Below, piece by piece: positions 1 through 64,000 of a stretch of DNA of 64,000 nucleotides. Source of the DNA: Podospora anserina (taxonomy: Eukaryota); assembly GCA_017654855.1 (NCBI GenBank), contig CM030332.1, forward strand, positions 1,612,001 to 1,676,000, given 5' to 3'. The notes under the pieces are model-generated. The model had not been told where the DNA came from, ran no database searches, and saw nothing but the letters and a program-made list of their open reading frames with translations. Every line of letters begins with the position of its first letter. The first letter of the stretch is position 1. Both the position numbers and the translations under genes were made by a program.

Positions 1-2120
1 AGTTGGCATACCGACTGATCAGTGAGAGGGTGTAAGCCGGCACTTGTTGAGTTTTCGAGAAGCTTGAATCGAGATGAACATCAGAAAGGGCTGGGAATAT
101 TCCGCCAGCCGAGGCCCAGGGGAAACTTCGACAAGGTGTGGAATCTCTGGAATGGTGATGCCGCAAGTCGAGCATGGGACGACCTCGTTGTCTCGTTGGT
201 GCCCCTCCACTTTAGACCTGCCAGTTTCAGCGGGCGGTGAGTGTACAGCAGGGTCTCGAGAGTGGCCCGAATTCACATGACACCAGCGGCTTGTTACACC
301 AAGCGACTTGGACGCTTGGTAACTCTGGCGTTTATGCGAGTGATTGGCGCGGCAATGAATTATTCACAGTGAACCAATGGCTGAAGAGGCGGGAGAAGCT
401 ACCAGTGAATCTCGAGAGAACAAGAGGGGAAAAGGGTGACGGGATTGATGGCTGTGTGGCACAATTGTAGATCGATGGGAGATCAACGCGCAGGTCCCAG
501 GTCCGCGACGACTACCGACAAGGCACGATGAATCCGCACAGTGCAAGACCAAGGCCAACAATCACGGTGCCTCCACATCGTGCCCCTGTCTAGCGACCTT
601 CCAAACCGCTGGTACCGGAGAACATTGGACATGCTTCCGTTTGATTTCCACGCTCAACACCCGCACACCCGCAAGAGAGATGAGAAGACAGTTACACTGC
701 ATCTGTCGATGGCAAGTAATCCCACGCACTTGGCAGTGACACATGGGAGCGGGCTACGGCGGTATAGCAAATTGCCAGACGTGGCCAGGATCGCTGGAAA
801 TGCTCGTCATAAACTAACAAACTTGTTGGAGTTGTGTTGTGGTCAAGGTACCGTTTACCGTAGTCGGCGTTAGCAGATGGCAAGTACACTGTCCGTCTCA
901 GGTCTGTTAGTGCCTTCCCAGCCTGCCGCCATAACCATATCTTTGTTGCGCCTGCCCGCACGACCTCGAACTCTTTCCATTCCTGCCATATGCTCTTGTC
1001 TGGTTGAGCTCTCTCTGCCTCCCATCTTGTATCTTCTTCTCGTCCTCTGTCTCCCCTTCTCACGGCCCCCTCCCCACCATCATTGATACTGGTCCATCAC
1101 TCCAGTCTGCCTCCAGCTGTTAGTACATTCCCTCCTCGTCATCAGTATCCTCTTTGAACCCGCCACCTACCACCCAAGGCCGCCGTTTGCCCACCTCCAC
1201 CTGTCTCTTGTCTGTCTCCAGCTGTACAGTACATTATTACCGAGGTGTAGGAATCCCGTACTCGGTTCCCTACCGCCACGCCTGTCTGTTCTCGCAGGTG
1301 CTTTCGGCTCTCGGGCATACTGAGCCTGCGATTGATCTGCACGCCATTTGCCAAGACATCGACTTCGAGAAGCCCAGGGGCGCCCCTCAAATACCGCCGA
1401 GTCTTATATCCATCGCTACCTCAAAGGGGCGTGAAAAAGAGTCACCATTACACCCTCATAAACACCACCGAGGCACCGCCGAACCATATCTTATCCTCGA
1501 CGGTACTCCTCTGGGCTGTTGTGGCTGGCGTGCATGGCTCTGTGATACCCTCTGTCTACAGCAGGAATTAGTCATTGGCCGTACCACGGTCCCCTAACAG
1601 GCCTAACACTTACACACGATTTCTGTTTCTTGGCGGTCGATTCTGAGCCGCTGAACGGTCGACCCCCAACAAGCGGAACCGACGCCGTTATAACTCGCTG
1701 ACCCTAGCCTTCAAGCCTGAATCCACTGGGGTCAAACGCCTCCAGAAAGAAAACGACGCCCCCGTGTCTGTGGGCTACGAAGTACTGGGTGGTTGACCTT
1801 CCAGGTTGAGAGTGCGTGCCGAAACTCTAGCTTCAGGTCTCGCATTGAGCCGAGAGGAGCATTATTATTATAACTCGAGGTCAGTTCCCTCCCCATATGC
1901 TCTTCTTCGTTCTTCCGTCTCATCCTTTCCATTGAAGCCCCCCAAGAGCCCCCCCAAAACCGCACTGCTCTCCCCCACCTGGGTATTGGGCATCAAGCAG
2001 CTGCCAGCACCCCGTCGTCCAACCGTTTCCAGTGGGCACTAACTAGAGCAACAGTGGAGGAAACAACCCTCCCGCATCCGAGGCTAGGCAGCGCTCCCCA
2101 CAACAAGGCCCTCTTTTGCC

Positions 2121-4405
2121 ATGCAACATCCCATGTCGAGTTCACTCATCAATTCCACAGCGAGCCCCGAGCCTGCGGAGCCATCGGGGACTGGCCAAAA
2201 TACTCTCACAACTCTCACTAATAATATTTGTCCCAATCGCGCATCACCTTTGGCCTCTGCCTCCAGTGATTCGCCTTCCTCTCTCAACAATTCGTCGTCA
2301 CGTTCACCATCCTTGACGCCTCAGCCGGCCACTCCCAAATCTCCCGCCTCTGGCCTTTTTGTCCCCGCGCCCCCAAAGTCGCATTTCGTTGACATCGCAT
2401 CGCTCCCGCCTCAAGATCCCCAGAATACCGATTTTGATTTTCTGCTCGATTGCAGCGACGACGTCGCCGCCTCTGCTGCCCTGTCCAACCACGCAGCGAC
2501 ACCAACAAGCAACACGCCAGGTATACCAGATATCGACATGGCAACCGGCTCCGTCTACGACTCAGGCCTCGGCCGCAGTCGACAGGACTCGTTTGTCGGC
2601 GCAAGGCCCATCTCCATGACCAACCCCAACCGCACTCGCCGGGACTCGAATAACATCGGACCCGGCAGTCTGATGGGTGGTATGAGCTGGGGTGGTATCT
2701 CTTTGGGGAGTTTTGTCAAGGACGAGTAAGTGTTATCCATGTTAGCATTCTCACGGGGCCTCTTTCGCGCACGCTGGTTGCGGCGCACCCCGGCACTGCG
2801 TCTACATCACTTATAACTGAAAACTTGAATCATGCTTTCGATCAGGTGTGACTGATACATACCTTGCAGGATAATGATGGCCGGCACTTCTCCATATCCG
2901 ACACATCAGTCACCATCGTTCCACTCATCGTCCTATATGCCCAAGCTGGAAGCATCCTTTATGCGCGACTTTATCTGCTGCGAGACGACGTGGGATACCC
3001 TTCATGATCTGCTCCAGCATTATGAGGAGCAGCATACTAACCTCACGGGAAACTCCACGTTGGGGCCTGGGTTCGGCGGGAACTTCACGCGTGGTCCTGC
3101 CAGTCGTGCAACTTCTGTTGCACCTTCAGTCAGACCACAGCAGCCAACACAACCGATGCATGGGTTCCAGCAACAGCGCCAGCCTGGTACTGGCGCCAGC
3201 AACCTGGGCGCTGGCGGATTCGGTATGATGCGACAGCAGGCGGCTCCGGTCGCACCCAAGGTCAACCACATGTCTCACCTCAACGACGAGATGGATGCAG
3301 TTGGCGACATGGAAATGGATGATGCTGTCGGGCACATGGATATGGACGACAGCCAACGCATACAGCAGACCCGTCACCTCTTTGGTCAGCAGCAGCGACC
3401 CCAGCTTCATCTTAATGCCTCGGGGCTTCCTCATCAAGCGTTGCGCACTTCGCAGCCACCAACACCAGCTGCTCAGAGCTTTGGATTCCAGAACAATCCT
3501 ACCGTCTCTTCGGTCAACACACCAACACTGACGACTCACCAAGGCCTGCCCCAGCGCGGACAACAGTTCTCACAAGATAACGCTATGGAGGAGGATGATG
3601 ATATGTCAGGCCTGCCCATGAAGCTTAACACCAACAACTTGGCGCCTCTAGGCGGTTTTCAGTTCAATATCAACAACACCATCGACGACCCTGCGAAGCG
3701 CCTTTACAGCCCCGGGGGTTCTTCGGCTCAGATGACCAGCCAGCAACGAGCCATGGAACAGCAGTTGCAAATGCAGCAGCAAGTCCAGCAGCAGTTGGTG
3801 AGCATGAATCTTGACTACAGCCAACTGCCACCGGGCATGGATCCAACCACGCTTCTTCAGCACTTCACTGCGCTGATGATGCCACCACCCGAAGAACACA
3901 AGCCGTTCAAGTGCCCCGTCATCGGCTGTGAGAAAGCCTACAAGAACCAAAACGGCTTGAAGTAAGTAACCGTTAAAACAGTGCAACCGATCCAGGTGAT
4001 GTGTTGCTGACCCAAATTCTAGGTATCACAAGACACATGGGCATTCGACGCAGCAGCTCCACGAGAATGGCGACGGCACATTCTCCATCGTCAATCCTGA
4101 GACTCATGCGCCCTATCCAGGCACCCTGGGTATGGAAAAGGAGAAACCCTTCAAGTGCGAAGTCTGCGGCAAGCGGTACAAGAACCTGAACGGTCTAAAA
4201 TACGTAAGCAAACACCTCACAGCAAGGTCTATAAAGCTCTGAACACTAACGTATCTTCGTCCAGCACAAGCAACACTCCCCACCGTGCGACCCGGAACTT
4301 CGAGCTCAGCAGCAGAACCTCTTTTCCAGCATGATGCAGAATCCCGCAGGATTTATGGCCATACAGCAGAATCTTCCCAATATCAACGAAGACAACAATC
4401 ATTAA
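2121..4405 (+). CDS. SFP1: C2H2 zinc-finger transcription factor Sfp1 (ribosome biogenesis regulator); exons ~2121-2725, 2870-3961, 4023-4203, 4265-4405
   Basis: Spliced frame gives [16 protein letters not shown]...[40 protein letters not shown] and [25 protein letters not shown], the split-finger layout of Sfp1; GT-AG introns with branch sites restore the frame. Confidence 0.92.
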
Positions 4406-6707
4406 GTGTGGCATTCCGACTCAGTATCTCTTATGCAACAATGGTATCCTGCTGAGCGATTCGCCTCCTTATCCTACGGCATAAACATACTTGCCTTCTT
4501 CACCATTTTTTCCTGGTTCGGGTACTTTTGCATTTCTCCTGCATCATGCGGTCCGGCGTTTTCCTGGTGGTCCTGGGCGTGGGAGGGGACGACTTTTTTT
4601 TTCCGAGTAAAGCGCACGCGGGAAGGCTGTCTGCGGATCTATATACCCCAAAGCATAGACTGGATTTCAGACTGATACCCCGTTGTCCTCTTTTTGTTTC
4701 TTTCATTTTTATCCCTTTCTCCCATTGGTCTTTTCTGTTGACTGGTTTGAGGCCAATCAAAAGACTGGTCGACGATAACGATACGCAAAACATAGAGGAG
4801 ACCTGCTTTTTCCCCCCACCGAGACAGCGTTTTAGAGCGAGAAAGGAGAGAGCCGAAGACCACGAACCGAACGAATACCATTAGACCGGGGGGTTCTGAC
4901 GACAACAAAAAATGGTGTTGAGAGAGTGCGAGGGAGAGGAACAAAATTGGGGTGGTGATATTTGGGATGGTTGCGGCAAGGGAAAAAAACTCGGCGCGGA
5001 GAGGTGAAGAAGGGGAGCTAACGTTATACACTCGTTATTTCACCAGTAATAATCACTAATTGAGGACCTTACGGCTGGACTAGCTGGGCTGGACTGGTTT
5101 AGGGGGGCTTGGGGTGCGTGTTTGGTTTATTTTGAGAGTGCGAGGAGGCGGGAAAGAACAGGCTGTTGTGCGCGAGTGATGAAGCGAGCAAGCCAGCGAG
5201 GAGTTGGGGAGAAGGGGGATGTATGCTTTTTTGTTTGCTGATTTTATTTGTGTTCCTTTTTTCTCTCTCTCTTATTTTCCTTGTGATTTCTTTGGCTTTC
5301 TGTGGATGGGACCCCAAAACGGTGAGGCGTATGAGGTATCAAAAAGTTTCATGGAAGGGAGACAAGTATGAGAAATGTGTGGTATGATGATGGTAGAAGG
5401 GAGGGGATAGGTATCTAAAACCTGGACGTGAGTTTTTATCCCCCAAGATATGTTTGAGAAGATGGGGGAAAGAAAGGGAGGGGGCGGGGGATAGGTGGTA
5501 CAAGTTGGCGCAATGTGGTGCAAAAAAATCGGTTGGGAAAAGTACTTGTGGGTTGTTGATTTCCGTCGGTTTCTCTTTTTGTTTTCTTTTGATTTGGGTC
5601 TTTTTTTTGTTTTGGGTGGAGGGGAACAGGAGATGAAGGAGGTTGCACTTGGCTTTTTCTTTTTTTTGTGTATGGTGATTTTGCTTGCTTGCAATTTGCT
5701 ATTTGCTGCTTGCTTGCTTGCTTGCTGATGTAAAGGTTCTTGTTGTTCATGTTGTCGGTGGCTTCAGGGTTTTGGGATAAAGATAGAAATATCAAACTCT
5801 ACTCTCGGTTTTAAAATACGGGCGTGATGATTCTGGAACTGCGATATGAAAATTGGTTGGCTGTGTGGAGGTAATGATGATGATGGGCCGTGTCTGAGCT
5901 GACTGACTATCTAGGTGGTTTAGAGTGGAAATAGGGGTCACTCCTTGTGTTGGTTACACACACACACCTGCTTTACACCCTTTATCCGAGGATAAGAAAC
6001 AAAGCTGTGGGTTTTGCCAATCAGGATATCGTGATGCTACCTACCTAGCCTGCTCTGTATAGGTGCCTTGTACCCCGACCTGAAAGGTAAAACTTGGTTT
6101 GGTTGTTGTTGAGAAATGAATGGGAGCTGGTATACACTTGCATGTTGTAGGGTAATAACATGTTCAAGATCGATCAACCTTACTTTTGTTGAAAGACCTG
6201 TCGACTGCCCTCGAAAGCCATTATTCACAATAGAAGCCCCTAAAATTTTGTCCACAACCTGACTTGCCATACGCAATGATTCCTGGAGGGGATAATAAGT
6301 TGGTTGTGATATTTGCAACGATGCCTGAAGATGATGCTCTACACCAGTGGCCATCGTCCGTCCTCTCAGCCAACAACTTCCTAGGCCAACCCCTCAAGCC
6401 CCCCCAGACCAATCACCCCCCTCAACCCACCACCAACCCACAACACTAATTGTGCAACCAACACCCACGATCTCTTATGATTTGTGATATTAGTATTAAC
6501 TAAGTGTATATATACTTTGCAAAGTCATCACTGGTCGTCCACATACCCCCCCTTCCCATCTTTCCCAGTGTCCGTGTTTTTGCTTTCCCTTCCCTTCCTC
6601 CCAATGCAAATGCTTTCCCTTTTGTTCCAAGAAAGCACTCACTATAACTTGGTTCATCAATGACGACCGCAGACCCCAAACGCCACGAAACAACAACTCA
6701 TCGCATC

Positions 6708-6739
6708 CAACAACAATAACAACAACAACAACAACAACA
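6708..6739. repeat. (CAA)n microsatellite just 3' of cyp51
   Basis: caacaacaataacaacaacaac... seen directly. Confidence 0.85.
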
Positions 6740-6746
6740 CATAAGT

Positions 6747-8461
<1,715 letters not shown>

Positions 8462-8702
8462 TCTGTCGGGGAGGGAAGATTAAAAAGAAGTAGAGAAAAA
8501 GAACGTGTCCAAGGCTGCTGGGAAATGCAACAAGCGCGCGTGCGAGATGCCAACAATCAAAGCCCACGGGGAAAGAAAGAGAAGAAATCTCGCGACCTTT
8601 AAGTAGAAGGAGCGAAGAACTTTTCTAGAGTTCATGTCATCAAGAAAAAAGGGATGCGAATTGGCTTTTGGGTAGGTAATCTGCCCCTGCCACGGCAGCC
8701 CA

Positions 8703-8813
8703 GATTGGCCAATCAGGCGCTCCCCAAGAGCGGTTTCGTATTCGCATTCGCACGGTACCTGGGTACTTCGCATCCGTACGCTCCCACCGCACCGTTTACT
8801 CACATCATGCGAT
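8703..8813. promoter_or_regulatory. Candidate cyp51 promoter elements: palindromic double CCAAT box (GATTGGCCAATC, 8703-8714) and SREBP-like site ATCATGCGAT (8804-8813)
   Basis: Motifs read directly 240-350 bp upstream of the cyp51 ATG; function inferred from CBC and SrbA control of cyp51 in Aspergillus. Confidence 0.4.
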
Positions 8814-9916
8814 AGAAAGGCAACATCCGATCAAAGTTGCGCCAATGATTCCACGGCAATTACCGTTGACCACCACATATGCGCCGACCTCGTGAGAAGC
8901 TGGGCGCATTCTGGCTGTAAGCGAATGCCTTCGTTTTTCGTTTCACCGTTCCTTCTCCTGAAGGGCCGTCTTCTCTGCTCTCCATGTTACAGACCGCCTG
9001 TGGGATATGGTGGCTTGGCTTAACCAGTTGTCCCGTACTTCGTACCTGCAGGGCGTGCTGTCATCGGATGAACCCTACCCACCTCATGCTGTGGAGTGCG
9101 GTGTGTCAACGCCCGTGGGCTCCGCTGACAAGTGCTATCGCGGATGTGCGATGGTAGGGTGTTGGTGATATTGAACATGTCGCTCTCTCTTCGTCACTTG
9201 ACCCAAGTTTACTCTCGGTGAGAGCTTCATACCGATACTGACCGTGCGCTTACACCCGGCATCTTCTCACCAAAGCGGCGAGTTGTGCCTCGTCAGTGGG
9301 TTTCCCAAGATCATGAGAACTTCAACTTGTCTGGGGTTCCGCTCCGTTGTTCGGATCACAAGTAGTGAAGACTGAGAACAAGGCGAGACACCCTCTCGAG
9401 AACAGGCGCATGAAGCGATATCGATTACAGTTTCCAAAGTAGCCTAGTGCCTAATGATACGTAGTAATAACACTGCTGCTTATTCATTTCATGTGATTTC
9501 CTATCCTTGGCTAAAATGACAACAGCAACAACAACAACAACAACACCAACGACATATCTATCGTCTTCTCCCTGTAAAACAACCAGCGAATGACTATTCC
9601 CGCTCCATGCAAAGTCTGAGCACACCCCCCAAAACGTAAACGAAAAAGCGAATGAATAGAAAGTATGTACAACTTGAAAAAGAGAAAAGAAAATCATGCT
9701 AATGATGATGATGATGACGATGGTAGATGCAACGAATGGCTCCCATGTGTGTGTGGTATATGGTATCATCTCCTCTTCCACTCCTCCCCCCCCCCTTTTC
9801 AATAAAAAGAATGTCCTCTTTTCTTTTCTCTTATGCCCCTTTACCCAAGCCTAAACGCCAAAGCAAAAACAGTGTCATAACAAGAAGAGAAAACTCCTGC
9901 AACCGACAACAACAAA

Positions 9917-9917
<1 letters not shown>

Positions 9918-9949
<32 letters not shown>
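9918..9949. repeat. (ACA)n microsatellite immediately 3' of the fucosyltransferase-like gene
   Basis: About 10 perfect AAC units. Confidence 0.85.
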
Positions 9950-9955
9950 ACACCT

Positions 9956-11857
9956 TCAATCAAGACCCAACCAACCCAAGCCCCCATCCACATTCACCCA
10001 TCTCCCCCGCTTGACACTCCCCTCCCCCATCATCACCCCCAACAACCTACACCCCAAACTACTAACCGTGCAAACCACCACATCGCTCGCCTCGGCCAGC
10101 ACCGCCAAATCCATCATGTAAGCCCTCCCAACCAAGCTCCTAAGCCGGAGCGACTCAGCCCCCACCCCCTTTTCCTCCTTCTTGTCATTATTCGCCGTCG
10201 GCACCCCCAAATTCCAAAACATGCCGGCATAAAACCCACCCTCCCACCCAAAAGCCTCATCTACAAACTTGTGCATCACGTTCCGATCCAGCTCCTCTTC
10301 CTTCCCCCCCTTGGGAAGCAGCTCATGCTTGGAAGCGAGCTTGATCCTATCCTGCGCTCTCACCACCCTCTTCCCGTTGAGGTTGTCCTTCACTTCCTCA
10401 GAGTCATACACAAGCGGGTCGTCAGACGCGAGGATCATGAACGAGTGTTCACGCGCAAGCCGGTTTTCTTCTGCCGTGTCGTGGAAGATGCTGCCGGACG
10501 AGTTGAACTTGGAGGCGATGATCTCCTGCGCAAAGTCGGTGTAGACGTTCACAGGAAGGTACGAGCGCCTGTATTGGGGTTCAAACGGGTGGCGGTCGCC
10601 GCGGCGGATGTGAAGGCCGATGGAAAGACCAGATTGTGTGCCCTTGGTTTTGGGCACGAGACGCTTGGCGAGGAGCTTGCGAGTGCGAGTATCGACGTGG
10701 CGGGCGTCTCCGGCGTTGAGGTGAAAGAGGGCTCTGAACCCGGAGCGAGCGAGCGCGAATTGCTTCTTGAGGAGGGAGGAATCGAGTGGTTCGAGGGGTG
10801 GGGAAGAACTGGAGAAGATTCCCTCTGCTGAAGGAGGGAGGAGGTTGGCAAAGACTTTGTGGGCGTTGGCAGCTGAGACGACCAGGTGACGTGCCTGAGG
10901 TGGGCAGGGGAGTCGTTCATGGTCAGGAGGTGGGGAGCAGTCTTGCGCGGGCGGCGCTTCAAAGATGTCGGAGTACTCTCCGTATGCCCATCTCGTGTCG
11001 TCGATGAAGAAACCACGGCCTTCTTTTTCGGCGAGACCATATGCGATCCAGAGCATCATGAGCGTTTTTCCCAGGCCAGCCTCGCCGGACTCGAGAACAA
11101 AAGTGAGGCTCTTCTTGCAGACAGGCTTCCCCGTGTTTGTTCCTCCCGCTCCCCTCTTTGGCAAATAACCAGCTTTCTCAGCTTCTTGAACATCAATGAA
11201 GTCGTGATCGGGTGCCTCCGGCCCGAAGCTGAGTGAGACCTGCGGCAACCCGGACCCCTGAGATCGCAATTCCACCGCCCTGGCCGCTACCTGCTCACAC
11301 CTCCCACACATGTCTGCGTAACCCTTCTGGGACAGTGGAAACGGTGTCCCTGGCGGTATCGATACTGTCCATTTCGCCTTACCTCGATGGTCGGTGATGA
11401 CGATAGGCGTAGCGAAATCTGGCGCCCCCTTCTGCGATACCATCTCAACTCCATCGCTTCGTTTTGGCGGTGTTACTATCGGCTTCTCGGGGACTGACAG
11501 TCGTGTGTTATCAGCCGGTATCGGTATTTCCGGTCCAAAGAGGTAGGTAAGAACCTCGAGCGAGATCCAAAAGACAGCAAGAATGCTCAAAATCCGGATC
11601 GTATATCGTATGAGTCGTATTGGGCGTACGCCTAGGATCAGTTTCCTCTGGGGGGGCTTTTTCGGTGGGGAGAGTGACGGAAGGCCTGGAGATGGTGGTG
11701 GTGAGAATACCAAGTGGTTGAAGCTGAAGCGAGAGGATGTGGATGATAGAGGGCCCTTTTCGGCGACATTGTACGAGGCTGCTCGTCGAAGGTTGATACG
11801 GGGCGGCAAGATGGCTTTGGCATGCGCCGTTCTACTGAGGTCAAGTGTTGGCGGCAT
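9956..11857 (-). CDS. Uncharacterised type II membrane protein with fucosyltransferase-superfamily (GT23/FUT8-like) motifs, 633 aa, intronless
   Basis: Single ORF; TM helix ILSILAVFWISLEVLTYLFG; motifs IGLHIRRGD, ILASDDP and DLAVLAEASDVVVCTVSS. Confidence 0.75.
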   Translation of the reverse strand: MPPTLDLSRTAHAKAILPPRINLRRAASYNVAEKGPLSSTSSRFSFNHLVFSPPPSPGLPSLSPPKKPPQRKLILGVRPIRLIRYTIRILSILAVFWISLEVLTYLFGPEIPIPADNTRLSVPEKPIVTPPKRSDGVEMVSQKGAPDFATPIVITDHRGKAKWTVSIPPGTPFPLSQKGYADMCGRCEQVAARAVELRSQGSGLPQVSLSFGPEAPDHDFIDVQEAEKAGYLPKRGAGGTNTGKPVCKKSLTFVLESGEAGLGKTLMMLWIAYGLAEKEGRGFFIDDTRWAYGEYSDIFEAPPAQDCSPPPDHERLPCPPQARHLVVSAANAHKVFANLLPPSAEGIFSSSSPPLEPLDSSLLKKQFALARSGFRALFHLNAGDARHVDTRTRKLLAKRLVPKTKGTQSGLSIGLHIRRGDRHPFEPQYRRSYLPVNVYTDFAQEIIASKFNSSGSIFHDTAEENRLAREHSFMILASDDPLVYDSEEVKDNLNGKRVVRAQDRIKLASKHELLPKGGKEEELDRNVMHKFVDEAFGWEGGFYAGMFWNLGVPTANNDKKEEKGVGAESLRLRSLVGRAYMMDLAVLAEASDVVVCTVSSLGCRLLGVMMGEGSVKRGRWVNVDGGLGWLGLD

Positions 11858-14700
11858 GTTGAAGAACAGAAACAGAAACCAGGAAAGGAAAGTCTAGTGT
11901 TCGAAATCAAGAACTGGATAAGGCGACCGCAGGAAAAGTATACCGTTTGGAATACAATGAGCCGCCGCCCTGAAGCCCAGCGTTTGGAGCGGCGTTCTGT
12001 TCGTCTCTGTCGACACCGGCGTGCTGCTCTCCGTGTCCGGCAGAGGAGAGTTGAAGGATTTCTGGTGGGGGTACCCGACCGGTGAGAATCGTCGAAGTCA
12101 TAAGGGAGTTGCGATCTTGATGTCGGGATCTTTGTCTTGTAGGGAGAGCTCAACTCCCAAGCCCTGATCCCGAAAAGACAAGTGACGTTTATGCCACCGG
12201 GATATCGTATCTTTCGTGGGCACGGATCAGGACCCCTTCAGAACACAGACGTACAAGAGGGAGCGAGGCGCTTGCGGTCTTGTTACAAGGCGACAACGAC
12301 GACGTGGTGGACGGAATGGGCCGTTGGAGGCCGATATGGGGGCAGGACAGAGTGAAAGATGCAAGATGTTGATCGAATAGAATGGCGAGGGCGGCCAGCC
12401 GGATTTTCAGGTCCAGCAAAGAAGATCAGCGGCAGTGCCGGTGTCCCCCCCTTCTCGAGGTAGGGCGGAGGAGAAGAGGTCTTGCTTGAAGTGGACGGGC
12501 CGCTTGAACAGCCGAAGTGACCACCTGCCGAAAGATCGCCACCAGTACGAACTAGGTAGGTGTTGGAAGTATCATCTAGAGGATTGACAAACGGTGTTCG
12601 ACAGAAAATGAGAATGGCCAAATATCCCTCTCCGAAATGAGGGTGTGGGTTCGGTTCAACGAGCACTGGAGGGGTACCAGGCCAGGTTGTGCTACCTTTA
12701 CCTGGGTCTCAGTCTCACTTATGGAGTCTTCCTCTCAAGAGAGTGCGCAAGTCAGACCGAGGCTGACAAAAGAGGCGCTGTTGGTATATCGGAAAAACGG
12801 TATGCGATGCGAACTGCGTCGAGTTTCTATTCGCAGCTCGGAGGGGGTGTGGCCGAGAGCAGAAGCTGGTACAACCACCGTTGGCTTCGAGAATAGAATA
12901 GCAAAGTTCAACCGGACACCCAGCGTCACAGTCGACAATTTAATTCATATACTGACGTACATGGTGAAGAATGGGAGAAGGGGAAAAAGATCGCCTCGAG
13001 GATGGACCCCGATGACTTGTTCTGTGTCGATCACTGCAACTGTTGTTCAGGGGGCCAACGGAGAATGCCAGGTGAGGTTATGGCCCACCATGAGATCACA
13101 GGCCAAAGAAGAACAGCAAACACAGCAGATCTTTCGCTTGGTTTTGGTCTCAAACCCATGCGCCCCAAGGAACCGATACCCCGGAAAGCTCAAAACCAAA
13201 TCTTATCGATATCCAACGGGAGCTTGTTTGAAGCGGGAAGCGAGATCCATCTACAAGACACCAAACAGCATGAATGATGTGATTCTCTCTTCCTGGTTTC
13301 ATCCCCAGGTTCTAGAAAGGTCTTGACCCGGAATCTGGAGTTCATCATGCCCCCCTGGCCTTTCGACGACCTCACCAGATGGCCGGCACGATAGGCAATT
13401 CAGCAGACAAAAAGTTCTAGGGATTTCCCCCTCCCCCTCCGTTTGGGCTGGAAAAAAGGGCAAGTTTGTCGGCGGAGGCGGGGCAGGCGGCGATCACCAT
13501 TTGTGGCAGTTGAGCCCCTGTCGCTTCTGAAACGCACTAGCTTCGGGGAAATCATCCAATCAGATGCCTGGCTCCCGCCCTTCCCGGCACACCGGTGCCT
13601 TCCCGCTTGGCATGGAGAACCACCACCAACGGCAGGTGGGGAAGTTTGTGTGACCTCCAGCAACGAGAAGGTAAGCGGACTCTGACCTTGAAGGCATCTC
13701 CAGAGGCATATCAGTGCTAGGGCTCGGTCTCTGAGGTAGATACTCTGAATTGAACCAATATATTGAGCCTCTACATCATGATACTCATATAACCATATTC
13801 AGCCTCGTGTTGGATCACTGTGAAGAATTGGATATGCAGCCCCTCTCTCGGTTTTTGTTTTGTTTATACCACATTCTTATCAGGTCTCAAACATAATACA
13901 AAAAATGAAAACTACCTCTCATTCATGCTATCACATCTATATACGCCTCGCCCATTCACACATAGGCCTCCAAAATCAACACATACTCGCCCCCAGGCTT
14001 CAACAAAAACTCTCTCAAGTCATCATCATGCCCCGCCTCGAAACCCACGCACGCGTGGAAAAAAAACACATCAAATGTTTAGAATAATCTCTTTTGGCAT
14101 TTCAAAAAATCGCTTTCCATTCTTTCTTTCTCCCATCCCACCTCATCTCCTCCCACCTCTCCTAACCCCCTTTTTGCGCGTACGTCGTCTCATGATGCCA
14201 TAGCCTCAATGATGAAAAAAATGATGAACAAATGCTCTCCCCTGCTCCTCGACAACAAACAACCAGGCAGGCCAAAATTGGATACAAAAAAAGCCCCATC
14301 ACCAACCAACCCTTCCCTCCTCCAATCTCCAACAAGAAAGTTTGCCAAACTAGTTGGATCCCCCATACAAAACTCTCCCCTTTCCACCACCCCCTTCACT
14401 CCTAGCTAATGTACAAAATTAACAACAAGACGCTGGCTTGCTAATGACGATGAGAAAAGTAAACTTGATCCCCTCCCCCCCAATTTCCCGATCTCCACCA
14501 TAACAGAGAAACGGTGGGCTATTTTGAAAAGACCAAAAAGCAAAAATACCAATAACAACAAGTCGGGTATAAGACAGAAAATGAAAAAAAAGTACCCCGT
14601 ATTCCCTACCCCCACCTTCTTCCATGTGAAACCCAACCAAGGAAAACGAAAAAAACACTTATACATGTTCCGTCATGTTATACAGGCCACGGCCCCCTTC

Positions 14701-17700
14701 CTACACCTCCATCGCAACTGCTTTGCTCGGCTCCTGGCTTAACGAGGTCCTCTGCTTGGACAACAACTGTAACTGAATCGGTGGCTGGGATCCAGATGGC
14801 CCCGCGCCCAGTGGTGGAGGAGGTTGTGGCATCGATGGTGGAAGCGATGGGCTCTGCGTGAGAATCTGCGGCGAAGGTAATGGCATCGTCGGCGGTGGCG
14901 AAGGGACCAACTCCTTAAGCAACGACCCCCTCTCCCTCGGCTCCCTCTCTGGACCAACCACCCTGAGGCTCCCCCGATTTCCCCTGACAACCTGCCCGCT
15001 CTCCACCCTTTCGTGAAGCATCTCATCGAGCATCTTGCTCATCTCATCGACATTCTTCGTCTGCTTCCGAAGCTGCGAGACTTGTCTAACTAGCGAGTTG
15101 GGGGCAGGCGGGCTGCCGAGCGGTGCTGGCCCTGGGTTGCTGTCGAGAATTTGCGAGTTGCGGGCCTCTGACCGGGACTCGACTCGTTCCGCATTGTCTC
15201 TTGACCTGGCCGCGCTCCGCAGCGCAGTCAACATCCGGTCCTTGTCGTCGAGGCGGGCACGGAGCTCCGCGATTTCGGCATCCTTCTCCTTGAGAAGAGC
15301 GGACACACTATGGTCCTCGCCAACCATGATGCCCTTTCCTGCTGTTGCAATGCCGACCGACGCCCGAGAGGAGCTCGCGCGGCGGGCTTGCAGCAATCTT
15401 TTCTCTAGCGTTTGGATGTAGCGGTTCTTGTCGACAAGATCCGCTTGGAGGGCTCGGTTCTGAGCGGCAAGTGATGCCGTCCCGTCGCCGTACTCCCCCA
15501 TGCTGTCATCGTCTTCTGTCAGTGGTACCGCTTCTGGTGCACCGCCAGACGACCGATGACTACTCGACTTCCGTCCAATTGTTGAAGCACTAGATGTCAT
15601 GGACGCTGTCCTCTCCAGGCTGAGCTTGCCTCCATTAGAGATAGTCATCGACGACCGGATGGAACCTTGCGAGTATCGGGGATGAATGCCCAACGAGCTG
15701 AAGGACCCGCTCGCATTGACCCCTATCGATTTTGAACTGAGTATGAGGCGGTTGAGGTGGTCTATCCTCTCCTTCAGCGCGGTTCTAGCAAGCTGCATTT
15801 CGAGCATCTGCTCTTCATGCCGCAACTCGGCTTCCTTCTCACGAGCCCTTTCCTCCTCGGCGTCCCTCTCCTTCTCAATCTCGGCCTCCTTCTTGCTGTT
15901 GGACTTTGCTTGGGCTTCGAGCTCCTTTCGAAGCTCGGCAATCTCCATTCTGTACCGCTCCAAAAGTACCTTTGCGCCTCCGTCGCCACCAGCGCCCAAA
16001 GACTCCTCGGCACGCTTGGCGTGGCTGACAATGCTGTTTTTGGCACGAGAGGCAAACTTTAATGTGTTGAGGGTTTCGTTGTTGTGCGTGTTTGCTGATG
16101 TTGCGCTTGCAGGAGCGCCGATTTGAATTGTGCAGAGAATGCTAACCAACGAGTTACCGGACAGCGCGCCCTGGAGTAATCTGGTCAGTTTGCTGTCGCG
16201 GTACGGCAAGTGTTTCCCATCCTTGTCGGCGGATTTGCCATCGGCCTTTTGCTCGGAGAGCTTGGCGATGACCGTTCCGAGAGTGAGTAAGCTTTTGTTG
16301 ATGTGGGACCCTTCTTGACGCCTCTCCTTGGACTCGGCCGCCTTCTCAGAACCAGCCAAGTCGATCAAACTTAATGTCGACACCCGGACGCCACCGGGCG
16401 GAAGCGCTTGGCGTTTGCTATCCCCCGCAGCACTTCCGGGGACCCTCTCTCTGCTTTCCACCACAATCTGCACCACGGCGTGACTCCGGGAACTCCTGGC
16501 GTTGAATTGGGTGCTTGCTGTCCTACGAGCCTGGTCGCCACGGGCAATCACACGCAGAAGCTGCGTCGGACTCTGCACAATTTCCTCCTTGAGAGGGCTC
16601 GCATAAACCCCCCTCTTGCTGTCCTCACGTAGCTTGATCTCTTCCAGCTGCTGGTTAGCGCCGGGGCCGTTGTTGGTGGACATGCTCAGCAGGTCGTGGA
16701 TTTTCTCGTTGTAGATTTCCAGGTAGCTGACGCGGAGCAAGAACTCTCGAGACGGGGTTTCGCGAATGTAGGAGAAGATGTCGGTAATAGCGAGAGGTAT
16801 TACACCCGGGGATGACGCAGTTCCCTGCATCGAGAAGGTTTTTCCAGTGCCCGTCATGCCGTAGGCGAATACTGTCCCGTGGTAGCCCTCCATTACTCTT
16901 CGTACCAAACGTTTCGCGCAGTGGTCGTAGACTTTGGCGTTGTCGTCGTGTGTCGTAAAGACGTTATCTGAGAAACGGTCAGACGGCTACGAGACTCAAC
17001 TGTCTACTTTGTAGAATTAATTCTTACCATAGATATAATCTCCCCCTTCCTTGCCGCGGTACGAGATCAACGATTTTCTTCCCTCCACCATCCACTCCCC
17101 ATCTGGCGTCTGGTCATTGCCGGCAGCATCTGGCCGGACTCTGACACTGACCACGACGTTTCCCCTGCCATCAAACTTGGAGGCAGGTTTTCCGGGGGAA
17201 GCATCTGACCTGGATGCGGCATCGGTGGCATCTTCGTACTGGGTGGCAGAAGTAGAATACGAGTCCTGCGCAGAGGAACTGCGGCTCTGGGGCGGTGAAG
17301 ACACACTAATCAGTCCGTCCGAATTCCTCGTCCCTCCTGTTCGCGAGACTGATTTCTGGTCGCCTGCTCCCGCAAGAAAACTCGAGGATCCATTAGAAAA
17401 CTGATAGGTTGGTGTCGTAGGCGTCTTGACCTTGCGCGAAAGGCCGGCGGATAGTGGGCTCGGTGGGAGGCTGGATATTCGACCATCTCCGCGAGGGGGG
17501 TGCGGGAAAGCGCTGATGCTGACTGTTTTCCTAAGTGTCTTGCCCGTCGCATTGTATCCCGAGGCGGTTCTAGGTGTAGGTAAGGCTCCGGAAGGGGCTG
17601 GAGTGGCAGGCGGAAGGAGATTCGAGGACGGTGTTCGAAGGGCTTTTGGTGATGCTGGTGTAGACCTGGTCGGTGGAACTGCTAGTCCACCCATGCTTTT

Positions 17701-17784
17701 TCGTGTTTTTCCAACGGGAAGCGCTGGTAGGGCAATTTGAGGAGGTGCGTTCGAAGGTCGCGATGGCCTCGGGAGGGTTGTCAT
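14701..17784 (-). CDS. kipA: Kinesin-7 family plus-end motor (KipA/Kip2/Tea2-like); exons ~17784-17028, 16967-14701
   Basis: NVVVSVRVRP; P-loop YGMTGTGKTFSM; NARSSRSH; LIDLAGSE; HLPYRDSKLTRLLQ; N-terminal S/P-rich extension and C-terminal coiled coils. Confidence 0.92.
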
Positions 17785-18533
17785 GTTGTTGATGTGACTG
17801 GCAGTGGCCGCGAAGTGGGAGGACTGTGCAACAAAGGTTTCAGGGGCTTCCGCCTCTGTTTACAGCAAAAGTTCGAGCTCGGGTCGATCGAGGTCCATGG
17901 GCGTAGGGTGTTGCTTTCACCGGAGAAAGAGTACCGACCGCCGATTCACCCTCCACTGTCAAAACGCGGGCCGAAACGGGGTGGTATCGAAGAGCCTGTC
18001 CGCCACAGTCAATTGTCAATGCCAGCTCAAAAGAGGCCGCTCATGGCTAGCAAGTTTAGAATTGAATTGCACCGTACCAATTGGCGAGCGAGTGTGCAGA
18101 GGAATGCTGATAGGTTGGTCGGTCGGACGTATCGCGGCGAAACCAAAAGGGCTTAGGAAAAAGAAACAAGTTCGTGGGATATGCGGTGGTTGCCGTCACG
18201 ATATCGGACTGCACTGCACTCGGGTGCTGGCGTTCGGGAGCCCGTTGAAAAGAGCAGAGGCACGGGTACCGGCGGTAGCGTGTGGGATTCGCGGAGAGAT
18301 TTGAGAGCCCTGGACCAGAAGCAAAAAAAATGAGTGGACGACAAGGCGCTATGCGGGCGACTGGGTTTATGCGCGCGACGCCCCGTCTCCGTACAATAGC
18401 GCAAATGGACCGAAGAGAGAGCGGCGGCGCCGGTGGGCTTTGTGCTTTGGGCAGCCAAGGACAGAAACGAACGTCGAGAGTCGCTGCTTGGACTCGGGGG
18501 TCGGGGGTTGGGTATAGATAGGTCGGTAGTGTA

Positions 18534-18561
18534 GGTGCGGTGCGGTGCGGTGCGGTGCGGT
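18534..18561. repeat. (GGTGC)n pentanucleotide repeat upstream of kipA
   Basis: ggtgcggtgcggtgcggtgcggtgcggt seen directly. Confidence 0.85.
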
Positions 18562-21500
18562 AGGCGGGCGTGTGCTCCAATTAGTACTGCGGTAGGGCCT
18601 TATATCGATGGCCTGGCCTCTCGTGTCGTTCCTGGCGTGAAAGGTGCAACCATGTAGTAGGACGCACAAAAAAAAACGAGTGGCCAAAACAGTTCGTCTC
18701 AACTTGTTGAGTATGAGTATAGTAGGTACCTAACAATCGCAGGGCGCCCACTCAGCTGCGATTAGGTTGACTACGCGTAAGGTAAGGTAATGTCGACATG
18801 GGCTATCGATCACTCCACGAGAAAAAGACAGAACAGACAAAAGAGAATGAACGAGGGAATGGAGACTGGAGATGGAGAGAGCCGTGACAACCTGGAAAGC
18901 TGGAGATGGATGGGCAAGTGGGAGTCCCGTTGCTTTTCTTCGGCTCCCCGTTGCCCCTTCCACTTCTTTTTTACCCTTGCGCCTTGCCCGAAATGCCTGT
19001 CGATGGCACTTTGGATGCTCTCTCTTCTGTCGTCTCTCTGCTGGCCGTTGCCGTCCTCGCGAGAGAGCAATTTGACGGACTACCATCGGGTCCCTGCTGA
19101 TCCCTGCACCCACCACCCTGGAGGGCTTAAACCGTTTTGGGCCTGGCGACCCTTGGCTTCCCCAAGTCGGCCAGGGATGCCGGCATGAACTGAGGAGCAA
19201 TCTTAGCGCACCTGGCTTTTGAGCCATCTCACAGGCTCACAAGTGTGACGAAAAGCTCGAGACATCCTTACGACAACGTCCGCCTCGCCGGCGCCGCGGT
19301 GTTTTGTGTGTCTCGAGCTGTGACTTATGTGCTGGAGAAACACGAGGGGCCGCGGATTCTGAGCTTTTGTGCCATGGCGCATCCTTCTGACAGCAGCAAG
19401 CAGCCAGTAACAGTCGACCGTCGACTCTTCCGTTGATGACGCCCATCCACCAGTGACGAGGCGGCGCGGAGGATTTGAGATCCCACCTAATCATCACATC
19501 GCGCTGGTGCATCGCATCCATGGTAACCTACCTTTTTGCGCGACAATTTTTTCACATGCTCCACGATCTGAGAGAAACATCCAGTCGAGATGATGAGTGG
19601 TGAGGGGCTGATACCCCGGTGGAGGATGGCAGCCACATCACGCAACAGGGCCTCCTCACCTAGATGAGGGGCACAAAAAGGCTCTCTCATCTCATCGGGC
19701 TGACGAAAAAAACAAACACCAAATCCTATCACCAGTTGGGCAACAACTGGGGATGACGATCGGTACCAAAAGCAGGAGGTGCGGTGGGCATCAGGTGGCC
19801 GCTACAACCCACCCACGGCGGCTCCAATAGCCAGACACAAAACACTCGAATCACAAAGCTGAAAGGCACTCGACGAAGCCACGAGCTGATTGAGGCAATC
19901 AAACTCAGTTTTGGATTCAAAAACGCCGCAGACCTGTCAGATTTCGTCCGCCATCTCGTCAACCCCAGACTTTTTGCTCCTCCATCGGCAACTGAGATGT
20001 CTTCCCTACCAGGCCTTCAACCAAAGTCTGTGCTCACTATCGACAGGGGCCCCGGAAGTCTGCTGCAGTGACCCCCGTGCTGTGCCGTTCCAATCACAAC
20101 CTCTCGCGAACCACGCTCGCCTGATAAAAAGGGGGTCGTTGCGGTAACCATATGATGGCCATGGCCATGCGACTGTGACCTCCGCCAGTGTTCGAGAAGT
20201 TGGCGCACGATGTCTTGCATTCAATGGAATGCTGAAGAGCTTCCTGTCTGCAGCAGTTCTCCACTGGCCTGTACCATCGCCCTGGGTTCGCGAAAGCCTT
20301 CCCAGGGAGGGCTTGAATCAAATTCAAATGTCGTCAATCTTCATCGTCCGGCAATCCGGGAATCACTCCATACAGATTATTATTATATATCTGGGCAACA
20401 AGAAGGCAAGACATTATCCTCCGGTCATATTCTCTCCGAATTCAACTTTCCTGATCGGCAATAATGTAACGAGTTACGGCTATAGAACCGAAAAAGCAGA
20501 CTACCATGATACTACTGCAGTCTGCAGGTACATTCACACCACCCAAGATACCCTCAGCACGCTGCGTCGGTTATCGTCCCTCTGCCGTTCCTGGCGTAGT
20601 CTCCCTGCGGTTACTACTTACCGTGGTTAATCTTTCATTTCCGATGTTGGTCCCCTTTTACACTACACAACAGTACTAGTGTCTTGTTTCCTACATACGG
20701 GTTATCTCGATCGATAATACTCCCTCGGCGGGATGGCAAGTCTGATCGCAACGAAGGAGGCCTGTGCGAACGGGATGTTGTGTTTTCTAGGGCCTTGAAT
20801 TATTCAGCCTCTATTGAAACAGCTCTACACTATCTAGTTCCCTTGAGTGCCTGTAGGGGGGAAAAGGCTGAAGGTTTTCTGTGGTGTAGCTAGCCAGAAC
20901 TTGAGTTGCCCCCCGCCGAGACGCCAACTGCTGCGAGGAGAGGGCACTGATAAAATGTGTGCGTATGCAACCTGCAAGTCCGAATTTCGATGCCAGTGCG
21001 TTTCTGCCGAGGGGGGAAGGAAGGCAGCAAACATATTTATCGAGGACCTTGGCAGATTTTCCCTTCATTCTTAAGGATCGATCGGAACATGGGTAACAAT
21101 CCAGCTTTTTGAGATGTTGAAAGTGCATGTATGGTTCCGAGTTTGGCGATCGCCTCAAGTTTATTGAGCCCTTGCAAAAAGGGAAACATTCCATTGTTTG
21201 TCTCAGTCCCTTCAGGAACTAACCCCCACTTGCACACCATCTCGCAGAGATGTCAAAGTCTAAAGAGGCAGCAATCGGCATTTCGTGTGAGATGTAAATG
21301 GTGGGTGGCACAAAGCCGGTAGGGGAATAAGAGCGGTTTTCCTGACGGCGCGGGAACATCGTGTTTATTGGATGTTTGATGATACATGTTTCTTGAGCTG
21401 TGCCGTCGTCTTGACCCGGCATTTGGGCGAGATGGGTAGGAAGGAACTGTGCCATAGCCTGGGCGGCACACACCTGATAGGTAATCTGGGTGTGGTATAA

Positions 21501-22112
21501 TAGGAAGACATGGGAATCGGGACAGGTTCTGAGTTCTGGTAGGATGTGGTAGATCAAACTCAACCAGACGTTTCTGCTCTGCCCCATGGCAAAGAAGGTC
21601 TATCCTCGGCGCGGCCTTCGATCACGAGGCAGTTGAATGAGAGAGTCTTACTCCACGCCTCGTATATATCACACGTTGAGATGTGGCTGAGCCTAGACAT
21701 CACGCACGCATTTATGCCCATATCTTTTTACCTAAACCATGGTTCACCCCTTCAAAACAAAGAACCACCTAAGCTACAAAACTACACATGTTTCAGATCC
21801 CCCCCAGCTGAGCCAAAACTCGAACCCTTTTTCTTTCCCCGGAAACGAGCCATCATGTCTTGGAGTTCGGTTGAGGGGGCCTGGGGTAGGTGAAGCCCTG
21901 GTCCTTGTTGGAGCCAAAAACCTCGCGATATAGCTGGTGAAAGGGGTATGATATACATGTAGATTTGAAGGTTAGTTATATGCCGAAACAGAGGGACGGG
22001 ATGGGGGGGACATTTTTGCTGCGCGAGGAGAATAGAACGAAGGAAGGACTGATCTTAAATATATTTTAGTGTCGGGGTGGTAAGCATTGGAAGGGGTTGA
22101 TGCGGGAAAAGT

Positions 22113-22184
22113 GTAATGTGGTGATGTGGTAAAGGGGGATTGTGGTGATGTGTTAAACGGGTAATGTGTTGATGTGCTAAAGGA
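22113..22184. repeat. Three imperfect tandem copies of a 24-bp unit
   Basis: gtaatgtggtgatgtggtaaaggg / ggattgtggtgatgtgttaaacgg / gtaatgtgttgatgtgctaaagga. Confidence 0.75.
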
Positions 22185-23125
22185 GAAGATGCAAGTAAGT
22201 CCCTTTAACAGCTTGTCACTCAAATCCCGGCAACATCTCAGCAAACTGGATAAAACCCACTGTCTAGCCATTCTTCAAATACTTTGGCCCTCTCAACCAG
22301 TAAATTGCCTTTCAACAAGCAGCAAAACCATCATCATCTCCATCACCTGAACACCTTCCCTGTCCACCCCCTCAGTAACCTTCCAGAGCTGTTCTTTCCT
22401 TCAATCATCGCACCTTCCCAGCACAAAGTCTTGCTCCTGCCGATGACCTACCGGAACACCATTTGAGGAAGGAACCACAACCAGCAGTGTCACAAGGAAG
22501 GAGCAACCTCCACGAACGTTGATTGATGGATGTCGGGTGCCCCATGAAACAGCCACGAATCTCATGCTCCAGCCGGAGATAGTCTGGTGTCATTCTGAAA
22601 TCTTCCAAACCCGAGACAAGTATAATCGGCTGTGAGACTTTGACTCGGCCGACGAGGCGTTCAGCTACCGGAGATACCAACGGGATATTCTATCTCCTTG
22701 GAATTCCACATCGGCCATCCCATGAAATAAAGTACTCCGACTCTTATCTGTCATATTTCTTCCAATCTACAAACTTGCTGCATGTCTCGGCGATCCTCCC
22801 TATAAACATATCTCACTATATTTTCTCGTCTTAGTCTGCAAAGTGTTTGCAAGGTGCATAACATGTACAACAACGGTGGTGATATTCTCGGGACATTTTC
22901 TTTTCTGTCTTGGTATCATCTGTATCCCCTATCTACAACGTATCACCAATCTCACATGGCCTGCCTCATACCCAAACCACCCCCTCTATCTTACGGGCTC
23001 AAGACATCCCTCCCCAAAAACACAAACGCTTTTCGTTACCCCCCTCCCAAACCCAAATATACCTAAACCCGGTATAATACCAGAAGCAAAAAAAACCGAC
23101 TCGCTCAAGATTCCCCCCCCTTCCC

Positions 23126-26100
23126 TCACCCAGCCATAGTAAGCGTATAACTTGTAATAACCCCCATCCTCTCGCTCGTCAACTTGAGGCTAATCCTCAA
23201 CAGCTCCCTCGCCACCTCCGCCTCCTCCCTCTGCATCCTCCCCCACCCCTCCCGGTCCATAACCCAAACCACCACACCCCCCTCGCTCTCCACCACACAC
23301 GTCGCCGTCCTGTTCGTCTCGCTGAAAAACGGCAGCTCCCCGCACGTGGTGCCCGCGACGATACTCTCGTACAGCATCCCCTGAGGGTGCTCATACTCGG
23401 CCCTCAAAATCCCCGACTCCAGCAGGTAAAACCCTTCTGCTTGCTCCCCTGATTTGAAGAGGACCGTTCCGTGGGCGTATTCCTTTCTCTGAAAGTACCC
23501 CACAGCCCGGAACCAAAAGTCCTCGTTTTTATCCGAGACGTCTTGGAAGATGCGGAGGATGAGACGCAGCGGCTCTTTGAAAGACTGCCATCTCGTGAGT
23601 TTTTTGCGTACTTCCATCGTGCCAAGAGAGTTCTTGGCCGCTTCTCTCAGATGAGACCTCCTCGGCGACGACCCCAACAGGTCAGACGACGAAAAATGCG
23701 GGCCCAGACTAGAAGGCACATCCAAGTTTGCCGAAGGTCTCGGCGAGGGTTGCTGCTGCTGTTGCTGAATGAGCTGCTGCTGCTCCTCCTCTTGCTGGTT
23801 GGCATAGAGGGTTTTGAGAAGCTCGTTCTCGCAGTATTCCAGGGCTGAATTCAGTTCCGGGAGGAACTTGACTTCAATCCCGTCCTCTCCCAACCCGACC
23901 GCGCGGAGGGAGCGGCCTAAGGAACGTTCGGGCCCAACACCGCTGATGACGAGCTCGATGCCCTTGCCGTTGAGGAGGCGGCTGATGGTGTTGAAGACTT
24001 CGCCGGCCGAGTAATCCAGCCCAGTGACTAGCCATAGGTCCAAGATGAGGAACTTGATAGGCCGCTTCTTGAACTGGTCCTCGGTGATGAGGTGTCTGAT
24101 CTTCTCCTCGACGCTGACGATGGTGCCGAAAAACAAATACCCCGAAAGCTTGATGATGTTGATCTGGCGACCAACCTGGCGCAGGTAGTGTTGCTGTGTA
24201 GGGTTTCTCCTCACTGTCGAGCCAACCACCTCTCCTGAATAACTGGCTCGAACAGCCGGCACCCTCGAAGCCTGAACAATCAACGAGATAAAAGCCAGCA
24301 AGATACCAACCCCGATACCCACGACAAAATCATAGATACCCATAATCAACACGATAGCAATGACAGTAAGATATTCAAGCAGCTTGAGCTTCTTCCTCGG
24401 CTGCCACACGGCCTCCAGCAGCAGCTCAAACCCAAGATCAAAGATGAGGACACCAACCATCATGATGGGAATGAAACCAATCAACGAAGGTCCGATCATC
24501 ATGACTAAAAAGGTAAGGGCGGCAAGTATGTAACCTGCCAGCCGACTGTCGCCGCCTGAGCGCATAAAGAACAAGCTATTGGCGTAGACGAGGTAGTTTT
24601 GAATGCTGCCCACGCATCCAGAGAGGAAGTTCGAGTAGCCGTGAAGCTTGAGCTCGTGGTCAAGATCAGCATGATCCTCCCCCACATTGAGTGCGAGCGC
24701 TGGGACGTTGATGGGGACGTGCAAGATTCCGAAAAAGGTGAGGGCGAACATGGCGGGGACACACTGCACAATGGCGCTCCAGTCAACCAGGTGGAATTCT
24801 GTTGACATGTTAGCGGGAGGTTCACATAAAAAAACCGGTAGGAAAGTACGTACTGTAAAGCGTCCAGAAATACCACCACGGCTCACCCTCAGGAGGCCCT
24901 TGAAACACCCAGCCCTTCCCTCTCAGACTCTCTGTATCCACAGCCCCAAGCATCGAGACAACCGCGTAGAACGCAGCAGGAATGACGAGGATGTACAACG
25001 GCAGGAAGAACTTGGATGTGATCTTGGACTGGCCCCAAAACAGAACAATGGCAAGCACCAAAGGAATGATCCAAAGTGGGACAGTATCAGCCTGCGCAAG
25101 CTTCTTCACGGTTTCAAGATCGTAGTTCAGACTGCCATCCATCCGCGCTGTGACCTCAAAGCCAGTGGCAACCAAGAACCAACCGACACCACCGATGCAG
25201 CCGATCAGGATATGACGGGGGATAAAACCGACGATATACCCAAACTCGAACTTGCCCATGAGGTAGAATACAGTTCCGGTAAGCATCGAACTGAGGGCGT
25301 AAGAGGTGATTGTAGTTGCAATGACGGCATCAGGCTTGTCCTCGCCTACCAAAGTGGTGATGGTGGCAGCCATGTTGTGAAAAAAGGGCACAACTTCGAT
25401 CTGGTGGATGTTAGCATTGTTGCATGGGAATAGGTCTACATTTGCTTACCAATTCAGATCCGACTCCGCCCCTGAAAATACTCCCAGTCGAGAATGTCAA
25501 CTGCGAGATGATCGTGCTCACGTAAAAGATGGAAATACCCGCCGATCCTAAATTGGCGAAAATTGGACTTCCCAGCGGGAACAAAATCATACCTGGTAGC
25601 TGTTAGTAACGATTCCGCAAAGGATAGGATAGCCACAGTCCTCACCATATGACAATGCATCCAAAATATTCAGCAACAACCCAACCACCACCGCCGGCAG
25701 GCACGCCACAGGAGCAACCACAACATTCTTCCAAAGCGCATGCCGATCCCAACTCTTGAACCCCCTAGCAACCTTTCCCCTACCCCCCTTGACAGAGTCA
25801 ATAGTCCTATGCAGCCACCCCGTCCTCGACGGCCCCTTCTGGCTCTCCAAATCAACACTCCCATTCCTCCCATTGCTAATCCCATAACTCCTCCTACTCT
25901 CCCTAGACCTCGACACCATCAACGGCGATGTCTCATCCTCCTCCGCGCCCCACCTCGACAGCAACGGCCGTGGCTCATTCGTCGACAGCCTGCTCAAATC
26001 ATCCTCCTCATTCCCATCCTCATCCTCATCCCCCGTAACCTCCACCACATCATCCTCCCTTATCTGATCCTCCTTATGGTGCGGCAGCAAATACCTCTCC

Positions 26101-26646
26101 TCAGGCGGCGACCTCCTCAGCATAGCAGCAATCATCGAAGGCCCCTCTCCAGAGTCAACCTCGGCGCTATCATCCAACGGCTCCGGCGAAGGCGGCTCAG
26201 AGACTTCCTCTATGGTCTCGGCCGAGATCGATGCGCCCAGCAGGTCGTTTGCTATATTGTTATTGTTGGTGACGCCTGGTTCGTTGTTGTTGTTGTTGTT
26301 GTTGCGACCACCACCACTACCACCCGTGATTGCGTGATCGGGTCGGGCCGATGACGAGAGAGAGCGTGCTCGGGAGAGGAACGAGGCGCTGCGTCCGTCT
26401 TTCTTGTCTGATAGGAAGTAATCCGCGAGTTCGGCCGTGTCAGCGCGGACGGAGCGGGCTGACTGGATGTTTTCGAGGCGGGCTATCGCATGGGTTTTGT
26501 AAGTTTATATTACGGAGGTTTGGGTGGGATAAGGGGGATAAGGGGGAATGTAAACATACCTGGGTCCCTGATTGAACCATGAATGTAAGATCTTGTAGGC
26601 TCACGGTGGCTCACTGAACCGACAGAGGAGGAAAGAAACCTTGCAT

Positions 26647-26686
<40 letters not shown>

Positions 26687-26830
26687 CTGCTGGTTCTGGG
26701 ATGTTGGTATTGGCTCTGGGGGGATTGAGGTTATGGTTTGGTCTTCGGGCTGGTCCTGAGAGTCATTGGAGACGGTAGACGACCGTCTTCTGGCCCAGGG
26801 GGAAAACTGGCCAAAGACAGGGGAAGACAT
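23126..26830 (-). CDS. VSB1: SulP/SLC26-family transporter with STAS and cNMP-binding domains (Vsb1/YGR125W-like); exons ~26830-26560, 26482-25646, 25592-25450, 25400-24854, 24798-23126
   Basis: [63 protein letters not shown], cNMP domain GTTCGELPFF; four GT-AG introns keep the frame. Confidence 0.88.
26649..26686. repeat. (TTG)n repeat encoding a poly-Asn tract in the transporter N-terminus
   Basis: About 12 units; translates as QQNNNNNNNNNNNND on the minus strand. Confidence 0.85.
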
Positions 26831-28573
26831 TTCTTCTGGTTCCAAAGCGGTCCTAGAGACTTGCGGACTCTTTCTGGGGGCGCGCAATCGGAGAGTACCC
26901 TAGAAGATGGGATGGGTGTATGGACGGGAATGTTCAACGATCAGGTTACCCAGAAGCGTGCATGTTGCAGATCCACCAAAAGTCAAAACTGCAAGATGGC
27001 ACTAGATCCTTGACCCCTTACTTTTCCCCAATAAGAAACCCGATGACGAGCTCAAACCGAAGGAAGTGTAGGCGCAAATGTATGTAGGTCGGCTGGTGTG
27101 TGCGGTGTTGTCCTGCAGACGGGATGTTGCGAGACCGGCCGTGGGCAGTTAAGTAGTATGCGATACAAGATTGGAATAGGTAAACTCCAATGCAGGCTGA
27201 AGAGTGTAACTCGCACAAACGATATGCGCTCCAATATAAGTCGCAGAGTTATTCACCGGTCGGTACTAGAAAAAGAGTTGCAAAAAGGTCGTGTACATGA
27301 ATCGAGGTCAACAGAGAAAGCGGTCGAAGACTGGAAGCGGCGGGCGGCCAGGAGGGTTCTCGACATATCACAGAACGAAAAAGGTGCCTGCAATCGGTAT
27401 TTTTGTACGTTTATTTTTTCCCCACACCAGCCCCACCAAAACTCAGGGATTCCAGCTCCAAAGCAACACTAAGGCACGTAGGAAATAAGCTATGCGCCTC
27501 GCCCAGTCGTAACGTCTTTCCAGCAGTTTTTGCGTCGCTCGTAAATGTGGTGCGTGGACTTGAGAAGATGGAGAGCCAAGTCCGCGAGAGAGGTGCCGTT
27601 TGGACCGCGCCGTCACTGATATGGTCTGGAACACGCAAGGATAGCTCTGAATGGTGGGGCCAGAAGCTTCAAAGTCGTCATCAGCCCCATGCAGGTCAAC
27701 GCAAGAACAGTGCGAATTGGTTTGCTCCATCCTTCACGGGCAGCTCCGGTGCTCGCGTACCGCACCCGCTTTTCTGAGCTGGCAGCGGAGACATCCCTTA
27801 TCCACCAGAGAGCTATCGAAAATGGCACAAGGAGTCTTGTGGAGATGTTTATAGTTCTGTATTTCAATCGACGATCGGTCTTGTGATGTTGTCGAGCTAT
27901 TTGAAGCTCAAATTCTCTAGTCTCTGATGGCTTTTCCTACCCATATATGCCTTGGCACGGCACAGTATTGCCACTGTGGTCCATCGCCCCTCGACGACGA
28001 CGGACGGAAAAAATTTGAACTCGCCATGTGAGCTGAGGCGCCAACTTCCTGCAGGCGCACACCGTGGGAGCCGTTGCGGGTTGCGGCGCCTGGGTTAATG
28101 ACCTGGTTGATTTCTCCAAAATTCTCCAACGTCGTATGCATGCTGTGACGGCTGCGGCATTGGGCCTTCAGATGGACCGCTGAGCCCTGTTCATGCAGGA
28201 GGTATTCTGACCCTCATGCCGAGTTTGATGATTTCAGCTCTGCCAGAGGCTCTCTGATATTGATTTCCGCTTCCCTGACTGGAACCGGAAGGCCACCTTT
28301 TGCCGTCATGGTGGTGCGAACTTTCGTCATGATTTGGTGGGACAAGAGGGACGATGGGAGTCTCGAATGGTAAAAGACCGTGGCCTTGTGAACACCGCTC
28401 GGGACCGTCCTATCTTTCTTCCCCAGACAGTGATCATGGCGAGGAAAATAGCGATGGGAGTACTTCCGAGGGACCGTCGCATACTGGGCAATTTGGCCCT
28501 GCATCTGTTTTGACCTGCAAAATCGTGATCATGTTGGACTCTTACATGATACTTGCACTTCGCCCACGCCCCC

Positions 28574-29340
28574 TCAGCCAAGCTTCTGAAGGTAGCCCTG
28601 GGCGATCAGGCGCTCAACATCTCCTTGCCGAACATAGAACTGGCTGTTCTTGGTGAGATTGATAGCCCTACGCGGTTGTTAGTCTCATGACATGCATGCG
28701 GGACCATCCGCGGAGATCAGCATGCCTACCCGTATTCGGTCTGGATCTCACCCGCATCTTTGAGCACCCGCACGTCAATGAAGAGATCTCTGGGCGGCTC
28801 GAGGCTGCCAGTTAGGTCAATATCTGTCCACTGGCCCTTGTAGGCCGCGAGGAGGTCGCCGTATTGTCGAACATAGTCCTCCTCTTGTGGGCTCAGACTG
28901 CTACTCGCCCCACCATCGGCCGCGGCAGTTGCGCCATTGGCACCACCTCCCGCTTGCTGGCCAGCGAGGTCCAGGACATCTGACCCGTTCCATACCAGCT
29001 CCTCCAGCTTATCTGTCCTGGTGCGGTGGTAGGCAAGGAGGCACCGCTTGTTTCTCCGCATAGACAGATGGTTGACCAGTAGGGTGCAAGCCGTGGACTG
29101 GTCTGCAGAGGGGTCAAATGACCCCTGAAAAGGTTCGAGGAGGCTGGCCACGTCCTTGTCCAAATCTCGCACCTCACGTGTCACGGCGCGGACGAGCTCT
29201 GTCTGGTATGGTGGCAGGTGGGCGAGGTTCTGCATGCGTTTGGCGTGTTGCACCTATCAGATGTGTGAGTGGGTGTTAAAGTCACTGATGAGACGTTTCT
29301 CACTTACCAATTTGTTGCCCTGGTCTCCGTACATCGGCAT
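28574..29340 (-). CDS. PSF1: GINS complex subunit Psf1; exons ~29340-29308, 29253-28730, 28667-28574
   Basis: MYGDQGNKLVQHAKR; RRNKRCLLAYHRTR; DIDLTGSLEPPRDLFIDVRVLKDAGEIQTEYGAINLTKNSQFYVRQGDVERLIAQGYLQKL. Confidence 0.95.
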
Positions 29341-29475
29341 CTTGGATAAGTTGGCGAGTTTTATTTGGAGTCGTAGTGAGAAGTAAGAGATTTGGCTCAA
29401 GTGAAAGGCTCCTCTAGATTTTGTTGTACTTGGTTGTGAGAAGAAGAGTGGTGAGAGTGAGAAACCAAGTGGAAG

Positions 29476-29540
29476 TCGCGCCGCGTCGGGCTCCCATTTA
29501 GGTGGTCTGTGTAAGAGACATGATTGGGTATTTGACGCGA
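29476..29540. promoter_or_regulatory. MCB-like CGCG elements upstream of PSF1
   Basis: tcgcgccgcgtc and gacgcga within ~200 bp of the start codon of a replication gene; function inferred. Confidence 0.3.
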
Positions 29541-30670
29541 TAGTCCCACTTTAATTGAACCTCGACGATCTCCAGTGTGAAGATATCAGATGAGCAATGA
29601 AAACAGTCTTCGAGGTCTATTGCTCTCAGGCAAGGTTGAGATAGATTTGCGTATACATAGAGATTTGGATTCGACTACTGCCAGCTATGTTGGTCACTGG
29701 CAAAGTCTCGGCAAAGTCCAGAGAACGATAATTGACATACGAGGACATTAGTCTGGAGGTCCTCAAATCACTAGTCATGAGACGAAGTTTGTGACTTCAA
29801 AAATGTATTTCTTCTATAACCATGGCACATCCAAGCTCGCCGAAAGATCACACACAGGCATGTGTCAACCGAAACTAGATTCTTTTGCCACGACAAGCAC
29901 TCAATCTCGGTAGTTTTCTCGACTTCGCGATGACTTGATAATCGGATCTCTGAACAAATCGTTCGTCTGATTTGAGCCTCGATAGTCTTGTTCTTACTAT
30001 GGAAGCAACATGTTAGCACGAAGCTTTAGATCTTGCTAACGAGTATTGCGACAGAGAGTAGGTATCAAGTCAGAACGCATTTGCATGCTGGGTTTCGTCG
30101 TCATCTGCGGGGTCTTAAGCCGCTAGGCAACACGGACCAAAATTGATCATCATGAGAGAAGGAGAGGTAAAAGAGCAAGGAAGGTGCTGATAACTTACCC
30201 ATACGACAGTGTCACGACTGCTGCTGGCAATGCGATATTCATCTGTTGCAATTGACAGCAGCAGTCACCCAGAAGACCGTTGAAGCCATCCAGGTCAAAA
30301 AGATACTGGAGGTCGAAGTGGAAATGTCGGTCGCGACTCCAGAAAAATGTTTCCAGGAAGAATTTGTCGAAACTTCGAAATTGCAGCTTAAAAAAGCAGA
30401 ATGCTGGTGCACAGACCACACAAGCTCAATATCCACTTGTTGCAGCGTTAAGCTCCGATAAGATAAAGCCTTTATGTGGGGCCATGATGGAATCACCGAG
30501 AGCTTTCGAGCTCCCAGACTGAGCTTCTCTATCAGTAAACAGACTTGCCACTGGTGTCTGTCTACAAAGACGTTAAATTCAACGGGAGGCTCGGTCGGCA
30601 AACCCAATTTGAACTCTGTTGCCCGGCGACAACAACGTTGGAAAACGCAAAACATACAAAACAAACCACC

Positions 30671-33082
30671 ATGCAAGCACGATCACGGCTACTAACAGCA
30701 GCCTCTCGGCGCATGGCTGCCGTGTCGAGGGGGGCTACCCGACAGCGACAATTTCCCCAAGCCCTCGCTACAACCACACCGCAGACGGCAGCTCTGGTAA
30801 ACTCACTACGGCTAGTGCCATCTGTGGCAGCTCGGCACTATTCCAATGGCAGACCGCACCCACCGGGCGGTACTCACCGCATGAACATGGGAGGCGAGCC
30901 GGAGAAGCCTGCTCTGGAACAATACGGCGTTGACTTGACGGCAAAGGCAAGGGATGGAAAGCTTGATCCCGTTATTGGCAGATCGGCCGAGATTCAGCGA
31001 ACGATACAAATTCTATCGAGAAGGACAAAGAACAACCCGGTGCTTATCGGTAATGCTGGTGTAGGCAAGACGGCGATTCTGGAGGGGCTGGCCCTGGAAA
31101 TCGTACGGGGGGCTGTTCCGGAGAGCATCAAGAACAAAAGGGTCATCAGTCTGGACCTTGGCTCGCTCATCGCGGGAGCCAAGTTCAGGGGTGACTTTGA
31201 GGAGAGGTTGAAGAAGGTGTTGACCGAGGTGGAACAGGCGAATGGGGAAGTTATCCTCTTCATCGATGAGCTTCACACCCTTCTGGGTCTTGGAAAGGCC
31301 GAAGGGTCTATCGACGCTTCTAATCTCTTGAAACCCGCCCTTTCAAGAGGTGAGCTTCAGTGCTGCGGCGCTACGACCCTCGCGGAATACCGTCTAATCG
31401 AAAAGGACGTCGCTCTCGCGCGGAGATTCCAACCCATCATTGTCAGCGAGCCAACAGTCCAAGATACCATCAGCATTCTGCGAGGTATCAAGGACAAGTA
31501 CGAGGTGCACCATGGTGTCCGCATCACTGACGGTGCCCTGGTCGCCGCAGCTACTTATTCCAACCGCTACATCACCGACCGTTTCCTCCCAGACAAGGCA
31601 ATCGACCTGATGGATGAGGCAGCAAGCTCTCTCAGACTGCAGCAAGAGAGCAAGCCAGACGACATCCAACGCCTCGACCAAAAGATCATGACCATCCAGA
31701 TCGAGCTCGAAAGCTTGCGCAAGGAAAAGGACATTGCAAGCAAGGAACGACGTGAAAAACTCGAGGCTGATCTGAAGACGTACGAAGATGAAGTCAAGGT
31801 TCTGACCGAGAAGTGGGAAAAGGAAAAGGCCGAGCTCGACGCCATCAAGCAAGCCCAAGCCGAGCTCGACAGAGCCAGAGTCGAACTTGAAGTTGCCCAA
31901 CGCGTTGGCAATTTTGGCCGCGCATCGGAGCTCCGCTTCGGCATCATCCCTCAGCTGGAACAAAAGCTCCCCAAGGAAGACGAGAAGAAGAGCGAGACGA
32001 CCCTGATCCATGACTCTGTCACGGCAGATGACATCGCCAACGTCGTGTCCCGCATCACGGGCATCCCAATTTCCAAGCTCACCTCTGGCCACACCGAACG
32101 CCTGATCCACATGGAGGACATCCTACGGGAATCCATCCGCGGCCAAGACGAAGCCCTCAAAGCCGTCGCCGACGCCGTCCGGATGCAGCGCGCCGGGCTC
32201 AGCGGGGAGAACCGCCCCCTGGCATCCTTCTTCTTCTTGGGGCCTACCGGTGTAGGCAAAACAGAACTCTGCAAGAAACTAGCCGGTTTCCTCTTCTCGA
32301 CCGAGTCGGCCGTAGTCAGGTTTGACATGTCGGAGTTCCAGGAGAAGCACACGATTTCTCGTCTGATCGGTGCTCCCTCTGGATACGTCGGGTACGAGGA
32401 CGCGGGTCAGCTCACGGAAGCCGTCAGGAGGAAACCCTACGCCGTCCTCCTCTTTGATGAATTCGAAAAAGCCCACCGTGACATCTCGGCTCTGCTCCTC
32501 CAAGTCCTTGACGAAGGCTACCTCACCGACGCCCAGGGCCACAAGGTCGACTTTAAGAATACCATCATCGTGCTCACCTCCAACCTGGGCGCTGAGATCC
32601 TGGTGGGAGCGGACATGCTCCACCCTTACAAGGAGACTCCGGACGGGGACATCCACCCCGACGTCAAACGTGCCGTCATGGACGTTGTTCACTCCCAATA
32701 CCCGCCCGAGTTCCTCAACAGGATCGACAGCTTTATTATTTTCAAGAGGCTGGCGCTGGAGGCGCTGAGGGATATTGTGGATATTCGGCTGAAGGAGCTG
32801 CAGCAGAGGCTGGACGACAGACGGATCACGCTCGAGGTTCCGGGGGATGTGAGGCAGTGGTTGGCGGAGAGGGGGTATGATCCCAAGTTTGGGGCGAGGC
32901 CGCTGAACAGGTTGATCACGACGGAGATTGGGAACGGGCTGGCGGATAAGATTATCAGGGGGGAGATTAGGAAGGGGGATCATGCGGTTGTGAGGGTGAA
33001 TGAGGAGAAGACGGGGTTGGTGATTGAGGGGCAGCCTGGGAAGGGGGAGGAGGGTCGAAAGGAGGAAGGGAAGGAGAAGTAA
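30671..33082 (+). CDS. HSP78: Mitochondrial ClpB-family disaggregase Hsp78, intronless
   Basis: Arg-rich presequence [14 protein letters not shown]; no ClpB N-domain; Walker A motifs GNAGVGKT and [30 protein letters not shown]. Confidence 0.95.
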
Positions 33083-34333
33083 ACAACAGTTGTGGGTAAA
33101 GGGGAGAAAAGTGTAAGTTTGTTGTGCAAGAAAAGTTACAGATGAAGACGCCGCTCCATCGTTTAACAGGAGATAAGGGGGGCGTGTCCATGCATGAGTT
33201 ATGGCGCTGGGAATGTATATCATGGTAGCATTTTGGAAGGGGGTGGGTTGGTTTTTGGACTTTGTATATTTTTGTATCATCATATTGTAGATTGGGAAAT
33301 GAGACATGAGAACAAGCTGTGAATATTTTCCCTTGCCCTTGTAAATTCTGGTGGACGACACTTGGGGTTCTAGTCGTGCTCCACAAAGTACCTCAAGACA
33401 TAAGAATGAGCAAACAATGTGACAAGACAACCTTTCTTTGTGCCCCCCCAACCCTCACCGCGAGCAACCACCCTCACACGCTCACCTGCCCCATTTCGTC
33501 TTGAACAAACCAGACAAAGACAGCTCGATCCAAACTATGGAACCAAACTGGAGCTCGAAACCAATACCTGGAGCTAGCCAGTCAATTGCAGATGACGAAC
33601 CCATCTTTGTGTTGCGTGTGACCATCTAGGTAAACTTGAACCGCCGCCAGATGATGCCCAACTGTTACGTACGCTCACCTAGGCAACACTATTGCCATCA
33701 CACAATTCCTCATTTCGTTTGCACCATCCCAGCGTTATAAGCAAAACACAAATCGCATTACACCAAGCATGCTAGAGTACTCATAACAATCGTGTATAGG
33801 AGAGAGAAACAGAAAAGGGAAAAGCCAAGACTGGAAAAACGGAAAATCAAATTGATGATTAGCAACTGTGTTTACAGCCCCCGTAACACTCCTTGCACGC
33901 CCACCACTTCTCCCGAACAAAAACAACATCCATAACTTCCTCCCCGCTGTATAACGTATTCCCCCTTTTCATCCCTTCGCATCCTCGGCATATCATCAGA
34001 CGTAGACGTGGAGAGCCAGTTTGAGAAGGAGTCGGGGCGTTCGGGGAAGTAGCAGATGGACTGTTGTTCTCTCCTGACGATGTATCAAATTGTACAAGAT
34101 TCCAAGCCAATACGCCCCCTGTCTTTCCGAAAAGTGACCAAGTTTGAAAGAGAGTGTCGATTCTCCCTCTGCATCTTCTCATCGTGAACGGCTGTCACCA
34201 TAGAGGCAGCAACCGCCGTGTGTAATGTTCATGGACCAGTCGATCGTCTAAAATTGGGTATATTTGAGAGCACAATCGAACCATGCTTGACTGACCGGTG
34301 AAGGGGACCGGCCTGTGGTGTTCTGCGTTACAT

Positions 34334-35124
<791 letters not shown>

Positions 35125-35611
35125 TCACAAGGAGACTTTGGGTAACTGGGGTAGTAGTAGTTGTTATCTGGAAAGAGTGTTGTGTGAGCAGATAAGCAGC
35201 AAAAAGGGGCGTGATCAGATGCGGAGCTGAGAGCGTCGGTGAGGTTGGGAGAGCCGATGGTTGCGATACAAAGGAAGCCGGGAGGCAAAAGGTATAGAGA
35301 GCTGACCGATGGTCTGAGGACAGATATGCGGAGCGTTCCAGAGTTCGAGTCGGGCGTCCAGGCTTCCAACCTACAGCCTCGATGTCCCCAGTGCGTGCAA
35401 ACGGGAAGCGACAAATCGTCGAGTGAAGCGACGACTGCAGCGTCGAATTGGTCAGCAGCACGGGTTTCGATGGGCCAAGAGCCGCTGGGAGCAGTTGTCG
35501 TGATGATTGGAAGGCAGCGGGCGGCAGGCCGAGGCAGAAAGCCGATGCCGCGATGGATGCACAGACACACAGCACATACAGTCGAGTCGTCGGTGGTCGA
35601 GCTCCCCTTTC

Positions 35612-35636
35612 CTCTCTCTCTCTCTCTCTCTCTCTC
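35612..35636. repeat. (CT)n microsatellite upstream of ARF1
   Basis: About 12 CT units. Confidence 0.85.
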
Positions 35637-36401
35637 TTTTTAGGAGACGGGCAGGATAAAGAAAATGACTTACTATTCAAGGCGGTCCTCGAATATGGAT
35701 GGAGATGGCGACGCGGTTGTTTACCGTCGCGATGGGTGCTGGCTTATGATGCTATGATGGCGGTGTGGGAAGGGAAACTCTTTGGGGGGAACGGTTTGGA
35801 TTTTGAAAGTTGTTCTTGGGCTGGGCTGAGCTGAGCCGGGCACGGGACATGCAGCCAGTCCAGGGAACGCCAGTCCTGTCTTGCCCCTCTGGCACCGCAA
35901 GCCAGGGGACTTTGCTTCCAAAGGGTTAGGGGCGACGCACGGGCGCAGTCTGCGTGAATACCCACTGGCAACCTTATCACAAGCCCCTTTTAGGCACACC
36001 GTCAACGGTACTTTGCATGTACCCAGCCAGTGCGAGCCTCTGGAACAACATTGGACCGCGAAGTTGTTGCCTCTGAGGTGGCTCCGATTTTTCTCTTCAC
36101 AAGCCAACAGCCAACCCCCAACCCTGGAGCAGAGTTGTGGTAGCAAGGGCCCCTGTCACTGTGTTGTCGGCCTGCCAGGAGGAGCCGCTCTTGTTCGACC
36201 TGTGGACCACTCACACTCCACGCGGCCAGAATCGCCAAGGTGTCCCTTGAGACCAAAGTCCCGTCAGAAGAAGCCAGCACCGCGAAAATCTAGGGTGAAG
36301 CTCTAGCCATTTGCGAGTCCTTCCACGTCATCACCACCCCCCCAAACGATACGGATAACGACACCGACGGCGAGAGACCCCCCCGACCGACGATACACAC
36401 A

Positions 36402-37084
36402 ATGTTTCTGCGCACAGCAGCCAAGCTGCTGCTCTCAGCCAGCGTGCTGGTGAGCTCAGCTCTTGCACACAACATCCAGCTCCCAGCCCACGGGCGCGAA
36501 TGCTTCCACGAGAACCTGCACCGCGATGACAGGATGACGGTCACTTTCCAAGTTGGCGACAGGGAGTTCGGAAGCTCTGGCAATCTTGATATTGATTTCT
36601 GGGTATGTCTTGGTTCTCAATGGGCGGAAGGGGGAGCAGCCGACTAACCAAGTTTTGTTTCGATCCACAGATCACCAACCCTGTCGGCGGATTCGAAGTA
36701 AACGAAAAGTCCATCTCCAACGGCGACTTCTCCTTCGAGGCCAAGCATGACGGCAAGTACCTGTACTGCTTCGGCAACGAGCACTGGGGTGCCCACTCCA
36801 AAGAGGTCTCCTTCAACGTTCACGGCATCGTCTACGTCTCCGAGGCCGATGCCCCCCAGGATCCCCTCGAGGTGGAGGTGCGCAAGCTGTCAGAAATGCT
36901 GGAGCGGGTCAAGGATGAGCAGGGCTATATCATTGTTCGTGAGCGCACCCACCGTAACACGGCCGAGAGCACCAACAGCAGAGTCAAGTGGTGGAACTTG
37001 TTTGTTATCGGTATTGTCGTTGGCGAGAGCGTCTTCCAGGTCTGGTGGCTCAGGAGATTCTTTGAGGTCAAGCGGGTTGTTTAA
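36402..37084 (+). CDS. EMP24: p24/GOLD-domain cargo receptor Emp24 (p24-beta); exons 36402-36602, 36671-37084
   Basis: Signal peptide; GOLD cysteines (RECFHE, YLYCFGN); RERTHRNTAESTNSRVKWW; C-terminal TM and RRFFEVKRVV tail. Confidence 0.93.
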
Positions 37085-37629
37085 GGAGGAGGCAAAGCCT
37101 CGGGGTTTGCATTGCTCGAATAAATGCATATATACACCTTTACTACACGGGTTATCCATATTTTGGGCGCAGGATCTGGCAGTGCGGAATACGAAAGTGG
37201 ATTCAGGGGTAATTTTGTCTTTGGGGCTCATGAAGCACAGCAATGGTTTGATGTAAGAAGGAGAGGGTGTACCGTCACTGTCTGCCATGAAGGCACAGGT
37301 GCTTGTAGATGCAATGTCACGATAATTCATGATCTACCACTTTGTTTTTGGTTTCGGAGCGCTGCTGATCGCATGGAGTGCCCAGTGGCTAGAAAAGGCC
37401 ATCTCTTTTCACTGGTCACGCTGCTGGACCATCAGTCAAACAAGCATTTTCAATCATGTACAGCAGATTCATTCATCTACTCGTCTAGAAACAGATCTTT
37501 GCTCATGCTCTTCATATGCCAACAGAAGCAGGTAAACCAATTATATCCCCAACGCCGTCGGAAACCCAACCAAAGTAGGTAATCAAGGAAACCACCCATG
37601 TATAATATCCTCCCCTCTCCATGGGTATC

Positions 37630-40317
37630 TCAAGCAGAAGGATCAACCTCCACAAAAACCTCATCCTCCTCCCTCCTATGCTCCTCCACCGGCAACTCCA
37701 CCTCCTTCACCGGGTGCAACAACATGGGCGGTAAACACATCCTCCCCTCCCCACCTCTCATCCCCCCGGGCGTCTTCTCATCCTTTGTCCCAGTCTCGTC
37801 CACCTCCAACTCGAACTGTTCCCCCCCATCATTATTCACCTTGAGCCCCATCCACCGTCTATACAAATTCCCACTAAACCCCGCGTTGTAGAACCACGTC
37901 AGCCCCCTCATGTTGTGCTCCTTGTCACCGTAAACCGATGTCCTGCCCCCACCAGAGGCACCATTCCTCCCCCCGTTGAGGACCCGTGCGAGGTAATCCG
38001 CCGGCCAGGCTCTGTCGACAAACACAGGGTGAGGTGCATACACAGCCTTAAACCCGTGGTGAAGCGCCATCGTGGCTGGCCACATTTCCGGAAACGCGTG
38101 GTGTTTCTTGAAGGCTGTCTCCCTGTGCATGAGAAGGAGTAGTCGTCTTGACATTCTAGACGCGGTGATGATCTGAGCTCTTCTCGGCGGGAGGCCACGT
38201 TGGGTGTTGTACCCCGTGATATCACTCGCCAGCTTCCAGGATGTTCCCTCGGGATCGAAAATGGGCGACAAGGTAATGAGATCGGGCTCTTCCCCGACGC
38301 CCCAGGTATATTTATCCCTTTCGTAAGAAGTAGGCGGGACAGGGTCGTGCTCGTGCTCGAACCAATCTTTGGGATCTTCTGGCCGCAAGGGACCCCAGAC
38401 CGAGCTTTCGGTTTGGGGTTTTGTCACTGGGGGAGAGGGGGATTTGATGGAGCCGGGGAGTTTATCCCACATGTTATCTGCCGTCACGGTCCCGTGCTCG
38501 GTTTGGACGCGGGCCATTTGCTTGAAGTCCTCCCATGAGCCGTGGACATAAGGCATGTAGAACCTGCTGTTGCGCTCCCAGAGGCCTTTTCGAGGTTGGG
38601 TTTTGGACCAATTCTCGAGCTTGGTCAGGAGGTCGTAGTAGTGGCCTGTGTAACGGATGTCCATTTCCCATTGCCAAAAGTACTCGTATTCCGGGTGGTT
38701 GTAGGCGAAGTGCTGCATGGCCATTTGGAGGCCGCGGTAGGAGCCGTGGACGGGGAGGTCGGGACCGCGGGTGAAGAGGTCGACGATGCCTTGGTAGACG
38801 GCGAGCATTTGGGTTTGGGACCAGAGGGTGGCGATGCCGCGGAACTCTTCGGGGACGGTCTCGTTAATGCGGGCGCGGTAGGCTTCGTCGTCGGCCCAGA
38901 CGGGGTTGCGGGCGTCGTTGCGGACTTGGACGAGGAGGTGAACGTCGTAGCGGCCGCCAGAAGCAAGAGAGAGCTCGGCGATGAGGGCGCGGAGGTTGAG
39001 GATGTCTTCCTCCTTCCACTGAAACTCATCCCAGCAGCGGAGGACGACAGCGGTGCGAGGGAGGTCGCCTTGGGGATTTTCCTGCAGAGGTTTCTCTTCC
39101 TCTGTCGCAGTCTTGTTATGTCCGGCCGCGGTAGGCCTGACGCTCTCAACCACGGGCGTCTTGGCCTCGCGCGCAGCGAGTTTCGCACCCCTAATTCCAT
39201 CCCCAATATAGAACCCACTCGGCGCCGCCTCCTTCCTCACCAAAGGCTTATACCTTTTGGCGTTGGCTTCATAACACCGTCTCTGCGCATCCGCCCAGTC
39301 GACCCTCCTATAATCCACCTCCTGCCCCGTCCCCCGAAACTCCCCCGCCCCCTCCCTGTCCCCGTGCTCGCCCACCCCAAGCCCCCCCTTCTTAATAGAA
39401 TACCCATACCCATAAGGCCCATACCTCCCAAACCTCTCAAAGCACACATCCTCCGGCAACGCCAAAAGCTCATAACTCCCCAGCACATTGTCCGGAAACC
39501 CATCCGGCCTCCCCTCCAGATACCTCACCCCAGGAACTTTTACTTTCCCCCCTCCCACCTCCAAAAAACACTCCTCCACCTCCCCCTTCTGGGGCAAAAC
39601 ACCCCCCTTGTACCCCTCAAACCCCTTACTCTCAGGCACCCCCTTCCCCGCCCTTGTCCCCTCCCCCCCATCCCAGCCCTTTTCCTCTCCTAATCTCGGA
39701 TACTCAGGCACATTCCCCTCCAACCCAACCAACCTCCTCACCCCCCCGTAATACCTCGTCAAAAAATCAAATTGCTCCCACACCGCAGGAACGGGCTTTT
39801 TAATTGCTTCCGTCTTCCCCTCCGCGATCCGTTTATTTTCTAGTTGCGACGCGCGGATGAGGCCAAAGATGAAGATTACTATGGTTGACATCATCAAGAT
39901 GCACAGCCAGCGAATAACCTTGTTCGGGAGACGGTATAGAAACCTTGGCCGGGCTACTGGCCCCCTCCGTAGGGTTTTACGATGCCCATGTTTGGGGAGG
40001 AGCATGTTTATTGTTGAGGTGCGGCGGGGGGAGTCTGGGGATGATGAGCTGGGGGAGGTGGTGGGGTAGTCGCTGTCGTCGTCGGCTTCGGAGCCGGAGG
40101 AGGAGGGGGAGAGTTCAGAGTCGGAGTAGCGCTCTTTGGTTGTTGCTGCTGCTGCTGTTGTTGTTGTTGGGGAGCGGAGGGGGCGGCGGGAGGAGGATGT
40201 GCTGAAGGAGTGTTTATGGTGTTTTGGGGGGACTTCCTTGTATAAAGGGAGTTTGTTGTTGTTGTTAAGGTCGCTTCCTCGTGGGCGGAGGGGGTTGAGG
40301 CTGGAGAGGAGACCCAT
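37630..40317 (-). CDS. Fungal type II membrane protein of the DUF3405 family (about 895 aa from MGLLSS); probable 5'-UTR intron ~40403-40335
   Basis: TM helix WLCILMMSTIVIFIFGLI; motifs RTAVVLR, LRALIAELSLASGGRYDVHLLV, FWQWEMDIRYTG, PEMWPATMALHHG, LPPMLLHPVK recalled as typical of DUF3405. Confidence 0.8.
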   Translation of the reverse strand: MGLLSSLNPLRPRGSDLNNNNKLPLYKEVPPKHHKHSFSTSSSRRPLRSPTTTTAAAATTKERYSDSELSPSSSGSEADDDSDYPTTSPSSSSPDSPRRTSTINMLLPKHGHRKTLRRGPVARPRFLYRLPNKVIRWLCILMMSTIVIFIFGLIRASQLENKRIAEGKTEAIKKPVPAVWEQFDFLTRYYGGVRRLVGLEGNVPEYPRLGEEKGWDGGEGTRAGKGVPESKGFEGYKGGVLPQKGEVEECFLEVGGGKVKVPGVRYLEGRPDGFPDNVLGSYELLALPEDVCFERFGRYGPYGYGYSIKKGGLGVGEHGDREGAGEFRGTGQEVDYRRVDWADAQRRCYEANAKRYKPLVRKEAAPSGFYIGDGIRGAKLAAREAKTPVVESVRPTAAGHNKTATEEEKPLQENPQGDLPRTAVVLRCWDEFQWKEEDILNLRALIAELSLASGGRYDVHLLVQVRNDARNPVWADDEAYRARINETVPEEFRGIATLWSQTQMLAVYQGIVDLFTRGPDLPVHGSYRGLQMAMQHFAYNHPEYEYFWQWEMDIRYTGHYYDLLTKLENWSKTQPRKGLWERNSRFYMPYVHGSWEDFKQMARVQTEHGTVTADNMWDKLPGSIKSPSPPVTKPQTESSVWGPLRPEDPKDWFEHEHDPVPPTSYERDKYTWGVGEEPDLITLSPIFDPEGTSWKLASDITGYNTQRGLPPRRAQIITASRMSRRLLLLMHRETAFKKHHAFPEMWPATMALHHGFKAVYAPHPVFVDRAWPADYLARVLNGGRNGASGGGRTSVYGDKEHNMRGLTWFYNAGFSGNLYRRWMGLKVNNDGGEQFELEVDETGTKDEKTPGGMRGGEGRMCLPPMLLHPVKEVELPVEEHRREEDEVFVEVDPSA

Positions 40318-42225
40318 TTTAGGGTAGGTTTGAGGACTGGAGGGGTTGGGGGGGTTAGTTGAGGGTTTGAAGGGGGGGAATAGCTTCAGAAATGGGTGCT
40401 TACCTGAAAAACAGACCAGACGATCCGAGTCTACGAGACTCCCTCGCTGAGGCTTTGCAATCAGATGCCAATTGTCGCCATACACTCTTGTGTTTGTCCA
40501 AAACCGAATCCAACAAAGAAATGTGTCGAGTTTTGCCTGTTGGGCGTTGTTGATACTGCCCGATAAGATTTCAAAAGTCAACAATGAACAATTGACAGTC
40601 AAAAGGCAGTTCAACCCGTGCCGGTGGATATCGTGGGCTTCCCGAAGTATGTACGATCAACAAGCGTGCATAAGCTCCATTGAATATATTTCTGGGGAGC
40701 TGCTGCAGGATGCACTTCAACAAGTTGGATTGCCATGACGGGCGGTGTTGTGACCCCCCGCACTGATTGGTCGTCTGAATGCTGTTGTGAGCAGCATCGC
40801 GTGTTGCTCGGCAACGGGGGGCTCTCGGACAGGGGTTTGGACCTTGGTTATCGTGGGGTAAGCGCCAGCCAAGGCTAGCTTGGCTTGTCCAACTTTGATG
40901 TGATCACGATTTGGATGGACTTTGGGAAGTGAAGCATCTTTTTTTTTTTGAAGATATCGCATGGTTCTGCCTGAGGCTTTCAATTGATACTCGGTAAAGG
41001 TTCGCGAGACAGGATCGGTTCCAAAGTGCTGGGAGCGGGCGCATTCCAAAGCTCGTGTTAGTGTGGAATCTGTAGAGAACACGCTGTTCTCATCACAGTG
41101 GTGACTCATGGTAAAATGATAGTTTCAGCTCACGATCTACTAGCATGGTTTACTGTGGTGAAGATAAGATGAAAGAATGAGATGGAAGTCATTTCTCGTC
41201 TGAGGTTCTGCGATCTGTCTTTTTTCGTATTGTAAGAGTCATCCATTGTGTGAGCTGGCCGGCGGCTAGCATGAGCATAGGGCCGTTGAGGGTTAGAGCT
41301 CATCTCCATTGAGAACAAGATGAACCTTCGTTGTGATGATCCCGTTTTTGGGAACTGAGATGTGTCTTTTTCAAGAAATGAAAGAGTCATCGGTGGGTTG
41401 CTGGTGTGTGTGTGTTGGCCTGGGCTGGGGCGGTTTGAGGATGCGGCAAAGCGGATGAGGACGATAAGTCCGAGGTGTGACCTTGGACTTTAGAGACCAA
41501 CTTTAAAGGTCAGAAAGAGAAAAACCTAGGGCCTCAGATGCTTAAATTTTGAAAAATTGTGCCTGTTCTGTCGGATGTGAATGAAGTAGTTGGTGCTCCA
41601 GTGTCTGAATCGGTCAGGTCAGGGGTGAAAGGTCACGTACATGGCTGAATATGGGACAATCGCAGTTCAGCAAAGTATCTGAAGCTTCTGACAACCATAA
41701 TCAAGTGCAAATACCGAGCTAAGCCCTGTACCTGGATCCCTACCACCGATCTACCCACACTGCCGGATCCGAATGGCAGGGCTGGGGGAGGCAGTGGTCG
41801 CAGAGGGGGAGGGTTGTTATGGTGGTAGGCCAGCTTCGACCCGCGCAGCTAGGTTCATGGTTTCAGACCCGGACCAGAACATTGGCATCTGTGACTCTTT
41901 CTCGTATTCCTGGTTTCAACAGAGGACTATGTGTTCTGTACTGAGTTCTCGTTGAATCCAGCATCTTCTGATGAGGCCGATTGTGAGGTCTGTAACCGGG
42001 AGGTATCATGCTGTGCCATCATCCATGATGTTGACAGATTGTCAGAAGTTGAATGGCGGCTTCGATTGGTTTTGTTATAACAGCTTCACACCTCAGGCTT
42101 TCTTGTCATCAGTATACCTTCCCCACTCATACCCATTGTTTATACATATCACTTCAATCTTGGGGATTCAGAAGATAGGTACCTACCACAAGTCCAACAA
42201 CTCGTAACAGCATCAACCTCACAAG

Positions 42226-44598
42226 ATGTTTCTCCGCAAAACACGCCGAAAAGTACCCCTCAAACCCCCTCACCTCCGCCCACCTCCTCCAAGCTCCTAC
42301 CGCAAACTCCCCCTCTACCTCACCCTCACCCTCTGCCTCATAGCCCTCATCATCTTCCCCCTCGCCATCCTCCCCGTAGCCTCCGCCAAATCCACCGTCT
42401 CCAATGAACCCGCCCCAGGAGAACCCATCATCGGCATCGACCTCGGCACCACCTTCTCCTGCGTGGGCGTCATGAAAGATGGCAAAGTCGACATCATCGC
42501 CAACGACCAAGGAAGCCGAATCACACCAAGCTACGTAGCCTGGACCAAAGAAGGGGAGAGGTTGGTGGGCGAGGGGGCCAAGAACCAATTTGCGAGCAAC
42601 CCCAGGAACACGATATTTGATATCAAGCGGTTGATCGGGAGGTCGTTTTCAGACAAGGGGGTGCAGGAGGATGCGAAACATATGCCTTTTACCGTTAAGA
42701 AGAGCGGGACGACGGGTGGTCCGGTGGTGGAGGTTGACGTTTCTGGACAAGGGGACATGAAGACGTTTACTCCGGAGGAAATCAGTGCGATGGTGCTGGG
42801 GAAGATGAAGGAGGTTGCCGAGGGGTTTCTTGGTGTGCCGTGAGTATTTTCTTCTTTCCACACCCTGTTGGAAAAACGTGCTGACATGACCTTTCTCAGA
42901 GTCAAGCACGCCGTGGTCACCGTCCCGGCCTACTTCAGCGACAAACAACGCCAGGCGACCAAAGACGCAGGCCTCATCGCCGGCCTCAACATCGTCCGTG
43001 TCATCAACGAGCCCACCGCCGCCGCTTTAGCCTACGGCATCGACAAAGTTGATGGCGAACGCACCATCCTCGTCTACGACCTCGGAGGCGGCACATTTGA
43101 CGTCTCGTTGCTTCAGCTCGAGGACGGTGTGTTTGAAGTCTTGTCAACAGCAGGCGACACAAGACTGGGCGGCGAGGATTTCGACAACAAAGTCATCAAG
43201 CACCTCGCTACCCAGTTCTCCAAGGCCAATGGTGGAGCCGATGTGACGAACGACGTCAAAGCGATGGGCAAGCTGAAGAGGGAGGCTGAGAAAGCCAAAC
43301 GGACGCTGAGTTCGCAGATGAGTGCTAGGGTTGAGATTGAGGGGTTGCACAAGGGGTTGGACTTTGAGTACACGCTCACCAGGGCCAATTTTGAGAAGTT
43401 GAATATGGCCATGTTCAAGAAGACGCTGAAGACGGTGGAGCAGGCGCTGAAAGATGCAAAGGTTGACAAGAAGGATGTGACTGATATCGTGATGGTGGGA
43501 GGGTCGACGAGGATTCCAAAGATTCGCGAGTTGGTCGAGGCGTACTTTGGGAAGAAGGTTAGCCTGGGAGTTAATCCCGATGAGGCTGTTGCTCATGGAG
43601 CTGCGCTGCAGGGCGGTGTAAGCGTTCACATTTCAAAGCCGCAAGGGAAAGATGCTGATATTTCTGTTAGATCATTGCCGGCGAGGAATTCATGATCACG
43701 AACGCTATTTTGGACATCACCCCCCTCACGCTGGGTATCGAGACCACAGGTGGAGTCATGGTAGGCGCATTCACCTTGATTGCCATACGGAGAGTGATTC
43801 CATGAGCTGACAGGAGAGAAGACCAAGTTGATCTTGCGAAACACGGCGATTCCCACGGTAAGTCCTCAGAACTCATGGCAGTCTCTCCGTCTCACTAACC
43901 GGGCCGCAGAAAAAATCCCAAATCTTTTCAACAGCAGCGGACAACCAAAACGTTGTTCAGATCAAGGTCTACGAGGGCGAGCGCGCACTGACCAAGGACA
44001 ACAACCTCCTGGGCAAATTCGAACTCACCGGCATCCCACCAGCACCAAGAGGTGTCCCCCAGATCGAGGTCTCGTTTACGATTGACGTCAATGGTATCTT
44101 GGAAGTCACCGCCCACGACAAGGGTACCGGGAAGGCAGAGAGCGTTACGATTACCAACGACCGAGGACGGCTGTCTGCCGAGGAAATCGAGCGTTTGATC
44201 TTGGAGGCCGAGGGGTATGCCGAGAAAGATAAGGAGATTCGAGAGCGGATCGAAGCCAGAAATGGGCTTGAGAACTACGCTTTTAGCCTCAAGAACCAGG
44301 TGAATGATGAACAGGGCATGGGTGGCAGGATTGATGGTGATGATAAGGATACTGTAAGTCGAGTTCCCAGACCTGTTGTTTGGACTGGTGCTAACGATGA
44401 TTCCAGATCATGGATGCCCTGAGCGAGGCGATGGGGTGGTTGGATGAGAATGCCGCTACGGCGACGGCGGAGGACTTTGAAGAACAGAAGGAAAGGCTGT
44501 CGAATGTGGCTTATCCCATCACCAGCAAACTGTACGCCGAGTCTGGCGGTAGTGGTGCTGGCTACGATGACGAGCCGGATATTCATGATGAGTTGTAG
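42226..44598 (+). CDS. ER-lumen Hsp70 (BiP/Kar2-like, divergent), ends IHDEL; exons ~42226-42839, 42900-43617, 43671-43760, 43822-43857, 43910-44353, 44407-44598
   Basis: Signal sequence; [75 protein letters not shown] retention signal. Confidence 0.9.
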
Positions 44599-45404
44599 AA
44601 ATGTACTTGGAACTGTGTTTTGACCGGGTACCAGTTCCATGCTGGTCAGGATGGATATTGAACAGAGACCTGGTTTAGGACCAGATTACCGTAGATATCC
44701 ATCAAACAGACCGAGTTTCACAGTTTGTTTGTGGCGGTTGATATACTCAAAGTGTGTCTATAGCAGAAACATCTCGACTTGCAATGATTCTACAGCAAAC
44801 AGATGCCAGTTGGCCTGGTGTCCAGATAAGTCGAAGCTTCTCAACCTGTGCAAATCATGCTGGCCCCGGATTGGGAACGATGCTTGGGTCGGTTAAACAT
44901 CGGTGCAGACTTCCCCAGACCGGAGGTGGAGCCTTCTCCCAGGTTCCAGGTTGCCCCGTGCTTGAGAGGATTGGGGGAAGGCTCGGCAGGTGGCTGAAGA
45001 CGAAAATACCGAGGTTCACGAGCGCTTTCGACCACCCAAGAAGGGTCGCTCCAGAACCAAGGCTCTCCACCCTTCTCTGCCGTCATCTTGAAAATCACCC
45101 CTTCACCCTTCTCTGCGCCTGGGACGCATTGCCTCCACCCATCCTTCCCTCTTTGATTTTAAGCCAGAAGCGACCTACACGATATTCTCGCACCAACAAC
45201 GACTGACTCTTCTTTGTTGCTCCGACAAATACGCGTGGGGCTGGTGTGTGTGGGCGGCTACCGAGGCCAGGCATCGACCAGTTTGCGACCTGTTCGCTGT
45301 GACCCGCTGTTGCCACCCCGGAAACCCTTGTCCGCCGGCTGAGCGCGCCTCTGTGCTTTTCTCAACATCCCAGCAACAGCAACTCTCCCCCCGTTTGCAA
45401 CACG

Positions 45405-46867
45405 ATGGCATCGCCGCCAAAACCGTGGGAAAGACCAGGCGCAGCGTCTGGAACGACTGGTTAGTGCCTCCTTTATTATCATACGCTCATTCGGATTCAT
45501 TCAGAGCATCTTACTAATCACGCAACAATAGCAACTCTTTCTTCCCCATCCTCAGCCGCTCCAGCTGCGACAACAACTGCGACTCCCAACGCACTTTCCA
45601 ATCCCGCCATGGCGACTTCCACCACAACCGCGTCCGGTACCCCGCCGATACCGCCAGTTCCGGCCTCTCTGACCTCTTCGGTCACACAGAACGCGGCTGC
45701 TTACAGCAGGCCATACGCCGCCTCGCCCTATGGCGGAGGTTACGGTTCAGCCTACTCGTCGCCCTACTCATCACCATACAACAGATATGGCGCTATGGGC
45801 GGTATGGGTGGTTATGGGGGCTATGGAAGTAGCATGTATGGAGGCATGGGTGGATATGGTGGCGGCATGTACGGAGGAGGCATGTACGGGGGCGGGATGC
45901 CAGGAGACCCAAACAACCCGGAGAGTCTCACCAACCGCTTCAACATGAGCACCCAGGCCACCTTCCAGATGCTCGAAGGCATTGTGGGCGCCTTCGGAGG
46001 ATTTGCCCAGATGCTGGAGAGCACTTACATGGCCACGCATTCCAGCTTCTTCGGTAAGTGACGTCGCCAACAGATTGATATTGGCGCGAGACTGACGTTA
46101 TCATAGCCATGGTATCTGTGGCCGAACAGTTTGGAAACCTACGTGACACCCTCGGCTCAGTCTTGGGTATCTTTACCCTGATGCGTTGGATTCGCACCCT
46201 GATCGCCAGGATTACAGGCAGACCCCCACCGGTGGATGCCACAGCCCTCACGCCCGCTGCGTTCGCCCGCTTCGAGGGCCGCAAGCTTCCCGACGGCAGC
46301 GCCCCACCCAAGCCCAGCCGCAAGCCTCTCTTCTTCTTCCTCCTCGCCGCCTTCGGCCTTCCGATGATCATGAGCAGGATTATCCGAGGGCTGGCTGCCA
46401 GCGCTGAAGAAGAGGAGCGCAAGCGCCAAATCATGGCTGCTCAGCAAGTTGTTGACCCCAACAATCTTGTCTTCTGCCGCGTGCTCTACGACTTTACCCC
46501 TGCCAATAGCGGTCCGGCTGCCGTTCAGGGAGTCGATATCCAGGTGCACAAGGGCGACTTTGTTGCCGTCCTGAGCAAGAGCGATCCCATGGGCAACCCA
46601 AGCGAGTGGTGGAAGTGCCGCGCTCGCGATGGAAGAATTGGATATCTCCCTGCGAATTTCCTCGAAGTTATGCGCAAGCCCAACGAGCCCATCGCTGCCA
46701 TCAAGAACACCCCCGCCAGCGAGAGCAGTAGAACTAGCTCCTTGACCAGCTCCGTCAGCGCCCCTGGCACGCTCAGCACGAACCCCCTGAAGGCCCCCCC
46801 GATGCCGACAACCAAGGTTGGCGACGTGACCGTGGAGAGCTTCCAGAAGTCAACGTTCCAATCTTAG
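45405..46867 (+). CDS. PEX13: Peroxisomal docking peroxin Pex13; exons 45405-45459, 45532-46053, 46107-46867
   Basis: MASPPKPWE start; YG-rich domain; TQATFQMLEGIVGAFGGFAQMLESTYMATHSSFFAMVSVAEQF; SH3 domain (CRVLYDF...EWWKCRARDGRIGYLPANFL). Confidence 0.96.
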
Positions 46868-47227
46868 AAGGAGGCCAATGTCATACCTGGACCTGTTATC
46901 AGTACGCACTCGGCACAGCCGGTTCCTGCTTCTGCGCATCCAAGCCGACGCTCTCATTCTCAGCCAGAGCTTTCCATCATTTTACAAGAGTTTAGGAAGA
47001 CGAGGATGACTCCAGTGCCGCGCTACGATAAGCAGTCGGGAACTATGGTATACGTGAATCCCCTGACCGGGGCCCCTGTGATGAATGGAAACCCGGTTGT
47101 GCATTACCAAGATCCTTCACAACAGGCTGCCCACAATCCTCGACAGGGACTCTCGCTTGAAGATTTACTCTGGATGGGCAATGTGAAGCATGCGAAGCGG
47201 GTGAAGAAGGCGAAGACGACGTTCTGA
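46868..47227 (+). other. Stop-free in-frame continuation (119 codons plus TGA) after the PEX13 TAG; candidate cryptic C-terminal extension
   Basis: Reads KEANVIPGPVISTHSAQPVPASAHPSRRSHSQPELSIILQEFRKTR then MTPVPRYDKQ...KHAKRVKKAKTTF* in the PEX13 frame. Confidence 0.6.
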
Positions 47228-48532
47228 GACCGTACAACAACAGCAGCATTACAGCCTTTCTCTCTTTTTTGTGTGTATTTCAGCAGCAACAAACCCGACT
47301 ATTAATATCCCACGAACTCGATGTACCGCGACGAAGGTCATAACGTCAGCATATCTTACCGATGCGAGTCCGATCTCTTTTTTGGCAAAGGGGGAGGGGG
47401 GGAGGATGACGGAACGAAGGAAGGATAGGAAGGAGTGGGAAACGGGTTAACGAAAAGAATCTTTTTCATACAACAAAGTCATGGCGTTTTTTTTTCCTTT
47501 TTTGGAGTTGATGATGACACCATACAGAGCATCAGTTATTCTTGATGAAGCGATGGGAATGAAATTCCTATTATTATTGTACTTTTGTTCTGTTTGCTTG
47601 GGGGGATTTGGGGGGTATTGTAAGCGATAAGGGGGGGGAAGAGCGATTTATTTTGGGACTTGTGTGGTGACGAGGAAGGGTGTGTGTGTGTGTGTGGTTT
47701 TGATAGTTGTATTAAATGAGAGGTATCTTGAACATTGTGCTGTTTGGTTGTTCTATTCCGTTGGTCATGGGATGTTACCCATTGTAGGCTCAACAAGTGT
47801 GGACAGTTGCTACGAGGTGAACAATTTGCATGTGATAGGCACGGCTAGGCCGCGTGTCCTGAACATGTACGTCAGTGTCGCGTGGTGTCTCCAGTTTGGA
47901 TGGATTTCCATGTTGCACTTTTGGTGGAGCAAAACGCAGAAACATATATTGAAACATGGGACGACAAAGAAAGAGCCTCCTCACCATATAACATGATAAT
48001 GGCAGTAAACTCAAAACCTGGGATTCACTACCTTGGGCATCTGGCCAAAAAGGCAAAAAGGGAAAGAGGACTGTTCTACTTTCATAGCCTCTGTTTGGTT
48101 CTTTGATAGCCATATCATACAAAATTAAAAAACCCCTCATCCTTCCCCATCCTTCTCGTCCCTTCCCTCTGAAATTCATCGAATGTTATTTTCGCCTCCT
48201 TCTTTCTCTCTTGCTCTGGCCTTATTCGTCGCTGCCAATCTCTGTAATTTCCCCCGTTTCTGTTTCTTGCCCCCCTAACCGACGCCCAAAGAGAAACAGT
48301 GATAAAATGGTTTTTTTTTATAAAAAAAAAAAGACATCCCCCCTTGATGAGATAGAAGGGGAAAGACCACAACCATGAAATGACCAAGACCCCAGTCCCA
48401 GGGCAGAGACAAAGTCGCCATAACGAAAAAAAAAATGTATACAATATTCCCGTGATAAAGAAAAGGTTACCCGCAGAGCAAAGCGAGAAAAGGAGGCATG
48501 GATGGTGTTGATGTCCCCGCCGAAAGAAGAAA

Positions 48533-50416
48533 TTACCACTCGTACTCCCCCGTAGCCTTGTGGAAGACATACTCCTTGCCGTTCACAGTCAGGACGCCAT
48601 CCTTGAGTGTGCACTTCCTGTAGCCCAGGGTATTAGTATCTGAAATGTTATACAAGTTTCGTGGGAGTAGAGAGACGCACCACTTATTCTTCACCCTCTG
48701 CACCTTGTCATACATGCAAAGCATCATATGCCCCATGTCATCATCTTCATCATCGTCCTCCTTATTGTCGTCAGAGTCGTCCAAGTCAGAGTTGATCGCA
48801 TCGTCATCCAAATCCTCATCGTTCATGTCATCCTCCCCACCATCAACCTGGGAGGGACCCCCAGCAGCGCGGTTCCGTCTATTGTCAAGGCTGCGGACCT
48901 TGGTGGCCTGCTTCAGAGGAAGCATCAGGCCGCCGCCCTCCATCTGCTTGGCTCGGGCGGCGATCTGGGCGTGAAGATGATCATCAATCTCGACGCGGCC
49001 CATCTCGACAGCCCGGCCTTCGGCGTTGCGGCGCATCATGACAGCCTCCCAGCAATCATCGCTAGGGCCATCAGTCTGGGCATTAGGCAAGTTGTTAGGG
49101 GCAATCCCACGCTGCTGCTGAGCCTGTTGAGCCTGTAGCTGCATGCGTTGCTGCATCTGTTGCTGCATCTGTCGTTGATACACCTGCTCTGGGGTCAGCT
49201 GCTGAGGTCCACCCTGCTGTGGCCGTTGCATGTGCTGTTGCTGAATCTGCTGAGGGTGTTGGGGGCGTTGTTGTTGAGGATGCTGTGGGTGTTGCTGATA
49301 CTGCTGCTGCTGAGGGTGTTGCTGGTGTTGAGAATGTTGCTGGTGTTGAGCATGTTGTTGCTGGACCTGCTGTTGCTGCTGTTGGGCTTGGCCAACGTTC
49401 CCTTGTCCGACCTTACCATTACCGTTGGACATGGAGGCAATGGAGGCAGCAGCTCCCTCGCCGTACTTGTTCTGCAAAGCCTGCACAGCCCGGGTAGCGG
49501 CTATGCTGGGGTTGACAGTAGGCAGGCTAGGGTGGGAGGCATTTTGATAACCAGGATGCACGGGCTGAGAGCCAGCGCCGGGTTCCTGCTTGATAGCGAC
49601 CGGCTCAGACCTGACCAACCCTGGCTCCTGCTTGACGGGCACCCCGTTGGAATGAGGCTGGTTGATATTTGGCAGCGAGAGAGGTTGAGCTGAAGTCTGA
49701 GGGCTCAACGTAGACTGGGTATAAGCCGCCTGCGGTGGGGGAGCGGCTTGCGGCGCTGGAGCCGGGGGAGCGGCTGGTTGAGCTGGAGGAGCGGGCTGCT
49801 CTGGCTTCGGGTCCCAGGGAAACTGGGCCACATTGAGCTGCGAGAGCTTCATTTGCCATTTCTGCAGCTTGTGTTAGTCTCATTCATACACATGGCTCCC
49901 TGTAAGAGGGGCAATAAGAAAACAGAAGGAGAGGGGGGGCCCTCTAGCAGGGTGCCACGTGATCAAGCGTGAGACCATCCAATCGGAAGGCAGTGTTGGG
50001 GAATGGAGTAAGTTCGCAGCAGCGGGGAAGGGACTTAAAAAGAGACCCAAAAGCACTGGGCCGCCCACTCCGAGGCAGCTCGCTCTCCACCCCTCTTTGC
50101 GTCCCAGGAGGCCCAGGCAGTCCAGCCCGTCAGCCAACACCGCCCGAACGAAGGGACCGACACTTGTCGCGCCCCTCAACCTCAATCTCGACCACCACCA
50201 ACCATCACCAACATCTTCTCATCTCAATCGACAAACGGTGCGCATCGACACGCAAGCAGGTAAGGAGACAGGGACAGGAATACGGGTTTGCCTCACCTTC
50301 TTCAGGTCCTCGAGCACGCCATCCTCAACACCATTCTCCTCGAAATCAACGCGCACAGCGTCGATGACTCCCTGAATCACAGCCTCGTAAACCTGGCCAA
50401 CGTGAACGTTCGACAT
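48533..50416 (-). CDS. TOA1: TFIIA large subunit Toa1; exons ~50416-50297, 49861-48681, 48617-48533
   Basis: MSNVHVGQVYEAVIQGVIDAVRVDFEENGV...KWQMKLSQLNVAQFPWD; Q-rich middle; QVDG; DAINSDLDD; MLCMYDKVQRVKNKWKCTLKDG...FHKATGEYEW. Confidence 0.94.
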
Positions 50417-51601
50417 CTTGACGAGTCAAAAAAGCTGCAGCGAAAACAACAACAGCGAGCGAAGCTTGGCTATCTGCGATCGATATGACTTTCTTCGTGT
50501 GGGTTCGTCAAACGGTGGTTGCCTTGACGTTTGTGAGATTGACTAGCAGTTTCTCTCTACCGACTCCTTCTTTCTCTCTACGTTTTGCACGGCAAAAACG
50601 GGGCGTCGGCTGGGTTGCGCCGGCGGAAAATATGATTCGGAGTCGATGGTTCGCGGATGAGATATCCCGAAGGGAGGGAGGTGGGAAGTCGGTCTGAACT
50701 GCTAGACGTTTTCTCTTGCACTCTGATTCCTCGATTGCTTGTCCTGCCACGTCGCTTTGAAAAAAGAGAGGAACTCCCTCTTTCTCGTGACACCTGTCTT
50801 GTCTAGATGGAAAGTGCAGCGATTCAGCAATAACTCTGCAGTGTGATATGCCCGTGTTGCGCCGCGGGTCTGGGTTGCTGTTTCGCCTGGGAGTGATGTA
50901 TTGGGCAAGTTGAACGAATCCGCCAGAGGCCTGTTGAAGTACTGAGGCCTGATTAGTCATCTGGCTCGAGCACCAACAGCCACCCGGCACCTGCCTTCTG
51001 ATTGGCCAGCCCGCTTTTATTAGTGAGTTCAGGGCGCTCGGCACTTTTAACCGCAGTAGAAACAGCATTACCTGCCCTGGAACTCTGCATCAATTCAGCG
51101 ACCATTATCACGAAAGTAAATCAACCTGAAGGATATCATCACATAGTTCATCCCAATTGGTCACTATTCCATACCCCATATCTAAAACAAAAACTCCAAC
51201 GCCTGTTTCCTATTCTCCGAAAAATTACAAGTATGCTACTGTTTTTGTACAGTTTTGTTCCCTAGTCCATAGCCATGAAACAAGAGAAGGGGGGTATCTT
51301 ATGCCAACAAATATGTCCCAGTTGTTGATGTTCGTAAACCTCATGACCAAGCCGATTTTCATTCATTCCCGCTTCGAAAAAAGTGCCGCCTCAAACAATG
51401 CCAGAGTGTGGGCAAGAGAGAGAGAGTATCCGTAAGAACTCCGAGTGAATGCTCCTTTCCCAACCCCAACGCCGCGCTGAAACGACCAAAGTGCAGGAAT
51501 CCCATAGGGAACCGTTGTTATACCTACCGTTGGTTGAACAATTGACTATGATCAGACAGGATCATTGTGTTGTTGTTGTCGTATCGTCATGTAGTATTGC
51601 T

Positions 51602-53389
51602 TTAGCGGATCGTCATCTGCTTGCTGAGCCCAGCCTTGGCCGACGACCCAGAGCTTCCGACACCAGCACCAGCACCGGCCTTCTTCTCAAACACCTTCCA
51701 GAACTTCAAGCTCTCATCGGCAGCAGCGGTAGCCAGCATCTGACCATCAGGGCTGAGGCAGCTGTGGAGGACTCTGCTCTCGTGGGCGGGAATCTCGACG
51801 TTGCGGACGAGGGTAGGGTAGCTCCAGATGCTGAGAGAGTTGTCGGGGAAACCGCTTGAGCTGACGATCTCGCGGTAGTGAGGGCTCCACCGGAGGCTGG
51901 TGACCTGAGAGCCGGTGTCGATGCTGTTGACGCGGGCACCGGAAGTGGTGTTCCAGAAGTGGATGTGGCGATCGTACGAGCCGCCACCAGTAGCAAGGAG
52001 GTTCATGTTCCATGGGCACCAGGCAAGAGCCTTGACGGCGGCCTTGTGGTTGGTCTTGGTGAACTTGGGAACGGCGAGAGAGCGAGCATCCCAGATGGAG
52101 ACAAGATTGTCATTGCCGCCGGTAGCAAGCTGGGCACCATCAGAGCGCCACTCAAGGCCGCAAACCTCAGAGGTGTGAGAGGCGAGCTCGGCAACCTTGT
52201 GCTCCGCGATACGGACATCATGGTTGAAGACCAGGCCGCTGCGGGAACCAGTAGACAAAAGATGCTTGTTCCAGCCCATGACGCCAACACGAGTCTCATG
52301 GCCGTGCATGCTGCGGATCTTGACACCCTCAGCGACATCCCAGATCTGAACCTCGCCTGTGCCGAGACCGACACCGACGTAAGCACCATCACCGGACCAC
52401 TTGACACTGCTAACATAGGTATCGGGGGTGGTTTCGAGGAGACAACTGACGGCACCCTCATCGGCCGACCAGACATATACGTTGCGCTCCAAGCCAATGG
52501 CGACCTGGTTTCCTGAGCTCCAGTCGAGCAGGTTGAGGTAGTAGTCGTCAATGAGACCAGGGGCATCGAGAACACGCTCGGGGGCTGTCGCAATGCGCCG
52601 TCTGAACTGAGGAGGGGCATTCGCGGGCTTCAGTGGCCGGTTGTATTGCTGACGAAGATCAATAGGCTTTGAAGACTCTGGTGGGGCAGGCTTGAACTGA
52701 AGGATACGGGTGTTCAAGTTGACACCACAGGCATCGGCAAGAGAGTCTTGATAGGCAACGCTGTTGGGCGAAGGGCGAGAATAGGACTCCTCTTCCTCCT
52801 CTTCAATGTTGAGACCCTCGAGGGCAGAAAGAGCATCATCAGCAGCAGAGGCAACGATGGAAGAGGCCTCGCTATGGCCAGTTCTCGAGCGCTGCTTCTC
52901 CTGGAGGTCGAGCTTTCCCGAACCGACATTGGCGATGGCCGAGCTAGCTCCCCGGTTGGGAATGAAGCGATCGGCGTTGTAGGAGATGGTGGTCTTGGAT
53001 GACTTTTGCTTGACGTGCGTGGTCTTCCTGGCCTTGGGAGAGACCTTGGTGGGGACACCAGTGCCAGTCAAGGTGAAGTCGGAAACACCAAGCTCGAGCG
53101 CCTTGCGAGGGGTCGAGACACCAGCGGCAATGTTGGACTTGGGAGAGTCGCGGTGATGGCTCTTGCTTGAAGCTCTGGCAAGGCGAGCACCAAGGTTGCC
53201 GCCGTAGACTGGCTTGGAAGCGCCACGCTCATTGCTCGACTTCTCGGGGGTGAATGGAGAGGAGTTGAGGTTGATGGGGATGGCACGCTGACGAGGGGAG
53301 GGGGTCAAGGGCATGCGACCACCGGCGGTGCGGGAGGAGAAGAGACCCGTGTGGGACTTGAGGGGAGTTGATACTGTAGCGGTAGCCAT
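51602..53389 (-). CDS. CDC20: APC/C activator Cdc20/Slp1 (WD40), intronless
   Basis: C-box DRFIPNR; RILQFKPAPP; PERVLDAPGLIDDYYLNLLDW; WD40 repeats; C-terminal IR tail. Confidence 0.95.
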   Translation of the reverse strand: MATATVSTPLKSHTGLFSSRTAGGRMPLTPSPRQRAIPINLNSSPFTPEKSSNERGASKPVYGGNLGARLARASSKSHHRDSPKSNIAAGVSTPRKALELGVSDFTLTGTGVPTKVSPKARKTTHVKQKSSKTTISYNADRFIPNRGASSAIANVGSGKLDLQEKQRSRTGHSEASSIVASAADDALSALEGLNIEEEEEESYSRPSPNSVAYQDSLADACGVNLNTRILQFKPAPPESSKPIDLRQQYNRPLKPANAPPQFRRRIATAPERVLDAPGLIDDYYLNLLDWSSGNQVAIGLERNVYVWSADEGAVSCLLETTPDTYVSSVKWSGDGAYVGVGLGTGEVQIWDVAEGVKIRSMHGHETRVGVMGWNKHLLSTGSRSGLVFNHDVRIAEHKVAELASHTSEVCGLEWRSDGAQLATGGNDNLVSIWDARSLAVPKFTKTNHKAAVKALAWCPWNMNLLATGGGSYDRHIHFWNTTSGARVNSIDTGSQVTSLRWSPHYREIVSSSGFPDNSLSIWSYPTLVRNVEIPAHESRVLHSCLSPDGQMLATAAADESLKFWKVFEKKAGAGAGVGSSGSSAKAGLSKQMTIR

Positions 53390-53788
53390 GTTGGTGACTG
53401 TACTCGTGCTGGTATCGAATATCTCAAGGAGGCGCCAGTGATAGACTGCTATTGGGAGATGGGGTGGAGTGTCGACCAGTCGAGTACTTCAGGTGACCCC
53501 GGATAATGGTTACAATTATCGATTTTTTGTTTTGCGATTTGTCGATTATCGGTACCAAAAATGTGCCAAAAAAGAAGCCTCGGTGAATAGGGACAACCAG
53601 ACGGGCTCGAAGTGATTCTTGCGTATAGGGGCTTGCAATGTTCTAGGGTTGTTTGCTGATGAAGCGGATGGAATATTTAGAATGCAGTGCAAAGCAAAAC
53701 TCCAAAAAGATGAAGTGATGTTTTGTGTGTGATGGTACGAGGAAGGAGAGCTCTGGGACATGAGAGGAAGGAAGGATGGTGATTTAAA

Positions 53789-53795
53789 TGTTTAC
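53789..53795 (-). promoter_or_regulatory. Forkhead-type site GTAAACA upstream of CDC20
   Basis: tgtttac on the + strand, ~400 bp from the CDC20 start; fits G2/M forkhead control known in yeasts; a single short motif. Confidence 0.25.
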
Positions 53796-54299
53796 ATGTT
53801 GTTGTCCAGGCAACGACCGCCAGCTGTTCTCTGCACTTGCTCTTCCCCACCTTTTTTGAGCCAGCTGGCTGCAACCCCCTGATGACAAGGCTGCGCCCGG
53901 CCTGGTCTGTGGGATCTGCACGGGGCGCTGTTAGCAAGGCCCTGGCCCCCGCAAGCCCCTGTTCTGTCGCATGTCGATAAGGAAACGCCAAGAGTTAAGC
54001 ACTCTTCTACCCGCCGCCGCAAACCATCCTTGAACCATCCCACGCCAACAACGACACATGCAACAACAAACTTTCGGCGAGCAACTGTCTCTTCTCAATC
54101 TACCATGACCGCGCCCGACTTGCATTGACCGGCCTGAACTTGCTCTGACCCTAAGGGAAGAATCTTTCGGCCTATTCTGCTGTATAGGGTGGCTTGAATG
54201 TCTGCCTGGCGTTCTCGTAGGGCATTCTTGCAGTAATTAACTGGACACTCAGCAGCAAGGAAGCGAAACGAACAACTCCATTTTGCCTTTGCAGCCACC

Positions 54300-56698
54300 A
54301 TGGCGCAACAACAACATCAGCAGCCTTCAACGCCCGCCGGCACCGGTAATTCCATCTTTGGCGGGCCCGCTCACCTCCAACAGCCCGCCGGCCTCCTCGC
54401 TCAGTCTTCGTTCTCGTCCTTCTCGACAGCACTCACACCTGCTTCGGCCGCATCGTCGAACAATACCTACATCATGCCGAACTCGCCGCTCAAGCACCGC
54501 GCCGCCATGGACGGCTACCGTCCCAAAGTCACACGCACTCTCGGCCAGCGCCCGGCCTGTCTCGTCAATGCCTCAGTGACGTATTGTGGTAACAACCAGA
54601 TTTATGCCTTCGGAGGCTTTGACCAGTACACCGACGAGGTTTACAATCATGTGTTGCGACTGGATCTTGTCAGCCACCAGTGGAACCTGGTCGATAACTA
54701 CGGGGACATCCCCGGTGTTCGGATGGGTAAGCCCCCTGTCTATTTTGCCCGTTGCTGGTGATACTGTGTTGACATTACCCCTGAACAGGCCACACGGCGA
54801 CGCTGTACAAGGGAGACAAGCTGTTGGTTTTTGGAGGCGAGAACGAACATCGAACTTATCTCTCGGATCTTATCATCTTTGACTTGAAGACTGCCCACTG
54901 GACACAGCCACAAGTGACGGGACCTATTCCCAAAGGCCGCGCTCGCCATGCTGCTGTGCTACATGAGGACAAGCTCTTTATTGTGGGTGGTATAACAGGC
55001 CATGACAACTATGTGTTGGACGACATATGTTATTTGGATCTTAAGACTTTCACCTGGTCCAAGTCGTGGCGTTTTGTTGGGCGGTTCGATCACTCTGCAT
55101 ACATTTGGAGTGACAGGGTCTGGGTGTTTGGTGGCTTGAGTGAAGATATGGACAAGGTTAGTGACCTGTGGTGGCTGGATCTCAAGGGCAACCCAGCGTT
55201 TGAGTCTCCTCCACATATCGGCACCCTCGATCGATCCGGTTTATCTCGAAGTGCGGCATCACCACGGCCATCGTACCCTTCCGTCCAGTCTACAGCTGTG
55301 GGCTCTTCCGGTTATGCTGCCAACTCTAGGACTGCACAGGTCAACCCACCGTCATTTCACCTGAAGACATATGCGCCACAAGCACCCGGGGCCATTTCTG
55401 CGCTCAAGTTTGTCAGCGGCCCTAATGTCCCATCTCAGATGCAAGGCATCCATTTCCATGTCTACTCCTCAGGAACACTCCTGGACTTTGTAACACCAGC
55501 AGCTACGATTACGTCAAAAGAATGCTCACTATCAGCCTTAGATTTGGCAGCCTTACGGTGGCAGAAGCTTGCAGAAGGCCGAGAGATATTCAAGCCAGGC
55601 TATCGGTGGCATTACTGCACTATGAATGAAGATGGCACGAAAGCATGGCTGCTCGGCTGCCCTACCGATCCAGGGGCTATTGATCTCGGGGCTAATGGCC
55701 TGGAGGAGTATCTTTCGGACATTATGGAAATTGATCTGCGGCGCTACGGGTTCCTAGGAAACAACATGGCTCCAGAGCCTCGCACCACCCGCCCGTCCTC
55801 CCGCACCCGGCACGTCGAAACACCTTCCAAGGGCCTTGGTGATGATCTGGCGAAGCTCTTCAACCAGCCCCCAGAATCAGGCAGCGGCACGGATTTCATC
55901 GTCACCGCGCTCTCGAGGGACTTTGACGAGGAAGAGGTTATGGGCTCGGCACTCGTCCACGCCCAAGTAGACTCTGTCGGCGACACGGACCCCGACCAGA
56001 CCTGGCTGTCACCAGACACGCCTACCTCCCCACCCATCCACGTTCATCGGCTCATCCTCCAAGCCCGTTGGCCGCACTTTGCCCGGCTGTGGTCTTCTCA
56101 GATGGCCGAGTTTCACACCAAAAAAATGCACATTCCTGAACCATACTCTGTCGTCAAAGCATTCTTGTACTACCTCTACACTGACCGGATCGATCCGCCT
56201 GATCAAAACGGCAACGAAACCACTGCCGACTTGGCTGATGTAGCGGGCTTGTTGGTCATGTCGAATATTTACAACATTCCTCACTTGAGACTGTTGTGCG
56301 TGAATAGATTGTCAAAGGAGCTGGATGTGGATCATGCGTGCATTATCTGGTATTGCGCGGGGTTGTCGAACGAGGAGTGGTTGAGGAAGCGGGCAGCGAA
56401 CTTTTGCATGACGCACTGGGGGAGGATCGTGAGGACGGTTGGGTTTCAGCGGTTGCCGAGGAATGCGCTGGTGGAGCTGAGCCAGGAGGTGGATAGTGAG
56501 GGGAGGGTGGTGGCGGGCGAGGAACTGGATATGATGCAGGTTGGGTTTGGGGTTGGCGGAATTGATAGGGGGGGGGGGCTGGGGAGGAAGGATAGTGTGG
56601 GGAGTGGGGGGAGTGATCAAGAGGGTGGGAGAGGGGTGATGGAGAGTGATGGGCATGAGGATGGAGAGGAAGAGGAGGATGGGATGGAGATGAGTTAG
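54300..56698 (+). CDS. ral2: Kelch-repeat plus C-terminal BTB protein (Ral2-like); exons 54300-54726, 54789-56698
   Basis: Kelch repeats (IYAFGGF, RMGHTA, LVFGGE, RARHAA, LFIVGG, VWVFGG); BTB-like PIHVHRLILQARWPHF...FLYYLYTD; acidic tail. Confidence 0.8.
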
Positions 56699-56962
56699 GG
56701 GGTTAGTCGAAGTCCTGTTCGGGAAGGGGCGTTGAAGGGGCGGGGGAGGTTGGTAGAGGGGGAGGAAGCCTTGGGGCTTGAGAGCAGTGGGGAGAGTGAG
56801 GGTAGCGAGGATAGTGACGAGGAGACGTTGGGAGCTGGGGGGGATGAGGAGCTCAAGGAGGATAGTGAAGAGGAAGGAGAAGGGGAGCTGGATCTTAGTT
56901 TTGTCGATACGAGTGTGAGGCGGTCGGCGAGGAAGCCGAGGATGTTGTTGGAGCTTCTCTGA
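56699..56962 (+). other. Stop-free in-frame continuation (87 codons plus TGA) after the ral2-like TAG; candidate cryptic C-terminal extension
   Basis: Reads GVSRSPVREGALKGRGRLVEGEEALGLESSGESEGSEDSDEE...DTSVRRSARKPRMLLELL* in frame with the gene. Confidence 0.55.
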
Positions 56963-57642
56963 GTGACTCGCTTATGTCCGAGGAGATAATTCCCTCGGTT
57001 TCTTCAGTTAAAGTAATCAGGCTACGTTTTCTTTTTGCTTTTATCACAGTTGCTACTTTTTTTCCATAGCTCGAGAGGTCTCTTTTGGACTGGGAAAGGG
57101 GCAAGGATACGCTGGGATCGGAAATGGACAGGTTGGCTGGCATCATGGCGGAGGCGTTGATGGTTGGGTGGGTGGGACTGTGGGTTTATTTTACTAGTTA
57201 AAGACAAGGAAAGCCAGTTTTTACATGTATGTAGTTGGGGCATGTCTGTACACACTTGCATGCCCCATTTTAGAATCGTACAAAAATGGAGTTATCGGAT
57301 ACTTAGGACGGGACGAGTTCGAGTGACTTGGAAAAGGGTTTTTTCGGTCCCAGGTTGGTGAAGTGATAATTAGGCAGGGTTCTGATTATCGTTCTATCAA
57401 GGCTTGAGGTACTTCACTGACCAGTCAGTCTATGTCCTCACCGCCGTTGAGAGCCTTGCATATTGAGTTGACAAGGCAGTCAGTCAACCGGCCAATTGTT
57501 GACAACTGCACATTGGGAAATTTCCCATGTTGCTTTTTTCGACCCTCAAAATTATCCTCATCCAGGCCACAAGACGCAGCTTCTAGTCTGGTAGGCAAGG
57601 ACTGGTCGGCAACGCTCCTTTTCTTTTACAAAACACAAACAC

Positions 57643-58464
57643 ATGAGCGTCATGGAGGAGCAAGTGGCGATATATTGGGATACTTTGGTCCCCAATCCTT
57701 CAGCCAACGATCGCCCACCAAGCTGCGATACACCGCCCATTGAAGTCGAAGATGTCCCAGCCGAAGTTGAGCCAGCAGCTAGAGATGATGACGGAGAGGA
57801 AGAGCGGCCCGCCGAGTCTCATCCCTTTCGGAGACGACTAAGGGGAGGAATGAATCTGATAATCACAGCTTTCGGCTCGGTGTGTATCATGGTTGTTAAA
57901 GTGGTTCTCCGATCCCAAACGCGCTGTTGAACCCCATCCTTACTGGAAAGCATTGGCAAGAATGATAGATCGGATCGTCATGGCATATTTGAAATGGCAT
58001 CTGGAACATGAACACGCCATCGAAGCTGGGAAAATCGTTTTTGCCTTCGTTACGTTGGGTGTCGCTGTGTACACGGTCAAGCCGTCGGTGAGATCGGCCG
58101 AGCTGGCGGAGTGGACAGCGAAGGAGTTTCTTGAGTTTTGTGAAGCGGCAGGCGAATTCGGATTTTAGCTGTCATTGTCTCCGGGCTAACATCGTCCTTT
58201 CTACAGCACGATTGGGAAGGCTCTGACTGTCACCAGATGCGCAACGTGACACTTGAAGCCCCTCCTGGGATGGGAGCTCAGCACATGAAGAGAGACCTGG
58301 AACCGGTGACCAAGTATCACACCAAGTTTAAGCTCTATGCATATCTCTGTGCACTTTTCTCCCCTTGGAAGCTGGTGCATAATATTACGGTTCGTAAACA
58401 CATGATATTTGCAAAATATCTTTTACAAGTATCCTTGCCGAGTTACATTTTGTCGGGTCTATAG
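57643..58464 (+). pseudogene. Interrupted orphan membrane-protein gene (frameshift or weak intron near 57770-57930; GC-AG or decayed intron ~58148-58206)
   Basis: Three consecutive protein-like segments: acidic N-terminus; TM KIVFAFVTLGVAVYTV then SAELAEWTAKEFLEFCE; after a GCTAAC...CTACAG acceptor, HDWEGSDCHQMRNVTLEAPPG. Confidence 0.45.
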
Positions 58465-59015
58465 TTATGTTAAACATGACCCCGAAGCTCTTTCAGTTAT
58501 GGTGCAGGCTGCTGCTTGTCGATTTCTTGGGATTGGAAAGTTTTTCGGGAGGAATATTCGGGGTAATGGAGTAATTGGACAACATATTTCCACTGTTTTC
58601 AGCAGGTCGTTAGATTGTTATCACCTACAGGGCGGTTTAACTAGGCCAATATAGCCTCCGAAACCTGAAGTTATAATGGCATTCGTGATGAAAAATGGTC
58701 CGCGATTATAACGTGTTATCCGTATCTAGGCAAAGATGGTATTGACACTATCGTTCTGAGGCTGTGTGTGACATTGCTTCTGTTTAAGAATGTACTACAA
58801 TACGGCCTCAGCAACCAAGAAAGTAGCCACGGAGACCCCATACAACCACACGCGTCATAACCCAGTGATATCGCAAAAAGTCCAATGCTTACGCTTCCGT
58901 CCCGGTCCCAAGCCAGTCCATGCATGCCTTCCCGGGCCTTCAACGCCGAAAGATGTGTAAACGCGAAAGAAGATGCATGTTCATACAAGTCCCAGCCATG
59001 TTTTGTGTGGCGGCT

Positions 59016-61641
59016 TCACGCCAGATAGCGATAGGCAGCCGTATCGCCCTCCATCCGCTCCAAGTATTCTCGCGCAAGCAAGTCCTCGATCCGCTTCTTA
59101 ATGAGAGAAATCTCAGGCTTGAACCGACCAGAGAGCTGGCTGATGACCTCGGTTGTGAGCTGAGTATGGCTGAGCTCCTTGCGTTGTCTATAATCGACGG
59201 TTAGCATCAAGTAAAAACGAGCAGCAATGAAATGTACTGACTTCATGATTCTGACAATAGCAGCATCCACAACGTGAGCACGCGTCTGATCGTTCTTCCT
59301 CTCCGTCTCCTTGCGCTCCTCCGTGCCCTCAACCCTGGATGTGCTGCTGATAACAGGCACCCTGATCTTGATTTGCTTGCTGACGAACTGAGCATTGAAA
59401 GAAAACTTGTCTGTGGGCTTCACGGACTTTGTCAGAGGCTCCTTGGCGAGAACCCTGAATTTTGGCGGAACCGAGAGTGAAGTCAAGGTTTTGGTCAGAT
59501 CCGGGATGGGAATGTTCGTCTTCAGCTGGATCTCTTCGAAGCTGAGACTCTCGTCATTGGCCAGATCGTTGAAAAGCATGAGAACAATCATTCCGTAAGT
59601 GGAGACATTGAGCTCATAGCGCCTGTCTTTGCTCAACGGCCCGGACTCTTTGCCAGGAACCTTGGGAAAGAAACATTTGATGTCTGCGCTGCCGGTGGAA
59701 GGTACCCAGGTGAGAACTCTCCCACTGCGATCCTGGCAGTAGAATTTGTAGAAACTCTCTTGCAGTCGTTTGATAGATGGTGGGAAGATACAGTCCGACC
59801 GCGATGCATCGCCATCTTGGAGGACACCGCGCCCCATGACATCAGTAGGCCAGAAGTTTGTGGTGAGAACATGAATAGCAAGTTCAGTAGACTTCCTATC
59901 ATCGTCCCCAAGATTGCGAATGTGGTCCTTGTAGTTGGTTGACAGATCTTTGGAGAGCTCCATGTCCTTGAACATGCCTTCGAATTTGGCAGTGAAATGA
60001 TTGCCCAACTCAGCCCGCATTCGTCGGACGAGCTCCTTTTCGATGTGGATTTCGGATTTGTTGTGCAGTAACCTGCGACCTAGGTGCTTTTGATAGTAGC
60101 GCTCGAATAAGTCACGGTCCGAAAGATACCTGACCAGAATAATGGCCTTTTGTAGAACAACCTCCGCATCCTCGTCAGATTTGCCTTTCAACCCTCGTTT
60201 GAGACTATCGTCAATGAACAGCGAGACAAACTCGGCACCTCGATCAAACATGTTGATGAAGTCTGCAAAGCTCTTCGTAATAGCCGACTGGATGATAAGA
60301 TCGTTGCTGAAACAATTTTCCAGCATTGAGTCAAACTTGCCCTTGAGCTTGAGGACGTCGTCAACCCATTTGATGGCAGCGGCTGTTTGCTGTGCGACTG
60401 GACTCAAAGCCTTGGGTTTGTCGGCCCCCTCGGCCCCCTCCTCGCCCTCCCCAGCAGCACCGGCCGCTGCTGGTGCAGAGAAGTCTGTGTTCTTGAGTGT
60501 CTGCTCAATTTCAAGGCCCAGTTCCATGACCCGGCCCATCAAACTCGTTTTGAGGGTATTCTTCGATTTGTCGATCCTTGAAATCAGCTGATACAGGATT
60601 CCAAGGTCTTCTTCTCGGTCATTGTCCACCATCGCCTTCAACCCGCTCCCTTCCATCGCCAGGAATTCATCCATCTTGGCCAGTATCAACTCTTTTTCCA
60701 AGACCGCTGCTATATTGTCTTTTGTGGAATTCGAAACCGAAGTAACACACCTCTCTTCCTCTTCGAGCAGGCGTCGTCGTGTGTGGCGCAACCACGAACC
60801 GGCGTCGGACTCTCGGAGCAACTTCTCACATTCGGCTTTGTAGAAGACCTCGCTGGCGGCAAGGAAGCGTGGCTCGAATATTGTCGTGTACAGCTTCTCG
60901 TTTTCCTTCTCTTCGTCCGTCTCATACAACTGCTCTAGCATGCCGGTTATGTCACGCAGAAGGTTGCGGTCGACGATATCCCCATCTCTATCCATATTGA
61001 TGAGGTCGAGAACGACAGCAATGACCACGTCCATAATGATGAATGGCTGATCCGACCCGTCAACATCCTTTAGGCCATACTTGAGGATATGATCTCGGAA
61101 AAGGCCGATCGTTGTTGCGTATACTGATGCTTGCTTGGTTTCCACACAGGACCTCTCCAGGTACATCAGCATATCCGCGATCAGGTTCATTGATGTGTTA
61201 TGGTCCTCCCAAATCTTGCGAATTCCGCGAAGAAGTCTCTCACCAGCCTCGCGGCGTTCGTGGGAGCTTGACGTGGCCAATTGTATCAAGGCGATGCTCG
61301 GTAAATTGTTCCTAACCAGCTCGTCGACACCGGGAATGATGTGCTTGTGGAACCATTCCGTCTCGAATTCTTTAACCTTTTCAAAGAGCTCCTCGCCGCG
61401 CTTGACCAGTGTGATCTTGTATGAGGCTCGGTAGAGGTTTTCGAAGGAAAGCTTGCTCGCATTTTTGTTGTGTATGTCGGTCATGGCACTCTGGAGGGTT
61501 GCCCAGCATTGATCAAACCCACCGGCGTCCTTGTTGATCAGGGGCTGTGATAGACAGACGTTAGCATGCCAAATAGGAAGCTAGCAGAGAATGACGTAGT
61601 TATACCCTTCGTATTGGCCTCGGCCTATTCCTGGAAGCCAT
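59016..61641 (-). CDS. CUL3: Cullin-3; exons ~61641-61606, 61544-59242, 59187-59016
   Basis: KNASKLSFENLYRASYKITL; AEFVSLFIDD; DLFERYYQKHLGRRLL; KFEGMFKDMELS; neddylation site DAAIVRIMKQRK; IKKRIEDLLAREYLER...YRYLA. Confidence 0.93.
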
Positions 61642-62408
61642 TGTGCGATATTGGCGCTCTATACTCGGCACAAGAAGGTGGGCAGGCAAAGTGGTGATGG
61701 TGGTGGTGTCGAGAAGGGGGGGGGGGACGTCAACAGTCCGCGAGGTTTCGTGAGGGAGTGGGAAATATGGCCCGAATTGGACTAAACTGGTGATAAAAAC
61801 TGTTAAATAGCTTGTGATCAAATTCAGTTCGTTGGGTAGGTGAAGAAAGCCCGGGATGGCAGGAGGCGATTTTGGTATGCGTGCTGTGTTGGTGGGATGG
61901 AATCCGTCAAATGGCAGGCAAGCAAAGGCGGCGAACGACCGAGCTCCGGACTGGGCACATACTCGACGTTGTCCTGGAACAAAGTAAACAGACACAGGAT
62001 GGGGCCAGCAAGACAATCCTCAAAAAAATACACGAGCTCGACAATGCTTGGGAAGCTTCAGGCACAACCTTGACATCTAGGAGGTCCGACTACAGCACAC
62101 CATCAGCTGCGACAGCGGGGAGTTGCAGCCAGCTTCAGCTGCCACCTAAAAACCGTGCCCCACCAAACCGCATCACTGGTTGGACTCTGATTTGCTACCA
62201 ATCATCTATTCTTGGCGCGTTTATCGCGTCTTGGCTAGCTCCAAGCTAATCTTATCGATAAGAACTCTGACAGGGATCTTGAACATCTTGACGATGACGA
62301 AGGTCCAATTGCTTCTCTACAGTTCGGCTTCACCTTTTGCGACAACCAAAATTCTTACCGATTTCGACCCCTTCTTTCCTCACCACTCATACCCTCCTAT
62401 CCCTAACC

Positions 62409-63041
62409 ATGGCCTCCAAACGCCTCCTCACCACCTCGATATCCACCCTTACCCGACTCACCACCCAACCAATATCACGATCAGCACTCCCCCGCCAGCT
62501 CCTCAATTCTCAATTACAACCCCTCCGTTTCGCCCACAACATCCCCCGACCACGAGCCAGTCCCATACCATCCACCCCCTCCTCCTCGACCCCATCAACA
62601 CCCTCCACAACCCCCCCATCCTCCCCCTCAACCAAGCCACCCCAACCCTCCTACGAGTTAACCTTCACCTGCGTCCCCTGCAACACCCGCTCCCGCCACA
62701 CAGTCTCCAAACAAGGCTACCACCACGGCTCCGTCCTCATCGCCTGCCCCGGCTGCAAAAACCGCCACGTCATCTCCGACCACCTCAAGATCTTCGGCGA
62801 CAAGGCCCTCACCGTCGAGGACATCCTAAAGTCCAAAGGCGAGCTGGTTAAAAAGGGTACACTGGGCGAGGATGGCGACCTAGAGTTCTGGGAGGATGGC
62901 TCCACCACCGTGAGGGATCACGAAGCGCTCGCTAAGGAGGCGGAGGAGAGGGAACGGAGGAAAAAGGAGGCTGAAGAGAGGGAGAGAGAGATGGTGGCGG
63001 GGAGTACGTTTACGAGTGTTAAGTCGGAGGGCAAGGAATAG
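62409..63041 (+). CDS. ZIM17: Mitochondrial DNL zinc-finger Hsp70 escort protein Zim17/Tim15/Hep1
   Basis: Presequence MASKRLLTTSISTLTRL; zf-DNL YELTFTCVPCNTRS...YHHGSVLIACPGCKNRHVISDHLKIF. Confidence 0.9.
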   Translation: MASKRLLTTSISTLTRLTTQPISRSALPRQLLNSQLQPLRFAHNIPRPRASPIPSTPSSSTPSTPSTTPPSSPSTKPPQPSYELTFTCVPCNTRSRHTVSKQGYHHGSVLIACPGCKNRHVISDHLKIFGDKALTVEDILKSKGELVKKGTLGEDGDLEFWEDGSTTVRDHEALAKEAEERERRKKEAEEREREMVAGSTFTSVKSEGKE

Positions 63042-63339
63042 TGGGGAGGGTGGAATAGGGAGGTCTGGACGGGTGGCATGATAAAATGATGTACGATATC
63101 GCTGTATTATATGGGGTGCTTTGGCCGGTTTGATATAGGTGTTGGCATACCCAAAAGTTTGGCATTTTTGTTGGCATTTCAGGGGCTAAACGCAAGACAC
63201 CTCACGACATGTCAACAATAGAAAATTGATGATATATCCGATTAATTTCAAATACATGGTATAAACCCCCCTTTTATCAGCTTTTTATCTACCCTTGAAT
63301 TATTCTCCGCCGACCTCCTTCAATTACTCAGATGACCCC

Positions 63340-64000
63340 CTAATTCCCCTGAAAAGCCCTCCTGGCATCCCTCTGCTCCTGCCCCTTGATCTTCCTCCTC
63401 TCCTTCTTCTTCTCAAACTTCTTCCTCTTCTCCCTCCCATACCTCTCCGGCGCCGCCACCGCCTCGATCCTCCTCTTGCTCAACCTCGCCTGCCTCCTTT
63501 CCCTAATCTGGTCGCCCACCTCCAGCAACGCCTTGGTGTACTCCGCGCTCCCCAGCTTCCTCTGCAACACCTCCATCACCGCCACAGCCTTGCTCTTCAA
63601 AGCCTCATACCTCGTCTTGAAAAGCTCGTTCAACGAGAACGGCGCGCGAATGGACGGGTCAGTCAGGTTCCTTAACGGACGGAGAATGGTCCTGACCGAA
63701 ACCTCGACCGTCTCCTTGGGGGACTTGATGCAGAACGCTTCGAGCAAATCCATCGCCGCAAGCTTGGACACCATCGCTTCGGGCTTGGGCTGGCGTTCTT
63801 TTCTGATGATGGAGCAGAGCTTCCAGAAGAGGTACTTCATGTCTGCCTTGCGGGAGACAGACTTGTCCACTTTGTCTTCTTCTTCGTCTTCGTCTTCCTC
63901 CTCGTCGCTGTCTTCCTGTTCGGTCTTGCCGGACTCGAGGTAACCGCCTAGGAACTGGAGGACTTGGACAATTTCCTGTGAGAGAGTCTCGTCTAGCTCG
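63340..64000 (-). CDS. UTP20: 3' end of U3 snoRNP/SSU processome protein Utp20 (truncated by the window edge)
   Basis: ILRPLRNLTDPS...VMEVLQRKLGSAEY...IRERRQARLSKRRIEAVAAPERYGREKRKKFEKKKERRK resembles fungal Utp20 C-termini; frame open to the window end. Confidence 0.8.
   Translation of the reverse strand, partial: ELDETLSQEIVQVLQFLGGYLESGKTEQEDSDEEEDEDEEEDKVDKSVSRKADMKYLFWKLCSIIRKERQPKPEAMVSKLAAMDLLEAFCIKSPKETVEVSVRTILRPLRNLTDPSIRAPFSLNELFKTRYEALKSKAVAVMEVLQRKLGSAEYTKALLEVGDQIRERRQARLSKRRIEAVAAPERYGREKRKKFEKKKERRKIKGQEQRDARRAFQGN

What the first reader, a model, noticed from the sequence alone, without database searches (positions are those of the whole stretch)
46865..47227. Hidden 119-codon in-frame extension behind the PEX13 TAG: candidate A-to-I stop-loss (UAG to UGG) isoform
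Seen: PEX13 ends ...CAA TCT TAG AAG GAG and the same frame continues with no stop for 119 codons to TGA at 47225-47227. The 73-aa ORF at 47006 is simply the back half of this continuation. The peptide looks protein-like and ends in a basic patch (KHAKRVKKAKTTF). A rough chance estimate at uniform codon use is (61/64)^119, about 0.3%. Known: Sordariomycetes (Fusarium, Neurospora, Sordaria) perform ADAR-independent A-to-I mRNA editing in fruiting bodies, preferring U at -1 and purines at +1/+3, and this recodes UAG to Trp. The site here (T-T-A-G-A-A) fits that preference. Pex13 is needed for sexual development in Podospora. Inference: a sexual-stage Pex13 isoform with about 120 extra residues after the SH3 domain could retune peroxisomal import, stability or localisation.
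Basis: partly seen in the sequence, partly recalled or inferred. Interest (0 to 1): 0.85.

Follow-up and report, generated by a model that had tools for sequence, protein, structure and literature searches.

The report
Open frame behind Podospora PEX13 stop
The 119-codon open stretch behind the stop codon of the Podospora anserina PEX13 gene is real and is transcribed, but it looks like an unconserved, dispensable part of the 3' untranslated region that RNA editing might at most read into occasionally.

Summary
The window is Podospora anserina. PEX13 (PODANS_1_4570, 445 aa) ends at TAG 46865-46867, and the same frame stays open for 119 codons to TGA 47225-47227 (chance about 0.6%).

For the editing idea:
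- Spliced RNA contigs from 4 of 4 runs bridge the stop and the whole stretch.
- The site has 5 of 6 neighbour bases preferred by fungal A-to-I editing.
- Sordariales relatives mostly keep TAG.
- One clade of relatives keeps a different 28-41 codon continuation in frame through several indels.

Against a functional 119-residue isoform:
- All four contigs read A at 46866.
- No public protein carries a read-through form.
- The peptide has no homologue in 80 related loci.
- Close relatives change it about ten times faster than PEX13 exon 3.
- Published PEX13-GFP and PEX13-mCherry knock-ins remove the stop and uncouple the downstream DNA, yet are fully fertile.

My verdict is an ordinary long 3'UTR with a largely fortuitous open frame. 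Sexual-stage stop-loss editing remains untested; I put detectable editing at about 35% and a selected function at about 15%. If it is real, it would be one more member of a known class.

The parts
45405..46867 (+). PEX13 gene (PODANS_1_4570). Exons are 45405-45459, 45532-46053 and 46107-46867, including the TAG. Introns are 45460-45531 and 46054-46106. The product is 445 aa.
   Evidence: The translation matches P0009 at 100%. Both introns appear as GT..AG joints in RNA contigs. Pfam finds Peroxin-13_N and SH3.
46865..46867 (+). TAG stop codon of PEX13. The A at 46866 is the candidate A-to-I site (context TT-A-GAAG).
   Evidence: Searches show 5 of 6 neighbour positions preferred, by the preferences given in PMC9600606 section 6. 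The contigs of 4 of 4 runs read A.
46862..46872 (+). Weak predicted hairpin UCUU-AGA-AGGA, which places A46866 as the first base of a 3-nt loop.
   Evidence: MFE is -8.7 kcal/mol for +/-30 nt, no better than shuffles (z = 1.1). Relatives have a longer version, ACUCNU-AGR-ANGAGU.
46868..47227 (+). In-frame continuation of 119 codons plus TGA. It lies inside the DNA bridged by PEX13 RNA contigs.
   Evidence: There is no Pfam family and no homologue apart from its own ORF calls.
47006..47227 (+). 73-codon ATG ORF, the back half of the continuation. Only automatic ORF calls on Logan assemblies list it.
   Evidence: P0001 occurs on 47 contigs, has 4 variants, and none carries a name or an NCBI record.
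47228..47668 (+). The rest of the stretch covered by PEX13 RNA contigs, which end at 47520, 47551, 47611 and 47668. It includes the motif GGAGTTGA at 47504, shared with the 3' regions of relatives.
   Evidence: Contig ends do not prove poly(A) sites.
48088..49873 (-). Convergent neighbour gene (Q-rich; the same neighbour follows PEX13 in relative L012). No gene lies between it and PEX13.

Best explanation
The 119 open codons are the first 360 nt of a long PEX13 3' untranslated region in Podospora anserina. Normal PEX13 ends at the conserved C-terminus ...ESFQKSTFQS.

The frame behind the TAG is open largely by chance. An inherited tendency of Sordariales PEX13 to tolerate, or mildly favour, some read-through of its TAG may also contribute. 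The peptide it would encode is neither conserved nor required.

Because the TAG sits in a sequence context favoured by the fungal TAD2/TAD3 editing enzyme, some UAG-to-UIG recoding in perithecia is plausible. I estimate about 35% for detectable editing. If it occurs, the extended PEX13 is most likely a tolerated by-product, like most stop-loss edits.

Shown here: the open frame, the transcript coverage, the site context, the lack of conservation and the dispensability. Inferred: that no meaningful amount of the extension is made.
For: 1. No homologue of the peptide.
- Among 1.84 billion representative proteins, only its own 73-aa ORF and a repeat protein scored E <= 0.001.
- No protein of 210-2000 aa matched.
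- None of the 120 best PEX13 relatives listed covers more than 68% of a TAG=W read-through query, that is, none covers the extension.
- Of 131 stored proteins, 115 have the C-terminal motif, and only 1 has residues after it (TN).
- blastn and tblastn against 80 related loci found nothing below E 0.03 (nt) or 2.4 (aa).

2. Fast amino-acid change within the species complex. There are 4 variable sites in 73 residues, and one variant carries 3 changes, while PEX13 exon 3 shows 1 change in 252 residues.

3. No sign of majority editing.
- All 4 RNA-type runs give a single contig across the site reading A.
- 25 spliced ORF calls (P0007 on 24 contigs, P0130 on 1) end at the TAG.

4. Published genetics. 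PEX13-GFP and PEX13-mCherry knock-ins delete the stop codon and insert a tag plus a HygR cassette before the downstream DNA. Homozygous crosses are fertile with normal black ascospores, and growth on oleate is normal (PMC10782954, sections 5 and 14 read).

5. Synteny. In relative L012 the same convergent neighbour gene follows PEX13 with no gene in between.

6. No recognisable protein features.
- The protein language-model recognition score is 1381, below the 2300 level reached by 91% of known families.
- AlphaFold mean pLDDT is 59.7.

7. Base rate. 403 of 4,292 TAG-ending genes are stop-loss edited in F. graminearum, and a published analysis argues such editing is not generally adaptive (PMC13123824 passages; PMC13684035 whole text).
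Against: - The frame is open with chance about 0.6%, while the other five frames hold 3-7 stops.
- Its codon-usage score (0.058 bits per codon) is the best of the six frames and lies above a random-open null (-0.126 +/- 0.072; 0.4% of 3000 draws reach it). It still falls in the lowest 8% of real CDS windows (0.253 +/- 0.124).
- The site context is good (5 of 6 preferred), and the A is unpaired in the +/-30 nt fold.
- In Sordariales relatives, TAG is kept in 10 of 12 lineage groups even though the preceding Ser codon uses all four third bases.
- Continuations in Sordariales are longer than composition predicts: Fisher p = 0.0025 for 8 groups without L022, and 0.025 also without P. anserina. The 28 non-Sordariales lineages give p = 0.56.
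- One clade keeps a homologous 28-41 codon continuation in frame across 5 length classes, while the UTR behind it changes length out of phase.
- The growth stages of the RNA runs are unknown, and contigs drop minority variants. Editing below about 50% is therefore not excluded.
- The tagged strains always carry a C-terminal addition, so they do not test a subtle dosage role.
Confidence: 0.6

Rival explanations
1. Regulated stop-loss editing with a function. In perithecia TAD2/TAD3 deaminates A46866, UIG is read as Trp, and PEX13 gains a C-terminal tail behind its SH3 domain. The tail changes PEX13 stability or partner binding during meiotic development, as shown for FgDbf2. The length and disorder of the tail would matter, not its sequence.
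For: - Site context is 5 of 6 preferred, and RNA contigs bridge the whole frame.
- TAG is retained in 10 of 12 Sordariales lineage groups.
- The A lies in a predicted hairpin loop in 11 of 14 Sordariales TAG rows, against 8 of 15 TAG rows elsewhere.
- For the stem ACUCNU/ANGAGU, 71.9% of cells pair against 68.0 +/- 1.7 in shuffles (12 of 500 reach it). The covariation score is 0.261 against 0.194 (5 of 500), and it includes C-G to G-C exchanges.
- Frame-preserving indels in the clade L001/L005/L011/L012/L014/L015/L016: 123, 93, 114, 114, 114, 81 and 96 nt, all divisible by 3. The control segment gives 248, 259, 257, 256, 224 and 223 nt.
- Continuations are longer than expected in Sordariales only.
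- The same hallmarks (hairpin-embedded TAG, TAG bias, long poorly conserved tails) were used to argue for conserved DBF2 stop-loss editing (PMC13123824 passages).
- PEX13, unlike PEX14, is needed for meiotic induction in P. anserina, and its abundance is developmentally regulated (PMC10782954 abstract).
Against: - No A>G in 4 of 4 contigs and no extended ORF call anywhere.
- The P. anserina tail is not homologous to the relatives' tails and changes fast in close relatives.
- Knock-ins that cannot make it are fertile.
- PEX13 rises rather than falls in sexual development, and it does so in the allele that lacks the TAG. That regulation therefore does not depend on the stop.
- The hairpin in P. 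anserina itself has only 4 bp and is no more stable than shuffles. The slide-by-one control also pairs well (62.5%, covariation 0.217) because the arms are pyrimidine-rich and purine-rich.
- The relatives' continuations are GC-rich (0.58-0.67) with few stops in any frame.
- dN/dS in the continuations is 0.54-2.6 for the closest pairs.
- TAG is also common in one non-Sordariales clade (10 of 14 rows) with short continuations.
Confidence: 0.17
2. The 73-codon ORF from ATG 47006 is an independent small protein, or a downstream ORF translated from the PEX13 mRNA or from its own transcript.
For: - It has an ATG with A at -3.
- Its codon score is 0.085, slightly higher than the 0.015 of the first 46 codons.
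- The ORF is intact in 5 sequence variants on 51 contigs.
- The AlphaFold model has a three-stranded sheet at extension residues 50-72, with block pLDDT of 76-81.
Against: - Only automatic ORF calls on Logan assemblies list it. It has no NCBI or UniRef record and no name.
- It has no homologue, no Pfam family, and 4 variable sites in 73 residues.
- Relatives have no gene between PEX13 and the convergent neighbour.
- Contigs show no separate transcript, although they cannot show transcript starts.
- The intact variants are ascertained by being ORF calls.
Confidence: 0.05
3. Translational read-through of UAG without editing, or an alternative splice that skips the TAG, makes the extended form.
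For: - Read-through extensions are known in fungi for peroxisomal targeting (Freitag et al. 2012, seen only as a reference in PMC13123824).
- A hypothetical 51-nt intron at 46817-46867 would be in frame (read from the sequence).
Against: - No joint other than the two PEX13 introns and the neighbour's intron appears in 4 of 4 runs.
- The hypothetical 5' site GTTGGC is poor, and the skipped residues are the most conserved part of the tail.
- TAG-AAG is not a read-through context that I recall (from memory, not tested).
- The tail does not end in a PTS1-like tripeptide.
Confidence: 0.04

Closest known systems
A-to-I stop-loss editing of FgDBF2, FgMOB1 and FgCDC14 in Fusarium graminearum (PMC13123824)
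   Same: A UAG stop in a Sordariomycete gene with a role in sexual development. Neighbour bases are preferred, the stop sits in a small predicted hairpin loop, TAG is retained in relatives, and the in-frame tail is poorly conserved and lacks a known domain.
   Different: Editing there was measured (70-78% at 7 days post-fertilisation), and the tails are 11-27 aa. Here no edited read has been seen, the tail would be 119 aa, and strains without the stop and tail are fertile.
Genome-wide stop-loss sites in Sordariomycetes and Pezizomycetes: 403 genes in F. graminearum, 47 sites in Sordaria macrospora protoperithecia, 149 in Pyronema confluens (PMC13123824, PMC5381528)
   Same: This would be one more TAG stop of that class, in a Sordariales species with the same life style.
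   Different: I found no catalogue of P. anserina editing sites in the library. Individual sites are reported as rarely conserved between species (PMC5381528 passages). The supplementary tables that might list PEX13 orthologues were closed.
Cryptic peroxisomal targeting by stop-codon read-through or alternative splicing in fungi (Freitag et al. 2012, recalled; seen only as a reference)
   Same: A hidden C-terminal extension behind a stop codon, in a peroxisome-related context.
   Different: Those extensions add a PTS1 signal to cytosolic enzymes. This tail ends ...KTTF, and it sits on a membrane peroxin.

Membership tests
Fungal ADAR-independent A-to-I stop-loss editing site | The genomic stop is UAG, so the edited form reads UGG. 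| tested here: met
   TAG lies at 46865-46867.
Fungal ADAR-independent A-to-I stop-loss editing site | U at -1 and preferred neighbours from -2 to +4 (C/U, U, A/G, G, A/G, A/G). | tested here: met
   The context TT-A-GAAG has 5 of 6 positions preferred; only +2 (A) is depleted (preferences from PMC9600606 section 6).
Fungal ADAR-independent A-to-I stop-loss editing site | The target A lies in a stable hairpin loop. | tested here: inconclusive
   The A lies in a 3-nt loop closed by 4 bp. MFE is -8.7 kcal/mol against a shuffle mean of -11.6. Relatives have 5-6 bp stems with weak covariation.
Fungal ADAR-independent A-to-I stop-loss editing site | A>G in sexual-stage RNA, absent from DNA and from vegetative RNA. 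| tested here: inconclusive
   4 of 4 spliced contigs read A. The growth stages are unknown and contigs hide minority variants. No extended ORF call exists.
Fungal ADAR-independent A-to-I stop-loss editing site | The transcript continues through the in-frame extension. | tested here: met
   Contigs of 4 of 4 runs join PEX13 exons to at least 47520 with no joint after 46106. A contig cannot prove a single transcript.
Fungal ADAR-independent A-to-I stop-loss editing site | The extended protein is detected. | not testable with these tools
   This needs proteomics for STFQSWK or a tag placed before the TGA.
Peroxin 13 (PEX13) | An N-terminal Peroxin-13 region plus a C-terminal SH3 domain, with orthology to characterised PEX13. 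| tested here: met
   PF04088 scores E 2.3e-21 and SH3 scores E 9.8e-10. The protein is 100% identical to PODANS_1_4570. The primers of PMC10782954 map to this locus.
WW domain (considered for extension residues 50-72) | Two signature Trp residues and a match to the family profile. | tested here: not met
   There is no Pfam WW hit at E <= 10. Foldseek hits to the Pin1 WW domain have E 2-4 over 22-23 columns. Tyr and Met stand at the two Trp positions; that alignment was made by eye.
Mitochondrial ribosomal protein bL28m (considered for extension residues 46-115) | Significant sequence similarity. | tested here: not met
   phmmer gives E 0.21. A control ORF from the intergenic region gives E 0.41. 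There is no Pfam L28 hit.

The most novel reading that the evidence does not exclude
Read-through of the PEX13 stop by A-to-I editing is an old, selected feature of Sordariales. The TAG is held in a small hairpin formed between the last PEX13 codons and the first codons behind the stop, and the frame behind it is kept open (28-41 codons in the clade that groups with Chaetomiaceae and Podosporaceae, 119 in P. anserina). The tail would give a sexual-stage form of the docking peroxin. That form could help explain why meiotic induction in Podospora needs PEX13 but not PEX14.
Probability: 0.12. Interest if true: 0.6.

Novelty: new member of a known kind. Interest (0 to 1): 0.3.

Why it matters
P. 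anserina is the model in which peroxisomes were tied to meiotic commitment. There PEX13 behaves differently from its docking partner PEX14, and its abundance is tuned through sexual development (PMC10782954). A stage-specific PEX13 isoform would offer a concrete handle on that puzzle.

The present evidence says the 119-residue tail is not needed for fertility and is not conserved, so the finding is mostly an ordinary long 3'UTR. The part worth keeping is comparative: several Sordariales lineages retain TAG, a stop-embedding hairpin and an in-frame continuation behind PEX13. That can be checked cheaply against existing perithecial RNA-seq of Neurospora, Sordaria, Chaetomium and Podospora.

Tried and rejected
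- **Whole genome:** none is held for this window.
- **Sequencing runs:** no RNA holder listed. The four runs I laid were chosen blind for year and study (X1, X5, X14, X15 of 24 listed). Their contigs lack the PEX13 introns (intron 2 in 4 of 4 runs, intron 1 in 3 of 4), so I treat them as RNA. Their growth stages are unknown.
- **Alternative splicing around the TAG:** no joint was seen.
- **Rfam on 44800-48700:** 0 matches at E <= 1.
- **Pfam on the extension:** only Gp5_OB, below its cut-off (E 0.058-0.15).
- **ESM Atlas:** no usable hit.
- **Foldseek against PDB:** 0 matches at E <= 0.001. The weak rows are mitoribosome chains (TM 0.2, rmsd 18 A) and Pin1 WW domains.
- **phmmer against PDB:** bL28m at E 0.21, with a 70-residue colinear alignment that looks persuasive. 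A control non-coding ORF scored E 0.41, so I rejected it as chance.
- **P0002 (932 aa):** it hits only through 8 repeats of a short beta-hairpin-like motif, which is not homology.
- **tblastn hit in L012/L013 (E 7.3):** it lies antisense within the neighbour gene and is spurious.
- **dN/dS of the relatives' continuations:** 0.26-0.42 for distant pairs, but the protein-guided alignment biases this downward, and the closest pairs give 0.54-2.6. I give it little weight.
- **Stop-codon tally as a Sordariales-specific signal:** weakened because one outgroup clade also has TAG in 10 of 14 rows.
- **Rows dropped:** of 80 loci, 2 ran off the contig before the stop (L021, L042). Near-identical loci were collapsed to lineage groups before counting. 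L022 was left out of one Fisher test because its 709 open codons probably hold a real coding region.
- **Literature:** four searches found no paper linking PEX13 to RNA editing and no editing catalogue for P. anserina. Supplementary tables of the Fusarium, Neurospora and Sordaria editing papers were closed and may list PEX13 orthologues.
Full report
**What is there**

The window is Podospora anserina. The gene at 45405-46867 has three exons, and RNA contigs confirm both introns. It encodes a 445-aa protein identical to PODANS_1_4570, annotated as PEX13. It carries Peroxin-13_N and SH3 domains. Primers published for tagging this gene map at 46025 and 47662.

The gene ends ...CAA TCT TAG at 46865-46867. 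The same frame then runs for 119 codons to TGA 47225-47227. The 73-codon ATG ORF at 47006 is its back half.

**Is the open frame more than chance?**

With local base composition, the chance of 119 open codons is 0.55-0.58%. The other five frames of the same DNA carry 3-7 stops each. This is nominally unusual, but a genome of about ten thousand genes should yield dozens of such cases. Among 15 long ORFs of this window, two others are followed by 87 and 99 open codons (some of those stops may lie in introns).

A codon-usage score trained on 8,413 codons from this window gives:
- 0.058 bits per codon for the frame, the best of the six frames;
- -0.126 +/- 0.072 for a random-open null, which reaches the observed value in 0.4% of 3000 draws;
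- 0.253 +/- 0.124 for real coding windows, of which the frame falls in the lowest 8%.

The stretch is thus faintly coding-like, no more.

**Transcription**

I laid the contigs of four coded runs on 45000-48700. In all four, a contig lacking PEX13 intron 2 (and intron 1 in three of them) continues without any joint through the TAG and the whole 119-codon frame. The contigs end at 47520, 47551, 47611 and 47668.

Contigs cannot prove a single transcript or a true 3' end.

No letter differs from the window in any of the four, so position 46866 reads A. Contigs drop minority variants and the growth stages are unknown. This argues only against majority editing in these samples.

In the same direction:
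- 25 spliced ORF calls from public assemblies end at the TAG.
- No protein of 210-2000 aa contains the extension.
- None of the 120 best PEX13 relatives extends past the canonical end.

**The peptide**

- It has no Pfam family.
- Among 1.84 billion representative proteins, its only relatives are its own ORF calls.
- The language-model recognition score is low, and the AlphaFold model is poor, with mean pLDDT 59.7.
- A three-stranded element at residues 50-72 resembles a WW domain without its tryptophans. A 70-residue alignment to mammalian bL28m also looks tempting. Both are at chance level: Foldseek E is about 2, and phmmer E is 0.21 against 0.41 for a control non-coding ORF.

Within the P. 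anserina species complex, the last 73 residues show four variable sites, and one lineage carries three changes. PEX13 exon 3 shows one change in 252 residues. That is roughly ten times faster, as expected for unconstrained sequence. Synonymous changes could not be seen.

**Relatives**

A scan of metagenome contigs returned 80 loci encoding PEX13 exon 3 at 53-77% identity. A tree with 30 named proteins places about 15 of them in Sordariales.

*The canonical end is conserved.* PEX13 ends ...ESFQKSxFxS in nearly all loci, so the canonical stop is ancient.

*The P. anserina continuation is lineage-specific.* It has no nucleotide or peptide similarity in any locus. In L012 the same convergent neighbour gene follows PEX13 with no gene in between.

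*Some signs that Sordariales tolerate or use read-through of this stop:*
- TAG is kept in 10 of 12 lineage groups, while the preceding Ser codon uses all four third bases.
- Continuations are longer than composition predicts. Fisher p is 0.0025 without L022, and 0.025 also without P. anserina. The 28 other lineages fit the null (p = 0.56).
- In the clade L001/L005/L011/L012/L014/L015/L016, a homologous continuation ending in an acidic motif keeps its frame across five length classes. The distances are 123, 93, 114, 114, 114, 81 and 96 nt. The UTR behind it changes length out of phase: 248, 259, 257, 256, 224 and 223 nt.
- The last PEX13 codons pair with the first codons behind the stop (ACUCNU-AGR-ANGAGU), which places the A of TAG in a small loop. 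Pairing is 71.9% against 68.0 +/- 1.7 in shuffles (12 of 500 reach it), and covariation is reached by 5 of 500.

*Caveats on those signs:*
- The slide-by-one control pairs almost as well.
- The relatives' continuations are GC-rich, with few stops in any frame.
- The closest pairs show dN/dS of 0.5-2.6.
- One non-Sordariales clade also favours TAG.
- The lineages are not independent, and I noticed the pattern after the fact.

**Editing plausibility**

From PMC9600606 (section 6 read), the preferred neighbours are C/U at -2, U at -1, A/G at +1, G at +2, and A/G at +3 and +4. The site TT-A-GAAG meets five of the six.

In the +/-30 nt fold, the A is the first base of a 3-nt loop on a 4-bp stem that is no more stable than shuffles.

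For a base rate, 403 of 4,292 TAG-ending genes are stop-loss edited in F. graminearum. Putting this together, I estimate about 35% that detectable editing occurs at 46866 in perithecia.

**Function**

Aguirre-Lopez et al. (PMC10782954; abstract and sections 5 and 14 read, passages searched) tagged PEX13 at its native locus. They fused GFP or mCherry to the last sense codon, excluding the stop, and followed it with a HygR cassette and then the 819 bp that lie downstream of the stop.

These strains cannot make the 119-residue tail. They grow normally on dextrin and oleate. Homozygous crosses are fertile with normal black ascospores, whereas the pex13 deletion is sterile.

The rise of PEX13 during sexual development was seen with this TAG-less allele. 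That regulation therefore does not depend on the stop. A required role for the extension is in effect already refuted. A subtle tuning role is not.

**Verdict**

The editing hypothesis is reasonable but unproven. Its functional inference for P. anserina runs against the lack of conservation and the published genetics.

The most likely reading (0.6) is an ordinary long 3'UTR whose first 360 nt happen to be open in the PEX13 frame, with at most incidental stop-loss editing. A selected stop-loss isoform (0.17) would be a new member of a well-known class: hundreds of such sites in Fusarium, Neurospora and Sordaria, with DBF2 as the worked example. The comparative signal in other Sordariales is the most interesting by-product, and it can be tested with existing perithecial RNA-seq.

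Noticed in passing
L001:1418-1543, L005:3266-3373, L011/L012/L014:3269-3385, L015:1059-1145, L016:3269-3367: Unnamed Sordariales lineages from metagenomes, in the clade that holds Chaetomiaceae and Podosporaceae, share a TAG stop followed by a homologous 28-41 codon continuation ending in an acidic motif (..EESESEAE*). Five length classes are all in frame, while the UTR behind it shifts phase. This may be a conserved read-through tail of PEX13, different from the P. anserina one.
   Followed up: partly
L022:1930-4062: In this long-branched Sordariales-like locus, the PEX13 TAG is followed by 709 open in-frame codons encoding an acidic, low-complexity protein with no Pfam family. It is either a downstream gene that happens to be in frame with no stop in between, or a fusion that is read through.
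   Followed up: partly
window 47481-47511; L005, L011, L012, L014, L015 and L016 about 310-380 nt after their stops: A short 3'UTR motif (TGGCGTTTTT...GGAGTTGA) is shared between P. anserina and distant Sordariales PEX13 loci. It lies 636 nt after the stop in P. anserina but only 311-376 nt after it in the relatives, so the P. anserina UTR is about 260 nt longer upstream of it.
   Followed up: partly
all 80 loci; window 46817-46864: The extreme C-terminus of PEX13 (KVGDVTxESFQKSxFxS-stop) is conserved far beyond Sordariales, more than the linker after the SH3 domain. Even so, a C-terminal GFP fusion is functional in P. anserina.
   Followed up: no
window 47017-47082 (extension residues 50-72): A WW-like pattern (YDKQSGTMVYVNPLTGAPVMNGNP) is modelled by AlphaFold as a three-stranded sheet with block pLDDT of 76-81, but it lacks both signature tryptophans. 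The matches are not significant.
   Followed up: yes
window 47669-47707: A (GT)n-rich simple repeat lies just past the longest PEX13 RNA contig. Reads appear cut there in run X1.
   Followed up: no

Follow-up and report, generated by a model that had tools for sequence, protein, structure and literature searches.

An ancestral TAG stop and a coding-like in-frame tail in a Kelch-BTB gene of Podospora anserina: a candidate site of stop-loss editing

Results

The Kelch-BTB gene and its surroundings

The window analysed here, a stretch of 64,000 nucleotides of Podospora anserina DNA (contig CM030332.1, positions 1,612,001 to 1,676,000, forward strand), carries a gene of two exons (54300–54726 and 54789–56698) that encode a protein of 778 aa, with Kelch repeats (Pfam Kelch families) in its N-terminal part and a BTB domain (PF00651, E 1.9e-8) in its C-terminal part. 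On comparison by eye the protein matches PODANS_1_4600, and it is near-identical throughout the Podospora anserina species complex. The features of the locus, in window coordinates, are as follows.

54300..54726, + strand: exon 1 of the Kelch-BTB gene (Pa_1_4600); the spliced translation reads, by eye, as the 778-aa protein P0127 (PODANS_1_4600)
54727..54788, + strand: 62-nt GT..AG intron, skipped in the RNA contigs of 4/4 runs
54789..56695, + strand: exon 2, with Kelch repeats, BTB domain (aa 559–652) and a conserved acidic C-terminus ending GMEMS (Pfam; homologue ends)
56568..56578, + strand: run of eleven G (G11) within the coding region, seen in the sequence; RNA contigs end just upstream, at 56489–56537
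56677..56720, + strand: weak hairpin predicted by folding, with UAG in a 14-nt loop (56692–56705) and stems of 9 bp and 3 bp
56696..56698, + strand: canonical ancestral TAG stop, from homologue ends; candidate A-to-I site A56697 (UAG to UGG, Trp)
56699..56959, + strand: 87-codon in-frame tail, coding-like by phase scores, with no Pfam family
56960..56962, + strand: second in-frame stop, TGA, followed by T-rich, UTR-like sequence (composition, phase score)
56963..57312, + strand: likely rest of the 3′ UTR, from contig depth only and with strand unassigned; cover by RNA contigs stops no later than about 57290–57312

The end of the gene was first noticed, in an initial annotation made from the sequence, for a TAG followed by a long open frame. 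The sequence reported there, ATG AGT TAG GGG GTT, is present at 56690–56704, placing the TAG at 56696–56698 and its A at 56697. The claimed 87 open codons are likewise present (frame open over 56699–56959, closed by TGA at 56960–56962), with the peptide as given; over the same interval the other two frames contain 3 and 10 stops.

The gene stands head to head with what we take to be a Cdc20-like WD40 gene (51602–53488, − strand), and a presumed cullin-3-like gene (59016–61580, − strand) lies two to three kb away. BTB proteins are cullin-3 adaptors, which makes this second neighbour suggestive. In P. pseudoanserina the protein P0125 is annotated with 742 aa and ends in a shifted frame just past the G11 run, through either a mistake in the assembly or a genuine frameshift allele.

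Among PDB sequences, the family profile matched KLHDC3 and LZTR1 best (LZTR1 Kelch domain second-best, E 4e-23), Fusarium homologues are annotated ‘related to ral2’, and the order of N-terminal Kelch and C-terminal BTB is that of Ral2 of Schizosaccharomyces pombe, PoRal2 of Pyricularia oryzae and human LZTR1. The gene encodes an LZTR1/Ral2-like Kelch-BTB protein that, judging by its family, would serve as a cullin-3 substrate adaptor. The link to Ral2 and Ras1 mating signalling that had been drawn for this gene is, however, probably wrong, although unsupported rather than refuted. A second Kelch gene (L094 108–2600, minus strand; G000:C6, about 1975800–1978400; 1090-codon frame) has the same layout, with a weak BTB match, and its size fits the characterised orthologue PoRal2 (1069 aa according to the accessible part of PMC8473790) better than does the 778-aa protein. 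Moreover, a Sordaria table, in the part available, gives S. pombe Ral2 as top Swiss-Prot hit for SMAC_07436 and not for SMAC_05744, which, like XP_965020, is an orthologue of the Podospora gene. The gene on C6 is probably the true Ral2 orthologue, and Pa_1_4600 probably a Ral2 paralogue.

The TAG lies at the end of the family's proteins

Homologue ends were compared in the best 120 of 1172 homologues: 119 end in a GMEMS-like motif, 50–68 residues past the same anchor, and the remaining one is truncated earlier. A motif of this kind also closes all 12 homologues that exceed 823 aa, and in the gene's own 90% cluster 12/13 members have the GMEMS end itself. Because 119 of these best 120 homologues end at the aligned motif, the TAG is not premature, and the earlier alternative of a recent premature stop is ruled out; the TAG is the canonical, ancestral stop. 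Restorative editing, in which a premature stop is corrected, was also rejected, since the sequence past the stop has no conserved coding counterpart in orthologues and the stop corresponds to the ancestral end of the protein.

Codon phase, rather than length, sets the tail apart

An open frame at least as long as the tail arose in 201/20000 mononucleotide and 262/20000 dinucleotide shuffles. For a genomic background, 89 stretches of 10 kb and the window (954 kb of the same genome) were searched for frames of at least 300 codons; the 197 frames found were reduced to 164 without overlaps and, on dropping 28 that seemingly ended in introns, to 136 gene ends, a heuristic set of which some are wrong. 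At least 87 open codons followed the stop in 5/136 gene ends and in 3/40 of those ending in TAG (counting the Kelch-BTB gene). The other two frames reached this length in 17/136 and 12/136 cases, making tail length weak evidence: by itself it is only mildly unusual.

Codon phase is the stronger signal. Scored with a three-periodic model trained on the remaining genes, the tail had an in-frame phase margin of 62.4 bits. No other of the 136 post-stop windows scored as high (mean −12.9, SD 28.7), a rank to be read with the caveat that the locus was chosen for its coding look. This margin also exceeds the median of true coding ends (46.1 bits). The coding-versus-UTR score was 23.2, where post-stop windows average −38.9 and coding windows 19.5. 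No shuffle reached the phase score of the tail when 2-, 3- or 4-mers were kept (0/2000 each), and 5/2000 did so when 5-mers were kept. Frame 0 was best in all three thirds of the tail, and the sense frame 0 outscored every antisense frame. Plain periodicity was less distinctive, being equalled by 14/136 post-stop windows. Several windows came within a few bits, one of them (L050) scoring 61.7 bits in another frame without an open frame, so coding-like phase does not require readthrough.

At 49% G, the tail is the most G-rich of the 136 post-stop windows, and G-richness, which lowers the frequency of stops, had been raised as a caveat at the outset. The caveat holds for length, which is mild evidence, but G-richness does not account for the phase, in which the tail leads a set of 28 genes whose coding ends are as rich in G. 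The initial annotation had rated this site as weaker evidence than PEX13; the phase scores are 62.4 for the Kelch-BTB tail and 32.8, over 261 nt, for that of PEX13.

Other gene ends in the background have open post-stop frames. In PEX13 (Pfam; window 46865–47227, + strand) a TAG is followed by 119 open codons ending KRVKKAKTTF; RNA contigs of four runs, of unstated developmental stage, span this TAG, with no A>G listed. A UBA-thioredoxin-like-UBX gene (L014 7654–9603, minus strand; G000:C1:2100001-2110000) ends TTT GAG AGT TAG GAG, a stop context nearly matching that of the Kelch-BTB gene, and continues for 106 open codons with the second-best phase of the 136 (61.6); its UAG falls in a 5-nt loop of the MFE fold (z +1.05), and the gene is another candidate for stop loss. 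In L065 (G000:C5:2800001-2810000, minus strand, with the stop 4121 bases into that strand), a frame of 934 codons ends in TGA C, and 77 open codons of phase 46.6 follow, possibly through readthrough or as a G-rich UTR.

Composition of the tail and its boundary with the UTR

The tail is acidic, as had been claimed (25 D/E, 11 K/R, net charge −14), and of low complexity, and a Pfam search of it returned no family. T content carries over unchanged from the gene into the tail and shifts at the second stop: it is 0.17 both upstream of the TAG and over the tail's first 150 nt, but 0.36 past the TGA, and the phase score there is −26.7. A flat T step at the stop, as at this TAG, occurs in 37/136 gene ends and by itself is not rare. 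Classical nuclear localisation signals have the pattern K-K/R-x-K/R or a bipartite basic motif. In the basic end of the tail neither pattern was matched, the nearest being RKPR (three basic residues of four), which leaves the NLS-like motif of the initial annotation weak.

The sole ATG in the tail lies 6 codons before its end, and a search of the genome found no paralogous copy of the tail elsewhere. DNA similarity between the last 218 nt of the gene and the tail was borderline (23/1000 codon shuffles), and an internal duplication was not adopted as the origin of the tail.

Conservation of the tail

Whether the frame behind the TAG is conserved had been proposed as a check, and the outcome differed with distance: the frame is kept in three close variants but not in two distant orthologues. 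The close variants (P0162, P0164 and P0165; Logan-called tail versions from aa 12 on), taken as strains of the P. anserina complex, show the frame intact in every case, even though one of them has lost a whole codon. Together the variants within the complex show three substitutions and one whole-codon deletion, a divergence too small to show selection on the tail.

Searches with the tail protein gave two hits among 9 candidates and one among 1.84 billion representatives (P0163), and in neither set was a homologue found outside the P. anserina complex; a search of the ESM Atlas returned only matches of 0.83 or lower. P0163, whose tail is 80% identical, was not counted as a relative, since all of its internal differences (13/13) correspond to C-to-T conversion of the tail in the window. 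Converted database records of this kind can pass for 80%-identical relatives.

A metagenome scan recovered at least two distant orthologous loci, one with TAG and 33 further codons that look non-coding, the other with TGA and 2 further codons; genome-contig and viral-contig collections yielded no further orthologous loci. A TAG with a long tail kept across the class, as described for DBF2, is thus absent from these two distant orthologues, a small sample.

RNA contigs over the locus

The RNA data are spliced contigs from 4 of 22 listed runs, of unstated stage. Contig depth was 19–71 in the bin 56616–57279 in 4/4 runs, with cover ending near 57300; these contigs are separated by a gap from those of the coding part, and their strand is unassigned. 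Cover at this depth in four spliced contig sets indicates that the region is transcribed, and in 3/4 runs it was deeper here than over the coding part. Coding contigs of three runs end at 56489–56537, and nothing else covers the sequence up to 56615. Word shares imply holes of about 250–450 nt if there is one gap, and 160 nt suffices to hide the TAG.

At 56697 no A>G and no joint was listed in the four runs, from contigs that probably miss the TAG and drop minor variants. With contigs breaking off ahead of the G11 run and probably skipping the TAG, the missing A>G is void rather than negative. Over 19.9 kb the contigs contain only one A>G, at 62385; it is preceded by C and accompanied by a shared G>C change, and is therefore probably a strain difference. 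The fixed differences among the run sets at 56407, 62385 and 62967, which are C>T in X8 and X14 and, in X1 and X3, A>G and G>C, have the look of variation between strains and not of editing.

Sequence context and predicted structure at A56697

Fungal editing prefers U at −1, A or G at +1 and +3, and hairpin loops (accessible part of PMC11156358). The TAG had been described as lying in such a preferred context; of this, the G at +3 is the informative part, the U at −1 and the G at +1 being inherent in any TAG. Folding of ±30 nt placed UAG in a 14-nt loop (−11.6 kcal/mol, z −1.65, 13/200 shuffles as stable), and folds of four other lengths (z +1.08, −0.34, −0.85 and −0.84) were no more stable than shuffles. 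A56697 was unpaired in 5/5 folds, consistent with a predicted but weak hairpin loop around it.

Published editing sites

No catalogue of Podospora editing sites was found in the literature searched, which contained only ADAT gene expression. Among the 403 stop-loss genes of F. graminearum (PMC13123824 Dataset S1), none is annotated kelch, BTB or ral2, and many are unannotated; one of these, FG3G26270 (CDS position 2288, 762 codons), would fit the Kelch-BTB gene in size. SMAC_05744 did not appear in the readable supplements of PMC6794485 or among the listed rows of PMC5381528 Table S2. Searches for Ral2, kelch, BTB or orthologue ids gave no match at this gene in the available supplement rows of PMC13123824, PMC5381528, PMC6794485, PMC13431901 and PMC4817773, a weak negative given that F. 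graminearum and NCU ids were absent from the query. No paper on editing of this gene was found, the accessible text of PMC3777964, PMC13433876 and bioRxiv 10.1101/2024.12.09.627484 included; other supplements might hold one.

Discussion

The Kelch-BTB gene ends where its homologues end, and its stop is followed by an open frame with coding-like phase, a switch in composition at the second stop and RNA cover. From this we infer, at a probability of about 0.45, that sexual-stage A-to-I stop-loss editing produces an 866-aa isoform with an acidic tail that is put to use. The 778-aa protein would normally terminate at the ancestral UAG. In fruiting bodies, mRNA editing of the Tad2-Tad3 type found in Sordariomycetes would probably turn A56697 to inosine in some transcripts, and the edited UAG, decoded as Trp, would add 88 residues (Trp and the 87 of the tail). 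The added tail would be acidic and probably disordered, ending in a basic and leucine-rich stretch, and would most likely make the protein less stable or change how it binds partners, as for FgDbf2, rather than bring it into the nucleus. Destabilisation is put first here because six tested F. graminearum tails cut GFP levels 5- to 38-fold (PMC13123824, accessible part).

As far as the accessible literature goes, sexual-stage mRNA editing has been shown in Neurospora, Sordaria and Chaetomium, and stop-loss editing documented in Fusarium, Neurospora and Sordaria. The closest parallels are FgDBF2 and the 403 stop-loss edited genes of Fusarium graminearum, whose tails are longer than controls: in the available part of PMC13123824 these share with the Podospora gene a canonical TAG past a conserved C-terminus, an A in a predicted loop, and a longer than usual, compositionally biased tail that is poorly conserved past close relatives. 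For FgDBF2, however, editing was measured and the destabilising effect of the tail tested, whereas for the Podospora gene editing is a prediction; and DBF2 has TAG in 94% of Sordariomycete orthologues (same source), whereas one of the two distant orthologues of the Kelch-BTB gene has TGA. White collar 1 of Sordaria macrospora (+131 aa), from the same fungal order, likewise has a long C-terminal extension by way of Trp, but for the Sordaria extensions there is proof at the peptide level (PMC6794485, in the part available). In PUK1 and AMD1 too, UAG must become UGG for downstream coding sequence to be read, but there, according to the accessible part of PMC11156358, the stop interrupts a conserved frame, whereas the Kelch-BTB TAG is the ancestral end of the protein.

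The main competitor, which we regard as a serious possibility without favouring it, is that the tail is an incidental G-rich 3′ UTR in which purine triplets (GAG, GGG, GAA, GAT) fall in frame by chance, any editing of the TAG being tolerated noise; such sequence could have spread by slippage or stem from an ancient local duplication that copied the acidic end of the gene, as the borderline similarity between gene end and tail DNA (23/1000 codon shuffles) would allow. It is favoured by the tail being the most G-rich of the 136 post-stop windows (0.49), by the frequency of at least 87 open codons (5/136 in frame, 17 and 12 of 136 out of frame), by the lack of homologues outside the complex and of a tail in the distant orthologues, and by the argument that stop-loss editing is mostly non-adaptive, an error (PMC13684035). 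The out-of-frame counts are, however, inflated by miscalled gene ends, the phase persists against k-mer-preserving shuffles and in all three thirds of the tail, and among the 27 other genes with G-rich ends only L065 comes near (46.6). Ribosomal readthrough of UAG by a near-cognate tRNA, giving a low-level extended form without editing, would explain the coding-like tail equally well, and P. anserina does have programmed recoding, the −1 frameshift of PaYIP3 (accessible part of PMC3777964). We nevertheless hold it improbable, the base after the stop being G and the position of the TAG in a loop fitting editing. Leaky stop contexts usually carry C after the stop.

Two further readings seem to us still less probable. 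An ancestor of the Podospora clade might briefly have had a longer protein and then regained a stop at the old position, leaving the tail to decay; coding-like phase without present use would follow, and the three amino-acid changes and one codon deletion among the complex variants would fit. Yet no annotated homologue is extended: 119 of the best 120, and 12/12 of the longer ones, end at the motif, including those of the four closest species outside the complex, and such a relic is very unlikely. Least credible of all is that alternative splicing gives access to the tail, or that it is part of another gene, be it separate or antisense. Donor-like sequences (GTTAGG at 56694, GTTAGT at 56702), antisense open frames and the greater depth over 56616–57279 than over the coding part in 3/4 runs could be read this way, but there is no branch-site match over 56563–57156 and no joint is listed in the four runs, the first and only ATG of the tail comes as late as 6 codons before the end, the sense frame 0 beats the antisense frames, and the higher depth is consistent with 3′ bias.

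Stop-loss editing as a class is already known, with hundreds of members per genome, and the Kelch-BTB site is a fair candidate member. A more far-reaching version of the editing reading, which we consider doubtful, is that the tail is young and confined to the Podospora clade, a piece of 3′ UTR recruited behind an ancient stop, which A-to-I editing in fruiting bodies alone would switch on and which coding constraint would already shape. If true, this would be a birth of coding sequence gated by editing, on a Kelch-BTB adaptor of the cullin-3 type. Published views differ on whether stop-loss editing in fungi is adaptive or noise (PMC13123824, accessible part, versus PMC13684035). A tail that the distant orthologues lack but that scores as coding is a useful test case here, since signs of constraint in one so young would speak for selection; if real, editing of this site would also open a stage-specific way into the study of a Kelch-BTB adaptor that has apparently received none.
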